DNA of 64,000 nucleotides from Clostridia bacterium (lineage in GTDB: Bacteria > Bacillota > Clostridia > Christensenellales > CAAEEZ01), in the NCBI GenBank assembly GCA_900755035.1, contig CAAEEZ010000017.1:260887-324886 (forward strand), written 5' to 3'. Both the position numbers and the translations under genes were made by a program. The notes beneath the pieces were generated by a model. It did no database searches and had not been told where the DNA came from. It was given only the letters and a program-made list of their open reading frames with translations. Below are positions 1 to 64,000 of this stretch, piece by piece; position 1 is the stretch's first letter, and every line of letters begins with the position of its first letter.

Positions 1-1
1 C

Positions 2-925
2 GAATTAGGTACTAAAATCGCTGACCTTGCCGCTAAAATCGTAGCTATTGAAAAAGGCGAAGGCGACCCTAATCTAAACCTTAGCGACTTAAAACAAGAG
101 CTTAGCGAAACTCAAAAAACGCTAGATAATTTCAACCGTGATTACGCTGCTGAAATTCAACAACTTGGCGGACAAAGAGTACGTCTTTATGACTTTGTAA
201 TCAAAGCACTTGTAGGCGTTATCACCAACGCAGACGTTATCCTTCCTGACGGCTTAAATATCGACAAACTACTTGGTATGGACTTACCTATCGGCGATAT
301 CGTTGCATTACTCGGCAATATTATCGATACGATAGGCGGAATAAATATTGGCGACCAAGGCGTTGTAGATATGATATTAGGTCTTGTTTTGACTTCATCT
401 GACGAGCACGGTAAATACATCGAAATTTCTACCGGACTATGCCCACAAAGCGAAAGACACGTATGCGCTGCCGCTGCATCTAAAATCGTTACAAACAATT
501 ATTCTTACGAAGGAATAAGGGAAATTCAATACAAAGTTTCTATTTATCCTCAACTACTTTGCTTTGCAAGACTTCGTAGAATTTTATATATCTTCTGCGG
601 ACTTATGATTATTTCTATCCTTGTAACCGACCACTATTCTAGAAAAATCGATTACATTAGAGACCACGAGTTTGAAGAAAGATTACAAAAAGAAATGAAA
701 GAAAGAGGCTACGTTCTTGCTACTGACCTTGCAGTAGAAAGCGCTTACGAAGTTGATAGTACTTACCAAGCGGATTACACTGCAAATGCTAACGCAACGG
801 ACACCGTAGTAGATTTTAACGATACTGCAAATCCGTCAACTAACGCTGATAATACTGAAAGCAACACACCATGGCCAACGGGGCTTGATTTAACAGAAGG
901 AGGTAATGACAATGAAACTAAATAA
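2..925 (+). CDS. 3' part of a larger unknown membrane protein (5' end outside window)
   Basis: Frame 2 is open from base 2 through the first in-window ATG (278) to TAA at 923-925. It has a coiled-coil-like N part, one hydrophobic helix (ILYIFCGLMIISILV) and an N/D/T-rich tail. No family recognised. Confidence 0.6.
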   Translation, partial: ELGTKIADLAAKIVAIEKGEGDPNLNLSDLKQELSETQKTLDNFNRDYAAEIQQLGGQRVRLYDFVIKALVGVITNADVILPDGLNIDKLLGMDLPIGDIVALLGNIIDTIGGINIGDQGVVDMILGLVLTSSDEHGKYIEISTGLCPQSERHVCAAAASKIVTNNYSYEGIREIQYKVSIYPQLLCFARLRRILYIFCGLMIISILVTDHYSRKIDYIRDHEFEERLQKEMKERGYVLATDLAVESAYEVDSTYQADYTANANATDTVVDFNDTANPSTNADNTESNTPWPTGLDLTEGGNDNETK

Positions 926-2717
926 TAAAGCAAAAGAAAAGCCTATTAAAAACGAAAATGTTGTCAAAGAAAAAACTCCTTTGAAAAAGAATCATAAAGC
1001 GCTTTATAAGATAGCAATTTTAGTAACTAACCTTGTAGGCTTCCCATTATTGCTACTACTTGTAGCGCTTGAATGTATGCACTACAACGAATCCGGCATA
1101 TACAAATTTACCGTATTTGCTCCTTGCCTAATCGTTCTACTTATGTGGGGCATTACTGCTCTACTACAAATGATTATATTTAGAGTAGACAAAAAGACGC
1201 ACGCATCGTTTAAGCATACTATGATTTCGTGCGCAGTAGTACCTATTTGCTGTTTGGGTGGTTTGTTCCTAGTCCTTGATATAGCACTACCTAAACTACT
1301 TGCCAAAGCAACTTCAAATACGATTTTATACGAAGATATCGTAGTAGATGCAAAAGGTCAACATGAAACTATTTTATCAAAAGCGCAAATGTTTTTGTAT
1401 AAAAACAACCTATACAAATATGAAGTTGATAAAAACGGTCAACCTGTTCTTGACAAGTTAGGCAAACCTGTTCCTATTGGCACAAACGGAAAACCTCTTA
1501 AATTCAACGAAAATTCGTACCCAAGTTACGATTTTAAGCAAATTCAATTTGAACACTGGTTTTCTGACGAGAATATGGACATATTCAAACCTATCTTCTC
1601 TTCGTTTGACCAAGCATATCAATCATTTAACGGCTTAGCAATCGAATTTGCACTTAGCGAATCCGACCTTGTCGGCGGTATTCTAAACGGAAATATTCCA
1701 ATTACGGTTCTTGCATCAATTGCTCTTAAAACTACTCCTCCTGAGGACGTAAACGGCTCAAACGTTAAGCTTGATTTATTAGAGATACTTACTCTAAACA
1801 AAGAACCGTTAGTAAACGCTGTAAAAGCTCTTATTGCATCAGGATTTGATTTTGGAGTAACAGGAAAAGACCCTTACACTGGCGCAGACGAAAAACAAGC
1901 ATTAGACGATATACTTAATTCCGTTATTCTACACAAAGAATTTAATGGTGTAAAATGGAACGTACTGCAACTACTTGGAACTAACCCACTTTCAGGTATT
2001 GACCCTAATAAACAAATTGTTCAATATGAAGGCACTGAAAACGAAGTTGTACTTGGTGCATGTTTAGGATATCAAGATATGGCATGGCTAAACAGCGTAG
2101 ACCTACTTGGAATTATTATTTGTTTAATGGATTGCAGAGATTACTTCTACATCTTCGGCGTTGTAATCGGTATAGTTACATATATAGTATTCGTACTTAA
2201 AAAACAATATCTACTTACCTATGGCGACGACTGCTTGCTACTACCTAAAACCAAGAGAAGACGCGCTAAGGAAGAAAGAGATAATTGGTACTACTCTTCT
2301 AGCAGTAACAAAGGCGTTATGAATATCAATAACGACTCGATTACCGAGATGGAAAGCAACGAAATTCAAGAAGATTTTGAAAGAGAAACTAAATCGCTTT
2401 CTAAACCTTCGTTTGCTGATAGATTCAAGAAAAATGATAACGAGCCTAAGGTAGCAAAAGAAAAAGCACCTAAGGTTGAAAAAGTAAAGAAGGAAAAAGT
2501 GCCAAAACCTCCTAAGCCTGAAAAGGTAAAAAAGGAAAAAACGCCTAAGCCTCCTAAGCCTGAAAAGGTAAAAAAGGAAAAAGTACCAAAACCTCCTAAG
2601 CCTGAAAAGGTAAAAAAGGAAAAAGCACCAAAGCCTCCTAAACCTGAAAAGGTAAAAAAGGAAAAAGCACCAAAGCCTCCTAAACCTGAAAAACCTAAAA
2701 AACCAAAGAAATTGTAA
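912..2717 (+). CDS. unknown polytopic membrane protein with Lys/Pro tandem-repeat C-terminal tail
   Basis: GGAGG at 899-903 lies 8 nt before ATG 912; ATG 906 is too close. The start overlaps the upstream stop. There are several N-terminal TM helices, a large loop domain, a late TM helix, then (PPKPEKVKKEKxPK)n. Confidence 0.7.
   Translation: MKLNNKAKEKPIKNENVVKEKTPLKKNHKALYKIAILVTNLVGFPLLLLLVALECMHYNESGIYKFTVFAPCLIVLLMWGITALLQMIIFRVDKKTHASFKHTMISCAVVPICCLGGLFLVLDIALPKLLAKATSNTILYEDIVVDAKGQHETILSKAQMFLYKNNLYKYEVDKNGQPVLDKLGKPVPIGTNGKPLKFNENSYPSYDFKQIQFEHWFSDENMDIFKPIFSSFDQAYQSFNGLAIEFALSESDLVGGILNGNIPITVLASIALKTTPPEDVNGSNVKLDLLEILTLNKEPLVNAVKALIASGFDFGVTGKDPYTGADEKQALDDILNSVILHKEFNGVKWNVLQLLGTNPLSGIDPNKQIVQYEGTENEVVLGACLGYQDMAWLNSVDLLGIIICLMDCRDYFYIFGVVIGIVTYIVFVLKKQYLLTYGDDCLLLPKTKRRRAKEERDNWYYSSSSNKGVMNINNDSITEMESNEIQEDFERETKSLSKPSFADRFKKNDNEPKVAKEKAPKVEKVKKEKVPKPPKPEKVKKEKTPKPPKPEKVKKEKVPKPPKPEKVKKEKAPKPPKPEKVKKEKAPKPPKPEKPKKPKKL
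2466..2714 (+). repeat. in-frame 42-nt tandem repeat, 5 full units plus a partial one
   Basis: Units begin at 2466, 2508, 2550, 2592, 2634 and 2676. They are near-identical at nucleotide level and encode xPKxEKVKKEKxPK. Confidence 0.9.
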
Positions 2718-2736
2718 TAACTTGTCCAAGTTATAT

Positions 2737-2765
2737 AAAGCCCTCGTTTGAGGGCTTTTATTATT
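2737..2765 (+). terminator. rho-independent terminator
   Basis: The stem is aagccctc / gagggctt with loop gttt, followed by a T-rich run. Confidence 0.75.
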
Positions 2766-2915
2766 GCTCTATTTCGTATATATTCCTTAATTTGCAACGC
2801 TATTATTACTTGAATATTTATATTGTATATATACTTATAAATATATATTTATATATAAATGCTCTACTATTTGACTAATATTTATTTAGCCTTTATAATT
2901 TATAAAGAGGTAATT

Positions 2916-3383
2916 ATGTTAGACAACGTTAAAAAATATTTTGAAAAATTTGGCAAGCAAAACGATATACTTATTTTTAATCAAAGTTCTGCAACGGTAG
3001 AACTTGCCGCCGAGGCATTAAACGCAATGCCTAGCGATATTGCAAAATCACTTTCCTTTTACGACAAAGACGGTGGTTGCATTATGGTAATAGTAGCAGG
3101 CGACAAGAAAATAGAAAACAAAAAATACAAACAAACTTTTGGACTAAAAGCAAAAATGCTGTCTGCTAGCGACGTACCTACTCTTACTAACCACGAAATA
3201 GGCGGCGTATGCCCTTTTGCCGTATCGGACAAAGTAAAAGTATACCTGGACGAATCACTAAAATCGCACGAGTACGTATATCCTGCGTGTGGTAGTCATA
3301 ATAGCGCAATAAAACTGACCGTGGACGAACTAGAAAAATATTGCGATAATTTTACTGCTTGGGTTGACGTAACAAATGACTAG
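2916..3383 (+). CDS. YbaK/EbsC/ProX-type aminoacyl-tRNA deacylase domain protein
   Basis: AAAGAGG lies before ATG 2916. The protein is about 155 aa with a GGVCPF motif and overall YbaK-like pattern. The ORF-track start 2859 has no SD. Confidence 0.7.
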   Translation: MLDNVKKYFEKFGKQNDILIFNQSSATVELAAEALNAMPSDIAKSLSFYDKDGGCIMVIVAGDKKIENKKYKQTFGLKAKMLSASDVPTLTNHEIGGVCPFAVSDKVKVYLDESLKSHEYVYPACGSHNSAIKLTVDELEKYCDNFTAWVDVTND

Positions 3384-3966
3384 AACTAAAAAAATAACTA
3401 ATACGGCAATACTAATTGCGCTAATTACTTTGCTCACCTTTGTTCCTATTCAAATAGGACCTATCAGCCTTGCCGTTTTATTGCTTATTCCTCTGCTAGT
3501 TGGTTGCCAAACACAAGGCTTCACCGTGTCTATTATACTTGGCTTGTATACAGGTCTACTTAGTCTAATTGCTAGTTATACCGTGTCCACGTCTTTACTA
3601 AGATTTGTATTTAATAATCCAATCGTATCAGTTTTACCCAGGATATTAGTGGGGGCACTAACCTATGCAAGCTACAAACTTACTATGTGCATTACTCGTA
3701 AGTTATCTAGCGACAAACTGCAAATCCTTATTTCTAGCGCTGTTAGCAGTGTCGTTGGCGTACTTACAAATACTACCCTAGTGCTTGGTTTTACGTTTGC
3801 TATATACAATGGAACAAATTTTAGCGGACTTACTATCAATGCTACTTTAATATGGACAATCGTAACTACAAATGCAATAGCCGAACTAATCGTTGCAGTA
3901 ATAGTTACACCACCTGTTACCTATGGAATTTATAGGGCAAATAAGAAAAAAGCGTTGACTACGTAA
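3376..3966 (+). CDS. ECF-transporter S-component-like membrane protein (substrate unknown)
   Basis: It is 196 aa with about 6 TM helices, and its size and hydrophobicity pattern fit ECF S components. It overlaps the ybaK-like stop by 8 nt. Confidence 0.45.
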   Translation: MTRTKKITNTAILIALITLLTFVPIQIGPISLAVLLLIPLLVGCQTQGFTVSIILGLYTGLLSLIASYTVSTSLLRFVFNNPIVSVLPRILVGALTYASYKLTMCITRKLSSDKLQILISSAVSSVVGVLTNTTLVLGFTFAIYNGTNFSGLTINATLIWTIVTTNAIAELIVAVIVTPPVTYGIYRANKKKALTT

Positions 3967-4064
3967 AGAATATAAAGTAAAATAAAATTATAAAGCAATC
4001 TGTATCAATGAGTTTTCGGCGAGTAAGACGGCAAGAATAAAATGAATTTTAAGAAGGATTTTTA

Positions 4065-4094
4065 CGCTACCGTTTTCGGCAGCGTTTTTATTTT
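4065..4094 (+). terminator. terminator or attenuator hairpin
   Basis: The stem is cgctaccg / cggcagcg (7 of 8 pairs) with loop tttt, then TTTTTATTTT. It lies 100 nt after the upstream stop and 19 nt before the next RBS. Confidence 0.55.
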
Positions 4095-4112
4095 ATAAAA
4101 AATGGAGGAAAT

Positions 4113-4361
4113 ATGAAAAGATTAGGCGTAGTTGGTATAGTGGTTACCGACAAAAGCGTTACTCCCAAACTACAAGAAATTCTTAGCGAATTTAGCGACG
4201 TAATCGTAGGTAGAATGGGCGTTCCTAGAAAGAACGTATCAGCAATAAGTTTAATCGTAGAAGGTAAAGTGGAAAGAATATCAGCCCTTACGGGAAGACT
4301 TGGCAAATTTGAAAATATAAGCGTAAAATCGGCGTTAACGTCGTACGAAATAGAGGAATAA
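4113..4361 (+). CDS. TM1266-family small ACT-like regulator
   Basis: It is 82 aa. The blocks GIVV, IVGRMGVP, ISLIVEG and ALTGRLG match the family annotated as iron-only hydrogenase system regulator. GGAGG RBS. Confidence 0.65.
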   Translation: MKRLGVVGIVVTDKSVTPKLQEILSEFSDVIVGRMGVPRKNVSAISLIVEGKVERISALTGRLGKFENISVKSALTSYEIEE

Positions 4362-4364
4362 ATT

Positions 4365-5375
4365 ATGAAAAAGAAAATTTTATCAATCATTTTAGCAATC
4401 GTAAGCGTAGTATCTTGTTTTGCGCTTACAGCATGTAGCAACAATACTAATACCGTTAGAATAGTAGTTCCCGACGGCGCGCCTGCCCTAAGCGTAACCA
4501 CCGTAATAAAAGACGGCATTAAAATGCCACAAGATACTAAACTGCAAATAGATATTGTAAAAGCTGATACTATTACAAGCGAAGTAACCGGCAAGAAATG
4601 CGATATAGCAATTTTACCGTCTAACGCAGCGTTTAAGATATATGACGATTCTGTTAAAAACGGCGACAAAGCCCCGTACGTAATGCTAGCAACCGCAACT
4701 TACGGCAATTTATTCGTCGTTGGTAAAACTACCCTTACTAGTATTAGCGACCTTACGGGCAAAATTGTTTACTCCATAGGTCAAGGCGCTGTTCCGCACA
4801 AAATTTTGGAAAAAGTAGCGGGACTGAATAGTATTGAACTAAATATCATAACCGACAAAAAGGACGCTATCCAAGGTAAAATCAACGTTATTTTCGTAAG
4901 CGACGGACTAGAAGTAAACACAAATCTAAAAGAAGATGCTACCGCCTTTGGTCTACTTGGCGAGCCAGCCGTAACGGGCTCGAAAAAACAAGGCAACGTT
5001 GTTTCGCTAGATGTGCAAGCAGAATACCAAAAGGCAACTAATTCAACCGAAAAAGGTTATCCGCAAGCAGTTGTAGTTGCAAGAAAGTCGTTTATTGAAA
5101 GTAACGGCGAAATAATTAAAACTTTTTTGCAAAAAATGGTTGCAAATATGGACTACGTTAATAATAAAGATAACCAAAAAACCATAACGGACGTGCTAAA
5201 AGGGAATAAATACGGCAATCCTAGTGCTACCACGTTCCCACCACAATCAATCAGCGGTTGCAATATAATAGTAAAATCTACTAAAACCGCCAAACAAGAC
5301 GTTGTAACTTTCCTAAAAACGCTTACGGGCGCACCAAAAATCGCAGATGGATTTTTTTACGAGATAGAATACTGA
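4365..5375 (+). CDS. ABC substrate-binding lipoprotein, NMT1/THI5 (NitT/TauT) type
   Basis: It has a signal peptide with lipobox LTAC and is 336 aa. It is followed by a matching permease and ATPase. Confidence 0.65.
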   Translation: MKKKILSIILAIVSVVSCFALTACSNNTNTVRIVVPDGAPALSVTTVIKDGIKMPQDTKLQIDIVKADTITSEVTGKKCDIAILPSNAAFKIYDDSVKNGDKAPYVMLATATYGNLFVVGKTTLTSISDLTGKIVYSIGQGAVPHKILEKVAGLNSIELNIITDKKDAIQGKINVIFVSDGLEVNTNLKEDATAFGLLGEPAVTGSKKQGNVVSLDVQAEYQKATNSTEKGYPQAVVVARKSFIESNGEIIKTFLQKMVANMDYVNNKDNQKTITDVLKGNKYGNPSATTFPPQSISGCNIIVKSTKTAKQDVVTFLKTLTGAPKIADGFFYEIEY

Positions 5376-5376
5376 T

Positions 5377-6141
5377 ATGAACAAAAAAAGGATACTAAAA
5401 AACTTAATATATCCTATTTTATCGCTTGCGCTGTTTTTGTCCACGTGGGCAATTATTAGCGCCGTGGAAAATAAGCCGTTAGCACTACCGCAAGTTGACG
5501 TCGTATTTAACGAATTTTTCCATTTGCTTGGTCAAAATTCCACTTGGGTGGCACTATCAGGCACTCTACTAAACACTTTATTTGCGTTTTTATTATCGGT
5601 AGTCGTAGCGTTTATTCTAAGCGTAATTACTACGTTTTTTAAGCCGTTACACAAAATTTTGTCGCCCATTATCACTATATTACGCTCAGCGCCTACTATG
5701 GCTGTAATACTACTATCAATATTGTGGCTAGACAACGATGACACACCTATTTTTATCGGCTTTTTAATAGCATTTCCGCTATTATACTCGTCGTTTAGGC
5801 TAGCGCTGACGTCCGTTGACGAAAAAACGCTTGAAATGGCAAAAGTATTCAACGTTAAAAAATTAGACGTGCTAAAAACCATATATTTGCCAAGCGTGGC
5901 ATCTAATTTTATAAGCAGTATGCAAAGCGTAATATCACTAACGGTAAAGGTGGTAATTGCCGCCGAAGTAATGGCATATGCATCTAAAACTATCGGCTTT
6001 GAAATGATACAAGCCAAAATAGATATAGAAACGGCAACGCTACTTGCGTATACGGTGCTTGCAATCGTACTTAGTTTCATTTTAGAAGGCATTTTTGCTC
6101 TTATAAATAAACTTGCTAGGAGGAAATATGGAAATTACTAA
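5377..6141 (+). CDS. ABC permease (NitT/TauT/SsuC-like)
   Basis: It is 254 aa with 6 TM helices and sits between the binding-protein and ATPase genes. Confidence 0.75.
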   Translation: MNKKRILKNLIYPILSLALFLSTWAIISAVENKPLALPQVDVVFNEFFHLLGQNSTWVALSGTLLNTLFAFLLSVVVAFILSVITTFFKPLHKILSPIITILRSAPTMAVILLSILWLDNDDTPIFIGFLIAFPLLYSSFRLALTSVDEKTLEMAKVFNVKKLDVLKTIYLPSVASNFISSMQSVISLTVKVVIAAEVMAYASKTIGFEMIQAKIDIETATLLAYTVLAIVLSFILEGIFALINKLARRKYGNY

Positions 6142-6826
6142 CCTAACTGTAAAATACGGCGAAAAAACGGTGTTTGAAAACTTTAACCTTACCTTGCAAG
6201 ACGATAAAATTACTTGTTTGCTTGGTGCATCAGGCGTTGGAAAATCTACTTTATTATCCGCAATAAGTGGCAACGTAGCGTACACAGGCAAAATTACGGG
6301 GGCAAATACCCTATCGTATATTTTTCAAGAAAATAGACTGATAGAAAACGTAACGGTAGAAAAAAACCTAGATTTAGTACTGCGCTCTATTACAAAAGAT
6401 AAATTTACAAGGGAAAAAATAATAGACAACGTGCTAAAACTTGTAGAAATGGAAAACTGCAAAGACATTTTCCCACGTGAGCTTTCAGGGGGTATGGCAA
6501 GCAGAATATCTATGGCTCGTGGCTTTATTTATCCGTCAAACACCTTGCTTATGGACGAAACGTTCAAGGGGCTAGATACTGCCCTTAAACAACGACTAAT
6601 AAAGGCGTTTTTGAATTTGTATAACGAAAATAAACGAACGGTAGTATTCGTAACCCACTCGATAGACGAGGCTTTGATACTTGCCGACGAAGTATTCGTG
6701 CTAAAAGGCTCGCCTTGTGAGGTAAGTTTTAGCCTAACGATTGCTAAAAATCAGCAAGACAGAAAACTAACCGACGACGAATTAGACAATGCAAGAAAGC
6801 AACTGCTTAAAAATTTGATAGACTAA
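6128..6826 (+). CDS. ABC ATP-binding protein (NitT/TauT type)
   Basis: AGGAGG lies before ATG 6128; the track start 6113 is a TTG inside the RBS. Walker A is GASGVGKST, the signature is LSGGMASR and Walker B is LLMDE. Confidence 0.85.
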   Translation: MEITNLTVKYGEKTVFENFNLTLQDDKITCLLGASGVGKSTLLSAISGNVAYTGKITGANTLSYIFQENRLIENVTVEKNLDLVLRSITKDKFTREKIIDNVLKLVEMENCKDIFPRELSGGMASRISMARGFIYPSNTLLMDETFKGLDTALKQRLIKAFLNLYNENKRTVVFVTHSIDEALILADEVFVLKGSPCEVSFSLTIAKNQQDRKLTDDELDNARKQLLKNLID

Positions 6827-6849
6827 ACGGAATACTAACGTAATAAAAT

Positions 6850-6870
6850 AAGCCCGATTGGGCTTTTTTT
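6850..6870. terminator. hairpin terminator between convergent genes
   Basis: The stem is agccc / gggct with loop gatt, followed by a T7 run. Confidence 0.6.
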
Positions 6871-7495
6871 AACGCTTAGCGTCTACTGCTTCTTTGTATT
6901 TTATTATGATATCTACCGCCTCGTCTATAGTTAATTTAGAAGTATTGATACATATATCATATTGTTTTGGGTCGCCCCATTTGCCGTCGGCATAAGTCGA
7001 ATAGTAATTTGCCCTATTCTTATCCGCTTTTTTCATTACGGATTTTGCCTCGCTTTCTGGCACGTGATACTCGTTCACGATTCTTTTTAGCCTAACTTCT
7101 TCGTCAGCATAAATAAATATTTTCAGCAGTTTTTCTTCGTGACGGAATATATAGTCCGCACACCTACCAACTACTACGATAGGATTAGCGTCAGCCTTTT
7201 CTCTTAGCGCTTTTGCTTGAAGTCGCATTACTTCGTCGTTGAACATTATATTATTATACATCGGTATATAAGCGTTTGTTAACGTGATACTAGGCGAAAA
7301 CATACCGGCAAACTTGCTTGGCGATTGCTCGTCGTATTTTTCCAAAAGGCTTTTATCTACGTCGTAAGTTTCTGCAATATGAGATATAATCTCCTTATCC
7401 AAAAATTCGTAGCCTAGTCTTTCAGCAAGCGCTCTACCAACCTTTCTACCACTACTACCGTATTGTCTTGCTATCGTTATAATATAGTTTGCCAT
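6869..7495 (-). CDS. cytidylate kinase-like family (AAA/P-loop) protein
   Basis: It is 208 aa with an N-terminal IARQYGSSGRKVG P-loop. AAGGAGG RBS. Confidence 0.7.
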   Translation of the reverse strand: MANYIITIARQYGSSGRKVGRALAERLGYEFLDKEIISHIAETYDVDKSLLEKYDEQSPSKFAGMFSPSITLTNAYIPMYNNIMFNDEVMRLQAKALREKADANPIVVVGRCADYIFRHEEKLLKIFIYADEEVRLKRIVNEYHVPESEAKSVMKKADKNRANYYSTYADGKWGDPKQYDICINTSKLTIDEAVDIIIKYKEAVDAKR

Positions 7496-7597
7496 AACTT
7501 ACCTCCTTACTTAATTATAAAATATTTTATCTCTAAGTCAATACTACGGCAAAATTTTTGCAATAAAAAATAGTCGTAAAAACGACTATTTAGTATT

Positions 7598-8320
7598 TTA
7601 ATAAATGTTTTTGATATTTACCGACAAATACTTGTCTAGGTCGAACGCTCTCCACGGCGCGACTTCCTTATCAGGATATACCCTAAAAGTCATCGTTTCG
7701 TTAGTTATAGGGTGATTAAGCTTTAACTCGTAAGCCCATAATCCCAAATAACTTTTGTTTTTTACGGCGTTAGGATTATACTTCATATCTCCAACAAGCG
7801 GACAGCCGATATGTGCCATTTGTACACGAATTTGATGTCCTCTTCCCGTTATAAGTTTTACCCTAGCCAAACTAATTCCGTCTTTTTCTTCCAAAACTTT
7901 GTAATCAAGTTCTGCTCTTTTTGCGCCTACCGTTGCGCTTGGCACAACTCTAACTTCGTTAGTTTTTTCGTTCTTTTTAAGATAATTTACTAGTTTTCCC
8001 GTCGGCTCTTTTGGCACGCCGTCCAAAACTGCTAGGTATGATTTTTCCATATCTCCGTTTTGGATTTGCTCTTGAAGGCGTTTTGCGCATTTACTCGTTT
8101 TTGCAAACACCATTATTCCGCCCGTTGGTCTATCTAGCCTATGTACAAGTCCAAGGAAAGCCTCGCCCGGTTTATCGTATTTTTTTACCAAATAATTTTT
8201 TAGCATCGACAATAAATCTAGGTCCTTGCTACTATCTGCCATAACGGGAATATTATTCGGCTTTACCACTACAAGTAAATGGTTATCCTCGTAAACTATA
8301 TTTAATTCTTCGTTACTCAT
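7598..8320 (-). CDS. RluA-family pseudouridine synthase
   Basis: It carries the HRLDRPTGG catalytic-Asp motif and GRGHQIR. ATG 8320 follows AAGGAAGAG and overlaps the upstream stop by 8 nt. Confidence 0.85.
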   Translation of the reverse strand: MSNEELNIVYEDNHLLVVVKPNNIPVMADSSKDLDLLSMLKNYLVKKYDKPGEAFLGLVHRLDRPTGGIMVFAKTSKCAKRLQEQIQNGDMEKSYLAVLDGVPKEPTGKLVNYLKKNEKTNEVRVVPSATVGAKRAELDYKVLEEKDGISLARVKLITGRGHQIRVQMAHIGCPLVGDMKYNPNAVKNKSYLGLWAYELKLNHPITNETMTFRVYPDKEVAPWRAFDLDKYLSVNIKNIY

Positions 8321-9188
8321 CAATCTCTTCCTTCGACCATAACCCACTAGCGCCGGCAGGCAAAATCACGCCCTTTTCCTTAGTTGGCAAGCCTACCTCG
8401 TAGCTATAAGTATAGCCATTGTAATTTGATAATATTTTGCTTAGTATGTTTTTCATCACTTGCGGTTGCAAGCCCGTCGTATAGGAATTTATAAGGAAAA
8501 ACAACGGATTATCGGACAATACTTCTTTCGTCAATTCAACAAGCGAATATATTTCGTCTTCTATTTTCCATTTTTCACCGTTTGGACCTCTGCCGAAACT
8601 AGGTGGGTCCATAATTACGGCGTCGTATTTATTTCCCCTTCTTATTTCCTTTTGAACAAACTTTTTGCAGTCGTCTAGTATAAACCTAACTTTCGTTGTA
8701 TCAAGCCCACTAAGCGCTATATTTTCCTTTGCCCTATCTATCATTGCTTTTGCCGAGTCCACGTGCGTTACGTGTGCGCCTGCGCTCATACAAGCAACCG
8801 TTGCGCCACCGGTGTATGCAAACATATTTAATACTTTGATAGGTCTACCAGCCTTTTTAATTAGGTCTATCATAGTTGCCCAATTAACCGCTTGCTCCGG
8901 GAACAAGCCCGTATGCTTGAAACCCATTAGTTTTAGTTTGAATTTAAGATTACGCCAACCAACGGTAAACTCGCCGATTTCTTTGTTTACGTAATGCCAC
9001 GAGCCACCACCCGTATTGCTACGCATATAATAGGCGCTAAGCCCCTTATAACGCATCATATCTACGTCGGTTTTCCATATAACCTGAGGGTCTGGGCGAA
9101 GCAAAATATACTTAGCCCATCTCTCTAGTTTCATACCGTCGCCGGTAGCAATTACTTCGTAATCTTTCCACTCGTCGTTATACTTCAT
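8313..9188 (-). CDS. class I SAM-dependent (RlmI/RlmK-like) methyltransferase
   Basis: SAM motif FAYTGGATVA and DPPSFG are present. The start forms an ATGA overlap with the ileS stop. Confidence 0.75.
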   Translation of the reverse strand: MKYNDEWKDYEVIATGDGMKLERWAKYILLRPDPQVIWKTDVDMMRYKGLSAYYMRSNTGGGSWHYVNKEIGEFTVGWRNLKFKLKLMGFKHTGLFPEQAVNWATMIDLIKKAGRPIKVLNMFAYTGGATVACMSAGAHVTHVDSAKAMIDRAKENIALSGLDTTKVRFILDDCKKFVQKEIRRGNKYDAVIMDPPSFGRGPNGEKWKIEDEIYSLVELTKEVLSDNPLFFLINSYTTGLQPQVMKNILSKILSNYNGYTYSYEVGLPTKEKGVILPAGASGLWSKEEIDE

Positions 9189-12100
9189 GCCTTTTTAACG
9201 CTCAATACAACTTCGTTGTCGTTGATGTTCCACTCCTTCGTAAAGCCGTCTAGTTCGCTAACTACCTTGTCTGCTAGTACGTCTTGTCTAATACTTTCGT
9301 CGCTAGCGATAATTTCAGCAACCTTTCCACTTGCTTTATAGCCAAGAACGATATGGTCTACTACTTCAAGACCTGCATCTTTTCTCATAGTTTGAACCTT
9401 GGATACGATTTCTCTTGCAATACCTTCGTTTACAAGTTCCTCGGTTAGATTCGTATCAAGTATTACGGTAAAGTTGCCGTTTTGAGTAGCAACGAATCCT
9501 TCCTTATTCTTAACGCTAATTAGTAAGTCGTTTAGTTCTAGGTCAACTTGTTTTCCGTCGATTTCACAAGTAAAGGTTTCACCTGCTTTTACGGTATTTA
9601 CCACCTTCAAGGTGTCGCAAGTTGCAAGGTATTCTCTAATCGAATTGATTAGTTTGCCGTACTTAGGACCTAAGGTTTTTAGTTGAGGCTTCAATTCGTA
9701 GTCGATAAACATAGTATCGTCTTCTACGTTAACCACTTCTTTTACGTTGATTTCCTCGGCTATAATGCTTAGTACTTCCTTGTCGTCCTTAGCATCGTCA
9801 GTCTTTATGAACATAGTTTTAAGTGGTTGCCTATTCTTGATATTTGCGCTGTTTCTGCTTGCTCTTGCTAGGTTTACAACTTCAAGGATATATTCCATAT
9901 CCTCTTCAAGTTTCTCGTCTATCATAGATAGGTCAGCCTCTGGGTATTTGCATAGATGTACGCTCATAGGCTCGTCCTTAAAGAAGTTAGCAACTAAGTT
10001 TTGGTAGATGCTCTCAGCCATAAACGGAGTAAACGGTGCAAGTAACTTAGACAACGTAACAAGTACGGTATACAAGGTCATATAAGCGGAAATCTTGTCC
10101 TCGCTCATATCTTTGCCCCAATACCTATCTCTTGAACGACGTACGTACCAATTTGATAGTTCGTCAACGAAGTCTTGGATTTTTCTTGCGCACTCGGTAA
10201 TTTTGTAGTTTTCCAAATTCTCGTTTACGAATTTAACAAGAGAATTTAGTCCCGACAAAATCCATTTGTCCATCATACTGAATTTGCAATCTTTTAGGCT
10301 GTATTTAGATGGGTCGAACTTGTCGATTTCAGCGTACAATACGTAGAATGCGTAGGTGTTCCACAAAGTACCCATAAACTTTCTTTGGCACTCTGATACG
10401 TTTTCAGCAGAGAAACGGCTAGGTAGCCATGGCATACTTGCAGTGTAGAAATACCACCTTACAGCGTCTGCGCCTTGAACGTCTAGTACGCTCCACGGGT
10501 CTACAACGTTGCCCTTATGCTTACTCATTTTGATGCCGTCCTTGTCGTTTACGTGGCCAAGTACGATACAGTTTTCAAACGGCGATTTGTCAAATAACAA
10601 AGTTGAAACTGCAAGCAAGGTGTAGAACCAACCTCTAGTTTGGTCAACTGCCTCACTGATAAATTGAGCAGGGAATCTCTTCTCAAACTCTTCTTTGTTC
10701 TCGAACGGATAGTGGAATTGTGCAAAAGGCATAGAACCACTATCAAACCAGCAGTCTAGTACCTCAGGCGTTCTCTTCATCTCGCCACCACACTTATCGC
10801 ACTTAAAGGTTACTTGGTCAATGTACGGACGGTGAAGTTCTACGTCCCCACTTAAACCTGCAAGTTCTCTTAATTCTTTTCTAGAACCTACTACTTTTAT
10901 CTCGCCACAATCCGGACATACCCAAATAGGTAACGGAGTACCCCAATATCTTTCACGAGAGAAGCCCCAGTCGATAACGTTGTCTAGGAAGTTGCCCATA
11001 CGGCCCGTACCGATTGTAGGTGGAATCCAATTTACAGAAGAGTTATTTTTAAGTAGTTTTTCTCTTAAAGCGCTCATTTTGATAAACCACGAACTTCTTG
11101 CATAGTAAAGTAGTGGCGTATCGCATCTCCAACAATAAGGATAGCTGTGAGTAAACTCCACTTCCTTAAACATTAGTCCTTTTTCGTAAAGTTTATCTAT
11201 TACCATACGGTCGCCGTCTTTTACGAAAATACCTTTCATATCGTATACTTCGTCAGTGAAACGACCTCTTTCGTCTACGTATTGAACAAACGGTAAGTTG
11301 TATCTTCTACCTACTTGTGCGTCATCCTCACCAAATGCTGGTGCGCAGTGAACGATACCCGTACCATCGGTAAGCGTTACATAGTCGGCAACGGTTAGAT
11401 AGTAGCCGTTTGATGCAGTTTTCTCGTCGGCATAGTCAAATAATGGCTCGTACTTTCTTCTTTCAAAGTCCACGCCTTTTTTGGTGTAGATAACTTCGTA
11501 ATTTTCAAATATGGTGCTAGCAAGTGCTTCTGCAACGATATAATAGGTATCCTCTACCTTTACTTTTACGTAGTTCTCGTTAGGGTTCATAATCAAACAA
11601 ATGTTTGAAGGCAACGTCCAAGGAGTAGTCGTCCAAGCAAGATAGTAGGTATTTTCTTCGTCGGTAGCCTTAAATTTAACTATAACGGAAGTTTCTTTTA
11701 CGTCTTTGTAGCCTTGTGCAACTTCGTGAGAAGACAATGCAGTACCACAACGAGGGCAATAAGGCACGATTTTGTATCCTTTATAGATTAGTCCCTTGTC
11801 GTAAATAGTTTTTAGCGCCCACCATACCGATTCGATATAGTTGTTGTCGTAGGTAATATAAGGGTTTTCCATATCAGCCCAAAAGCCTACTCTGTCGCTC
11901 ATTTGCTCCCACTCGCCTTTATATTTCCAAACGCTCTCTTTACACTTTTGTATGAAAGGCTCTATTCCGTATTTTTCTATCTCTTGCTTTCCGTCTATGC
12001 CAAGAAGTTTTTCTACTTCTAATTCAACGGGCAAACCGTGAGTATCCCAACCTGCTTTACGTAGCACGTTGTATCCTTTCATCGTTTTATAACGAGGTAT

Positions 12101-12304
12101 TATATCCTTTATTACACGGGTTAATATATGACCAATATGTGGCTTACCGTTAGCCGTAGGTGGTCCGTCGTAAAACGTGAAGTAATCTTTGCTGTTCTCG
12201 TTTTCTTTTAGGCTTTTCTTAAAAACCTCGTTTTGCTTCCAAAAATCAAGAACCTCTTTTTCTCTGGAACAGAAATTCATATCTGTCGTAACTTTGTTGT
12301 ACAT
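9185..12304 (-). CDS. ileS: isoleucine--tRNA ligase (long, type-2-like, 1039 aa)
   Basis: HIGH motif (PHIGH), KMSKHKGN (KMSKS) and a CP1 editing region are present. Confidence 0.97.
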   Translation of the reverse strand: MYNKVTTDMNFCSREKEVLDFWKQNEVFKKSLKENENSKDYFTFYDGPPTANGKPHIGHILTRVIKDIIPRYKTMKGYNVLRKAGWDTHGLPVELEVEKLLGIDGKQEIEKYGIEPFIQKCKESVWKYKGEWEQMSDRVGFWADMENPYITYDNNYIESVWWALKTIYDKGLIYKGYKIVPYCPRCGTALSSHEVAQGYKDVKETSVIVKFKATDEENTYYLAWTTTPWTLPSNICLIMNPNENYVKVKVEDTYYIVAEALASTIFENYEVIYTKKGVDFERRKYEPLFDYADEKTASNGYYLTVADYVTLTDGTGIVHCAPAFGEDDAQVGRRYNLPFVQYVDERGRFTDEVYDMKGIFVKDGDRMVIDKLYEKGLMFKEVEFTHSYPYCWRCDTPLLYYARSSWFIKMSALREKLLKNNSSVNWIPPTIGTGRMGNFLDNVIDWGFSRERYWGTPLPIWVCPDCGEIKVVGSRKELRELAGLSGDVELHRPYIDQVTFKCDKCGGEMKRTPEVLDCWFDSGSMPFAQFHYPFENKEEFEKRFPAQFISEAVDQTRGWFYTLLAVSTLLFDKSPFENCIVLGHVNDKDGIKMSKHKGNVVDPWSVLDVQGADAVRWYFYTASMPWLPSRFSAENVSECQRKFMGTLWNTYAFYVLYAEIDKFDPSKYSLKDCKFSMMDKWILSGLNSLVKFVNENLENYKITECARKIQDFVDELSNWYVRRSRDRYWGKDMSEDKISAYMTLYTVLVTLSKLLAPFTPFMAESIYQNLVANFFKDEPMSVHLCKYPEADLSMIDEKLEEDMEYILEVVNLARASRNSANIKNRQPLKTMFIKTDDAKDDKEVLSIIAEEINVKEVVNVEDDTMFIDYELKPQLKTLGPKYGKLINSIREYLATCDTLKVVNTVKAGETFTCEIDGKQVDLELNDLLISVKNKEGFVATQNGNFTVILDTNLTEELVNEGIAREIVSKVQTMRKDAGLEVVDHIVLGYKASGKVAEIIASDESIRQDVLADKVVSELDGFTKEWNINDNEVVLSVKKA

Positions 12305-12340
12305 TTTTACCTCTCATAATAATATTATATATACTATTCT

Positions 12341-12369
12341 ATTATAAATTTAGCGGGCGTTTTTGTCAA
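12341..12369 (-). promoter_or_regulatory. ileS promoter: TTGACA-17 nt-TATAAT
   Basis: The -35 is the reverse complement of 12364-12369 and the -10 of 12341-12346, with an exact 17-nt spacer. That leaves about 30 nt of 5' UTR before GAGAGG-ATG. Confidence 0.65.
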
Positions 12370-12400
12370 ACAGTATAGTACAATAAACATACTAATAAAT

Positions 12401-12427
12401 AAAAAAACTAGCCGACAAATCGGCTAG
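12401..12427 (-). terminator. rho-independent terminator
   Basis: The stem is ctagccg / cggctag with loop atttgt, followed by T7 on the minus strand. Confidence 0.8.
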
Positions 12428-12433
12428 AAACTA

Positions 12434-12541
12434 TTATTTTTTCTTTACTACCACCTTGATAGGCTCTTCATCTTTAAGCGACATTATCATACGGCTTTTC
12501 GGCGTACCCTTCATACCCTCTTTTTTATTTTTCTTTTTCAT
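12434..12541 (-). CDS. 35-aa Lys-rich micro-ORF (MKKKNKKEGMKGTPKSRMIMSLKDEEPIKVVVKKK)
   Basis: It is not in the ORF track because it is too short. GGAGGA lies 4 nt before the ATG, the stop is TAA, and a strong terminator follows 7 nt later. No family recognised. Confidence 0.35.
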   Translation of the reverse strand: MKKKNKKEGMKGTPKSRMIMSLKDEEPIKVVVKKK

Positions 12542-12585
12542 AATTTCCTCCTATATTAAGATAGGCAAAAAATTAAATTTTATTC

Positions 12586-12772
12586 AAAAAAAGAAAACTC
12601 CACGAGTACCGTTGGTACTAGTTATTAACCTGCAAATAGCAGGTGGGCAAGCTATCGTAACCGCTATCTTCCACCGATAAAAGCGTGGCCTGATATATGG
12701 CTAGGAAAATCGCAATCCCTTATAAAAACTGTGGTTATATAAATAGTACCTCTCGTATACCGTCGAGCCTAT
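12586..12772 (-). ncRNA. candidate structured RNA, unclassified (rod-like, about 185 nt)
   Basis: Nested complementary segments: 12733-12750 with 12614-12630 (16 bp), 12717-12719 with 12645-12647, 12699-12703 with 12658-12662 (contains a G-U valid only on the minus strand), and 12685-12688 with 12671-12674. The region ends in UUUUCUUUUUUU and has a promoter-like element upstream. Confidence 0.4.
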
Positions 12773-12778
12773 ACTTTA

Positions 12779-12807
12779 TTTTTAGCACTATTTTAACGAT
12801 TATGCAA
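12779..12807 (-). promoter_or_regulatory. putative promoter of the RNA candidate
   Basis: On the minus strand it reads TTGCAT, a 17-nt spacer, then TGcTAAAAA (extended -10). Confidence 0.4.
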
Positions 12808-12867
12808 TATATTTACCTAAAAAAATTGCTAAATTACAAAAATTTATAAAATTTATCATATATTCGT

Positions 12868-12895
12868 TTGTAATTTATTTATTTTATGTTATAAT
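12868..12895 (+). promoter_or_regulatory. tRNA-Thr promoter
   Basis: It reads TTGTAA, a 16-nt spacer, then TGtTATAAT (extended -10). The predicted start is about 3 nt before the mature tRNA 5' end. Confidence 0.55.
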
Positions 12896-12904
12896 CATAT
12901 CGTT

Positions 12905-12980
12905 GCTGATATGGCTCAGTCGGTAGAGCGGTTCACTCGTAATGAACAGGTCGCCAGTTCGAATCTGGCTATCAGCTCCA
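12905..12980 (+). tRNA. tRNA-Thr (anticodon CGT)
   Basis: A 76-nt cloverleaf can be drawn by hand: acceptor GCTGATA/TATCAGC, D stem GCTC/GAGC, anticodon stem GTTCA/TGAAC with loop CTCGTAA, T stem GCCAG/CTGGC with TTCGAAT, and encoded CCA. Confidence 0.92.
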
Positions 12981-12981
12981 C

Positions 12982-13009
12982 AACCGCTACGTATTGTAGC
13001 GGTTTTTTT
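12982..13009 (+). terminator. rho-independent terminator after the tRNA
   Basis: The stem is aaccgctac / gtagcggtt with loop gtatt, followed by a T7 run. Confidence 0.8.
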
Positions 13010-13044
13010 ATTGCATATTATTCCATTTTTTAGAATAATTCATT

Positions 13045-13066
13045 AAAAAAAAAGCGTAATATACGC
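13045..13066 (-). terminator. terminator of the amino-acid ABC operon
   Basis: The stem is gcgta / tacgc, followed by T9 on the minus strand. Confidence 0.5.
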
Positions 13067-13094
13067 CTTTTATATTTTTGATTAGTATTATAAA

Positions 13095-13967
13095 TTATAT
13101 TTCTTCAAAAGATTTTTTCAAGAAGTTTTGTAGTTTTTCGCTCTTTGGATTGTTAAATATCTCATCAGGCGAATCCATCTCCTCTATTACTCCGTCCGCC
13201 ATAAACATTACCTTGTCCGAAACGTTTTTAGCAAATTCCATTTCGTGCGTAACTACAATCATAGTTCTACCGCTTGTTTTTAGCCCTTTTATTACTTTTA
13301 GTACTTCACCCGTAAGTTCAGGGTCTAATGCAGACGTCGGCTCGTCAAAACAAAGTATTTTTGGGTTTAGCGCAAGTGCCCTTGCTATTGCCACCCTTTG
13401 TTGCTGTCCACCAGAAAGTTGGTGCGGGTAGAACCCTTTTCTTTCGCTTAGTCCAACCTGCTCTAACAGATTATTTACAACTTCGTCAACGCTTTTATCA
13501 AGGTCGTCCTTATAAGCTTTCACTTTCTCGGCGTTTGCCTTTTTAGTGTCTTTTTTGTTTTCATTACTTGCGCCCTTTAACTCTTCTTTTAACTTCGCCT
13601 TGTATTTTTTTACGTTTTCCTTGTTTTGAAATTTTAAGGCAAGCGCAACGTTTTGGCTAGCCGTATACTGTGGGAACAAATTAAACGACTGAAAAACTAG
13701 CCCGAAGTTTAGCCTTTTTTTGCGTAGTTCGTCGTCCTTGTATTTCTTTTCGTTTTTACCCTCGAATATTAGTTCGTCAGCAACTTTTATAGTGCCTTCG
13801 TCGGCAATTTCCAAAAAGTTCAAACAACGTAGCAAAGTGGTTTTACCACTACCCGAAGAGCCGATAATAGACAAAACTTCACCTTTTTCAAGGTCGAAAG
13901 ATATGCCCTTTAATATCTCGTTTTCACCAAATTTTTTCTTTATATTTCTTACTTCTAATAACGCCAT
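13095..13967 (-). CDS. polar amino-acid ABC ATP-binding protein with a Lys-rich insertion
   Basis: Walker A is GSSGSGKTT, the signature is LSGGQQQRVAIARAL and Walker B is ILCFDEPTSALD. It is 290 aa against about 240-250 for typical GlnQ-type proteins. Confidence 0.9.
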   Translation of the reverse strand: MALLEVRNIKKKFGENEILKGISFDLEKGEVLSIIGSSGSGKTTLLRCLNFLEIADEGTIKVADELIFEGKNEKKYKDDELRKKRLNFGLVFQSFNLFPQYTASQNVALALKFQNKENVKKYKAKLKEELKGASNENKKDTKKANAEKVKAYKDDLDKSVDEVVNNLLEQVGLSERKGFYPHQLSGGQQQRVAIARALALNPKILCFDEPTSALDPELTGEVLKVIKGLKTSGRTMIVVTHEMEFAKNVSDKVMFMADGVIEEMDSPDEIFNNPKSEKLQNFLKKSFEEI

Positions 13968-13975
13968 AATTACCT

Positions 13976-14653
13976 CTAATTAAAGTATGAAAGCCTTTTT
14001 TCAAGCCAATTAAATAGTAAAGTTAGTAGCCCTACGAAAGCCAAATAAAATACGCCAACGTAGAAAATAGGCCAAACCTCTACTAAGCGATTAACGGCAT
14101 CTTCCGCCACCATAATAAGTTCCATAATACCTAATACCCTAGCAAGCGAAGTATCCTTTACAAGCGTGATTATCTCGTTACTCATAGGTGGTATTATACG
14201 CTTGATTACTTGCAACAAAACTACCCTAAAGAATATTTGAGTTTTGGTCATTCCAAGCACTTGACCTGCCTCATATTGTCCTTTATTTATCGACTGAATA
14301 CCTCCACGATAAATTTCACTAAAATATGCTGCGTAATTTAATACGAAAGCAACCGCTACGTATATAAAATTCAGTTGCGTTATGGATACGTTTAACGCCT
14401 CCGCCAGTTTCATATTAGGCACTTTGAATATGTAGTTAGGAACGAACGTAATTACCACGATTTGTAAAATTAATGGTGTTCCCCTAAATATCCAAACTAT
14501 AGTTTTTGAAATAAAACTTAGTGGCTTAAATTTGCTTGCCGAACAAAAAGATACAAGCAAACCAAGTGGTAATGCCATCACTAGCGTGATGGCAAATAAT
14601 AGTAACGTTGTACCAAATCCTGAAAATAAATCCTGTGTTACTTGTGCAAACAT
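13976..14653 (-). CDS. polar amino-acid ABC permease (His/Glu/Gln/Arg/opine family)
   Basis: It is 225 aa with 5 TM helices and an EAA-like loop (EIYRGGIQSINKGQYEAGQVLGM). Confidence 0.88.
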   Translation of the reverse strand: MFAQVTQDLFSGFGTTLLLFAITLVMALPLGLLVSFCSASKFKPLSFISKTIVWIFRGTPLILQIVVITFVPNYIFKVPNMKLAEALNVSITQLNFIYVAVAFVLNYAAYFSEIYRGGIQSINKGQYEAGQVLGMTKTQIFFRVVLLQVIKRIIPPMSNEIITLVKDTSLARVLGIMELIMVAEDAVNRLVEVWPIFYVGVFYLAFVGLLTLLFNWLEKRLSYFN

Positions 14654-14657
14654 ATTA

Positions 14658-15539
14658 TTATCCTAACAAAGCGTCTGCTGCCGAACCTCTTTCAACTGCA
14701 ACTATAGCGTTTTTGCTATTTTTCAAGAAGTCGGTAATCGTAGCATATTTATTGTAATCGTCTGCTTTTACAATTGCTACTTGTGCATTATTCATATATG
14801 GAATAGATACTTCCATTTTCTCAAGTCTATTAGCATCAATCGTCATACCATTCCAAACTAGGTCGATACTACCATTTTCTAACATAGTTTCCTTTTGACT
14901 CCAATTAATAACAGTTGCTTCTAAAACGATTGCATTTTCCCCGGTAAGAGAATATTTTGTATTCCAGTATTCAACAACTTTTCTAGCAAGTTCAATATCA
15001 AAACCAGTTAATTTTCCGCCTTTGTTGTATGCGATAGGCTCGAACAAAGTGTAACCTATTATTAACTTTTTCTTGCTTTTTACGTTATCGAACGATTTAT
15101 CAGTAGGGTTTGTTATAGGGTTGCTTTGACCGCTGATACACAATTCACTCTTCAAATTAAAATCACTAGTAATTGCTACTTCATCAAGTTTTCCTTCGTT
15201 ATTTAACGTAATAAGAGCGTCGTTTAACTCGGAAATAAGTTGTTTATTGCCTTTCTTTGCGCCTATACCATATTTCTCTTCAGAAAATACAAAATCAAGT
15301 TTTTTATACTTTCCATCTTTGGTATATTGACCAGCCATAACTGAATCCATTACACCCATATTGCACGAGCCGTTTTCTAAGTTTGTAAGAATATCGGCTT
15401 GTTTATCTACCCTAAGAACTTCTTTTCCAAACAATAGCGAACTTGCATTGTTTGTGTTATTGTTACAAGCAGTTAAACCGAATACGGTAGTTACTGCAAG
15501 AGCAACAGTTGCTACTAATGCTAAAATCTTCTTTTTCAT
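14658..15539 (-). CDS. amino-acid ABC substrate-binding lipoprotein, apparently circularly permuted
   Basis: It has lipobox LTAC and family-3 solute-binding blocks, but in swapped order (see finding). Confidence 0.8.
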   Translation of the reverse strand: MKKKILALVATVALAVTTVFGLTACNNNTNNASSLLFGKEVLRVDKQADILTNLENGSCNMGVMDSVMAGQYTKDGKYKKLDFVFSEEKYGIGAKKGNKQLISELNDALITLNNEGKLDEVAITSDFNLKSELCISGQSNPITNPTDKSFDNVKSKKKLIIGYTLFEPIAYNKGGKLTGFDIELARKVVEYWNTKYSLTGENAIVLEATVINWSQKETMLENGSIDLVWNGMTIDANRLEKMEVSIPYMNNAQVAIVKADDYNKYATITDFLKNSKNAIVAVERGSAADALLG

Positions 15540-15543
15540 AATT

Positions 15544-15828
15544 CTAATCTTCCTTATTTTTCAAAAATTTTTGATACCCTTGTCCGTACTGAACACATTT
15601 ACTTACCCTGCTAAGCGTTGCGGACGAGATTTCGGTTTTTTGGATTACTTCGCTATAAGTTTTACCTTCTATCAAAAGTTCAGCCGCCTCTACTCTCTCT
15701 GCCATCTTTTCTATTTCTTGGATTGTGCACAAATCTTCAAATAGCATTCGGCAATCTTCCACACTGTTTAGCTTTAAGATAATTTCGTATAAATGGTCTA
15801 TTTTGTCCTCAGATATTTTTGTTTTCAT
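15544..15828 (-). CDS. YerC/YecD-type TrpR-related regulator
   Basis: It is 94 aa with an HTH-like stretch TYSEVIQKTEISSATLSRVSKCV. It is the first gene of the ABC operon. Confidence 0.7.
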   Translation of the reverse strand: MKTKISEDKIDHLYEIILKLNSVEDCRMLFEDLCTIQEIEKMAERVEAAELLIEGKTYSEVIQKTEISSATLSRVSKCVQYGQGYQKFLKNKED

Positions 15829-15856
15829 ATTTACCTCTTGATAATAAGATACTACA

Positions 15857-15888
15857 CTTTATCGATTTAGTCAACTAAATTGATAAAG
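15857..15888. promoter_or_regulatory. 14-bp-arm inverted repeat (candidate operator)
   Basis: The arms are ctttatcGatttag and ctaaattgataaag (13 of 14) separated by tcaa. The repeat is centred on a minus-strand TTGACT, 30-60 nt upstream of the yerC-like ATG. Confidence 0.45.
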
Positions 15889-16085
15889 TATTTTTTAATT
15901 TTTTTCAAAAATTTTTTTTATATAAATTATAGGCAAATGGCAACGCTATTTATAAAATTTATAAAGTGAAAATAGCATTATGAATTTTATCTAATAATAT
16001 AATTATATATAATAGTAAAATAACATTGTTATTACCTAGTTACGTAGAGGTAGGTTATTAGTTTCAAGTAGTTTCAAAAAGACAT

Positions 16086-16109
16086 AAAAAAAGCAGCCTA
16101 TACAGGCTG
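16086..16109 (-). terminator. rho-independent terminator
   Basis: The stem is cagcct / aggctg with loop atac, followed by T7 on the minus strand. Confidence 0.7.
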
Positions 16110-16136
16110 ACTTTATTTTTTTATATTTATTTACAA

Positions 16137-17408
16137 TTATTTTTTCAATAACTTTTTAATGCAAACGATTTTTACTGCGGTTGCAAATACGTCGCAAGCA
16201 AGGCTTAGTTCCTCTTCGGTTGGATAAGACGGAGCAAATCTTATATTGCTGTCGTTATCATCTAAGCCGTTAGGGAATGTAGCGCCTGCGTTAGTTAGTT
16301 TTACGCCCGCCTCTGCCGTCATTTTAACAACTTCCTTTGCGCAACCTTTAAGTACGTTTACGCTAATAAAGTATCCACCGTTTGGCGTGGTCCAATTTAT
16401 GATATCGCTCTCTGAAAAATAAGCGTTCAATTTTTCGATAACCATATCGAATTTTGGCTTTAAGAATTCAGCGTGCTTTTTCATAGTTTCAAGTATGCCC
16501 TCTGCGTTTTTAAAGTACTCTACGTGCATTGCTTGAACAAGTTTATTTGCGCCTATGGTTTGATAGGTCATGTGGCTCTTGATATCTTTTAGGTTATCTA
16601 CGCTAGCGCAAACACAAGCAACGCCAGCACCTGCAAAACTGATTTTTGACGTCGACGAGAACATATACGCTCTATTAGGATTACCTGCCTTTTCGCACTC
16701 GTCTAGTATATTAAGTATTTCGTCGTGCGTATCAGACAAATAGTGAACGGCGTAAGCGTTGTCCCAGAAAATTCTAAAATCTTCTGCGCATTGCATTTTA
16801 GCAAGACGTCTTACTACTTCGTCGCTGTACACGATACCACTTGGATTACTATATTTTGGCACGCACCAAATACCCTTGATAGAATCGCTAGATTTGCATA
16901 GGCTTTCAACGATATCCATATCAGGTCCGTCCTCACGAAGTGGAACGCTAATCATTTTGATTCCTAGCGATTTACATATTGCAAAATGCCTGTCGTAACC
17001 AGGTACGCAACAAATAAAGGTAACGTTTGGCACTTTATTCCAAGGCTTACTACCCATTACGCCAAATTGCATAGCGTATTGAATAATATCGTACATTAGG
17101 TTCAAACTACTGCTACCACCTGCTAGTACTTGCTCTAACTTAACGCCAAGTAAGTCGGCAAATATTTGACGCATTGCCTTTAATCCGTCTAGTCCGCCGT
17201 AGTTACGAGGGTCTATTTCGTACAATTTAGACAAATCTTTTCCGCCAAGTACGGTAAGCATATCTTGGCAAATATCAAGTTGTTTTGGGCAAGGCTTTCC
17301 CCTAGACATATCTAGGTTTAATTTTGCCTTAACGAACTTGTCGTATTTTTTTTGTTCTTCTTTTAGTATAGCGTTTAATTCTTGCTCTGAAAGTTCAGAA
17401 TATAACAT
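16137..17408 (-). CDS. PLP-dependent aminotransferase, class I/II fold
   Basis: GGAGGA lies before ATG 17408. The SSTSKISFAG block has a PLP-lysine context. About 423 aa. Confidence 0.75.
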   Translation of the reverse strand: MLYSELSEQELNAILKEEQKKYDKFVKAKLNLDMSRGKPCPKQLDICQDMLTVLGGKDLSKLYEIDPRNYGGLDGLKAMRQIFADLLGVKLEQVLAGGSSSLNLMYDIIQYAMQFGVMGSKPWNKVPNVTFICCVPGYDRHFAICKSLGIKMISVPLREDGPDMDIVESLCKSSDSIKGIWCVPKYSNPSGIVYSDEVVRRLAKMQCAEDFRIFWDNAYAVHYLSDTHDEILNILDECEKAGNPNRAYMFSSTSKISFAGAGVACVCASVDNLKDIKSHMTYQTIGANKLVQAMHVEYFKNAEGILETMKKHAEFLKPKFDMVIEKLNAYFSESDIINWTTPNGGYFISVNVLKGCAKEVVKMTAEAGVKLTNAGATFPNGLDDNDSNIRFAPSYPTEEELSLACDVFATAVKIVCIKKLLKK

Positions 17409-17468
17409 TTCATCCTCCATAAATACATACAACTAAAATATCACCAAAACGAATATTTGGCAACAATT

Positions 17469-18791
17469 TTAGCCTATTTCATCCTTGTTTTTATTCCTAA
17501 AAATAATGCGAATAGGCGAGCCTACGAATTTGAACGCTTTTCTTATAGAATTTTCGATATATCTCTTATAAGAAAAGTGCAAAAGTTTGTCGTTGTTTAC
17601 GAACAGCACGAACGTAGGTGGTTTTACCGATACTTGCGTAGCGTAGTATATCTTCAACTCTCTGCCCTTGTACATTGGTGGTGGATTAACCATTATAGCC
17701 TCTTGTACGGTATCGTTTAATACGCCGGTCGGCACACGCATTATATTGCTTTCGTATACGATATTTACGTTATCTATTACGCTACCCATTCTTTGACCCG
17801 TTAGTGCGCTAATAAATATCGGCGTGTAGTAGTCCATAAACTTCAATTTTTCGTCTAATTCTTTTTTGAATTTGTATATGGTATTCGTGTCCTTTTCCAC
17901 CAAATCCCACTTGTTCATAGCAATTATGGACGGTTTGCCTTGTTCGTGCACGTAGCCTGCTATTCTTATATCTTGTTCGGACAATTCTTTGGTAGCGTCA
18001 AACACCACTATTACAACGTCTGCCCTTTTAATAGCGGCAATAGAACGCATTACCGAATATTGTTCTACGTCCTCGCTGATATTCTTTTTCCTACGCATAC
18101 CAGCCGTATCTATAATAGTATATTCCTTGCCCGATACCTTAAATTTCGTGTCGATAGCATCTCTCGTTGTTCCTTCGATATCGCTAACGATAACCCTGTC
18201 GTAACCAAGTATTTTGTTTACGATAGAACTTTTACCGGCGTTTGGCCTACCTACAACTGCTATTTTTAGGCTGTCGTCCTCTTCTACCACTCCTTCGCCT
18301 TCGCTAAAGTGAGCGCAAATAGCATCTAGCAAATCGCCAAGTCCTTGCGCTTGTTCGGCGGATATTGGGTATACTTCTTCAAAACCTAATTCGTAAAACT
18401 CAAAACTCTTTTCTATCTCGTTGTTGTCTAGTTTATTCACAGCAACTATTACGGGTTTATTGCTTTTTCTTAGGTATTTTGCCACTTCGTAGTCTTCTGC
18501 AACTAAGCCTGCTTTACCGTCTACGAAAAATACTATTACGTTAGCAAGGTCTACGGCAAGTTCGGCTTGGGTGCGGATATGTAGCCACATTTTATCTTCG
18601 CTACTAACCTCTATACCACCCGTATCTATCATTGTAAAAGCCTTGCCACACCACTCGGCATCGCAATAAATTCTATCACGAGTAACACCAGGCATATCGT
18701 CTACGATTGATATCCTTTTACCGCTTATTTTATTAAAAAAGGTAGATTTACCTACGTTAGGTCTGCCTATTATGGCAACGGTCGGTTTCAT
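17469..18791 (-). CDS. der: ribosome-assembly GTPase Der/EngA
   Basis: Two GTPase domains (GRPNVGKST and GRPNAGKSS, DTGG/DTAG, NKLD/NKWD) plus a KH-like C-terminus. Confidence 0.95.
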   Translation of the reverse strand: MKPTVAIIGRPNVGKSTFFNKISGKRISIVDDMPGVTRDRIYCDAEWCGKAFTMIDTGGIEVSSEDKMWLHIRTQAELAVDLANVIVFFVDGKAGLVAEDYEVAKYLRKSNKPVIVAVNKLDNNEIEKSFEFYELGFEEVYPISAEQAQGLGDLLDAICAHFSEGEGVVEEDDSLKIAVVGRPNAGKSSIVNKILGYDRVIVSDIEGTTRDAIDTKFKVSGKEYTIIDTAGMRRKKNISEDVEQYSVMRSIAAIKRADVVIVVFDATKELSEQDIRIAGYVHEQGKPSIIAMNKWDLVEKDTNTIYKFKKELDEKLKFMDYYTPIFISALTGQRMGSVIDNVNIVYESNIMRVPTGVLNDTVQEAIMVNPPPMYKGRELKIYYATQVSVKPPTFVLFVNNDKLLHFSYKRYIENSIRKAFKFVGSPIRIIFRNKNKDEIG

Positions 18792-20083
18792 ATTACGCTC
18801 CTTATTTCGTCAATTACCCCGCTAGCGTTAGCCTGAGCAATTAGTACTTTCTTTCCTAGTTTTTCTTCAAGTTCTTCTATCGTAGTACCGTCTAGCATCA
18901 CCGTTTCAAATTCCTTGAACATCGTCTTTGGTAATACTACGTAGTCCACGTCGTCAATTTTGCCACTAAGTTGGCTAATAATATCACGCCCAACGACAAG
19001 CCCTGCTACCGTGATATTTTTGCCGAAAAATTCGTTTTCAATAGCAAAAACCTTCGTTTTAAGTCCTTTAACGACGCTTTCCATTTTGCTTGCATAATCT
19101 TTCAGTATCGGCGCAAAACTCTTGCCCGTTACAAAAGCAAATTTTTTATCGGTGGTCAGCCCTTCTAATTCGCCGATTCTATAATCGAAGTCGGCGTTAA
19201 ACTCGGCTAGCATACCAACTCCGTTTTCTATTTGTTCTAGGTCGCCGTAGTAGTCTACGCTAGGGATAGGTTTTTCGGCAATTAAGTACATTTCGTCCGA
19301 ACACCAACAAAAACCACCCGCTTCTGCGTTTATTTTTTCCACACGACTTATAGTATCTATAGCAACTTCTTTCGTTATTCTTTCAAGTGGATATAGCCCT
19401 TCTCTATGGTCGGTAAGCCCAACGGGAACGATTGCAAGCGTTTTTACCGTTGGATAGTACTTTAATAAGTTTCGGCAGGTATCTTCCATAACGTCGCCGT
19501 CGTTTATGCCCTTACACATAACGATTTGCGTATGCATCACTATGCCTGCTTTTGCCATTTTGTCTATATATTTTGGCAAATTTTTGGTATTTGGATTGCT
19601 TACCAACGTTTTCCTTACTTCGTCGTCGTATGCGTGAACGGATATATACATTGGCGATAAATGATACTTTATAATCCTATCTACGTCCTCTTCTGTTACA
19701 TTAGTTAGCGTAACGTAATTGCCACACGCAAAACTTAGCCTATAATCGTCGTCCTTTACGTAAAGCGTATCACGTAATTTTTCTTTTTTAGGCAGTTGGT
19801 CCACAAAACAAAACTTGCACTTGTTCTTGCACCTTGTCGTGCATAGGTCGTATTTTTTATCAAAATTAAGCCCAAGCGTTTCTGCCTCGCCCTTTTTTAT
19901 TTTCTTGGTTTTTTCCTTGCCCTTTCTTAAAAAAGTAACGGTAAATTCGCTTTGTCCGTCGGCGTACAAATAATCAAGTACGTCGGTAAACGGCATATCG
20001 TCAAACCTTAAAATATCGTCGCCAACTTTCAGCCCGTGCTTTTTTGCAACTCCACCTTTATCAATAGATAATATTACAGCCAT
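18788..20083 (-). CDS. DUF512 domain protein (PDZ plus radical-SAM-like region)
   Basis: It has an N-terminal PDZ-like GLKVGDDIL and a Cys cluster CKNKCKFCF. It holds the typical position immediately upstream of der and overlaps the der start by 4 nt. Confidence 0.7.
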   Translation of the reverse strand: MAVILSIDKGGVAKKHGLKVGDDILRFDDMPFTDVLDYLYADGQSEFTVTFLRKGKEKTKKIKKGEAETLGLNFDKKYDLCTTRCKNKCKFCFVDQLPKKEKLRDTLYVKDDDYRLSFACGNYVTLTNVTEEDVDRIIKYHLSPMYISVHAYDDEVRKTLVSNPNTKNLPKYIDKMAKAGIVMHTQIVMCKGINDGDVMEDTCRNLLKYYPTVKTLAIVPVGLTDHREGLYPLERITKEVAIDTISRVEKINAEAGGFCWCSDEMYLIAEKPIPSVDYYGDLEQIENGVGMLAEFNADFDYRIGELEGLTTDKKFAFVTGKSFAPILKDYASKMESVVKGLKTKVFAIENEFFGKNITVAGLVVGRDIISQLSGKIDDVDYVVLPKTMFKEFETVMLDGTTIEELEEKLGKKVLIAQANASGVIDEIRSVI

Positions 20084-20090
20084 ATTCCCT

Positions 20091-21230
20091 CTACTTTTTA
20101 TCCGATAGCAAATCCATCAAAAAGTTTGAGGCAACTATCGTCGACGACCTTATCTCGTCTACGTTTTTATCGGGCTTAACTACAGTGTGGTTCGTAACGT
20201 CGAAAATGCGTGATACTACGTCGCTACTATCCTTTGCGTAGATAGCGTCCCCCACCTTGTTTAGATACTTAAAGTCCTGTTCTTCTACATCTCTTTTTGG
20301 CGCAAACAATATAATTGGTTTGTTAAGTACTTTCGCTTTGTAAATTGCGCTTACGTCGTAAACGGACACTATACAATCCACCGCCTTATACAATTTTTCT
20401 ATATTGTTTACGGTAGTAAATAATTTTACGTTGTTTAGGTTTCCACTTTCCTTAGCCCTTACAAAACGTTGATACAACGGCTCGTTCTCGCCACAGTATA
20501 CGATTATGTTAAACCTATCTTCTACTTCAAGTAATAGTTTGAAAATCTCTACTATTTCATAGTCGCCAACACTTCCACCGTTTAGTAATACGGTCGGTTT
20601 TTCGTCTATGTCGAAAAGGCTTCTAAGTTCGCTTTCGGTTTCGTCTATAAATACGTCCTTTTCAATAGGGAAACGCTTTATAATCACGTTTTCCTTATTT
20701 ACGCCACGCTTAATAAGTTCGTCCTTAAATTCGTTATTTTCTACGATATACTTGTCAGCGCCAAGCGGAGTTGTATGCTTATCAAACGTAAAAGAGTCCA
20801 AACAACCTATTACCATTGCCTTAAAACCGAATTTTTCCTTGGCTTTTATGGTCTGGTATAATGTATTCGTATTCATACACAAAATTGCCTTTGCATCAAA
20901 ACGCCTTGCCACGTTGTTTATTCTCTTGAATTTTCCTTGGCTTTTCTTCTTATATTTTACGTTTGTCTTCGGCTTAGATTTATTCAGCCTTTTTACCTTC
21001 ACTTTCCTAAGGTTTTCCACGTCGTCCAAAAAGTTGATGCCGTGCCTAATACCGTAAATTAGGGTGCTATTTTGCCATTTAGAAGAAAACTTATTAGTAA
21101 TTTGTTCCTCTTTTATGGTTATTACGTGATAGCCGAATATTTTTCCGTTGATATGCTCCTCCAAGGCTTTTGCCCTAGCGTCCTCAACTAAATTACCCGT
21201 TAATAAAATAATTTTTTCCGGAATTATCAT
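20091..21230 (-). CDS. unassigned 379-aa protein, weakly MGDG-synthase/UgtP (GT28)-like
   Basis: It has a two-lobed Rossmann-like layout and a Lys-rich insert (KVKVKRLNKSKPKTNVKYKKKSQGKFKR). I do not see the usual nucleotide-sugar-binding glycine motif. Confidence 0.35.
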   Translation of the reverse strand: MIIPEKIILLTGNLVEDARAKALEEHINGKIFGYHVITIKEEQITNKFSSKWQNSTLIYGIRHGINFLDDVENLRKVKVKRLNKSKPKTNVKYKKKSQGKFKRINNVARRFDAKAILCMNTNTLYQTIKAKEKFGFKAMVIGCLDSFTFDKHTTPLGADKYIVENNEFKDELIKRGVNKENVIIKRFPIEKDVFIDETESELRSLFDIDEKPTVLLNGGSVGDYEIVEIFKLLLEVEDRFNIIVYCGENEPLYQRFVRAKESGNLNNVKLFTTVNNIEKLYKAVDCIVSVYDVSAIYKAKVLNKPIILFAPKRDVEEQDFKYLNKVGDAIYAKDSSDVVSRIFDVTNHTVVKPDKNVDEIRSSTIVASNFLMDLLSDKK

Positions 21231-21232
21231 AA

Positions 21233-22465
21233 CTATTCCCCTTTTACGTTCATTCTTAGTTTGTCTAACTTAGAAAGTTTATAGTCCGTTTTAATATATA
21301 ATTTTTGTTGCACGATTTTAGCATCGCCCACTTCGTTTCCGTATTCGTCAAACATTTCGTCTACTATAATCGTTTTGCAAAAATTTTCGCCACTAGATAA
21401 TATTTCCAAAGTATCGCCCTTTTTGAAACGATTACGTTGTTCTACTAGTATTGCTTTCTTCGTTTCGTCGTAGCCTAGTACCTCTGCAATAAACTTGTAG
21501 TCGCACTCGCTTTGCGCCGACGACAAATTCACGTTTGCATCTTCGCTTTTATCGGTAAAATAAAAGCCCGTACTATATCCCCTATGCGCAGTTTTTTCCA
21601 TTTCGTCAAGAACGTTCTTTGGCAAAACAAGTTTTACGTTTGGATTTTTAAGATATTCGTCTATTGCACGCCTATACATAGTTACCACGCTACCAACGTA
21701 GTACTCGGACTTCATTCTGCCTTCTATCTTAAAACTTTCCACGCCTGCTTTTATCACTTCGTCCATATACTTTAACATACAAATATCGTTGCTGTTTAGT
21801 ATATAACTACCCCTATCATCCTGTTGCATAGTTAAAAATTTGTTAGGTCTATTTCTTTCTGTAACCGAGTATTCCCACCTACAAGCCTGTACGCATTCGC
21901 CCCTATTAGAGTTCCTGCTAGTTAGGTAATTACTTAACAAGCACCTACCGCTATAACTAATACACATTGCGCCGTGCACGAACGCTTCTAGTTGTACGCT
22001 GTCGCCTACGAAGTCCTTAATTTCTTTTATCTCGTCTATTTTCAGTTCCCTTGCAAGCACCACTCTTTCTAGCCCGTAGCTAGCCCAAAACTTCACTGCG
22101 TGTTTATTCGTAGTATTTGCCTGAGTAGATAGGTGCAATTTTAGGTTAGGCGCTACTCTTTTAGATAGTTCAAGCACGCCTATATCGCTTACGATTATAG
22201 CATCCACCTTTATTTCGTCTAGGTACTTGATATATTCTTCTAGCCTACCAAAATCACTATTAGAAGCAAAAATATTTACCGTAACGTATACTTTTTTACC
22301 TAGGCTATGCGCATAGGTAACTGCACTTTTCAGCCCTTCGTAATCAAAGTTATTACAGTACGCTCTTAGTGAAAATTCACCACCTATATATACTGCGTCT
22401 GCACCAAAATGAAGTGCAGTATCCATTTTTTTTCTATCGCCTGCTGGGGCAAGTAATTCTAACAT
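21233..22465 (-). CDS. peptidase U32 family protein (TrhP/YrrN-YrrO-like)
   Basis: The N-terminal ELLAPAG...GADAVYIGG pattern and the 410-aa size fit the family. Confidence 0.85.
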   Translation of the reverse strand: MLELLAPAGDRKKMDTALHFGADAVYIGGEFSLRAYCNNFDYEGLKSAVTYAHSLGKKVYVTVNIFASNSDFGRLEEYIKYLDEIKVDAIIVSDIGVLELSKRVAPNLKLHLSTQANTTNKHAVKFWASYGLERVVLARELKIDEIKEIKDFVGDSVQLEAFVHGAMCISYSGRCLLSNYLTSRNSNRGECVQACRWEYSVTERNRPNKFLTMQQDDRGSYILNSNDICMLKYMDEVIKAGVESFKIEGRMKSEYYVGSVVTMYRRAIDEYLKNPNVKLVLPKNVLDEMEKTAHRGYSTGFYFTDKSEDANVNLSSAQSECDYKFIAEVLGYDETKKAILVEQRNRFKKGDTLEILSSGENFCKTIIVDEMFDEYGNEVGDAKIVQQKLYIKTDYKLSKLDKLRMNVKGE

Positions 22466-22468
22466 ATT

Positions 22469-23056
22469 TTACCTTTTTACGCTTATAGCAATACCGTCCT
22501 CAATATTAAGTATCTTGCTAGTAAGCATTTCGTTTTTTTCTAATTCTTCTAAATACGCTCTCATATTGCGTATAATAGTTTTTTTCTTGTTATACACGCC
22601 TTCTTTTTCGATATATCCGTAAAAAAGTACGTTGTCGGCAAATATTTCTCCACCTTTTTCTAAGCACTCTACTATTTTTGGCAACATTTCTAGGTAGTGC
22701 GCCTTAGGTCCGTCTAAGAACACGAAGTCAAACGTTCCGTCTAGATACCTAAGTATCTCGTTTGCATCCCCTTCCCAAAGCACCACTCTATCGTTTAAGC
22801 CTGCCTTTTTGAAGTTTTCCCTTGCAAGCAAGCACCTTTCTTCGTCTAACTCAATCGTGTACAATTTACTATTTGGGCTAGCAAGCAACATTTTGCTACC
22901 GCTGTAACCTATCGCCGTGCCTATTTCAAGTATACGCTTAGGCTGTTTTTCCTTAACTTCGCTAACTAAAATTTCTAAACTTTTAGACCGTATTATAGGT
23001 ACTCTATTTTCGCTTGCGTATTTTTCTAATTCTTCAAAGTAAGTTTCGTAATCCAT
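22469..23056 (-). CDS. trmR: class I SAM-dependent O-methyltransferase (YrrM/TrmR-like)
   Basis: SAM motif ILEIGTAIGYSG is present. ATG 23056 lies just after the rnj stop; the track start 23068 is a TTG. Confidence 0.7.
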   Translation of the reverse strand: MDYETYFEELEKYASENRVPIIRSKSLEILVSEVKEKQPKRILEIGTAIGYSGSKMLLASPNSKLYTIELDEERCLLARENFKKAGLNDRVVLWEGDANEILRYLDGTFDFVFLDGPKAHYLEMLPKIVECLEKGGEIFADNVLFYGYIEKEGVYNKKKTIIRNMRAYLEELEKNEMLTSKILNIEDGIAISVKR

Positions 23057-23057
23057 T

Positions 23058-24704
23058 TTAGTTCTCAATTATTATCGGCATTATCATAGGCGTTTGCTTG
23101 TAGGTAGCAATTACTTCCTTTTTGATAGCCTTTCTAACTATTACCTTTAACTCGGAGTAATCGTCTACGGCGTCTAGCCCTATTTTTTCTATGCTGTCTA
23201 CTATCACTTGTTTCAAGTCCTTGATAAAGGCATCTGAGAAGTTTAAGCCTCTCGTGATTATTTCAGGGTCGGCGGTGATTTCGCCCGTCTTGAAGTTTAC
23301 GCCCATAAAGGCAATAAGCAGTCCCTCGGCAGATATTTGAAGTCTATCCCTAACGACAGTGTCGCCGTCGTCAAGTAGCACTCCGTCAACTAGCACATTG
23401 CCAGCCTGTATTCTTGGGCATTTATTTACACCTTTATTGCTTACTGCGAAAGTGTCGCCGATATTTGGGATAAATACGTTATCCTCTAACATACCAACGT
23501 CTATTGCCATCTTTTTATGCTTTACTAGATGCCTATACTCGCCGTGAACGGGGATAAAGAATTTTGGCTTTACAAGAGATAGCATCAGTTTTAATTCCTC
23601 TTGAAAAGCGTGTCCCGATACGTGTACTTCGCTCATAGCGTCGTAAACTACCTCTGCACCCTTTTTATATAGGTTGTTTATTACGCCGTATATCGACCTT
23701 TCGTTACCTGGTATTGGCGAAGAAGATAAAATTACCGTATCTTTACTAGTAATATTTACCTGCGAGTTATTGCCCATTGCCATACGTGCCAAACTACTCA
23801 TCGGTTCGCCTTGGCTACCCGTACATATTATTATCAATTTGTCGTATGGTATTTTGCTTATTTCGTTTATATCCACAACCGTCTTTTCGTCGTAGTTTAA
23901 TTCGCCTATGGAGTGAGCAACGTCGCCTATTCGTTTCATACTCTTACCACTAAACGCAACTCGTCTGCCACACTTAGCGGCAGCGTTTAGAATTTGTTGC
24001 ACCCTATATACGTTCGAGGCAAACGTAGCCACTATTATTCTTCTATCCTTATTTTGCTCAAACAGCATATCCAAGGTTCTGCCTACTTTACTTTCAGAAG
24101 CAGAGTGCCCTTCCCTTTCCACGTTGGTCGATTCGCCCAGCATAAGTAGTACGCCCTTTTCGCCTATTTCGCCAATACGCTTTACGTCGGTAAGCTGGTC
24201 GTCTATAGGGGTATAGTCCATTTTGTAGTCGCCCGTGAAAAATACCGTACCTTTCGGCGTGCCTATGCTGATAGCAGCAGCCCCGCTAAACGAATGGCAA
24301 ACCCTAATGAACTCCACCTTGAAAGCACCAACGTTGTAGATTTGCCTAAACTTTACCTCTTGCATTTTATAGTCTTCTATTTTATTTTCCAAAAACTTAT
24401 GCTCCACTAGGGCAAGCGTAAGTTTCGTACCGTATATTGTAGACGCTATTTCAGGATATACGTAAGGAAGCGCTCCTATATGGTCCTCGTGTCCGTGAGT
24501 TAGAAGTATACCTTTTATTTTCGCTTTGTTTTGGGCAAGATAACTTACGTCGGGAACGACTACGTCTATGCCCGGCATATCGTTGGTTGGAAAACTCATA
24601 CCGCAGTCTACGATAACTATATCGTCGCCGTATTCAAGAGCGGTCATATTTTTACCAATTTCACCAACTCCACCCAAAAACATTATTTTTAACTTTTTAG
24701 CCAC
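23058..24704 (-). CDS. rnj: ribonuclease J
   Basis: It is a metallo-beta-lactamase/beta-CASP protein with the HGHEDHIG motif. 548 aa. Confidence 0.93.
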   Translation of the reverse strand: MAKKLKIMFLGGVGEIGKNMTALEYGDDIVIVDCGMSFPTNDMPGIDVVVPDVSYLAQNKAKIKGILLTHGHEDHIGALPYVYPEIASTIYGTKLTLALVEHKFLENKIEDYKMQEVKFRQIYNVGAFKVEFIRVCHSFSGAAAISIGTPKGTVFFTGDYKMDYTPIDDQLTDVKRIGEIGEKGVLLMLGESTNVEREGHSASESKVGRTLDMLFEQNKDRRIIVATFASNVYRVQQILNAAAKCGRRVAFSGKSMKRIGDVAHSIGELNYDEKTVVDINEISKIPYDKLIIICTGSQGEPMSSLARMAMGNNSQVNITSKDTVILSSSPIPGNERSIYGVINNLYKKGAEVVYDAMSEVHVSGHAFQEELKLMLSLVKPKFFIPVHGEYRHLVKHKKMAIDVGMLEDNVFIPNIGDTFAVSNKGVNKCPRIQAGNVLVDGVLLDDGDTVVRDRLQISAEGLLIAFMGVNFKTGEITADPEIITRGLNFSDAFIKDLKQVIVDSIEKIGLDAVDDYSELKVIVRKAIKKEVIATYKQTPMIMPIIIEN

Positions 24705-24932
24705 AATACTCCTCCATTTTATATGTAATTAAATTATATACTAAAATAAAAAAAAATTCAACAAATCATATATATTAAATAATAACAATATATTCATTGT
24801 TTATTTATGGAAACAAATCGCAAAATTTCAACTATTTTGGCAAATAACCGAAAATAAACCGATTTTTATTCGTTTTTATAGAAAAGTTTTGTAGAATAAA
24901 CTTTTAGTTAGTTTTACCTATTAAAAAATTAG

Positions 24933-24961
24933 TTGTCATTTTACCCTTTGGGGTTTATAAT
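24933..24961 (+). promoter_or_regulatory. serC promoter: TTGTCA-17 nt-TATAAT
   Basis: The hexamers lie at 24933-24938 and 24956-24961. AAGGAGA RBS precedes ATG 24994. Confidence 0.55.
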
Positions 24962-24993
24962 AAAAAGGTACTAAAAAATCATAAGGAGACAAT

Positions 24994-26067
24994 ATGAGAG
25001 TTTATAATTTTTCTGCAGGTCCATCTATGATGCCACTAGCAGTATTAGAAGAAGTACAAAAAGATTTTATCGACTACAAAGGTAGTGGCATGAGCGTAAC
25101 CGAATTTAGCCATAGAAGTAAATGGTATGAGGAGATTCATTTCGGTTTTATGTCCTTACTACGTGAACTAATGAATATTCCTGAGGATTATGAAATAGTA
25201 CTTATGGGAGGAGGCGCATCTACTCAATTTGAAGCATTACCTCTTAACCTACTTGGCGAAAAAGCACAAGCAGACTATATCGTAAGCGGAAACTTCTCGG
25301 GTAAAGCATACAAATTCGCTCAAAAATACGGCGATATCAAACTTGTATACACTGCTGAGGAAAATAATTTTACTAATTTACCTGACTTTAAGAGAGAAGA
25401 TTTTAGGCAAGATTCTGCTTACCTACATATCACAGGTAACAACACTATTTTTGGTCTTGCTTACGACAAAGTGCCTGACGCAGGTATTCCTATCGCTTGC
25501 GACCTATCTTCTAGTATACTAGGCAGAAAATACGACGTAACCGACTACGCTTTAATATACGCAGGCGCACAAAAGAACATTGCCCCTGCCGGCGTAACTA
25601 TCGTAATAGTAAGAAAAGATATGTTAAAGCCAATGGATATTTGCCCTAAAATGCTAAACTATCAAACGCATATCGGTGGTGAAAATATGTTCAACACCCC
25701 ACCCGTTTTCCCTATCTATATGGGCTACGTAAACCTAAAATATATGAAGGCGCAAGGTGGCGTTGAGGCGTACGACAAAATTAACCACGAAAAAGCAAAA
25801 CTATTATACGACTTTATCGACAACTCGTCTTTGTACAAAAACAACGTAAATCCTAAATATAGGTCTATAATGAACGTTCCGTTCGTTACTCCTACCAAGG
25901 ATTTGGACGCTAAATTCGTAAAAGAGGCAACCGACAACGGTCTTGTTAATATCAAGGGACACAAACTTGTAGGCGGTATGAGAGCATCTATCTACAACGG
26001 AATGCCTATTGAAGGCGTAAAAACCCTAATCGAGTTTATGAAAAAATTCGAAATGGAAAACAAATAA
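24994..26067 (+). CDS. serC: phosphoserine aminotransferase
   Basis: NFSAGPS lies at the N-terminus and GAQKNIAPAG carries the PLP lysine. 357 aa. Confidence 0.93.
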   Translation: MRVYNFSAGPSMMPLAVLEEVQKDFIDYKGSGMSVTEFSHRSKWYEEIHFGFMSLLRELMNIPEDYEIVLMGGGASTQFEALPLNLLGEKAQADYIVSGNFSGKAYKFAQKYGDIKLVYTAEENNFTNLPDFKREDFRQDSAYLHITGNNTIFGLAYDKVPDAGIPIACDLSSSILGRKYDVTDYALIYAGAQKNIAPAGVTIVIVRKDMLKPMDICPKMLNYQTHIGGENMFNTPPVFPIYMGYVNLKYMKAQGGVEAYDKINHEKAKLLYDFIDNSSLYKNNVNPKYRSIMNVPFVTPTKDLDAKFVKEATDNGLVNIKGHKLVGGMRASIYNGMPIEGVKTLIEFMKKFEMENK

Positions 26068-26075
26068 GGATAATT

Positions 26076-27227
26076 ATGGAAATATTAAAGTTAAATAAAA
26101 TAAGCGACCTAGTAAACGAAATCTTTGACGAAAAGTACAGCCTAGTAGACGAAGCAAAGTCCCCTACCGCAGTACTTGTTAGAAGTTTTGATATGAAAAA
26201 CGGATACGAACTACCTACTAGCGTGCTAGCAGTAGGCAGAGCCGGTGCAGGCGTAAATAATATCCCTTGCGACGAGTACGCTAAAAAAGGCGTAGTAGTA
26301 TTCAATACCCCGGGCGCTAACGCAAACGCAGTAAAAGAACTTGTAGTATGCGCATTGCTACTTGCTTCTCGTGATATAGTAGGTGGCTACGCTTACGCTC
26401 AATCGTTAAAAGGTGAAAGCGAGGCTAGTAAACTAGTAGAAAAAAACAAGAGCAAATTCGGTGGCACTGAAATACTAGGCAAAACCATAGGCATAATAGG
26501 TCTTGGCGCAATCGGCAGAAAGGTTGCAGAGGCTTGCATTTCTCTTGGTATGAAAGTAGTAGGCTACGACCCGTACCTTACCGAGCAAGTAAAAAAAATG
26601 TTGCCTAACGGCGTTGAGACGGTAGACAACGTAAGCGACCTATACCCTGTATCCGATTTTATTACTTTGCATATACCTTACGGGGCTAATACCAAAGGCT
26701 TTATTGGAAAAGATGCGTTTATGCGCATGAAAAACGGCGTAAAACTACTTAACTTTGCTAGGGGCGAACTTGTAGATAATACTGCCCTATTTGAAGCAAT
26801 AGAAGAAAAGAAGGTGGCTAAATACGTTACCGACTTCGTATCGCCAGAAGTAATTGACAAAAAAGAAATAATCACTTTGCCACACCTTGGCGCATCTACA
26901 TTAGAGGCTGAGGACAACTGCGCTATTATGGCAAGCAACCAACTTAAAGACTATATCGAAAACGGCAATATTAAAAACAGCGTAAACTTCCCTAACCTAT
27001 CGCTTGATAGAAATGGAAAAAATCGTATAACGGTAGGTTTCGTTGCTACCGATAATAAACTAAACGAGATTACTTGCCAAGTAAACGACCTTGTAAAAGT
27101 AAACTCCACCACTTCGTCCGTAAGGGGTGAAATCGGTTACGCTATATTCGATACCGACGACGACGCAACTGCCGTCATAGAGAAACTTGCAAGCATAGAA
27201 AACGTTACGAAAGTAAGACTAATCTAA
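26076..27227 (+). CDS. serA: D-3-phosphoglycerate dehydrogenase (with C-terminal ACT-like domain)
   Basis: GLGAIGRKVA is the NAD fold, and a 2-hydroxyacid dehydrogenase signature (ARGELVD, HLGAST) is present. It is adjacent to serC. Confidence 0.88.
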   Translation: MEILKLNKISDLVNEIFDEKYSLVDEAKSPTAVLVRSFDMKNGYELPTSVLAVGRAGAGVNNIPCDEYAKKGVVVFNTPGANANAVKELVVCALLLASRDIVGGYAYAQSLKGESEASKLVEKNKSKFGGTEILGKTIGIIGLGAIGRKVAEACISLGMKVVGYDPYLTEQVKKMLPNGVETVDNVSDLYPVSDFITLHIPYGANTKGFIGKDAFMRMKNGVKLLNFARGELVDNTALFEAIEEKKVAKYVTDFVSPEVIDKKEIITLPHLGASTLEAEDNCAIMASNQLKDYIENGNIKNSVNFPNLSLDRNGKNRITVGFVATDNKLNEITCQVNDLVKVNSTTSSVRGEIGYAIFDTDDDATAVIEKLASIENVTKVRLI

Positions 27228-27259
27228 TTAGTAAGATTAAAAAGTAATATTTACTTATT

Positions 27260-27292
27260 AAAAAAGACCTTCGATTGAAGGTCTTTTATTTT
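27260..27292. terminator. bidirectional terminator
   Basis: The stem is agaccttc / gaaggtct with loop gatt, flanked by A5 and TTTTATTTT. Confidence 0.8.
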
Positions 27293-27315
27293 GCAAACTA
27301 TTTATTAAAATTATC

Positions 27316-28239
27316 TTAGTACAACTCTTCTCTTGGGCTGATAATATTATTATGGTCGATATAATATCTTTTGTTATTAACCTTGTAGTAACATACCAAT
27401 TCGATAATTCTAAGCATTACTATTACCGCAACTACGATAACGGGCACTAATATAAAGAAGGTTGCCATACCTAATAGTACGGTTGCTGCCATCGCAAACA
27501 AATACAATATTATAGACGAGAAAAATCCGTACTTAAAGTATTTTGGGAAAGATTTGATACTATCAACTAGCGCCGTCAAAACCTTTTTCTTTTCCACTAC
27601 AATACCTGGCACCCAAGTAATAAACAACGTGTACTTAAACGACAAGAATAGCAAAAGCACGAAAATACTTACCGTAAAGGCAAATATACCCCAATTTCTA
27701 ACGGTTGCCATTATCATATAATAGGTCATAAAGCCAAGCGCCGTGTTTAATATTTGGTTTATAATCGTTGCGAAAAACGCATATTTTATACTTGCCCAAA
27801 AGTTTTCGGCTATATCGTTAGCAAACTTCGTATGCACGCTAGAACTCATATACTTGTTTACGGACGAAGCAATAGGAACGGAAGTCATACTAGTTAGCAA
27901 TCTGTACATGAACATAACTATGGACGTCAAAATATAAAATACAAGCATTTCGTTACGATACGTACCGATTATTCCAATAAGCGATTGATAGCACGCCGAC
28001 AACGTATCCATACCCGTTGCGTAATCAATTTGTTGCAAGAACATTTGCATCAAAGTGCTTGTCGTAGTAGTAACTAAACCTGCATTTTCGATATCTTGAA
28101 GAAGTGGGTCCATAGCGGGCGTCATAATACTTACCATTACGCCAACGCCTACTGCCGAAACAAGCAGTACGTATATCATAGTCTTAAATATTAAGGTGTA
28201 TCTTGATAGCAAAATATTAAACGAGTGTTTAAGTTCCAT
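27316..28239 (-). CDS. unknown polytopic membrane protein (307 aa)
   Basis: GGGAGG RBS lies inside the end of the upstream gene. About 6 TM helices. No family recognised. Confidence 0.65.
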   Translation of the reverse strand: MELKHSFNILLSRYTLIFKTMIYVLLVSAVGVGVMVSIMTPAMDPLLQDIENAGLVTTTTSTLMQMFLQQIDYATGMDTLSACYQSLIGIIGTYRNEMLVFYILTSIVMFMYRLLTSMTSVPIASSVNKYMSSSVHTKFANDIAENFWASIKYAFFATIINQILNTALGFMTYYMIMATVRNWGIFAFTVSIFVLLLFLSFKYTLFITWVPGIVVEKKKVLTALVDSIKSFPKYFKYGFFSSIILYLFAMAATVLLGMATFFILVPVIVVAVIVMLRIIELVCYYKVNNKRYYIDHNNIISPREELY

Positions 28240-28241
28240 AC

Positions 28242-29069
28242 CTACCTCCCTATATTTTTAGACCATATAATACTTTTTAGGTCCTCTCTCTCTATCGAAT
28301 TTAAGTCGTAATACAACGTATTCATAGTTACGACTAATAGTATTGCAAAGAATACGAAGCACAGTACGTCGAACACTATGGCCAAATTCCAATTAAAGTA
28401 GCAATTTAGTACCATTAACAAGAAATATGGAACAAGTGGAATAACTAAGGTGTTTAGCGTTTTCATAAAGTGTGGCGCAATTTGTTTCACAGCCATTACG
28501 AACGCTCTATTATCACTTGCTCCCGTGTGCAACATAGTAGGAAGCCACAATATCGTCAATACTATTACGCATAGATAAATAAACGCTAAAATAAATATGC
28601 ATATTGCCGACAAAGTCCATCCAAGTGCAACGTTGCTCATACTAACTTTGTAAAAAGCAAATGTAAGTAACGATGCTAGTAATACCATGATATGCCCTGC
28701 AATAGCCAAAACTAATACGTATTTAGCACAAGCAATAAAGTTGTAATCAAGTTTTCTTACCACGTTACGAATACTAAATTCGCCCATACGCATATGACTA
28801 TCCACCGTTGCGTACAATAAACTCATACCAAGCGCAAGCCCAATAAGAGCAACCGGCTGAATATACAGCCACAAAGGAGTTCTGCCTAACACGGTTACGT
28901 ACACGTCGACAAAACCTGTAAATTGATATCTATTATAATTAACAATAATCTCAATTAGCCCCGATCCCGTAATGCAAAAACCTGCTAAAATTGCAGGTAA
29001 GCCCACTATCAAGATGAGGTAAATAAGTTTGTTGTTAAAATATTTGAATATAGATTTTAGAAAATTCAT
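28242..29069 (-). CDS. unknown polytopic membrane protein (about 275 aa)
   Basis: GAGGA lies 5 nt before ATG 29069; ATG 29075 abuts the SD. About 6-7 TM helices. No family recognised. Confidence 0.65.
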   Translation of the reverse strand: MNFLKSIFKYFNNKLIYLILIVGLPAILAGFCITGSGLIEIIVNYNRYQFTGFVDVYVTVLGRTPLWLYIQPVALIGLALGMSLLYATVDSHMRMGEFSIRNVVRKLDYNFIACAKYVLVLAIAGHIMVLLASLLTFAFYKVSMSNVALGWTLSAICIFILAFIYLCVIVLTILWLPTMLHTGASDNRAFVMAVKQIAPHFMKTLNTLVIPLVPYFLLMVLNCYFNWNLAIVFDVLCFVFFAILLVVTMNTLYYDLNSIEREDLKSIIWSKNIGR

Positions 29070-29115
29070 ATCCATCCTCGTTGATTTATTATTAGTTTTA
29101 TTATAATATAATTAT

Positions 29116-30015
29116 ATGATTAAAGCAAGTTATTTAGAAAAATTAGAAAAATGTAATTTGTGCCCAAATAACTGCTCTGTAAATAGATTTTCTTCGGTTG
29201 GTAGGTGCAAAATCGGTGCAAATATTACCGTTGCAAAAGCATATTTGCACACGTGGGAAGAGCCTGTAATTAGTGGTAAAAACGGCTCGGGAACTATTTT
29301 CTTTTCGGGGTGCTCGCTAGGGTGCGTATTTTGTCAAAACTATAAAATAAGTAGCGATAATTTTGGCAAGGAGATTACACCTAGCCGTCTTGCCGATATT
29401 TTCAAATCGCTTGAAGAAAAAGGCGCTGAAAATATTAATCTAGTTACCCCTACCCCGCACGTTTACGGCATAATAGACGCCCTTAATATTTATAGACCAA
29501 ATATCCCTATCGTATACAATAGTAGTGGGTACGAAAGCGTAGAAACGCTAAAACTTTTAGACGGCTACGTCGACGTCTACCTTCCCGATTTTAAGTATTA
29601 CGATAACGACCTAGCGTATAAATTTTCAAACGTACGTAATTACCGAGAAATTACCGTAAACGCTATTGACGAAATGCTACGCCAAACGGGTAAGCCAAAA
29701 ATAGAAAACGGACTAATAAAAAAGGGCGTAATTATTAGGCATTTAGTTTTGCCGTCGCACACGTCGGACAGTATTAAGGTAATGGACGAAATATTGGCTA
29801 GATACTCCTCTAACGTTCTAGTTAGTTTAATGGGACAATACACACCCGTTAGGCATAACGATAAGTACGCTGAATTAAACCGAAAAGTAACGCCACTCGA
29901 ATACAAACGAGTTTTACGCTATATGCAAAACGTGGGGCTAACTAACGGCTTTTGTCAAGAACTAGATTCTTCCGCCACCACGTATATTCCTTCCTTTGAT
30001 CTTGAAGGCGTATAA
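29116..30015 (+). CDS. radical SAM protein, PflX-like (COG1313-type activase homologue)
   Basis: It has the CSLGCVFCQN CX3CX2C motif plus an N-terminal Cys cluster CNLCPNNC. 299 aa. Confidence 0.8.
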   Translation: MIKASYLEKLEKCNLCPNNCSVNRFSSVGRCKIGANITVAKAYLHTWEEPVISGKNGSGTIFFSGCSLGCVFCQNYKISSDNFGKEITPSRLADIFKSLEEKGAENINLVTPTPHVYGIIDALNIYRPNIPIVYNSSGYESVETLKLLDGYVDVYLPDFKYYDNDLAYKFSNVRNYREITVNAIDEMLRQTGKPKIENGLIKKGVIIRHLVLPSHTSDSIKVMDEILARYSSNVLVSLMGQYTPVRHNDKYAELNRKVTPLEYKRVLRYMQNVGLTNGFCQELDSSATTYIPSFDLEGV

Positions 30016-30044
30016 AGATATTGCTATTCATTATATTTTTCAAA

Positions 30045-30076
30045 ACAAAAAAAGGAACTATCGCTAGTTCCTTTTA
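30045..30076. terminator. bidirectional terminator
   Basis: The stem is aggaacta / tagttcct with loop tcgc, flanked by an A-run and a T-run. Confidence 0.75.
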
Positions 30077-30094
30077 TAATACCGTTTAATGCTA

Positions 30095-31069
30095 TTATTG
30101 TTTTTGGAATTTACCATCCATCTTTTGTACTAAGTAAGGCAATCCTGCATTTTCAGCAAGAGTCTTAATGGCTTTTAACGCCTCTTCTTTGGTATCGAAT
30201 CTCTTAGTAGCTCTCTTGTTGGTGTTCTTCTTAATTACCCAATCTTTTGCCTCTTTGTCGTATACCAATATGTACATTTCTCTTGCTTTCTTAGGTTGTT
30301 CCTTTGCCTCTTCTTCTTTTACGGCTCTGGTTGCCCTTCTTCTTGGTTTTCTTTCGGTAGGCACTTTTTCTTCGTCAGCAGGTTTTTGGCTAGTAATAGG
30401 CGCTTTTTTAGCTTGTTTAGCACGTTTAACAGGTCTGCCTTCTTCCTTTTCGATAGGCTCTTCGTCGGTAGTAGCAAGTATAGGAGCAATTTCTTCCGTT
30501 TCCTCAGTTGGCTCTTCTATAACCTCTTCAACGATTTCTTCTGCTGGCTCTTCTACGCTAAGTTCCTCAACGACAGGCTCTTCTTCTACAACGACGTCGC
30601 TAACAGGCTCTGCTACTTCTTCAACAGGTTCTTCTACTTCCTCAACGGTTTCCTCAACCACTTCTTCTGCTGGCTCAACAACCTCTTCAACCACTTCGGC
30701 AGGTTCTTCGATAGGCTCTGCTACTTCTTCAACAGGTTCTTCTACTTCCTCAACGGTTTCCTCAACTGCTTCTTCGGTAGGCTCAGCCACTTCTTCTACT
30801 ACTTCTTCGATAGGCTCTTCTGCTACGACAGCAGGAGCAACTTCTACCTCTGGTTCAGCAACTTCCTCAACGGTTTCTTCTTTAATTTCTTCGGCTGGCT
30901 CTTCTACGCTTAACTCTTCGCTAGCAGTCTCGGTTACAGCCTCAGCGTCTTTATTTGCATTTTCTTTTGCTGCTTTTTTCAATTTTACGGATACTCTGAT
31001 TATTTCAGCAATTAGACCAACTAGGATAACTGCTAAAACCGATATCACTACAATAAACGGAATACTCAT
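30095..31069 (-). CDS. membrane-anchored polyacidic repeat protein with C-terminal DUF2188-like domain
   Basis: It has an N-terminal TM helix, about 200 aa of E/V/P repeats, a basic K/R/P linker, and a C-terminal block (YILVYDKEAKDWVIKK..RATKRFDTKEEALKAIKTLAEN) that fits the DUF2188 pattern. Confidence 0.7.
   Translation of the reverse strand: MSIPFIVVISVLAVILVGLIAEIIRVSVKLKKAAKENANKDAEAVTETASEELSVEEPAEEIKEETVEEVAEPEVEVAPAVVAEEPIEEVVEEVAEPTEEAVEETVEEVEEPVEEVAEPIEEPAEVVEEVVEPAEEVVEETVEEVEEPVEEVAEPVSDVVVEEEPVVEELSVEEPAEEIVEEVIEEPTEETEEIAPILATTDEEPIEKEEGRPVKRAKQAKKAPITSQKPADEEKVPTERKPRRRATRAVKEEEAKEQPKKAREMYILVYDKEAKDWVIKKNTNKRATKRFDTKEEALKAIKTLAENAGLPYLVQKMDGKFQKQ
30605..30766. repeat. perfect 54-nt direct repeat, 108-nt period
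   Basis: Bases 30605-30658 are identical to 30713-30766. Each copy encodes EETVEEVEEPVEEVAEP on the minus strand. Confidence 0.9.
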
Positions 31070-31318
31070 TTCACACCTCTAAAATTTTTAATATGAATAT
31101 AAATTTCTTACATAGTATTTTAGCACACTTTATGATAATTTGACAACAAAAAAAACTAGCTATTGCCATTTTATTCAAATATTTAAGGTTAAAATTAAAA
31201 ATATAGAAAAAATATTAAAAAAAACGCCGTTTTACTTGCAACTTGATAGTTTTGTAATGTAATATAAATAAGGGTCGTTCGTTACCCCAAAAAATATAAG
31301 GATTTTTGGAGGTAACTA

Positions 31319-32857
31319 ATGAAGAAGTCAAACAAGAAATTTTTGGGCTACGAACCAAAAGATTTTGTTCTTGCGTTCCAACACGTTTTTGCTATGCTTG
31401 GCGCAACTATTTTAGTTCCTATACTTGCAAATATGAGTATTCCTATTGCTCTACTTTGCGCAGGTGTTGGAACTCTTATTTTTTATAAAATCACAAAAAA
31501 GAAAGTTCCCGTATTTTTGGGTTCTAGTTTTGCATTTTTAAGCGCACTGCAAGCACATATGCCATCTAAGGAAGTTGCTCAAATTGGCTCACCCGTATGG
31601 AATTACGCTATGGCAGAACTTAGCATTGCAGTTATCCTTACCGGCTTAGTTTACGTAGTATTGTCGTTTATAGTTAAAATGGCTGGCACAAACTTTATCA
31701 AAAAACTATTCCCACCTGTAGTAGTAGGTCCGGTTATTATAGTTATCGGTATGTGCCTTGCCCCTACTGCTATCAAAAACTTAGACGCATACAACGCTAT
31801 GGCAAACCCTAATAACGTACAAATTGCAGGCTACATAGTTTCTGGCTTACTTACTGCTAGTACTATCGTACTCGTATCGGTATTTGCTAAGGGATTTTTC
31901 AAAATAGTACCTATTTTGTCGGGCATAATTGTAGGCTACATTACGGCAGCTTGTTTCCAAATTATAGACTTTTCAGCGCTAACAAATAACGAATGGATAT
32001 TGTTCCAACCAGACGTATTTATGAAATCTTTCGGTTGGTACGCTAGCCTAGGGCAAATTTGGACACCACACCTTGGACAAGTTATCCTTATGTTTGTGCC
32101 TATTGCAATAGTTACCTTTATGGAACACCTTGGCGACATCAACGCAAGTAGCGTAGTTTGCGGGAAAGACTTTATCAAAGACCCTGGCGTACACAGAACG
32201 TTACTTGGCGACGGTCTTGCTACCGTTGCAGCAGGTTTCTTAGGCGGACCTTGCAACACCACTTACGGTGAAAACACCGCCGTACTATCGATTACCAAAA
32301 ACTACAATCCAAGAGTGCTTGCTCTTGCCGCAGTATTCTCGATTATACTAAGTATATTTACGAAATTCGGTTCACTACTTGGCACTATTCCTGCCCCTGT
32401 AATCGGTGGCGCATCGCTAGTTTTATACGGTATGATTGCCGCTAACGGACTAAAAACTATGGTAGAAGCAAAAGTAGATTTTTCGGACTCGAAAAATATG
32501 ATCGTGTGCTCTATTATCCTAGTAGTTGGTATCGGTATGAGCGCAGCAGGCTACACGTTGAATATAAGCATCATTAAATTCTCTGCTCTTGCAGTTGCTA
32601 CCTTCGTTGGTATTATGCTAAACGCATTGTTTATGCTAAGAAAAGAAAAACAACCTTCGGGCTTAACGGCTACCTACTCCGGCGACCTAGACCCAAGCGC
32701 TGCTATTGAAGAAATGGAGGCTGAACAAGCCGTTACCGAACTACAAGAAGAAATTGAGAAAGCCGAAATTAAAAAAGAAAAAACCGAAGACGCCGAAGCA
32801 GAAGAAATCGACGAAAAAGAAAATCTAGTTAAAGACGACGAAAGCGAAAGCAAATAA
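31319..32857 (+). CDS. pyrP: uracil/xanthine (NCS2) permease with acidic C-terminal tail
   Basis: It has about 12-14 TM helices and an NCS2-like sequence, and upp lies immediately downstream. The tail is EEMEAEQAVTELQEEIEKAE... Confidence 0.8.
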   Translation: MKKSNKKFLGYEPKDFVLAFQHVFAMLGATILVPILANMSIPIALLCAGVGTLIFYKITKKKVPVFLGSSFAFLSALQAHMPSKEVAQIGSPVWNYAMAELSIAVILTGLVYVVLSFIVKMAGTNFIKKLFPPVVVGPVIIVIGMCLAPTAIKNLDAYNAMANPNNVQIAGYIVSGLLTASTIVLVSVFAKGFFKIVPILSGIIVGYITAACFQIIDFSALTNNEWILFQPDVFMKSFGWYASLGQIWTPHLGQVILMFVPIAIVTFMEHLGDINASSVVCGKDFIKDPGVHRTLLGDGLATVAAGFLGGPCNTTYGENTAVLSITKNYNPRVLALAAVFSIILSIFTKFGSLLGTIPAPVIGGASLVLYGMIAANGLKTMVEAKVDFSDSKNMIVCSIILVVGIGMSAAGYTLNISIIKFSALAVATFVGIMLNALFMLRKEKQPSGLTATYSGDLDPSAAIEEMEAEQAVTELQEEIEKAEIKKEKTEDAEAEEIDEKENLVKDDESESK

Positions 32858-32877
32858 TTATATGACGAGGTGATAAA

Positions 32878-33507
32878 ATGAACAAAAACGTAACGATATT
32901 CGACCATCCTCTAATCACACACAAAATCTCTTTATTAAGAGACGAGAGAACTTGCCAAAAGGAATTTAGAGAATTAGTAGAAGAAATAGCAATGCTAATG
33001 GGATACGAGGCATTGAGGGGCTTAAAAACGAAGGACGTAGAAATCAAAACCCCTATTTGTACCACCGTTAAACCCGTAATCGCCGATAAAATTACCATCG
33101 TGCCTATCCTAAGAGCTGGTCTTGGAATGGTAAACGGTATACAAGCGTTACTTCCAACGGCAAAGGTTGGACACATAGGTATGTACCGTGACGAAGATAC
33201 CTTAGAGCCAAAGGAATACTATTGCAAATTGCCAAAAGACGTAACCGAAACGGAAGTATTTTTGCTAGACCCAATGCTAGCAACGGGTGGAAGCGCAAGC
33301 GCAGCCGTTCAATACCTTAAAAATCTAGGTTGCAAACACATAAGCTTAATGAGTATAGTAGGTGCGCCCGTTGGCATAGATAAAATCAGCGGCGACCACC
33401 CTGACGTAAACGTATACGTAGGTTGCTGTGACGAAAAACTAAATGAAAACGGCTATATCGTACCGGGTCTTGGCGATGCAGGCGACAGATTGTTCGGCAC
33501 GAAATAA
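32878..33507 (+). CDS. upp: uracil phosphoribosyltransferase
   Basis: It is 209 aa with the PRPP motif [11 protein letters not shown] and a C-terminal [12 protein letters not shown]. Confidence 0.95.
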
Positions 33508-33535
33508 CAAGCATTACAAAATTTTACAAAACGCA

Positions 33536-33562
33536 AAAACGCTCGTTATCGGGCGTTTTTTT
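33536..33562 (+). terminator. rho-independent terminator
   Basis: The stem is acgctcg / cgggcgt (one G-U) with loop ttat, followed by T7. Confidence 0.75.
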
Positions 33563-33617
33563 GATTAAAAAATAACCACTAGAACCATAATTATTAGTGG
33601 GGACGGTAGAATATTTA

Positions 33618-33646
33618 TTGACTTATATATATTAGTTTGTTATACT
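33618..33646 (+). promoter_or_regulatory. aspS promoter: TTGACT-17 nt-TGtTATACT
   Basis: The -35 lies at 33618-33623 and the extended -10 at 33638-33646. That leaves about 25 nt of 5' UTR containing AGGAGA. Confidence 0.6.
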
Positions 33647-33676
33647 AATAGTTAGCATAAATTAGGAGAAATCGTA

Positions 33677-35011
33677 ATGAAACAAGTAAACATAATTACT
33701 GATAAAGCAATATCCGACGTAGACAAAATTCTTAGCCTAATAAAAGAAGGCAAACAAGAAGAAGTTACGTTAAAAGGCTTCGTTCATAAAATTAGAACGA
33801 TGAGCGAATTTTCTTTCGTTATTATTAGAACTGACCGTGAAATCGTTCAAACCGTATTAAATAAAGGTACAAACGACAATTTTGGCGACCTTACCGAAGG
33901 CGCTACAGTTAAAATTACGGGTAATTACAAAGTAGACGAGCGCGCTCCACTTGGCTTTGAAATTCAAATCACCAACCTAGAAGTGCTATCTACCCCGCAC
34001 GACCAAATGCCGTTAAAAATCAACAAAAGAAATTTTGACGCTACCCTAAACGTTAAACTTGATATGCGCCCTATCTCACTACGTAACCCTAAGGACAGAG
34101 CCGTATTCAAAATTCAAGAAGGTATCGTAAGAGGTTTTAGAGAGTTTTTATTGTCGCAAAACTTCACTGATATTCGCTCCCCTAAAATCGTTTGCGAAGG
34201 TGCCGAAGGTGGCGCAAATATGTTCGAACTAGACTACTTTGGAAAGCCTGCATATCTTGCGCAAAGCCCACAATTCTACAAACAAATGATGGTAGGCGTA
34301 TTTGGTAGAGTTTTTGAAACGGGTGGCGTATATAGGGCTGAAAAGCACGACACTTCTAGGCATATAAACGAGTTTACGGGTCTTGACTTTGAAATGGGCT
34401 TTATAGATAGTTTTGAGGATATTATGGCAATGGAGGCAAGTATGCTACGCTACGTATTCGACCTACTAAACAGAGAGTACGCAAAAGAACTTGCAATGTT
34501 TAACGTAACCTTACCGCAATTTGATACTATCCCAACCATTACCTTTAAGGAAGGCAAAGAAATAACTACTCGCCTATCAAAAAAGAAAATTACCGACTTT
34601 AACGACTTTGACGCCGACGAAGAAAAGATTATCGGCGACTATATTAAAGAAACTACGGGATCTGACCTTGTATTCGTTACTCATTATCCGTCTAAAAAGC
34701 GTCCTTTCTACGCTATGGACGACCCAACCGACCCAACCGTTACCCTAAGTTTTGACCTACTATTAAACGGCGCAGAGATAACTACGGGCGGTCAAAGAAT
34801 ACACGAGTACGATATGCAAGTACAAAAAATGCTAGATAGAAAAATGGATCCTGAAAGATTTAGCGACTATCTAATGATACACAAATACGGAATGCCACCT
34901 CACGGCGGACTTGGAATAGGACTTGAAAGACTAACCTACAAACTACTAAAACTAAGCAACATAAGAGAGGCTACCCTATTCCCAAGAGATATCAATAGAC
35001 TTACTCCGTAA
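33677..35011 (+). CDS. aspS: aspartate--tRNA ligase, archaeal/type-2 form (possibly non-discriminating)
   Basis: Class II motif 2 is FRAEKHDTSRHINEF and motif 3 is GGLGIGLERL. It is 444 aa with an OB-fold N-terminus. Confidence 0.85.
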   Translation: MKQVNIITDKAISDVDKILSLIKEGKQEEVTLKGFVHKIRTMSEFSFVIIRTDREIVQTVLNKGTNDNFGDLTEGATVKITGNYKVDERAPLGFEIQITNLEVLSTPHDQMPLKINKRNFDATLNVKLDMRPISLRNPKDRAVFKIQEGIVRGFREFLLSQNFTDIRSPKIVCEGAEGGANMFELDYFGKPAYLAQSPQFYKQMMVGVFGRVFETGGVYRAEKHDTSRHINEFTGLDFEMGFIDSFEDIMAMEASMLRYVFDLLNREYAKELAMFNVTLPQFDTIPTITFKEGKEITTRLSKKKITDFNDFDADEEKIIGDYIKETTGSDLVFVTHYPSKKRPFYAMDDPTDPTVTLSFDLLLNGAEITTGGQRIHEYDMQVQKMLDRKMDPERFSDYLMIHKYGMPPHGGLGIGLERLTYKLLKLSNIREATLFPRDINRLTP

Positions 35012-35037
35012 TATTTATAAAAATAACTATAAGCAAA

Positions 35038-35062
35038 AGCAACCCAAACGGGTTGTTTTTTT
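35038..35062 (+). terminator. rho-independent terminator
   Basis: The stem is caaccc / gggttg with loop aaac, followed by T7. Confidence 0.8.
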
Positions 35063-35374
35063 GTATCGTTTTTTATTATTCGTTATCTTGCTTTTTATTA
35101 ACTTGCTACAAGTCTACGTCCGTTGCTCATTTTTTCAAGATAAACTCATATAAAGCATAGTAGACGTTTTTATATGCTAATAATTATCTCCTTTTCTCGC
35201 GCTATGTCCAAATTAGATAAATACGCCTTCTTCTCGTATAAATTAAAGTAGTACAAAACGCCATTCATAACAAGGCAAGTATATAGGCATAAAACGCCGT
35301 TTTAACACAAAAACTCATATTGTGTTAAAAGTTATAGATAAGAGTAGCGTATACCCGTTACAAGCAAAATATAA

Positions 35375-35401
35375 AAGAAAAAAGGCATCTAGTGATGCCT
35401 T
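35375..35401 (-). terminator. rho-independent terminator of the giant gene
   Basis: The stem is aaggcatc / gatgcctt with loop tagt, followed by a T-run on the minus strand. It lies 3 nt after the TGA. Confidence 0.8.
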
Positions 35402-35404
35402 TAA

Positions 35405-38400
35405 TCATTTCTTATTAACGAATACCCGTTTTTTCTTTCTATGAAGACCAACCGCAAGCACTACGATTAGCGCAACTATTATAGCGGACATAACGCCTAT
35501 TGCAACGGACGCTGCAATTACCGTAGTATTTGGCTCGGCGTCGGCAAATACGAACCAACCTAATTCGTCGGTTGTAAATACCGCATAAGTTTTGCCACCT
35601 TCGGTTACGTACTTAACGTTGTCTATCTTCTTGCATACGCCAAAGTCGTTTACTAAGTAGAAACCTTTTTTGGTGTCTGCACCCGTTACGTTAAGTTTTA
35701 CGTTAACCTTTTCGGTCAATTTACCATCAACACGAACCATAAAGTTTACGTTATCAGCGCTAACTATATCGCTGTTAAACATCAAGGAGTCTTTGTTGAA
35801 TACGCTTTGGATATCATGTTTATTACCCACTCTGTAATCCACGCCGTTTACAACTAGATTTTGTTCAAGAGCGCCGTTATCAACCGACGAAATCGTCCAA
35901 TCTTTATTTTCGCTATCCGTAATCTTGTTCGTACCTATCGTAATGGTAGGGCTATTAACAAATACTAGCTCGTAATTGTCGCAAGAATTACCTAGTACGT
36001 CTTGACCTATTAGACTTACCGAAATATCCTTTATGGTAGGTTTTGTAAAGTCAAGCAACTGAGCGTTAGGCAATTTAATATTAGCACTTGTCAAATTCTT
36101 ATTGTCCAAGGTAATATTTTTCATAAATTGCTCTAAGATTTTTGTCGAATCGCTTGTAGCAACGTACTCGTCTTGCTTAATAAATACGTTTACTTTAATC
36201 TTAGTTACGTTAAAGTTTGCTACTGCAAATCCGTTATTTAGTTTATCACGGTATACCTTATCTAGTATCTTGCTCGTATCAAATCCCGATGCAAATTGCT
36301 CTGATACTCTGAACTTAGCATCATTAGAGTAAGCAATTACCGTATATTTACCTATTGCGCTTACGTTTTCAACTACGTTACCATTTGCGTCTATTATAAA
36401 CGTTTTAATTACGTCCTTATATAAGGTAGGAATAGACGTATTCATATCAGGATAGGTTTGAATACCGCCGTTAGCATCGAATTGAGTAGTATACGGTTTC
36501 ATATTTAGTACTACTTTTTTCGGCGTAATTTCCACTTTTCCAAGCGTGATAACAAGCTCCTCATAGTTTTGTTTTTCAACCCTGCTATCGTGTACTACGA
36601 ACTTGATTGCAAGATTGGTAAATACGCTTACTTCGTTAAGCAATACGTTTTTCTCTACAAATTCACCGTTCTCGATTACGCCTAAAATCTTGTTAACAAC
36701 TACGTAACTGTTCTCTACTACGTTGGTAACTGCAAATTTATTAAGCAACGCTTTCTTGTAGTCTTGATCTTGCTCGTACTCGAACGTATAGTCCATAGAA
36801 TCGGTTCTGTACTCGATAGTAGCAGGATTGATAGTATAAACGTAACCCGCATTATTAAATTCCTCTACTTTGAACGTATAGTTGTCTATACCGCTAGTAG
36901 ATGTAAGTAATCCGATTGATAGCGGATACTCTCCTACGTTGCTTAATGCATCAGGTAAGCCTTTAATAATAATATATCTTGATAGTTTATTGGCATCTAA
37001 CACAGCATCCTTACTATTACTAAACGTAATTAGTGATAAAATATCGTTAACATTATTTCCGTACTTAGACGTTAATAGCAACGACTCTTTGTCCAGCGTA
37101 ATAAATACTTCTAATTTTGCAATTTCAATATCTGCATTTTCTACTACAATGTAATAGTTTTTCAAGATATCAGTTTGGAAGTCAATCGAAATTGCCTTAT
37201 TATTTGCTTCATATTTTCCTGTTGTAGTATTCAATCTTAGATTTGCATCCAATATTGCGCCTTCAAAGTATTTAGAACTTGTATACTTAAATTTAATAGT
37301 ATTTACAAAACTATCAGGCAATGAGTCGTTACCTACGAATCCATTAGGGGTAATAGTAATCAAACTATTTAACGCAGAAAGACTAGGTAATTTATCACCA
37401 TATTCAAGTTTAAGATCACTTAATACAAGCGTAAGTTTTTTAGGTACTATCTTGCAATTTGCAAAATCAACCTTTTCTACTTGAACACCTTGTTGCAATA
37501 CTTTAATCTTGTAGTTTTTGTATACGCCGTTACCAAATTCAGTATTAAACCTAAACTTCGAGAACGTAAGTATAGCAGAATCCGTAACGTTTTCGGTATT
37601 ATATCTTGCATCACACAATACCTCTACTTGTCCTTTATCTTTTGGCATTAAACCTTCCAGCTTTCCGGTAATTGCTTCTGATATACTTAGTTTGTAATGT
37701 TTGCCATTTATTGCATTTCTAGTACCGTCGTATTCTTTATCAAATACAGTAGCCTTAACGTTTACAACTCTTGGTACAATCTTGGACTTAACGTTAATAA
37801 AAGGAACAAAGTCAGGAGCAAACGTATACCAACTGCTCTTCGTAATAGCAGACACTACCATCTCTATATTACTTGTATCTAATTCCAAAGTAATATCGTA
37901 AGTTCCTACGTTAGAACTACCATACACGCCCTCTGTATTTTTTATATTTATGCCTCTTATTTCGTCTTTTAAGAAGTCGTAGCCAGACCTTCTTACTAAA
38001 GCGATAATTCTTGGATTTAGATTATTGCTACCGTCGTAAGTCTTATTAAATACTTCTGCGGTGAACGTAATATCGCTATTAGTGATTTCAAATGGTTTTA
38101 TATAGGTTTTTGCGCCAGTTGGAACTAGGTTTGTATCTACGTTTCTACCTTTCGTCAATTTTCTTCTACCATTTGAGTCTGCATTAGAGAAGATATCTGC
38201 GTGATTACCTATTTGATAACTTTGTTGCGCCTTAATAGCGTTTTGTTTCTCCGTTTCATCTACAAAATATGCAGTAGACTTAAATCCGTATGCAATATTA
38301 GAATTTAAGTATACGTCTTGAGCTGCGCCGGTAATACCATCGTCTAGCATTAAAGCCATATCAAGTTGAAGTTTATACTTCTCGTCTTTTGCAAGTATTC

Positions 38401-41400
38401 CATCGTTTTCAAGTGGCATATAAACTTCTACGTTTTCCTTAGTGCCGCCAATCATTGAATAGATTAGATTTACAAAGTATTTTCTTCCGTCCGCACCTTT
38501 GTATCTAGTGTTGTAAACTACTATGCCGTTAGCGTCAATATTTACAGGACGAGGGCTAATCGTACCCGTTAGTCCTTCTATTGCGCCACAAGCAACTAGG
38601 TTGTAGTTTTCGTGTAATTCTAGGTCGTCGCTAACGTTTAAGTCAGAAAGTTCAGCTCCGTTTAGTACTATCTTCTTTTGGATACCTGCCCATTCGTCGA
38701 TAAATCCTGCACCGCCTGTTGCCTTGATACCAACCAAATCTTTATCTAAATCGATAATACCTTCGATAATGTAATCGCTTGGTTGCAAATCAACGTTAAC
38801 TAGCGTTGTACCGTCGTAAACTTTCGAGATTTCCGATTGGAAAGCAGGATTTATCTTAATCGTTACGTCACGTTTTAGAATTTCGCCAACTATATAAATT
38901 TTACCGCTTAAAGCGCCGTCCTCAAATCTATAATTTGGATTAGCTCCGTCTGCAAGTTTTGCAGGAACATTCAAAACGTAGCTTCCTGCATTATACTCAG
39001 GGAATTCTATCGCCTTAAAGTCGATAATCAAATCTAATTTATCAGCGCCAAACAATACAGGTCTTAAATATACTTCCGATCCGTCCGTAAACGTATACTT
39101 AAATCCATCTTGCATAGGTGCTTCGTCGCCACTAACGTTTATTCCCACTTGCTTATCGTAAGTTTTTATTACGCACGAATCGCCTTCGGCTTTGATAATA
39201 AACGGAGTTATTTTTGCATTTTGCAAATTCTTCAAATAATTATAAGTATTATTTGCTGGTGTTGTAAACGTAATTTTTTCGTTATTTACCATAACGTTTA
39301 CGTTTGAAACAAAGTTTGCAATAGCAGTTACAGCGTCTACCGTAAAAGTAACGGTTAGATTTTCACCAACGTCTTTTTGGCTAAATACAGCCTTTACGTC
39401 CAATTTATCAATAAATTTTTCAATTGATTTTGGAATATCTTTCGTAACGGTTAGGCTCATATCCACTGTTCCGTTGTACTCTTTTGCTATTATTGATTCA
39501 AGAATTTCAGGAACGCTGATGTTTATATTTGCTGGCGTTACGTTTACGGTTTGATTATTCAATATTACTTCATTATTTTCTATTGAAACGTTAACCGTAT
39601 CAACTTCACCATTTACTTTTACTCCACCGCTTGCTAATTCGAAAGTGAAGTTCTTTAACATATCAGGGTTGATAGTTAATTTGAACACAACTTTTTTGCC
39701 GCTTGCAACGTTGATATCGCTTAATTCGCCGTCAAAAGTAACTACCGTGTTTATATCAACGTTAGTTGCCATAGGGTTTTTGTAGTGATATTTACCACTA
39801 GCGCCTACGTCGGTAGTATTGTCGAATTCCTTTTCTTTATTATAGATAAATTCGTCAACGACGATAATACGCTTGGTAATTACAAACTTGGTAACAGTAG
39901 CCACGCTAGAACCCGTCGTCTTTAATTTGTAATTTGGATTATCAATAGTTCCGTTAAGGATAAAGTCGTACTCGCCTGCATCCTCACCTTGTACTCTTGA
40001 CAACGAAGTTTTGGTAAAGTTAACCGTATCGCCACTTATTATGCCATAAGGAATAAAGTAATAATTATCAAGACTTGGATCTATATTTCCAAACTCTTTT
40101 CCTACAATTTTATCTTTATGTCCTAACCCAATAGTTATCTCTTTTTGTTCTACTCTTACAAAGTAATTGTTTTCAGTAGGCTCGCTAATTAGGTAGTTGC
40201 CTCTAAACGTATTGTTTTGGTCATTTGTAAACCAAATATCAGCGTCACTATCAAGCACTATCGTATACTTAGTATTAGCGTTATATAGACCAATCGCATT
40301 AGTTGGTGCGTGCAATAAGAACTTACCATTTAGGAAACCACTTACTGTCATACCTTGTTCATCCACTACGGTAAATACGTCGCTAAGTTTAACATTACCT
40401 TGCTTAAAACCATATACGAATACTTTATAGAATACGCCAGATTCATTTGTAGAGAAGAAATCAGGATTGTATTTTAACGTTATTCGTTTAGGGTTAATAG
40501 CAATTTTTGTACTATTTGCCGAGTAATCGTCAACGCTATAATTTTTTGTAGCGTTTTCTTTGTAGCGTACTCTTACTGAAAGTGTACCTACGTTGGCGTT
40601 TCTTACGTCAACTTCCTTGCCGGTACGAATATCTACAAAGTAAATTTCTAGATTAGCTTTATCAGCTGTAATATCTACGACTTCTCCGCCATCTAACTTC
40701 GTAAATTTCAATGAATTTAGCAAGTTTGTAATTAGAGTATTATAATCGAACGCATCACTATAAATTAAACCGCTATGTACGTAGCCAAACTCTGCAATTA
40801 CGCTTGCGCCAACAACTATCACTTTACCTCCAATTTCGGTAAAGATTAGGTTGTAGTTATTTAGTACAGGGTCGGTTAATTCAAAGTCGTTTTTAACAAT
40901 TACGTACTCGCCCACCGTTAGCGCGCCCGTTTCGTTAATTTTTAATATCTTGTTAGCGATTGCTCTAAACGCTGCGCTATCAACGTCTAGTACGCCAACA
41001 AATTCAGCCAAAATAGATACGTTACTAGCATCAGTACCAGCCGATACAGTAAGATTATTAGCAAATACTTTAACGTCTCTCTTAATAATATCGATAGTAT
41101 CCGTGCTTAAATTTATTACGTAGTACTCGCTATGCAACTTATTTACAACCTTTACGCCGGTAGCAACTGCGGTATTATATTCAAGAGTACCACCTACGTT
41201 AGCCTCATAGCCATCTAGCAAGTTGTTAGATAAGGTGTAATTTAACTTATCACCATATTTTATAGCGCCATTTACAAGCGTTAAATGAGCAGTCAAAGCA
41301 TTTTCAGGAGTAGTAGCGCCACGTTTGGTGATATTACCTTTTTCAGTCATTTCACCTTCGCCGTTTACTAATAAGTAGTTGTTTAAGTTAGCCCCATTAG

Positions 41401-44400
41401 ACGTTGCCATAGCGCTAGCGTAACTTACGGTTTTGTTTTCGCCAATAAATTTATCGGCAAAGTTACCTTTAACGGTAATAGTTACGTTTTCAGTGCCAAC
41501 GCCGTAATTTTTGTTAGGGTCGGTTAAAGCAATGGTAATATCAGTTTTTCCGTCGAAGTCCTTATTTAATTTTTGACTAGTAGCAAGCGAACCTTTTACG
41601 TCAATTTCCACAGGTTTTACGTTAAAGTTTACAACCTTTCTACCGTATTGTGTATCGTTACTAAATTCAGCAACAGCCACGTACTCGCCTGCGTTTACCA
41701 CGCTTTCAGTCTTTTTAGCATCGTCAACCACGCTACCTAAGTAATAGGTAACGATAATATCGCCCGTCGTACCTTCTGGCAAACTAAATTCAATCTTTTT
41801 GCCGGTAGCCGAATATACGATATTTGCAATATCGGTTTTTAGAGTAATTTCTACCACTTCTTTGCCGTCGAAAATTCTTACACTGATAGTAATGCTACCC
41901 TCGTAATTTTTATCCTCCACAACAATGGTTAAATTACCACTTTGAGCAAACCAATCTGCAAACGACGTGGTTAGGTCTACGTTTGCTCCGTCCTTAACCA
42001 ATTTCAAGGTAGGCTTTGCCTCACCTATCGTATTTTGATAAGTAAAATCGGTATCTTTTAGCGTTGCATCGTTCTTACCGAACACACTACTACCGTTATA
42101 CGATAGTTCTACCGTGCGTTTCTTAACAACGATAGTTACGCCTTTAATATCTTTTACCGCCGTAAAATCGTAGTTCTTTGCTTTTGCGCCCGTGTAGTTA
42201 ATACCTATAATATTTCTGTTACTGTAACTACCTGCATCAACAGTATCCAACATCGATTGAGCATTACCGATAATTTCGTCAACTATGCCAGGTACTTTGA
42301 AGGAGAAACTATAAGTTTGAGTATTATCAAATACTTTCTCGTATTTTAGTCCTTCAAATATTGTTACATCTAGTTTTAATTGTTTAATCTCGAAGTCGTA
42401 TTCGGTCTTAGCAAATTTAACACCACTATAATTTACGTCGTCAACGGTTGCCGAGTTTACGTCGATATATAGTTTATATCCCGTTCCAGCATCTACGTAC
42501 GCCTCTTTGGTAAACACGTTAAATCTAATGGTTTTGCCATTATCCGTAGTAACTACCATTTCTGGAACATATGCACTACCGGTATAAACTATATTACCGA
42601 ATTTTTCAGTTATTACATTGTCTGCATTGAAAGTATACAATGCCTTATCAATATAGAAGTACACTTCGTTATGCGTTACTTCGTAGTTGTTTAATAGATT
42701 GCCTTCGGCGTCCTTTTCAGTCGAGCGAATTACGATTTTGTAACTACCAACGCCCTTGCTGGTATCGTTCATAAAAGTAACGGCTAATTCGCTACCTATG
42801 TATGCAGCAAACTTACTGTTATCTTCACCAATTACTGTGAAAGTAATAGAACTAATAGCGTCGGCAAACGGCTCTAAGAACGGTCTGTGTAGTTTTGCAA
42901 AGTCTGTTTCACTTCCCTTTGCCGTAGTAAAGCCCGTAATCGTTGCCGAAACACGTTTTGCTTTTACCGTGAATTTGTAGTCGGTTTGCGGTACGAATTT
43001 GTAGTTTTTCGTGCCTGTCGTAGTTACCAACGCATCGTAATTATCAACTGCAACGATAGTATATACGTTTGCGTTTTTAACTTCGTCTTTAATCGTAAAT
43101 GCGTTTTTAGCATTATCGAAGTTGTATTTTTCTTTATCGTTACCAATAAATCCTGTAATGCCGTCGATATTAGCAACTAGATATTTTGTAAAATCGCTAA
43201 TTGCGACCCCATCGTAAGTTTTTTCAAGTACGGACTTGTTCACGTCAAGACTTACGTACAAGGTTTTAGGCCTAATGGTAAGTTGATATGTATCAAACTG
43301 AACGTTGTAATTTTTGATTACTGCATTATCTTTTAATGCATACGTCAAATTGTACGTACCTACGTCTTTAGTTTGAGTAAATTCAGCAATATTAGATACT
43401 TGCAAATATTGCAAAATATCATCCTTGTTGTCGCCTGATACTAATCCTTCTCTAAACGATAAGTTTGCAGTCGCCAAGAAGTTAGGCACAGTGCCGTACT
43501 CAACGTTAAGTATTTTATCAGATACTACCAGGGTGATAGTCTTAGGTTGCAAATCAATAGAATACTTGGTTTTATCTACAACAAGTTCAAAGTTTTTGCC
43601 GTTCTCTTTTAGCGACAAACCACTTGCCGAGAAGTAGTACTTGCCAACAGGCGAATTATACTTAATTGTTACGCCGTTTTCATTAACTAGTTCTAGTTTT
43701 CCGTTAAAGTCGGCAGTCGGCTTAGTTGCTAGGTCGCTAATATCCGTATCCAACAAAGTGATAACTATATTAGATAGGTCAAAAGGACCACCATAGTTTA
43801 AGGTAGGCAGATTTTCTAATACTAAATTTACCTTTCTTCTAATAACTTCCAATTTTAAGTCTATAATTTTACCATTATATACGAAGTTAAACTTATAGTT
43901 AACGCTTCTATCTTCGCCGTGATTATTCTTATCTTTCGTAAAGATTAAATCATACGTACCTATTTCAACGTTGTTTAATTCTTGTACGGCTATACCGTTT
44001 CTTAGCACGCCGAATACCATATTTACATACGCTTGGTCTTCCGGCACAAGATTTTTCTTATATTCTACGTTGAACGTTACGTTTCTACCGTATTCAGTAG
44101 TTATAACTTTTTTGCCGTCCTTATCAGTAAACGTATAATCACCTTGTAGTTCTACGTTTACTGCTTTTGGATTGATATACACGTAGAAGGTTTTAGGACT
44201 ACGCATAGTGAACATATCGGTGGTATCTTTAATATCGATATCAATAGCGTATCCTTGCGCTTGAACGAATTTAATACCTTGCCACTTGCCACCTGCAAAG
44301 TACTTGCTGATTATGCCGTTTACGATTTCGTTATTTTCGTTGCTAGCATCTTTAACTACTAGCGTTCTATCCGTTCCGTCGTAGGAAAACTCGGTCTTGA

Positions 44401-47299
44401 CGCTAGGGTCTGTTGAAAGAGCCGTATCTTCCATATATACTTTAATATCTATATACTTAAATATAAGTACATTTATATCGTAGTTTGCAATGGTGGTATC
44501 CCCGTCTTGGTACTCACCTACAACTATTTTCTTAGCGCCTTCCGAAACAAGCGGATTTTTGCCGTTTGCCGTTTGCTTAACGGCGTAGTACTCGTATACG
44601 TCGGTGTTGTCAAACTTAATGAAAATATATTGTCCCCTATGGAAAGTTTCGTTTTGTATATCTTCAAGTGACTTAGGCACTGCTATGCTTACGTCGGAAC
44701 TATCGCCAACTAGGAAAGTAACCATCGGAGGGATATTTTCGTTAGAGTGGCTTACAAGCACCTTGCCAATATCGTAATGTGTAGCGTCAAAGTCGATAGA
44801 CGGCGTAGTGATAGTAGATACGTTGCCCGCTTGGTCTGTTACGGTAAGCGTAATCACGTTGCCTGCCTTGTTTTCTAACGGCAAGAACACTTCTATTTGA
44901 TTATAGTTATTTTGCCTTACTTCAAAATCGCCAAAGTTATATTTAGCGTACACGTCGTTAATTAGCAAACCTTCTTTTGATGCATCTATTACCAGCCAAA
45001 TACCTTTGCCTTTTGTCGTATGGTCTTCATATATACTATCTGCAAAAGTATACCAACGCTTTTCTACGTCAAACAGATTGGATAATATTTCGCCGTTTTC
45101 GTCGGTAAACGGCTTTTTAACGTCCACCATAATTTGAGCGTTATCGGTGGTGATTACGTTTATATTTCTATATCCACCTTTTACGTAAACCTTTTCGTTA
45201 AATTCAGCCTTACCTACCATAAGCATTTTAGCGTCGAACGATGCGTAGTAATATTCGCTTTCAACGGTTAGATTATCTAATTTTACTTCTTCTTTTGCAA
45301 GCGTAATGGTTATACCGTTAAATGCAATAGTATTACCACTTTCGTTACTAAATTCAAAATTAGGCATGAAGTGATAAGTTTCGGTTAGGTTAAATTTAAC
45401 GTAAATTTTACCACCCGTTATCCAATTATTGCCAAATACTTCATTAGTTACCCAAGTTTCGCCTTGGCTTAGCATAAATTTGTCTATATCGATAACTGCG
45501 CCGTTATCATAGTCGATAACTAAGCCGTAGTATTCGGACATATTGCCAACTTTATCTCTTACCTGGTAGAACAATACGTACCTGCCGTATTTAGCCGTTT
45601 TGTCTTCGGCTGTAAATAAGTCGCTAATAATATCCGATAGCTTAAACGTGTAGGTAGTACCCGATATTGTTTTATTTTCAAGTCTGCCTTCTGCGTTTGT
45701 CGCAAAATTATTCAAATCGGCCTTGTTAAACGTATAAGTATCGTCTACTTTTTTTAGATACAAGTTGATATAATCTACTCCGCTTGGCATAGTACCGTCG
45801 TGGCTAGTATCACGAATGTTGCTTATCGTTATTTCTCTATTTGCGTCGTTTGTCGTAAACCAACTATCAATCGACATAGTAGCTTCGCTAGGTGCACCTT
45901 TGTCGATTTTAGCCACCGTAAAACGCACGGTTTCAAATTTAGTTGAACCACTTTTAGATGTAAGCCTTGCCTCATATTGTCCGTTTTCGTCCAAACCGGA
46001 GAATCTTAAAGTATATTTTTTCTTGCTATTTTCGGTATCCGTAACGACCGAAACGTCCGCTCTAGGTAACGCTTCGCCCTTCTTGGTGGTTAGGTCTCCG
46101 TTTGTTTTGAATATTTCTACCTTGTAGTTGGTTTGGTAATCACCATTTAGTTGATAATATAGTTCAAGGTCAACTGCTTTGTTGTCTTTTGTAAATTCGT
46201 TTGCTTTATCCACCGTATACGTAGGTGCTAGGTACGGCGACGTGTAGTTAAACGTAAGTTGAACTTCTTGTAGCAATAGTTCGTTATTCCAATCAAGAGC
46301 GGTTTGAAATATAGAGGCATTACCATACTCGGAATTTGCCGTAAGCACGGTAGCCGAAAGTTTTATCCAAGTAGAGCCGTTTAACGCCACTTCGCCCGTA
46401 TTTCTCTCAGACAAAGTATTTGCGCTTCTGCCCTTGTCGTTTATATCCTTGCTAACGTACTGACTGCCGCCTTTTCTGGTAAAATCGCCAGGGCCAAAAT
46501 TGTTATTATTTATTTCACCAACTTGAAGGTCAAGTACAAGTAGCGATCTTATTTGTCCCCAACCTCCCCTGTCTCCATGCCATACTTGGCATTTCATTTC
46601 GGCATTTGCCTTAACAGTTAGGCTATTAGCAAGTTCAGTAGGAACTTTTATGTAAGTGTAGAAGTAAGCGTTTGCTCTTTCCCAATCGTGCTTATCACCA
46701 TTACTGTTATAAGCGATATTAGTAGCGCCGTTCGCCCTGTAATGTATCCATTGCTCGTGCGAGTCGGTAGCGTGCGTGCCGTTCGATACTGTAATATCTG
46801 CGCCGTTATGACTACCGTATCCTTTCGTAATTCCTGTTCCAATTCCGAAATGGTTTATCATATCGCTAAGGGTAACGGTTTGCTTAAAATTACCTTTGGT
46901 AAACGTATCTTTGGTTAAGGTTTGTTTGTTAAAAATACCCTCGCCCGTAGACAAATCGTAGTAGTTCGGTAAGAATTGCATACCGCTTGCGTGACTAACT
47001 GCATCTTGGTTCATACCCGAAGTATCGGAACCTGCGCCGAAATACGCCCTGCTTAACTCGTTGTTGTGGAAAAACGTTCTAAAATCCTTAATATGACCGT
47101 CTGGCGCCCCTTCACCCGATAAGTCAATGATTTCACTGCTTGTATAGTACGATTGACTAATAGACGGGGTTTTGTTACTGTAAGACAACGCATACGTTTG
47201 CGTATTGTAAAATGGCGTTACAACGAACGCCGTTAAACACATCGCAAAAACAAGTAACATAAATGCGAATTTGCCATACCCCTTGCTCAATTTTCTCAT
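35405..47299 (-). CDS. giant (3964 aa) MBG-repeat surface/adhesin-like protein with C-terminal TM anchor
   Basis: It is one uninterrupted ORF with an AGGAGG RBS. It has an N-terminal signal/TM helix and a roughly 350-aa unassigned head. At least 15 diverged repeats carry K-x-[YF]-[DG]-[GN] and NY-x-[VIL] hallmarks. It ends in a hydrophobic helix plus HRKKKR, with no LPXTG. Confidence 0.85.
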   Translation of the reverse strand: MRKLSKGYGKFAFMLLVFAMCLTAFVVTPFYNTQTYALSYSNKTPSISQSYYTSSEIIDLSGEGAPDGHIKDFRTFFHNNELSRAYFGAGSDTSGMNQDAVSHASGMQFLPNYYDLSTGEGIFNKQTLTKDTFTKGNFKQTVTLSDMINHFGIGTGITKGYGSHNGADITVSNGTHATDSHEQWIHYRANGATNIAYNSNGDKHDWERANAYFYTYIKVPTELANSLTVKANAEMKCQVWHGDRGGWGQIRSLLVLDLQVGEINNNNFGPGDFTRKGGSQYVSKDINDKGRSANTLSERNTGEVALNGSTWIKLSATVLTANSEYGNASIFQTALDWNNELLLQEVQLTFNYTSPYLAPTYTVDKANEFTKDNKAVDLELYYQLNGDYQTNYKVEIFKTNGDLTTKKGEALPRADVSVVTDTENSKKKYTLRFSGLDENGQYEARLTSKSGSTKFETVRFTVAKIDKGAPSEATMSIDSWFTTNDANREITISNIRDTSHDGTMPSGVDYINLYLKKVDDTYTFNKADLNNFATNAEGRLENKTISGTTYTFKLSDIISDLFTAEDKTAKYGRYVLFYQVRDKVGNMSEYYGLVIDYDNGAVIDIDKFMLSQGETWVTNEVFGNNWITGGKIYVKFNLTETYHFMPNFEFSNESGNTIAFNGITITLAKEEVKLDNLTVESEYYYASFDAKMLMVGKAEFNEKVYVKGGYRNINVITTDNAQIMVDVKKPFTDENGEILSNLFDVEKRWYTFADSIYEDHTTKGKGIWLVIDASKEGLLINDVYAKYNFGDFEVRQNNYNQIEVFLPLENKAGNVITLTVTDQAGNVSTITTPSIDFDATHYDIGKVLVSHSNENIPPMVTFLVGDSSDVSIAVPKSLEDIQNETFHRGQYIFIKFDNTDVYEYYAVKQTANGKNPLVSEGAKKIVVGEYQDGDTTIANYDINVLIFKYIDIKVYMEDTALSTDPSVKTEFSYDGTDRTLVVKDASNENNEIVNGIISKYFAGGKWQGIKFVQAQGYAIDIDIKDTTDMFTMRSPKTFYVYINPKAVNVELQGDYTFTDKDGKKVITTEYGRNVTFNVEYKKNLVPEDQAYVNMVFGVLRNGIAVQELNNVEIGTYDLIFTKDKNNHGEDRSVNYKFNFVYNGKIIDLKLEVIRRKVNLVLENLPTLNYGGPFDLSNIVITLLDTDISDLATKPTADFNGKLELVNENGVTIKYNSPVGKYYFSASGLSLKENGKNFELVVDKTKYSIDLQPKTITLVVSDKILNVEYGTVPNFLATANLSFREGLVSGDNKDDILQYLQVSNIAEFTQTKDVGTYNLTYALKDNAVIKNYNVQFDTYQLTIRPKTLYVSLDVNKSVLEKTYDGVAISDFTKYLVANIDGITGFIGNDKEKYNFDNAKNAFTIKDEVKNANVYTIVAVDNYDALVTTTGTKNYKFVPQTDYKFTVKAKRVSATITGFTTAKGSETDFAKLHRPFLEPFADAISSITFTVIGEDNSKFAAYIGSELAVTFMNDTSKGVGSYKIVIRSTEKDAEGNLLNNYEVTHNEVYFYIDKALYTFNADNVITEKFGNIVYTGSAYVPEMVVTTDNGKTIRFNVFTKEAYVDAGTGYKLYIDVNSATVDDVNYSGVKFAKTEYDFEIKQLKLDVTIFEGLKYEKVFDNTQTYSFSFKVPGIVDEIIGNAQSMLDTVDAGSYSNRNIIGINYTGAKAKNYDFTAVKDIKGVTIVVKKRTVELSYNGSSVFGKNDATLKDTDFTYQNTIGEAKPTLKLVKDGANVDLTTSFADWFAQSGNLTIVVEDKNYEGSITISVRIFDGKEVVEITLKTDIANIVYSATGKKIEFSLPEGTTGDIIVTYYLGSVVDDAKKTESVVNAGEYVAVAEFSNDTQYGRKVVNFNVKPVEIDVKGSLATSQKLNKDFDGKTDITIALTDPNKNYGVGTENVTITVKGNFADKFIGENKTVSYASAMATSNGANLNNYLLVNGEGEMTEKGNITKRGATTPENALTAHLTLVNGAIKYGDKLNYTLSNNLLDGYEANVGGTLEYNTAVATGVKVVNKLHSEYYVINLSTDTIDIIKRDVKVFANNLTVSAGTDASNVSILAEFVGVLDVDSAAFRAIANKILKINETGALTVGEYVIVKNDFELTDPVLNNYNLIFTEIGGKVIVVGASVIAEFGYVHSGLIYSDAFDYNTLITNLLNSLKFTKLDGGEVVDITADKANLEIYFVDIRTGKEVDVRNANVGTLSVRVRYKENATKNYSVDDYSANSTKIAINPKRITLKYNPDFFSTNESGVFYKVFVYGFKQGNVKLSDVFTVVDEQGMTVSGFLNGKFLLHAPTNAIGLYNANTKYTIVLDSDADIWFTNDQNNTFRGNYLISEPTENNYFVRVEQKEITIGLGHKDKIVGKEFGNIDPSLDNYYFIPYGIISGDTVNFTKTSLSRVQGEDAGEYDFILNGTIDNPNYKLKTTGSSVATVTKFVITKRIIVVDEFIYNKEKEFDNTTDVGASGKYHYKNPMATNVDINTVVTFDGELSDINVASGKKVVFKLTINPDMLKNFTFELASGGVKVNGEVDTVNVSIENNEVILNNQTVNVTPANINISVPEILESIIAKEYNGTVDMSLTVTKDIPKSIEKFIDKLDVKAVFSQKDVGENLTVTFTVDAVTAIANFVSNVNVMVNNEKITFTTPANNTYNYLKNLQNAKITPFIIKAEGDSCVIKTYDKQVGINVSGDEAPMQDGFKYTFTDGSEVYLRPVLFGADKLDLIIDFKAIEFPEYNAGSYVLNVPAKLADGANPNYRFEDGALSGKIYIVGEILKRDVTIKINPAFQSEISKVYDGTTLVNVDLQPSDYIIEGIIDLDKDLVGIKATGGAGFIDEWAGIQKKIVLNGAELSDLNVSDDLELHENYNLVACGAIEGLTGTISPRPVNIDANGIVVYNTRYKGADGRKYFVNLIYSMIGGTKENVEVYMPLENDGILAKDEKYKLQLDMALMLDDGITGAAQDVYLNSNIAYGFKSTAYFVDETEKQNAIKAQQSYQIGNHADIFSNADSNGRRKLTKGRNVDTNLVPTGAKTYIKPFEITNSDITFTAEVFNKTYDGSNNLNPRIIALVRRSGYDFLKDEIRGINIKNTEGVYGSSNVGTYDITLELDTSNIEMVVSAITKSSWYTFAPDFVPFINVKSKIVPRVVNVKATVFDKEYDGTRNAINGKHYKLSISEAITGKLEGLMPKDKGQVEVLCDARYNTENVTDSAILTFSKFRFNTEFGNGVYKNYKIKVLQQGVQVEKVDFANCKIVPKKLTLVLSDLKLEYGDKLPSLSALNSLITITPNGFVGNDSLPDSFVNTIKFKYTSSKYFEGAILDANLRLNTTTGKYEANNKAISIDFQTDILKNYYIVVENADIEIAKLEVFITLDKESLLLTSKYGNNVNDILSLITFSNSKDAVLDANKLSRYIIIKGLPDALSNVGEYPLSIGLLTSTSGIDNYTFKVEEFNNAGYVYTINPATIEYRTDSMDYTFEYEQDQDYKKALLNKFAVTNVVENSYVVVNKILGVIENGEFVEKNVLLNEVSVFTNLAIKFVVHDSRVEKQNYEELVITLGKVEITPKKVVLNMKPYTTQFDANGGIQTYPDMNTSIPTLYKDVIKTFIIDANGNVVENVSAIGKYTVIAYSNDAKFRVSEQFASGFDTSKILDKVYRDKLNNGFAVANFNVTKIKVNVFIKQDEYVATSDSTKILEQFMKNITLDNKNLTSANIKLPNAQLLDFTKPTIKDISVSLIGQDVLGNSCDNYELVFVNSPTITIGTNKITDSENKDWTISSVDNGALEQNLVVNGVDYRVGNKHDIQSVFNKDSLMFNSDIVSADNVNFMVRVDGKLTEKVNVKLNVTGADTKKGFYLVNDFGVCKKIDNVKYVTEGGKTYAVFTTDELGWFVFADAEPNTTVIAASVAIGVMSAIIVALIVVLAVGLHRKKKRVFVNKK

Positions 47300-47379
47300 A
47301 AACTCCTCCTAGCACGGAATTTTTGTAAAATTTATATTATTTTTATAAAATTCCCAAAATATAATATAACTCTTAAATT

Positions 47380-47408
47380 ATTTTACATTACAAAATAAGT
47401 CAAGTCAA
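47380..47408 (-). promoter_or_regulatory. proximal promoter candidate of the giant gene
   Basis: On the minus strand it reads TTGACT (duplicated as TTGACTTGACT), a 17-nt spacer, then TAAAAT. It lies about 85 nt upstream of the ATG. Confidence 0.45.
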
Positions 47409-47945
47409 CACTAAACCCAAAAATACTTGCCATTTTTTACTCTTTTTTTGCTATTTTTTACTTAATTTTCTTTAATTTTTTTCAAAAGCACACAAAAGCC
47501 TACGACAATTAAACTGATAAAACTAAAAGCCGTGCGAATTTGCAAGCAAAACGACGCCTAAAATATAGCGTTATCGCTAGTTAGTTTTGGAAGTTTCGAA
47601 GTAAAATTTAGCAGTTTTTTGCTAACTAATTTTTGCTATATTCGTATCCGATTTTTCTGTTTGCAATAGGCAAAAAATACTCCATAAATGAACGCAAAAT
47701 TTAAGCGTTTCATTTTGTAGTATTCAACCGTGGAAATAAGCGAAACTGCAAAATGCCTAACTTTTCGCTAAATGAATAAGTAAAAAATGCTTTTAGCAAA
47801 ACAAAAACTAATTGAATTATAGTTTTTTTAACAAAATAAAGCCAATGAAAATGCACCTAATATACGAAATATTATACAAGCAACTACCTAACCGATACAA
47901 AACCAAACCTCTACTATTTAGTTGGGTTTTAGTGCATTTTTATAT

Positions 47946-47969
47946 AAAAACCGCTAGCCGAAGCTAGCG
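47946..47969 (-). terminator. rho-independent terminator of the yitT-like gene
   Basis: The stem is cgctagc / gctagcg with loop ttcg, then G and T5. A second weaker hairpin lies at 47901-47929. Confidence 0.7.
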
Positions 47970-47999
47970 AAAATAATCGTTATTACAAACACGCTTTAA

Positions 48000-49169
48000 T
48001 TATTTTATTTTCGAACTTGCATTTACCTGCACCATAAAGCCGTTACCCACTATTTCGTGGATATTGCTTACGTAGAAGAAAGCAGCAGGGTCTATTTCCA
48101 TTATTTTCTTTTTAAGTGCAACCGCCTCTCTCTTTCTAACTACTGCAACTATCATAGTACGTGGCTTTTTGGTGTACATTCCGTAGCCCTCAAACATCGT
48201 AGCAGACCTATGGAACGTTTCGGTAATTACCTTGCCAACCTCTTCTTTCTTTTCGGTTACTATCTCGAATTTAACGCTAGATACGAATCCACGTTGAATT
48301 TTCTCGGCAACGTAACTATTAACGAACAATGCTATAAACGAATAAATGGCAGTGGCAAGACCGTCACCAACGGGAGCGCCGCTAATAGGCGTTACGAATT
48401 GTTTTACAAGACCTGCCGCTATTGCCACCGTACTATCCAAGATAAGTATTAGCCACACTACCTTTACTTTCGGGAATTTGTTTTGGATAAGCAAGCCTAC
48501 TATATCGTTACCACCCGTCGAGCAGTTCGCCCTAAGTAGCAAGCCAAGACCAAAGCCGTTTAACGCGCCCGTACAAATTGCAGCCAAGAATACGTCGCCC
48601 TTAAAGGTAGGAAAATTGATTTGCGGTAGTTCGAACAATGCGATAAACGCCGAAGTTAGCACCGTTTCTATTATCGTATATAGTGCAAATTTTTTGTTTA
48701 GGAAAATAAACGCTAATACAAGCAACGGGAAGTTGAACGCAAACATCATAAAACCTGATGCGCTTTGAAGTGCGGGTACGTAGTTTGATAGTATCGTTGA
48801 AAGACCCGTAATACCGCCTGGGGCAACCATATTAGGCTTTGCAAACACCACGTAAGACATAGCCCTTATAATTGCAGCCACTATCAAAAACGAATAAATA
48901 AGCGTAAGCTCTTTTTTGTCGGCATTTTTTATTGCGTTCTTAATTCTAACAGAAAACTTTTCGTTGGTTTTTGGCTTTTTCTCTTCCTTTTCGGTCATCA
49001 CAATCGAACTACTTAACTTTTGGGTAGTAGTTTCAAACACGACGTCCTCGCCGTCTATATGCATTACTTCGCCTTCCACCTTCGTTTCTGCGCCGTTTTC
49101 TACGGCTACGTTTTCGCCGTTTATATGGCTTTCGTCCTTTTCTGTTGCTGAAATATTTTTCTCGTCCAT
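48000..49169 (-). CDS. YitT-family membrane protein (DUF2179 C-terminal domain) with acidic N-terminal extension
   Basis: AGAGGTGG lies before ATG 49169; the track start is a GTG. It has 5 TM helices and a C-terminal DUF2179-like block. Confidence 0.75.
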   Translation of the reverse strand: MDEKNISATEKDESHINGENVAVENGAETKVEGEVMHIDGEDVVFETTTQKLSSSIVMTEKEEKKPKTNEKFSVRIKNAIKNADKKELTLIYSFLIVAAIIRAMSYVVFAKPNMVAPGGITGLSTILSNYVPALQSASGFMMFAFNFPLLVLAFIFLNKKFALYTIIETVLTSAFIALFELPQINFPTFKGDVFLAAICTGALNGFGLGLLLRANCSTGGNDIVGLLIQNKFPKVKVVWLILILDSTVAIAAGLVKQFVTPISGAPVGDGLATAIYSFIALFVNSYVAEKIQRGFVSSVKFEIVTEKKEEVGKVITETFHRSATMFEGYGMYTKKPRTMIVAVVRKREAVALKKKIMEIDPAAFFYVSNIHEIVGNGFMVQVNASSKIK

Positions 49170-49253
49170 ATTCCACCTCTTTATCATAATCGGCACTTTA
49201 AGTGCGTTTTTTGCTATATAAAATATTATATTTTTGCAATTTGCCTATTTTTG

Positions 49254-50795
49254 CTATTCTATATCAATCACTTTTTCACATATTCTTTTTGCGTATTGTG
49301 GTTCGTGGCTTACCAGGATTATTGCGCCTTCGTATTTTTCTAGCGCTTCAAACAATCTATCCTTTGCGTTTACGTCCAAATGGTTCGTCGGCTCGTCTAG
49401 TATTAGTATATTCGTTTCCTTTTGCATTATTTTGCACAGCCTTATCCTTACCTGCTCGCCACCGCTTAGGTTAAGCATCGGCTTCGTTGCAAGGTCGCCC
49501 ACGATACCCACCTTTGCAAGTTCGTTTCGTATTTCGCTTTGGCTCATTCTTGGGAAGTTGTTGTTCATATACGTTACGGCGTTTTTATCCAGCCCACCCA
49601 TATCCAAGTCTTGCTCCAAGTAGCCTACTTTTGCGTTCACGTGGTAGGAGTAACTTCCGCCAAACGGTTTTAGCAAGTTCATTATCGTTTTTATAATAGT
49701 GGACTTACCTATTCCGTTCGTTCCCCTTATCCATACTTTGTCCGTTGACGACATCGTCAGCGAAAAAGCAGGCAAAATAGGTTTGTCGTAGCCAACTACC
49801 AAATCTTTTATCACTAAAAACTCTTTGCTAAACGCAGGCGAATACGGAAAATTAAATCTAGCGTCGCTAACTTTTATAGGCTTTTTCATTACGTCTATTC
49901 TGTCTAGCATCTTCTTTCTCGAATTTGCCATGCCAGCCGTTGCCGCTCTCGCCTTGTTTCTTGCGATATAGTCCTCCATCTTCTTTATTTCACGCTGTTG
50001 TCTTTCGTAGGACTCCTCGTATTGCTTAGCGTTAGCGTCACGCTGTTTCATAAACTCGTCGTAATTGCCCGTGTACTTTTTCATTTGCTTGTTTTCGATA
50101 TTTATTATTATTTTGCACACCCTATTCAAAAAATCGGTATCGTGCGAAATAAGAATAAACGTACCTTCGTAACTTTCTAGGTACTTAGCAAGCCAATCTA
50201 TGTGTTCAAGGTCCAAAAAGTTGGTCGGCTCGTCTAGTAGCATAGCGTCTACGTCCTCTAAAATAAGTTTGGATAGTAGCACCTTCGCCCTTTGACCACC
50301 AGACAAATTTTTAATAGGCGTATCGTAGCCTATCGCATTTAGCCCAAGCCCGTTACCCACCTTTTTCACCCTAGATTCAAGGTCGTAAAAGCCTTTATTA
50401 GTAAGGTCTTCTTGCATCGAACTACTTTTTAGTATCAGTTTATCCATCTCGTCGTAGTCGGTAGTAGTTTCAATTTGCTTGTACACTTCTTCTAGCCTAT
50501 CGTTAAGTTTGTACAACTCCTCAAAACTAGTTAGCAAATATTCCATCACCGTTTTAGTCCTATCGATATCGGCGTGTTGGTCTAGGTATCCGTAGCGAAT
50601 ATTTCTGTTCCACAAAACTTCACCTTCGTCTTGCATCACTTTTTGACACAAAATTTTCATAAAGGTGGATTTGCCTGCGCCATTAAGACCCACAACGCCT
50701 ATATGTTCACCGTTGTTAATATTTAGCTCGGCATCTTCAAACAGTAATTTATCGTCGTATACGTGCGTTAAACCGCTAATAGAAAGTATGCTCAA
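49254..50795 (-). CDS. ABC-F family ATPase (translation-associated; subclass not assignable)
   Basis: It has two cassettes (GLNGAGKST/LSGGQ and GTNGIGKST/LSGGE), a linker and no TM helices. AAGGAGA lies 7 nt before TTG 50795. Confidence 0.85.
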   Translation of the reverse strand: MSILSISGLTHVYDDKLLFEDAELNINNGEHIGVVGLNGAGKSTFMKILCQKVMQDEGEVLWNRNIRYGYLDQHADIDRTKTVMEYLLTSFEELYKLNDRLEEVYKQIETTTDYDEMDKLILKSSSMQEDLTNKGFYDLESRVKKVGNGLGLNAIGYDTPIKNLSGGQRAKVLLSKLILEDVDAMLLDEPTNFLDLEHIDWLAKYLESYEGTFILISHDTDFLNRVCKIIINIENKQMKKYTGNYDEFMKQRDANAKQYEESYERQQREIKKMEDYIARNKARAATAGMANSRKKMLDRIDVMKKPIKVSDARFNFPYSPAFSKEFLVIKDLVVGYDKPILPAFSLTMSSTDKVWIRGTNGIGKSTIIKTIMNLLKPFGGSYSYHVNAKVGYLEQDLDMGGLDKNAVTYMNNNFPRMSQSEIRNELAKVGIVGDLATKPMLNLSGGEQVRIRLCKIMQKETNILILDEPTNHLDVNAKDRLFEALEKYEGAIILVSHEPQYAKRICEKVIDIE

Positions 50796-50823
50796 TGTAT
50801 TATCTCCTTCGTTTTCCTTGCAT

Positions 50824-50852
50824 ATTTTATAAAATAACAAAACAAAAGTCAA
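50824..50852 (-). promoter_or_regulatory. ABC-F promoter: TTGACT-17 nt-TAAAAT
   Basis: These are minus-strand hexamers at 50847-50852 and 50824-50829. They lie inside the 5' extension of the ORF-track call, which supports the TTG start. Confidence 0.55.
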
Positions 50853-51291
50853 ACGCTTTAAGCATTATAATATTATTATAACAAATAAAACTAAGTTTGA
50901 GGCTAAAATATCGTTATTAAATCACAGACTACTAGGTAAAATTTCTTCTTTTTTAACTTTTAACTTTCTACACAATTATGTTAACTAAAATTTACCCTAA
51001 AATTTACTTTGCCACCATCTTCGTTCTACCACTTCTTTTACGTAGTAAAAATTGCTTTATATTAGCGTAAACCATATTTAATACACTTATTTTGATACTT
51101 AAAATATTATATTTTGCTATATTAAGTAAAAAAATAGATTTTCACCAAATGAAAAATTAAAAAAATTTTGAGATAAATTTTAAGTTAATAAAAAAAGCGA
51201 AGAATTTTGCCTATCGTTGTTGTAATAATATTTACGTTATGCTATAATAAAATATATTTTTGTAATAACATATTTTTTGGAGGCTATATAT

Positions 51292-52497
51292 ATGTTAAAC
51301 GTATTTCAAAAAGCATGGTGCAGAACCTATCAAGGCGTATTCAAAATTTTAATCCCGATGCTTCCTTACAGAAAACCGGAACTTATCGAGGGCGTAGACA
51401 GTGTAAAAAAATTACCTGCCAAAATTAAAGAACTTGGATACGACAGCGTACTAATCGTAACCGATAGCGTACTTATGTCGCTAGGACTTGTAGACGGCTT
51501 AATCGAAGGATTAAAGGCTGAAAACATAAAAGTAAGCCTATTTGACAAAACCGTTCCTAACCCAACTATCGACAATATCGAAGAAGCGCTTGGTATGTAC
51601 AACGAAAACGGTTGCCAAGCAATTATCGCATTTGGTGGTGGTTCTCCTATGGACTGCGCAAAAGGCGTTGGCGCAAGAGTTGCAAGACCAAACAAGCAAA
51701 TCCCTCAAATGAAAGGATTACTAAAAGTTTTGAAAAAAACTCCTACTTTGTTTGCAATACCTACCACTTCCGGTACGGGTAGCGAAACTACGCTTGCTGC
51801 TGTCGTTACTAATAGCGAAACTCACGAAAAGTATCCTATCAACGACTTCGTACTTATCCCACACTACGCAGTGCTTGACCCTACGCTAACTATGGGCTTA
51901 CCAAAACATATCACTTCTACGACGGGTATGGACGCTTTAACCCACGCAGTAGAAGCATATATCGGCAACAGCACCACGAAAGAGACCAGAGAAATGGCAA
52001 GAAAAGCAACTAAACTTATCTTTGAAAACCTAACCAAAGCATACGACGATGGAAAGGACCTAGAAGCAAGAGATAATATGCAACACGCAAGTTTCTACGC
52101 TGGCGTAGCATTTACCGTATCTTACGTTGGTTACGTTCACGCAATCGCACACACGCTAGGTGGTTTCTATCACGTGCCACACGGACTTGCTAACTCTATC
52201 ATCTTGCCTTACGTTTTGGATTACTACGGCGAATCTGCTTATAAAAAACTTGCTGAACTTGCCGACGTAGTAGGTATCAACGGTGGTAGCGAAGAGGAAA
52301 AGGCAAAGAAATTTATCCAAGCAATTAGAGATATGAACAAATATATGAACATTCCTGAAAAAGTAAGCGGAATTAAGGAAGAAGATATTCCAACAATGGT
52401 TGAAAGAGCGCTTAGCGAAGCAAATCCTTTGTACCCTGTACCAAGACTAATGGGCAAAGAGGAAATGACCGAGATGTTCAAAATTATTGCTGAATAA
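51292..52497 (+). CDS. iron-containing (group III) alcohol dehydrogenase
   Basis: GGGSPMDCAK and the His cluster HAIAHTLGG..HG are present. GGAGG lies 8 nt before ATG 51292. Confidence 0.88.
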   Translation: MLNVFQKAWCRTYQGVFKILIPMLPYRKPELIEGVDSVKKLPAKIKELGYDSVLIVTDSVLMSLGLVDGLIEGLKAENIKVSLFDKTVPNPTIDNIEEALGMYNENGCQAIIAFGGGSPMDCAKGVGARVARPNKQIPQMKGLLKVLKKTPTLFAIPTTSGTGSETTLAAVVTNSETHEKYPINDFVLIPHYAVLDPTLTMGLPKHITSTTGMDALTHAVEAYIGNSTTKETREMARKATKLIFENLTKAYDDGKDLEARDNMQHASFYAGVAFTVSYVGYVHAIAHTLGGFYHVPHGLANSIILPYVLDYYGESAYKKLAELADVVGINGGSEEEKAKKFIQAIRDMNKYMNIPEKVSGIKEEDIPTMVERALSEANPLYPVPRLMGKEEMTEMFKIIAE

Positions 52498-52517
52498 TCA
52501 TTAAATTTATCAATACG

Positions 52518-52549
52518 AAAGCAAACGGATTCGTTCGTTTGCTTTTTTT
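52518..52549 (+). terminator. rho-independent terminator
   Basis: A 10-bp stem aaagcaaacg / cgtttgcttt is followed by T7. Confidence 0.85.
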
Positions 52550-52763
52550 ACGCAAAAATGCCTCCACGGTATATTTTAATGAAAATATTGATATTGCACC
52601 AAATATTCTTAGAACGCAACTGCGTTTAATACTCATAAAACAATTTACTTTAATACTTCGCTACGATATAAAATAGATTTGCTCCCGTTAATAACAAAAT
52701 AACTAAAACGTAAATTTATTGCTATCGCTTTATAAATTGGCGTTAAAATGATATTATATAGAT

Positions 52764-53618
52764 ATGAGAATACTTACTTTTACTGCAAAGATTACAGCAA
52801 GCGTTGAAGAGAACTTGCGATTAGAAGGCTTTTCGTCAGTAATAATAACGGGGCTACGAAAAGAATTGGGGCTGATAAAGCGTGAAAACGGCGAAAATAT
52901 TAGAACGATAGACAAATTAGTGGTAGGCGAAAAATACGTAATTACGCTAATTGACGAGATTAAAAGAGATATTCCACCATACGACTTTCCTATTGATATC
53001 GTATACGAAGACGACGACGTTGTCGTGATAAACAAACCATATTCGCTTGCAGTACTATCTACGAATTTGCACTACGCAAAAAGTTTGGAAAACGTGCTAA
53101 AGACTAAGTGGGGAAACTTCGTTTATAGACCCGTTACACGCCTTGACAAAGATACGTCGGGGCTAATGATTGTAGCAAAAAACTCTTTATCACACAGCCT
53201 ACTTGCTACCCAAAACGTAACAAAAAAATACGTGGCGCTAGTTGAAGGAAAAATGGACGGTGAAGGCACTATAAACGCACCAATTTACAAACCCGAATCA
53301 GGCAGTATGAAACGAATCGTGGACGAAAGAGGCAAACAGGCAATCACATTATACAAAAGTTTGAAAGTTTACGACGAATATTCGCTAGTTGAATTTACGC
53401 TAAAAACGGGACGTACACACCAAATCCGTGTACATTCTGCCTATATAGGACACCCTCTTTGTTGCGATTTTCTTTACAACCCTAATCCAAAAGAGATAAT
53501 CACGCCAAACGGTAAAACTTTAACTAGACAAGCGTTGCACAGCAAATATCTTAAATTTACACACCCTATCACGAAATTAGTTATGGAGTTTTCAGTAAAG
53601 GCTGATTTTGAAAAATAG
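52764..53618 (+). CDS. RluA-family pseudouridine synthase with S4-like N-terminus
   Basis: TRLDKDTSG and GRTHQIR are present. 284 aa. No SD (see leaderless finding). Confidence 0.85.
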   Translation: MRILTFTAKITASVEENLRLEGFSSVIITGLRKELGLIKRENGENIRTIDKLVVGEKYVITLIDEIKRDIPPYDFPIDIVYEDDDVVVINKPYSLAVLSTNLHYAKSLENVLKTKWGNFVYRPVTRLDKDTSGLMIVAKNSLSHSLLATQNVTKKYVALVEGKMDGEGTINAPIYKPESGSMKRIVDERGKQAITLYKSLKVYDEYSLVEFTLKTGRTHQIRVHSAYIGHPLCCDFLYNPNPKEIITPNGKTLTRQALHSKYLKFTHPITKLVMEFSVKADFEK

Positions 53619-53684
53619 AATACTTAATGTGCAAAAATGAGCATATAAACTAGCGATTTAATACAAAAAATAATTTGTGAATTA

Positions 53685-53714
53685 AAAAAGCTCCCTACAA
53701 AATAGGGAGTTTTA
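53685..53714. terminator. bidirectional terminator
   Basis: The stem is ctcccta / tagggag, flanked by A5 and T4. Confidence 0.75.
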
Positions 53715-53724
53715 TTACGCTTTA

Positions 53725-55107
53725 TTACATTTCTTTTCCTTTTATATCTTCCAAAAGATTACGAACGGGTTGTACGCTTTCGTACGCCGGACGAATAATC
53801 TTACTGCTGTTTGTTAGTTCTTCTATTCTATGAGCACTCCAACCTGCAATACGGGCAATAGCGAACATAGGCGTGAACAACTCTTCCGGTAAATCCAACA
53901 TTTGATAAACGAAGCCACTATAAAAATCGATATTAACGCAAACGCCTTTATTGATTTTTTTCTTCTTTTGTATCAGTTTTTTGCCTATTTCCTCTACCGA
54001 TTTATAGAATTCGTATTCTTTATCCAGCCCTTTTTCGTGCGACAACTTTTCTACGTAGCCCTTGAATATCTCTGCCCTTGGGTCTGACAACGAATAAACT
54101 GCGTGTCCCATACCGTAGATAAGTCCGCTTTTATCAAACGCTTCGCCGTCTAATATTTTTTCAAGGTAAGCCTCTAATTCTTGCTTATTCGAAGTATCCT
54201 TTACGTTTTGTTTAATGTCCCTAAACATTTGGCAAACCTTAATGTTTGCGCCACCGTGTTTTGGACCTTTCAACGAGCCGAGAGCCGCAGCGATTGCAGA
54301 ATAGGTATCCGTACCTGACGAACTAACTACCCTAGTGGTAAACGTGCTGTTGTTACCGCCACCGTGTTCAGCGTGAAGAATAAGCGCAACGTCCAAAGTT
54401 TTTGCTTCAAGGTCGGTAAATTTGCCGTTAAAACGAAGCATATACAAGAAGTTTTCAGCAATAGACAAGTCCATTCTAGGCTCACGAATAAAGAACCTGT
54501 GTCCGCCTAGCAAATAGTAACTGTATGCGTGATAGCCGTATACTGCTATTTGTGGGAAACGTGCAATTAACTTTAAGCATTGCTTAATTACGTTCGTTGT
54601 ATCGGTAGAATTTGGATTGTCGTCAAAACTGTAAAGCATAAGTACGCTACGAGATAGATAGTTCATAACGTCTGCGCTTGGCGACTTCATTATAAAGTCC
54701 ACGACGAAACTGCTTGGTAAATACCTATATTTAGACAAAATATCGTTAAATACTTCGTACGCATCTTTATCGGGAAGGTTGCCAAATAGCAACAAATATA
54801 TCACCTTTTCAAAGCCAAACTCGTTTCTGGATTGAAAATAATTGATAAGGTCGTGTATTTCGTAGCCCCTATAATATAGTTTACCATCGATATACACCGT
54901 CTTTCCGTCCACTATTTTCTTAGCGTCAACTTCGGATATTCTAGTTAAGCCTGTTAAAACTCCCTTTCCCGAGTCATCACGCAATCCCCTAAATACGTTA
55001 TATTCCCTATATAACGCTGGAGCGATAGTATTATTCATTACCTTTTCAGTTGCGTAATCTTCTATCTCCTTGGATATGATTACGTTCTCTTCGTCGTATC
55101 TATTCAT
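53725..55107 (-). CDS. citrate synthase
   Basis: LHAEHGGGNNSTF and GMGHAVY catalytic-His contexts are present. 460 aa. Confidence 0.88.
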   Translation of the reverse strand: MNRYDEENVIISKEIEDYATEKVMNNTIAPALYREYNVFRGLRDDSGKGVLTGLTRISEVDAKKIVDGKTVYIDGKLYYRGYEIHDLINYFQSRNEFGFEKVIYLLLFGNLPDKDAYEVFNDILSKYRYLPSSFVVDFIMKSPSADVMNYLSRSVLMLYSFDDNPNSTDTTNVIKQCLKLIARFPQIAVYGYHAYSYYLLGGHRFFIREPRMDLSIAENFLYMLRFNGKFTDLEAKTLDVALILHAEHGGGNNSTFTTRVVSSSGTDTYSAIAAALGSLKGPKHGGANIKVCQMFRDIKQNVKDTSNKQELEAYLEKILDGEAFDKSGLIYGMGHAVYSLSDPRAEIFKGYVEKLSHEKGLDKEYEFYKSVEEIGKKLIQKKKKINKGVCVNIDFYSGFVYQMLDLPEELFTPMFAIARIAGWSAHRIEELTNSSKIIRPAYESVQPVRNLLEDIKGKEM

Positions 55108-55235
55108 TTATTCTCCTAATATCTATAAATTTTAATATGCTTTCGTACATTTGTCAAATAAATTAAAATCAATTAAGCGAATAGGTCCGTCTACAATCAT
55201 TTCAATATATTTTCGGAGTACGTTTCAAATAAATA

Positions 55236-55264
55236 TTGACTTTATATTGGCAAAATTGTATAAT
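55236..55264 (+). promoter_or_regulatory. promoter: TTGACT-17 nt-TATAAT
   Basis: The hexamers lie at 55236-55241 and 55259-55264. AAGGAGA RBS precedes ATG 55304. Confidence 0.55.
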
Positions 55265-55303
55265 AAGTATGAAAAGTAATACTTTTACTGCAAGGAGAAT
55301 AAT

Positions 55304-55504
55304 ATGGAAGACAAGTTTATGGCAAGCGTTAAAATAGGTTCGAAAGGACAAATCGTAATACCAAAGGAAGCAAGAGATATGTTTGGATTTAAGCCCGGCG
55401 ACACGGTGCTTTTACTTGCCGACGCAAACCAAGGAATAGCAATACAACCATTTGAATACGTAGAAAAATTTATTTCAGAAATGAGCAAATTAAAGAGAGG
55501 TTAA
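55304..55504 (+). CDS. AbrB/MazE/SpoVT-family DNA-binding protein
   Basis: It is 66 aa with the swapped-hairpin motif KIGSKGQIVIPKEARDMFGFKPGD. Confidence 0.8.
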   Translation: MEDKFMASVKIGSKGQIVIPKEARDMFGFKPGDTVLLLADANQGIAIQPFEYVEKFISEMSKLKRG

Positions 55505-55505
55505 C

Positions 55506-56318
55506 ATGCTAAAAGTAAAAAATTTATCAAAAAAATACACGAATTTTTGTCTTGACAACATTAGTTTTGACATAGCAAAAGGCGACGTCGTAGGTTTAAT
55601 TGGCAGAAACGGCGCTGGTAAAAGTACTTTGATTAAATCTATTTTGGCTATCAACGACTTTGACGGCGAAATTTTTATTGACGGCAATCCTTCTACTTCA
55701 CCTTTTGCCAAACAACTTTTAGGCTACTCGGCAGGCGAATTTACCTATTATAAACTTCAAAAGTTAAAAAATATAACTAATATCGTAAAAAAATTCTATC
55801 CGACGTGGGACGAAAACGTATATAAAAATTATTTGCAAAAATTCAACCTAGACGAAAATAAAAAAGTAAAAGAATTATCTAGTGGTATGAAAGTAAAATA
55901 CTCTATCTTATTACAACTTGCACACAATCCAAAACTGTTAATTTTGGACGAACCGACAAGTGGACTTGATCCCGTATCAAGAGAAGAAATACTCGATATA
56001 ATTTTGCAAATTAGTAAACGTGGCGTAACCGTGCTTTTTTCTACGCATATTACTAGCGATGTAGAAAAGGTGGCAGATAAAATCATTTTTATAAAAAACG
56101 GCAAAATAGTGTTTTATGAAAGTCAAGACGAATTAAATTACTACTTAATTACCCTAAATTCTATCCAAGAAGCCGATATGGTAGGCACTAGAATATTTGG
56201 GTTAAAAGAAACTAAAAACGGCTATGAAGGACTAATTAGAGAAAATATTGAAGGTTTTAATTTACGTAAGGCAACGCTTGACGAAATAATGGTACACTTG
56301 GAGGTGGGAAATGAATAA
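55506..56318 (+). CDS. ABC ATP-binding protein
   Basis: Walker A is GRNGAGKST, the signature is LSSGMKVK and Walker B is LILDEPTSGLD. Confidence 0.88.
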   Translation: MLKVKNLSKKYTNFCLDNISFDIAKGDVVGLIGRNGAGKSTLIKSILAINDFDGEIFIDGNPSTSPFAKQLLGYSAGEFTYYKLQKLKNITNIVKKFYPTWDENVYKNYLQKFNLDENKKVKELSSGMKVKYSILLQLAHNPKLLILDEPTSGLDPVSREEILDIILQISKRGVTVLFSTHITSDVEKVADKIIFIKNGKIVFYESQDELNYYLITLNSIQEADMVGTRIFGLKETKNGYEGLIRENIEGFNLRKATLDEIMVHLEVGNE

Positions 56319-56970
56319 TCTAACTAATTTATTAAAAAAGGAATTTACCCTTGCAATGCACCCTACTGCAATAATTTTCCCACTATTATCGCTACTCGTT
56401 TTCGTACCAAATTACCCGTACGAAGTTACTTTCTTTTTTACTACCCTATCCATATTTTTTATATCGTTGCAAGGCAGAGAAAACGACGATTTATTCTTTT
56501 CAGCAACACTTCCCGTAAGCAAAGGCGAAATAGTAAGTGCAAGAATATTTACTATCGTTACGTTAGAACTTTTGCAAATGCTGTTACTGACGATATTTAG
56601 CATAATAAAGACGTTTACTATGCCAAGCGCTGTAAACCTAGCTGGTCTTGAAGCAAACGTTGCTTTAATAGCATTCGGTTTTATGATATACGGCACGTTT
56701 AATCTAACGTTTATTACTAGATATTTTAAGTATCCTACGAAAGTCGGCTCTACTTTTATAATATCTACTATTTTCACCTTCGTAATTATCTCTTTAAGCA
56801 TTACGTTATGTTTTGCCTTCCCCGATTACGCAATAAACGTAGACGTAAACGACCTTACGAATACGACGGCAAAATGGATACTAGTTGCCTTAGGGCTAAT
56901 TGTCTACCTAGTTTTTACAATCCTATCGTCCAAAATTGCCGTAAAACGCTTTGAAAAAGTGGATTTGTAA
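56311..56970 (+). CDS. ABC-2-type membrane permease
   Basis: It is 219 aa with 6 TM helices and overlaps the ATPase gene by 8 nt. Confidence 0.7.
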   Translation: MNNLTNLLKKEFTLAMHPTAIIFPLLSLLVFVPNYPYEVTFFFTTLSIFFISLQGRENDDLFFSATLPVSKGEIVSARIFTIVTLELLQMLLLTIFSIIKTFTMPSAVNLAGLEANVALIAFGFMIYGTFNLTFITRYFKYPTKVGSTFIISTIFTFVIISLSITLCFAFPDYAINVDVNDLTNTTAKWILVALGLIVYLVFTILSSKIAVKRFEKVDL

Positions 56971-57000
56971 AACAAAATTTTTAATGTTTTAATATAAAAC

Positions 57001-57025
57001 AAAAGCGTAGAAACCTACGCTTTTT
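57001..57025. terminator. bidirectional terminator
   Basis: The stem is gcgtag / ctacgc with loop aaac, flanked by A4 and T5. Confidence 0.75.
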
Positions 57026-57059
57026 AAATACTATTTTATTTTGCTTTTAATTATACGTT

Positions 57060-58529
57060 TTACTCGTTTGCTTGCTCGCTACAAACTACTTCAACTACGG
57101 GCTCTTTTTCGTCTTTTATTATATCCTGATTAGCCTCGTCGGTATTATTGCTATTTTCTTCTATCATATTTACCTTATCTACGTTCTTCTTATTCTTTTT
57201 AACGTGCGCAAAGTGCAAAATGATAAAGTATACGATGCACATAATAAGAGCAACCAACGCCGATATAGGAATAGGAATACCCATCATATACATATTGGCG
57301 TCTGGTCTTTGGCTGAAATAATAGGATAACGGTATCCTAAACAAGAAGGTAGATACTAGCCCTTGAATCATAACGAAAATGGATTTACCTTTTCCATTGA
57401 AGTAGCCAAGCATACAGAACATAATGGATATGATTAAATATTCGAAACTACTAGTTTTTAGGTAATCAACCGTTTTGGCTATTACTTCGGTTTCTTGCGA
57501 GAATATCCTAACCAAAACGTCCCCACCGAAATACGTGAAGAAAAAGGTAGCAAGCCCGAAAACGAATGAAATACATATACCTTCCACAAGCGCAATATTA
57601 GTCCTTTTATGAAATCCTGCGCCGTCGTTTTGACTAACCACAGTAGCCAGCGTAGACAAAAACGCCATTGGCACGATAGACAATATTACGAACAACTTTT
57701 CGGCTATTCCTACCCCTGCCGCCTCGGCTACACCCATAGCGTTGATAAACGAGTGTATTATCAAAAAAGACATATTCGTTAGCCCGTCTTGAAGGGCAAT
57801 AGGCGTACCTATTTTCACTATGCTTTTGGCAATATTTTTGTCGAATTTGAAATTTTGCTTAGTTATGCCTAGCATTGCTCTCTTCTTTCTCATAACTACT
57901 AGCGAACAAATTACGCTAATAATTTGAGCGATAACGGTAGCAAGCGCAGCACCGACTGCATCCATTTTTAGCCCTGCAACAAACACTAAGTCTAGCACTA
58001 TATTTACAATGCAAGCAATAGCAATAAATACGAGTGGCAAGTTGGAATTGCCCATACCTCTAAATATACCGCTAATTACGTTGTAGGCAATAATAAATAC
58101 CGAGCCGGCCGAACAGATAAGTACGTAGTTTACGCATTGCTCAGTTGCTACGCTAGGTACGTTAAGCCACTTTACGAACAGCGTGGACATACCCATCATT
58201 ACGGCGGTAATCACAACGGCAAACACACCGAACATAACCACTACGTCGAATATTACGTTGCCAATTCTTACGTTTTCCTTAGAGCCTATTAGCCTACCGA
58301 TAATTACCGTGATACCCATAGTAAAGCCCGTAATAATACCCGTTAAAGTTTGCATTACGTGGCTACCCGTTGCAACGGCGGCTTGGCTAGCAGGACTACC
58401 GAACTGACCTACTACGATTAGATCCACAGCGCCGTACAACGCTTGCAAAATAATTGCCATAATAAGTGGCAACGAGAACTTAATCATAGATGGAAATAAT
58501 TTTCCTTTTGTAAAATCAATATTGTTCAT
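57060..58529 (-). CDS. MATE-family efflux transporter with charged C-terminal tail
   Basis: It has 12 TM helices and a MATE-like sequence. The 489-aa protein carries a roughly 45-aa K/E/N-rich tail. Confidence 0.85.
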   Translation of the reverse strand: MNNIDFTKGKLFPSMIKFSLPLIMAIILQALYGAVDLIVVGQFGSPASQAAVATGSHVMQTLTGIITGFTMGITVIIGRLIGSKENVRIGNVIFDVVVMFGVFAVVITAVMMGMSTLFVKWLNVPSVATEQCVNYVLICSAGSVFIIAYNVISGIFRGMGNSNLPLVFIAIACIVNIVLDLVFVAGLKMDAVGAALATVIAQIISVICSLVVMRKKRAMLGITKQNFKFDKNIAKSIVKIGTPIALQDGLTNMSFLIIHSFINAMGVAEAAGVGIAEKLFVILSIVPMAFLSTLATVVSQNDGAGFHKRTNIALVEGICISFVFGLATFFFTYFGGDVLVRIFSQETEVIAKTVDYLKTSSFEYLIISIMFCMLGYFNGKGKSIFVMIQGLVSTFLFRIPLSYYFSQRPDANMYMMGIPIPISALVALIMCIVYFIILHFAHVKKNKKNVDKVNMIEENSNNTDEANQDIIKDEKEPVVEVVCSEQANE

Positions 58530-59325
58530 ATAACTCCATTAAAAAGCCAGATTACCCAAAAGCAATCTGACTACTTTATATTTAGTGTACTACTTTGATT
58601 TTTATAAATCAAATATTTTATAAGAAAAAGTACTATATACGTCGCTAGTTACGTTATAAATTTATTAACGTAAGCGTAAAATTTATATTAAATTACTATA
58701 AAACTATAAATTTAAAAACTAATAAATATGCAATTAAAATGAATATTCTACTTGTAATTTTTTCTTAATCTTAAATAGGCGTTGATAAAACCTATTACTT
58801 TAACGCTATTTTTTTTAAGCAGTCTAAGACGTAAAATTATTAGAAAAAAACCTAACGAAATCAAAGCCGTTTTCTATTTTCATTTTAATTTACATAAAAT
58901 AAAATTATTGCTATTTATTTTGAAAAAAAACCAAAATTGAATTATTTTCACAAGCATTTTAATGCTTACAAGAACAGTATACGCAAATTTTTTTAGAAAA
59001 AATTTATATATAATAAAAAACTATCAAAAATACAAAATTTTTCATATTCTATATGCTTTTTACTAATTAAGTATGATCTTATTCGTTTCTTAAAAAATTT
59101 TTTATTGCTAAAAAAATAATCTTAAATTAAAATTAAAAAAATTTGCAATACCTACTATCTACTACTATCATAGCGTTTTTAATTTTTAACAAATTGAATT
59201 TTATCAAAATTTTAAGATCAATTTTTATGTTTATATTTAATAAATTAGCGTATTTTATGGTTTATAATTTATAAAAATACACCATATTATTTGTATATAA
59301 TTAAGAATATAGTGTAGAGGTTATT

Positions 59326-59661
59326 ATGAACAACTTAAAAGAATTACGACTACAAAAAGGCCTAAGGCAAATAGATATTGCTAAAGATTTTAATATAGCA
59401 AAAAGCACGTATTGTTGCTACGAAAAAGGAATTAACGAACCAGATATTAAAACGCTTATTAAACTAGCCGACTATTTCGATTGCTCTATCGACTATCTTT
59501 TAGGTAGAGAAAACGAGGACGGCACTATTTACATTAGAGGTTACGACCTTTCAAAAGAGGAAACCTTCCTAATCGACTCTATACGCAAAATGGATTCAGT
59601 CGATAAGGAACTTATTTACAAAATCGTAGAAAGGACTAGCAAATCTCAAAATTCGTTATAA
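59326..59661 (+). CDS. XRE-family HTH transcriptional regulator
   Basis: The HTH is LRLQKGLRQIDIAKDFNIAKSTYCCYEKG. 111 aa. TAGAGG RBS. Confidence 0.85.
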   Translation: MNNLKELRLQKGLRQIDIAKDFNIAKSTYCCYEKGINEPDIKTLIKLADYFDCSIDYLLGRENEDGTIYIRGYDLSKEETFLIDSIRKMDSVDKELIYKIVERTSKSQNSL

Positions 59662-59823
59662 TTTAATAAATACGTTATATGAAAGCGCGCTAAATTACGG
59701 CGTGCTTTATTAGTGCGTAAATATAGCGGTTTTAGTTCAAAATTCGCTCATTTTGACCATTTATAGTTTGCACGCGAAATATACTTATCAAAACAAAATT
59801 CAGCCCACAAACGCAATCATCGC

Positions 59824-59852
59824 AAAAAAAGAACGCCCGTTAGGACGTTCTT
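59824..59852 (-). terminator. rho-independent terminator
   Basis: The stem is aagaacg(cc) / (gg)a-cgttctt, followed by T7 on the minus strand. Confidence 0.75.
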
Positions 59853-59867
59853 ATATCATTATTTTAT

Positions 59868-61481
59868 TTAATTCGTTTTTTCGTCGTTTTCTTCTTTTGT
59901 ATCTTCATCAACAGGCTCGTCGCTTGTCTTTTCTTCTTCGTCTTTTATTTCGATTTCGCCTTCTTTTTTTGACATTATTTCTTCTATTTCCTCTGCTCTT
60001 TCGTCGTAAACGAATATTTCGTTATCAACGGCTTCAGTAGCAATAGCAACTTTTTCATCTTCGTTTAGACTTTCTAATTCGTTTTTGTGTTTTTCACGAA
60101 GATAAGCAGTATTGCTTTCTACTTTCTTCTTATTTAGATTATAGATAAATAGTAGCGACAAGAATACTAGAATGAAACCAACTAACGGAAGTGTGATAGA
60201 CAATTTCAGTAGTCCGTTACCACTAGCCTCCCAAGTACTGCTATCAGCCGAATTATATCCAACCCAAGTAGTGCAAAGAGCAACGAAAGAAGAACCGATA
60301 CCTTGTGCTACCTTTCTAGCAAAAGAGTAAGTAGCGTACACGCTTGCTTCCTCACGTTTTCCCGTTTTAACTTCCTGCTCGTCTACGCAGTCTGCTACCA
60401 TTGACCAGGTTGCTAGCATAAACGGAGCTGCTGCAAGCATAGATATTGCAAGTAGCGCAGCAAAAGTCCACATTCCCACTGCGTTTTGAGGGAACGGAAT
60501 AATTAGCATAATAATTAAAATCACGATAGATAAGATATTAGGCCAAGTAGATATTTCCTTTTTACCAAACTTTTTGCTTAGTTTACCCATAAACGGTATT
60601 ACGAATACCATAGGAATCATCATTATTATACCAACTACACCGGACTTACTTGCATCTTTGAAGTAAATTTGACATACAAGTGGCAACAATACCGAGTACG
60701 ACATAATAAATACGAGTTGTGCAAAGGACGCTACGCTCATACCCATAGCGGCTCTGTTTTGGAAAAAGCCTTTAAGCGTCTTGAAATAGTTCGTCTTTTC
60801 CTTCGGCTTATTTATTATATTACGCTCTTTTGTTAGACCTACCGTTATCATAAAGCATATAATACCTACGATACCACACGCAAGCGCTATCCATATAAAT
60901 CTTTCCGGTAATAGCGGTTGTATACCTTGGCTATCCTTTTCTCCGTAAACTAGCATAGGTACGAATACCATAATTGGAATAGTAGCTAGTCCTGCGCCTA
61001 TACTACGCAAAGAAGATAGACTTGCTCTTTGACCGGCGTCGTCCGTTAAAGATGCGTTTAGCGAGCCGTAAGGTACGTTAGCAGCAGTGTACGCTACCGA
61101 CCACAAACAGTAGATAATTAAACAGTATGCAAATCTACCCCAATAAGATATGCCTCTAATATCTATAAACAACAATAGCGTAGTAAATGCTATTGCAAAA
61201 GACGCAAAGAATATCCACGGACGGTATTTACCGTATTTAGACGGTCTTCTAGCATCTACCATTGCTCCAATAATCGGGTCGTTAATAGCATCGAAAACCT
61301 TACTAACGATTACTATTATCGACCAATGCGCCATAGTTAGACCAAGACCTTGCGTGACGAAAAGCATAAGCCAACTAGATAGTAGTTGGAAACTCATATT
61401 ACAACCAAAGTCGCCAAACATATAGCCTACTTTGTCCCTTGTACCAAACGGACGTTCAATTTTTTCGTTCGTTTTTCTCAT
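59868..61481 (-). CDS. GPH/MFS glycoside-pentoside-hexuronide:cation symporter with acidic C-terminal tail
   Basis: It has 12 TM helices and a GPH-like N-terminus (DKVGYMFGDFGCNM). The tail is about 80 aa and E/D/K-rich. Confidence 0.8.
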   Translation of the reverse strand: MRKTNEKIERPFGTRDKVGYMFGDFGCNMSFQLLSSWLMLFVTQGLGLTMAHWSIIVIVSKVFDAINDPIIGAMVDARRPSKYGKYRPWIFFASFAIAFTTLLLFIDIRGISYWGRFAYCLIIYCLWSVAYTAANVPYGSLNASLTDDAGQRASLSSLRSIGAGLATIPIMVFVPMLVYGEKDSQGIQPLLPERFIWIALACGIVGIICFMITVGLTKERNIINKPKEKTNYFKTLKGFFQNRAAMGMSVASFAQLVFIMSYSVLLPLVCQIYFKDASKSGVVGIIMMIPMVFVIPFMGKLSKKFGKKEISTWPNILSIVILIIMLIIPFPQNAVGMWTFAALLAISMLAAAPFMLATWSMVADCVDEQEVKTGKREEASVYATYSFARKVAQGIGSSFVALCTTWVGYNSADSSTWEASGNGLLKLSITLPLVGFILVFLSLLFIYNLNKKKVESNTAYLREKHKNELESLNEDEKVAIATEAVDNEIFVYDERAEEIEEIMSKKEGEIEIKDEEEKTSDEPVDEDTKEENDEKTN

Positions 61482-61499
61482 AATTCTCCCTCTATTTTA

Positions 61500-63752
61500 T
61501 TATTTTTTTGGTTTTGGTATTTTGTTTAGCATTTCGTTTACTTGATATAGAATTTCAGGCGTTATTTTATCCCCTGCCATTCCAGCTATCCTTTCAATAC
61601 TCATGCTACCTGCTAGCTTAAACAAGTTGTCGCTTAGTTTTACAGGGCTACCGTCGCCACTCTTACTCATCTCTTCAACCACTTTGTTTGCTAGACTTCT
61701 TACTAACTCATCTCCCTCTTCGGTTGCCATAATGCTAGACAATTTATCACGAACTGAAAAGTATCCCTCAGGATAATTAAATTCATATCTTACGCCGTCC
61801 TTTTCAAACCAGTTATTTACCATGTTTTCCTCTTTTGGAAGGCTGTATTCTGCTCTTGGCTTTAATACTCTCTTAATTACGCTTTCGTCGCTAACGTTAC
61901 CACTAACAGCCTTTATCTTTGCCTTTGCAAATAACGGCAACTTCACTTCAAATTCAAATACGTATTTGCCCGTTTTTTCTCCTATCTTTTTGCCGTTTAC
62001 GAAAAGTTCAACTTTGTCTTGATTTGAATAAACTTTGATTTTAGTAACCTTTTCTGCACGATAAACGTACCTTTTTGAAGTAATATGAACAAACGGCTTA
62101 TCAGTCCAATAAGCCTTGTAAATATAGAAACTGTCCTTTTTAGTTTTTCTATCGTAGGTTACAAGACCTTTATTATTCCTTCCCTTAACGCCGCCTTCGT
62201 CCCTGCCGTCTACGCCAAAGTCGAACATATTCCACACGTGCGTTGCCCAAAGATACGGTCTTTCGCTGAATATTTTTAGCATATTTTCGTGATAGTACGC
62301 TTGGTATTCCTCGCTGTAATCCCCTTGTTTTGGATTAGAGGTGTGCCAAGATAAAATCGCTTCGCAACCGTACTCGGACAAGCCTATTGCTTTGTTTGGA
62401 TAGTTTTTTCTAAAATCGTCAAGCCACTCGGCGTTTTGTTTTACCTCCCCTACATACCAACCAAAATAGTGATTGTAGGATATTACGTCAGGAATATCTA
62501 GTAGTTTACTACTTGGCTCTAACATAGTTACGTTTGCCATTACTGTAAATCTCGTTTTGTCCATTTCGTGACAAATATCGTTTAGCGTATTGTGTAGTTG
62601 GAATAACGCCGCACTTTCACCTGCTATGGTAATTTCGTTGCTTAGTCCCCAACAAACTATTGATGCGTGGTTGTAGTTTTGCGCAACTAATTCTTTCATT
62701 TGGCTAATAGCGTTTTCGTCGCCGTTAGGTAGGTGCGAAGATATATACGGAATTTCAGCCCAAACTACCATACCGTTTTCGTCGGCTAGGTCGTAAAAAT
62801 ATTGGTCGTGTTGATAATGCGCAAGCCTTATAGTATTTGCGCCTACTTCCTTAATAAGCGCCATATCTTCTTCGTGCTCTTTTTTGGTGATTGCCCAGCC
62901 CATATTTAGTCTGTCTTGATGACGAGATACGCCGTGCAACGGGTAACGTCTACCGTTTAGAATAAAGCCGTCCTTATCCACCTTAAACGACCTAATACCA
63001 AAACGAATTTCTCTGTAATCTACCACTTCTTCGTCCTTTACCAAAGACGCTTTAAGTACGTACAAATTAGGTGCTTTTACGCCGTCCCATAATTTTGGAT
63101 TGTTTATAGTAAATACGATTTCTTCACCCACTTTTTTAGTAGTAAAGTCAACGGCTTGGTTATCAAATAGGATTCCGCACCTAATATCAAGCCCTTCACC
63201 GTTAGTTACGTAAGGTACTACGGTAACGGTTGCTTTATCTTTATCTACGATAGGGGTAACGGTGATACCTTCCGTGCCTAGATAGTCAAGGTCGAAACGG
63301 CTGTGGTTTGCCTCGATAAAATACACGTCCCTATATAATCCGCCAAAAAAGGTAAAATCAGCCATTTGAGGATATACCCTATCGTTAGACGAGTTATCAC
63401 ACGATACGCTAATTACGTTTTTGCCGTCTTTAAGTAGGCTGGTTACGTTTGCCCTAAACGTAGAGAAACCACCTTCGTGATGAGTAGCAAGTTCGCCGTT
63501 TACGAACACTTCGCATATAGCGTTTGCGCCTCTAAACTCCAAATAATAATCTTTATCATTTCTTTTAGCAAGGTCTAGTTCCTTTACGTAAAAACAAGTA
63601 CCCCTAAAATAGTCATTACCACCATCTTGTCCGTCCAAATTATTCCAAGTATGTGGTAAATTAACTTTTTCCGGTTTAGCACCTTTAATTAGGTCTAAAC
63701 TTTGCACGTTTTTGTAAAAACGCCAATTTTCGTTAATACACGTCGTTTTCAT
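61500..63752 (-). CDS. glycoside hydrolase family 2 (beta-galactosidase/beta-glucuronidase-like)
   Basis: WGLSNEITI carries the acid/base Glu and LSEYGCEA the nucleophile Glu. GGGAGG lies before ATG 63752; the track start is a GTG. Confidence 0.85.
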   Translation of the reverse strand: MKTTCINENWRFYKNVQSLDLIKGAKPEKVNLPHTWNNLDGQDGGNDYFRGTCFYVKELDLAKRNDKDYYLEFRGANAICEVFVNGELATHHEGGFSTFRANVTSLLKDGKNVISVSCDNSSNDRVYPQMADFTFFGGLYRDVYFIEANHSRFDLDYLGTEGITVTPIVDKDKATVTVVPYVTNGEGLDIRCGILFDNQAVDFTTKKVGEEIVFTINNPKLWDGVKAPNLYVLKASLVKDEEVVDYREIRFGIRSFKVDKDGFILNGRRYPLHGVSRHQDRLNMGWAITKKEHEEDMALIKEVGANTIRLAHYQHDQYFYDLADENGMVVWAEIPYISSHLPNGDENAISQMKELVAQNYNHASIVCWGLSNEITIAGESAALFQLHNTLNDICHEMDKTRFTVMANVTMLEPSSKLLDIPDVISYNHYFGWYVGEVKQNAEWLDDFRKNYPNKAIGLSEYGCEAILSWHTSNPKQGDYSEEYQAYYHENMLKIFSERPYLWATHVWNMFDFGVDGRDEGGVKGRNNKGLVTYDRKTKKDSFYIYKAYWTDKPFVHITSKRYVYRAEKVTKIKVYSNQDKVELFVNGKKIGEKTGKYVFEFEVKLPLFAKAKIKAVSGNVSDESVIKRVLKPRAEYSLPKEENMVNNWFEKDGVRYEFNYPEGYFSVRDKLSSIMATEEGDELVRSLANKVVEEMSKSGDGSPVKLSDNLFKLAGSMSIERIAGMAGDKITPEILYQVNEMLNKIPKPKK

Positions 63753-63765
63753 AAGTCCTCCCTTT

Positions 63766-64000
63766 TTATCTTTGTACACGTCCAGAGCCACCGCTCTTTA
63801 ATAAATTATTTACTTCGTCAACGGTAATTCTATTAAAATCACCTTCAATCGTGTGCTTTAATGCGCTTGCTGCAACTGCAAACTCAACTGCATCACTACT
63901 AGTTTTGCCCGTTGATAATGCGTAGATTAAGCCTGCTCCAAAACTATCACCGCCACCTACTCTATCAACTATACGAATAGGATAGGTTTTGCTGAAATGA
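63766..64000 (-). CDS. kdgK: C-terminal part of a PfkB-family sugar kinase, KdgK-like (5' end outside window)
   Basis: My own translation of the minus strand reads ...[67 protein letters not shown]. It carries the PfkB signature GGGDSF. It is absent from the ORF track because it has no start in the window. Confidence 0.7.

Follow-up and report, generated by a model that had tools for sequence, protein, structure and literature searches.

A very likely 6S RNA gene between tRNA-Thr and ileS in a human-gut Clostridia bacterium

With a probability of about 95%, the minus strand at positions 12593-12771 of the window (the whole 64,000-nucleotide stretch of DNA analyzed here) encodes a 6S RNA of the SsrS type in a low-GC (37.5%) human-gut Clostridia bacterium. 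6S RNA is a well-known bacterial regulator. Three lines of evidence led us to this identification: a full-length match to the covariance model of the family, the 6S architecture of the predicted fold and compensatory changes that keep the stems paired in related species.

The whole window was compared with all 4227 Rfam families using cmscan at the gathering thresholds. Two matches were obtained: tRNA-Thr(CGU) at 12905-12977 (12905-12980 according to ARAGORN) and 6S RNA (RF00013, 6S/SsrS) at 12771..12593 on the minus strand. The RF00013 match had a score of 60.3 bits (gathering score 46.4, E 1.8e-9), was found on the minus strand only and spanned model positions 1-187 of 187. The bacterial SRP models RF00169 and RF01854 matched nowhere in the window, and the search revealed no second 6S gene within its 64 kb. 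A permissive local rescan of 12250-13050 (E <= 1) left the RF00013 score unchanged and yielded no other significant family over the 6S locus. When the consensus pairs of RF00013 were mapped onto the window RNA, 41 of the 51 were canonical. The score is nevertheless near the bottom of the range for the 6S RNAs examined (53.6 to 108.2 bits for the full set). The ends of the gene (ssrS-type, 12593..12771, minus strand, 179 nt) are the boundaries of the Rfam model, not mapped ends; nt 1 of the RNA corresponds to window position 12771, and the window coordinate equals 12772 minus the nucleotide number.

An earlier reading of this region, made by eye and without database searches (the sequence-only reading), had described an unclassified structured RNA, listed a 6S-like RNA among its options and proposed running cmscan against all of Rfam. 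That search returned 6S RNA, above the gathering score and over the full model. The 6S-like option was therefore right and the label "unclassified" wrong; as the same reading had allowed for a confident hit to a known family, the RNA is real but not novel. Its minus-strand orientation, approximate size (about 185 nt, compared with 179 nt), promoter position and U-rich end all hold.

Folding of the minus strand (12771-12593) gave one long irregular hairpin with a minimum free energy (MFE) of -53.6 kcal/mol (z -3.04), and only 1 of 200 dinucleotide-preserving shuffles folded as well. For the plus strand, the MFE was -44.3 kcal/mol (z -1.80), with 10 of 200 shuffles as good. The two strands differ in folding because the G.U pairs of the minus strand become C.A mismatches on the other strand. 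These pairs are G3.U176, G4.U175 and U15.G163 in the outer stem and G71.U112 in the UAGCC/GGUUA helix, the last being the G-U pair that had been predicted to exist in the minus-strand transcript only.

Both the MFE fold and the fold mapped from Rfam have the architecture of a 6S RNA, with a closing stem, a large central bubble and an apical stem-loop. The closing stem, formed by a 5' arm at 12754..12770 (nt 2-18) and a 3' arm at 12595..12611 (nt 161-177), is present in the MFE fold and in the Rfam consensus; its 15 bp, which include the three outer G.U pairs, complete the rod and had not been described as such in the sequence-only reading. The four helices picked out in the sequence-only reading were all found, at the following minus-strand positions, in the MFE fold as well as in the mapped Rfam consensus. 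Helix 1, a P2-like helix below the central bubble, pairs 12750-12733 with 12630-12614 (nt 22-39 with nt 142-158). It has 7 + 4 bp in the MFE fold, to which the Rfam model adds U35:A146 and the pairing of A37-C38-C39 with G142, G143 and U145, with U144 bulged. The remaining three helices and the terminal loop are contained in the apical domain (12645..12719), a single rod that extends from GGG (nt 53-55) to CCC (nt 125-127). Helix 2 joins GGG 12719-12717 to CCC 12647-12645, helix 3 joins UAGCC 12703-12699 to GGUUA 12662-12658 and includes the wobble G71.U112 (12701/12660), and helix 4 joins 12688-12685 to 12674-12671.

Conservation was examined at three levels. Within the species, many human-gut metagenome assemblies contain the exact product of the micro-ORF that lies downstream of the RNA, in an unchanged gene order, and ten same-species loci (L081-L090) share at least 98.8% identity across the 506 nt compared. 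The sole SNP inside the RNA among these ten loci, at window position 12660 in L084, changes U112 to C and turns G71.U112 into a G-C pair, which may be taken as a small within-species confirmation of this helix.

Further relatives were reached via IleS homologs at 83-95% identity. Orthologs of the RNA adjoin tRNA-Thr in L091 and L092 (67.0 and 66.6 bits, respectively; IleS 95% identical) and in L094 (56.7 bits; IleS 84% identical). Across the species of the clade, the bubble consists of long invariant blocks, and the substitutions are clustered in the stems. For the five distinct genus-level sequences, 98.1% of the cells pair, compared with 34-51% in controls whose partners were slid by 1-3 columns. 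Both bases changed, with pairing retained, in four pairs (0-2 in these controls), namely 11:168 (GC to UA), 24:156 (UA to CG), 71:112 and 72:111. In L094, G11:C168 of the closing stem is replaced by U:A and U24:A156 of the P2-like helix by C:G; two one-sided changes in the latter helix also keep the pairing at the genus level. This covariation appears real but thin, as the five sequences come from three species. Among the GTDB representative genomes, which we anchored on IleS, the best relatives were about 75% identical (loci about 70-75%), and the RNA upstream of ileS was not 6S but a large SRP RNA or a T-box, so that these loci were of no use for the covariation analysis.

To cover the wider family, metagenome contigs were searched with the pattern ATAAGGGA N{42,67} CCCACCTGC N{3,7} GCAGGTT, in which the first gap was set below 68 nt, leaving out the abundant window species (its own gap is 68 nt). 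The search returned 103 stretches with 50 unique sequences, and all of the sampled loci (20/20) were 6S RNAs according to Rfam (53.6-108.2 bits). Those from low-GC anaerobes of gut, rumen and fermentation communities (e.g. L118, L120, L152, L160, L175, L104 and L133) share with the window RNA the elements AUAAGGGA and CCCACCUGC...GCAGGUU, the closing stem and often a U-rich tail; the identity of such RNAs (e.g. L118 and L104) to the window RNA is 50-69%.

The window RNA was aligned by sequence only (MAFFT) with 34 non-redundant representatives, 50-89% identical to it. RNAalifold applied to these 35 sequences recovered the closing stem, the GGG:CCC pairs with the neighboring helix and the 3'-bubble hairpin. 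Compensatory changes were present in 12 of the 23 pairs overall and in 9 of the 11 pairs of the closing stem; the GGG:CCC pairs were invariant and the next helix covaried. Across distant 6S RNAs, MAFFT misaligned the apical domain; the family-level covariation covers the closing stem and the bubble-closing helices, and for this reason we folded the domains separately. In 34 of the 35 sequences, the apical domain formed a single rod. The arm-arm duplex of the window RNA had a z-score of -3.6, compared with -4.3 +/- 1.3 in the 34 other representatives. The window RNA has one of the weaker apical rods (z -0.4 versus -2.0 +/- 1.1; 53% versus 65% +/- 7% paired), in agreement with the modest Rfam score; the stability of this rod does not exceed that of its own mononucleotide shuffles. 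Folded domain by domain, the window RNA is within the range of the other 34 6S RNAs.

The strands of the central bubble carry the 6S motifs AUAAGGGA and CCCACCUGC...GCAGGUU, both of which are intact in the window RNA. The 5' strand (ACAGUUUUUAUAA, 12720..12732, nt 40-52) is unpaired in the MFE and Rfam structures; the AUAA in its 3' part (nt 49-52), together with GGGA of the adjoining apical domain, makes up AUAAGGGA. This motif is invariant or nearly so in the alignment of 35 sequences, which had been fetched with a pattern that fixes it. In the MFE fold, the 3' strand contains a hairpin at 12628..12644 (nt 128-144), composed of ACCUGC, the loop UAUUU and GCAGGU. Its arms fall within CCCACCUGC...GCAGGUU, and their invariance in the 35 sequences is at least partly imposed by the search pattern. 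G142 and G143 belong to both this hairpin and the bubble-closing helix. In the Rfam consensus, these residues pair with C39-C38 (with U144 bulged and U145 paired with A37), whereas in the MFE fold the partners of G142-G143-U144 are in ACCUGC, on the 3' bubble strand itself. When the bubble-closing CC:GG pairs were imposed in RNAfold, the energy was -52.7 kcal/mol, compared with -53.6 kcal/mol, but the apical fold was implausible; the only use we made of this constrained fold was to conclude that the two pairing states are close in energy.

A different pair of mutually exclusive folds had been suggested in the sequence-only reading, based on an alternative 3' hairpin (nt 153-158 with nt 162-167, i.e. 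12619-12614 with 12610-12605). We rejected this hairpin as a functional switch because it is not conserved in the relatives: its energy is -4.3 kcal/mol in the window, -1.7 kcal/mol in the 95% relative (L091, L092) and 0 in L094, the 84% relative. The hairpin probably arises from the palindromic GGUACC as a side effect. The exclusive pairings that do exist, according to the predicted folds, are those of the 3'-bubble hairpin and the bubble-closing helix, and such a competition is a known property of 6S RNA, with B. subtilis 6S-1 as an example.

A promoter-like element is located on the minus strand at 12779..12807 (TTGCAT at 12807-12802, a 17-nt spacer and (TGc)TAAAAA at 12787-12779), 7 nt before the start of the RNA. 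It is weak by consensus (3/6 and 4/6) and stays below the threshold of a simple consensus scan. Its position is conserved in three species, where it reads TTGCAT...TGTTAAAAA in L091 and TTGTAT, 16 nt, TATAAA in L094. At the other end, the U-rich tail UUUUCUUUUUUU (12586..12597, minus strand) directly follows the closing stem and is the probable termination site; a scan for compact-hairpin terminators made no call at this tail. U-rich tails also follow the 6S RNA in L091 and L094, and many metagenomic 6S RNAs have one. Two promoter-like elements, back to back and divergent, lie in the 133 bp that separate 6S from tRNA-Thr (12772-12904). The one of tRNA-Thr (TTGTAA-16-TATAAT with a TG extension, 12868-12895, plus strand), divergent from that of the 6S RNA, was called by the consensus scan.

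6S RNA acts as an open-promoter mimic that binds the housekeeping holoenzyme and is freed when a product RNA, copied from the 5' bubble strand, unwinds the adjacent helix (PMC8414754, PMC8876501). Synthesis of the product RNA on B. subtilis 6S-1 starts at C40, at the edge of the bubble, and a short 3'-bubble hairpin is present in the free RNA (PMC8876501). The B. subtilis polymerase requires initiation with GTP for efficient product-RNA synthesis (PMC3753640). In free E. coli 6S RNA, the 3' bubble has no structure; its 9-bp hairpin appears only once the downstream helix has been unwound (PMC8876501).

By analogy with E. coli 6S and B. subtilis 6S-1, the window 6S RNA would be made from its own sigma-A promoter, divergent from the tRNA-Thr promoter, and would end at the U tract. 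Its open bubble would mimic an open promoter and bind the housekeeping holoenzyme, so that sigma-A transcription would be damped when nutrients are scarce. During outgrowth, the polymerase would copy the 5' bubble strand, with the 5' strand of the P2-like helix (nt 22-39) as the template region, as in 6S-1 (PMC8876501). Initiation would most likely take place opposite a C at the bubble edge (C41, C39 or C38), hence with GTP, and the predicted product RNA would begin, for example, with 5'-GUGGUUAUAUAA or 5'-GGUUAUAUAAAU. C38, C39 and C41 sit by position where the start C40 of 6S-1 lies; the start was placed in this way, and not from a match, because the 5' bubble edge reads AACCACAG in the window clade and GAGCCAACAC in most relatives (GAGCCAACAC or AACCCGCUAA in most of the metagenomic ones). 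As copying proceeds into the AU-rich helix under the bubble, G142 and G143 would be freed and would then lock into the ACCUGC/GCAGGU hairpin on the 3' bubble strand, upon which the polymerase would be released.

Comparison with B. subtilis 6S-1 (BsrA) showed a common Bacillota-type rod with a closing stem, a central bubble and an apical stem. A 3'-bubble hairpin is predicted in the free RNA (6 bp in the window RNA and 5-7 bp in 6S-1; PMC8876501), bubble-edge C residues for a GTP-initiated product RNA are present, in the window RNA by position, as in 6S-1 (PMC8876501, PMC3753640), and the helix below the bubble would unwind during product-RNA synthesis in both. The lengths are 179 nt and about 190 nt, respectively. 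The window RNA differs from 6S-1 in its 5' bubble sequence (AACCACAGUUUUUAUAA) and in the nearly pure A-U composition of the helix below the bubble. The central-bubble-collapse helix of 6S-1 has only a marginal counterpart in the window RNA (-1.0 kcal/mol), and we do not claim it for this reason. The genomic context is also different, as the window 6S lies between tRNA-Thr and the micro-ORF with ileS.

E. coli 6S RNA (SsrS), the founding member of RF00013, belongs to the same family by the covariance model and has the same overall architecture. The mechanism (open-promoter mimicry and release by product-RNA synthesis) would be the same by analogy. The 6-bp 3'-bubble hairpin of the window RNA is, however, predicted in the free RNA, whereas that of E. 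coli forms after unwinding (PMC8876501). Like ssrS with ygfA in E. coli, the window 6S has a protein-coding gene downstream on the same strand, but this gene is an unrelated 35-aa ORF and its linkage to the RNA is not conserved.

The RNA of the window clade could also be a mechanistic variant of 6S, possibly co-transcribed with the 35-aa ORF in the window and in the 95% relative, as ssrS is with ygfA. This reading, which we consider unlikely, stems from the presence of AACCACAG in place of the widespread GAGCCAACAC, from the almost pure A-U composition of the helix to be unwound and from the marginal collapse helix. If it were true, the product RNA might start at a different site, or shorter products might release the polymerase.

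Much less probable is a 6S-derived copy that is non-functional or diverged, e.g. a 6S-2-like paralog that binds the polymerase but is a poor template for product RNA. The modest Rfam score, the weak apical rod and the atypical 5' bubble sequence would fit such a copy, and two 6S paralogs with different behaviour occur in some Bacillota (PMC3753640). However, three species have kept the RNA, with compensatory changes, and the sole SNP within the species makes one pair stronger. Both bubble motifs are preserved, initiation with GTP would be possible at the C residues of the bubble edge, as in 6S-1, and no second 6S gene is present within the 64 kb.

The riboswitch-like leader proposed as another option in the sequence-only reading requires a closer look at the micro-ORF. 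This ORF (12434-12541, minus strand) encodes a lysine-rich product of 35 aa (MKKKNKKEGMKGTPKSRMIMSLKDEEPIKVVVKKK) and has a GGAGGA ribosome-binding site as well as an intrinsic terminator of its own (12427-12408). Its homologs (34-36 aa) are found at 2763-2870 in L091, 1880-1990 in L094 and about 80-184 in L095; in L093, the homolog is a called gene at 123-287, with a tblastn match at 183-281. The motif KGTPxSR...SLKDExPxKV is kept upstream of ileS in all related loci (L091-L095). The product matched no Pfam or NCBIfam family, had only 2 matches among 1.84 billion representative proteins and appears to be a genuine small protein restricted to the clade.

According to the leader reading, the structure would be a cis-acting riboswitch or attenuator of the ORF at 12541-12434. 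The two are on the same strand, only about 50 nt separate the 3' end of the RNA from the start of the ORF, the U tract could serve as an attenuator, and the 6S RNA and the micro-ORF are adjacent in the window, L091 and L092. Against this, the RNA is a full-length 6S by Rfam, with no riboswitch family at the locus even at E <= 1, and a fixed position upstream of the ORF is not kept across the relatives. The micro-ORF homolog lies about 640 nt downstream of the 6S RNA in L094; in L093 and L095, it lies upstream of ileS, with no 6S RNA in the available upstream DNA (174 and 78 nt, respectively). The 6S RNAs of other lineages are found on many unrelated contigs. Since the micro-ORF goes with ileS rather than with the RNA, the leader reading fails; we regard it as slightly less probable still than a diverged copy. 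The additional stretch of about 640 nt between 6S and the micro-ORF in L094 (1242-1879), absent from the window, contains only short ORFs and has no Rfam match at the gathering threshold; it may have arisen by insertion or from a decayed gene.

A chance fold in an AT-rich spacer between divergent genes, with no RNA product, has a negligible probability in our view: the promoter match is weak and hairpins arise easily in such a region, but the E value of 1.8e-9 against a curated model, the z-score of -3.04, the long invariant blocks of the bubble and the concentration of variation in stems, where it is compensated, all contradict it.

Two observations concern the neighboring genes. The ileS gene (9185-12304, minus strand) is preceded, within the stretch 12305-12433, by a perfect promoter, TTGACA-17-TATAAT, at 12369..12341 (consensus scan), and the Rfam scan of the window detected no T-box in its leader of about 36 nt. 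The more distant relatives L017, L021 and L029 have a T-box leader upstream of ileS, and T-box control of this gene appears to have been lost in the window clade. In many distant relatives, a large SRP RNA is located upstream of ileS, usually on the opposite strand. The gene at 13095-13967 (minus strand) encodes an ABC-transporter ATPase of 290 aa, whose ABC_tran match covers residues 19-212 for a 137-position profile. This span indicates a lysine- and glutamate-rich insertion of about 40-50 aa in the nucleotide-binding domain, at about residues 105-160 (...KYKAKLKEELKGASNENKKDTKKANAEKVKAYKDDLDKS...).

The 6S RNA beside tRNA-Thr is an ordinary gene of an already known kind, which a standard Rfam-based pipeline would call. 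Beyond a correct annotation, the finding matters little: in this lineage of uncultured gut Clostridia, a 6S gene lies between tRNA-Thr and ileS, and its structure, strand, promoter and end had been detected accurately by eye. The set of orthologs from three species of the clade, together with about 50 distinct metagenomic 6S RNAs, could modestly aid the comparison of 6S bubbles across anaerobes.
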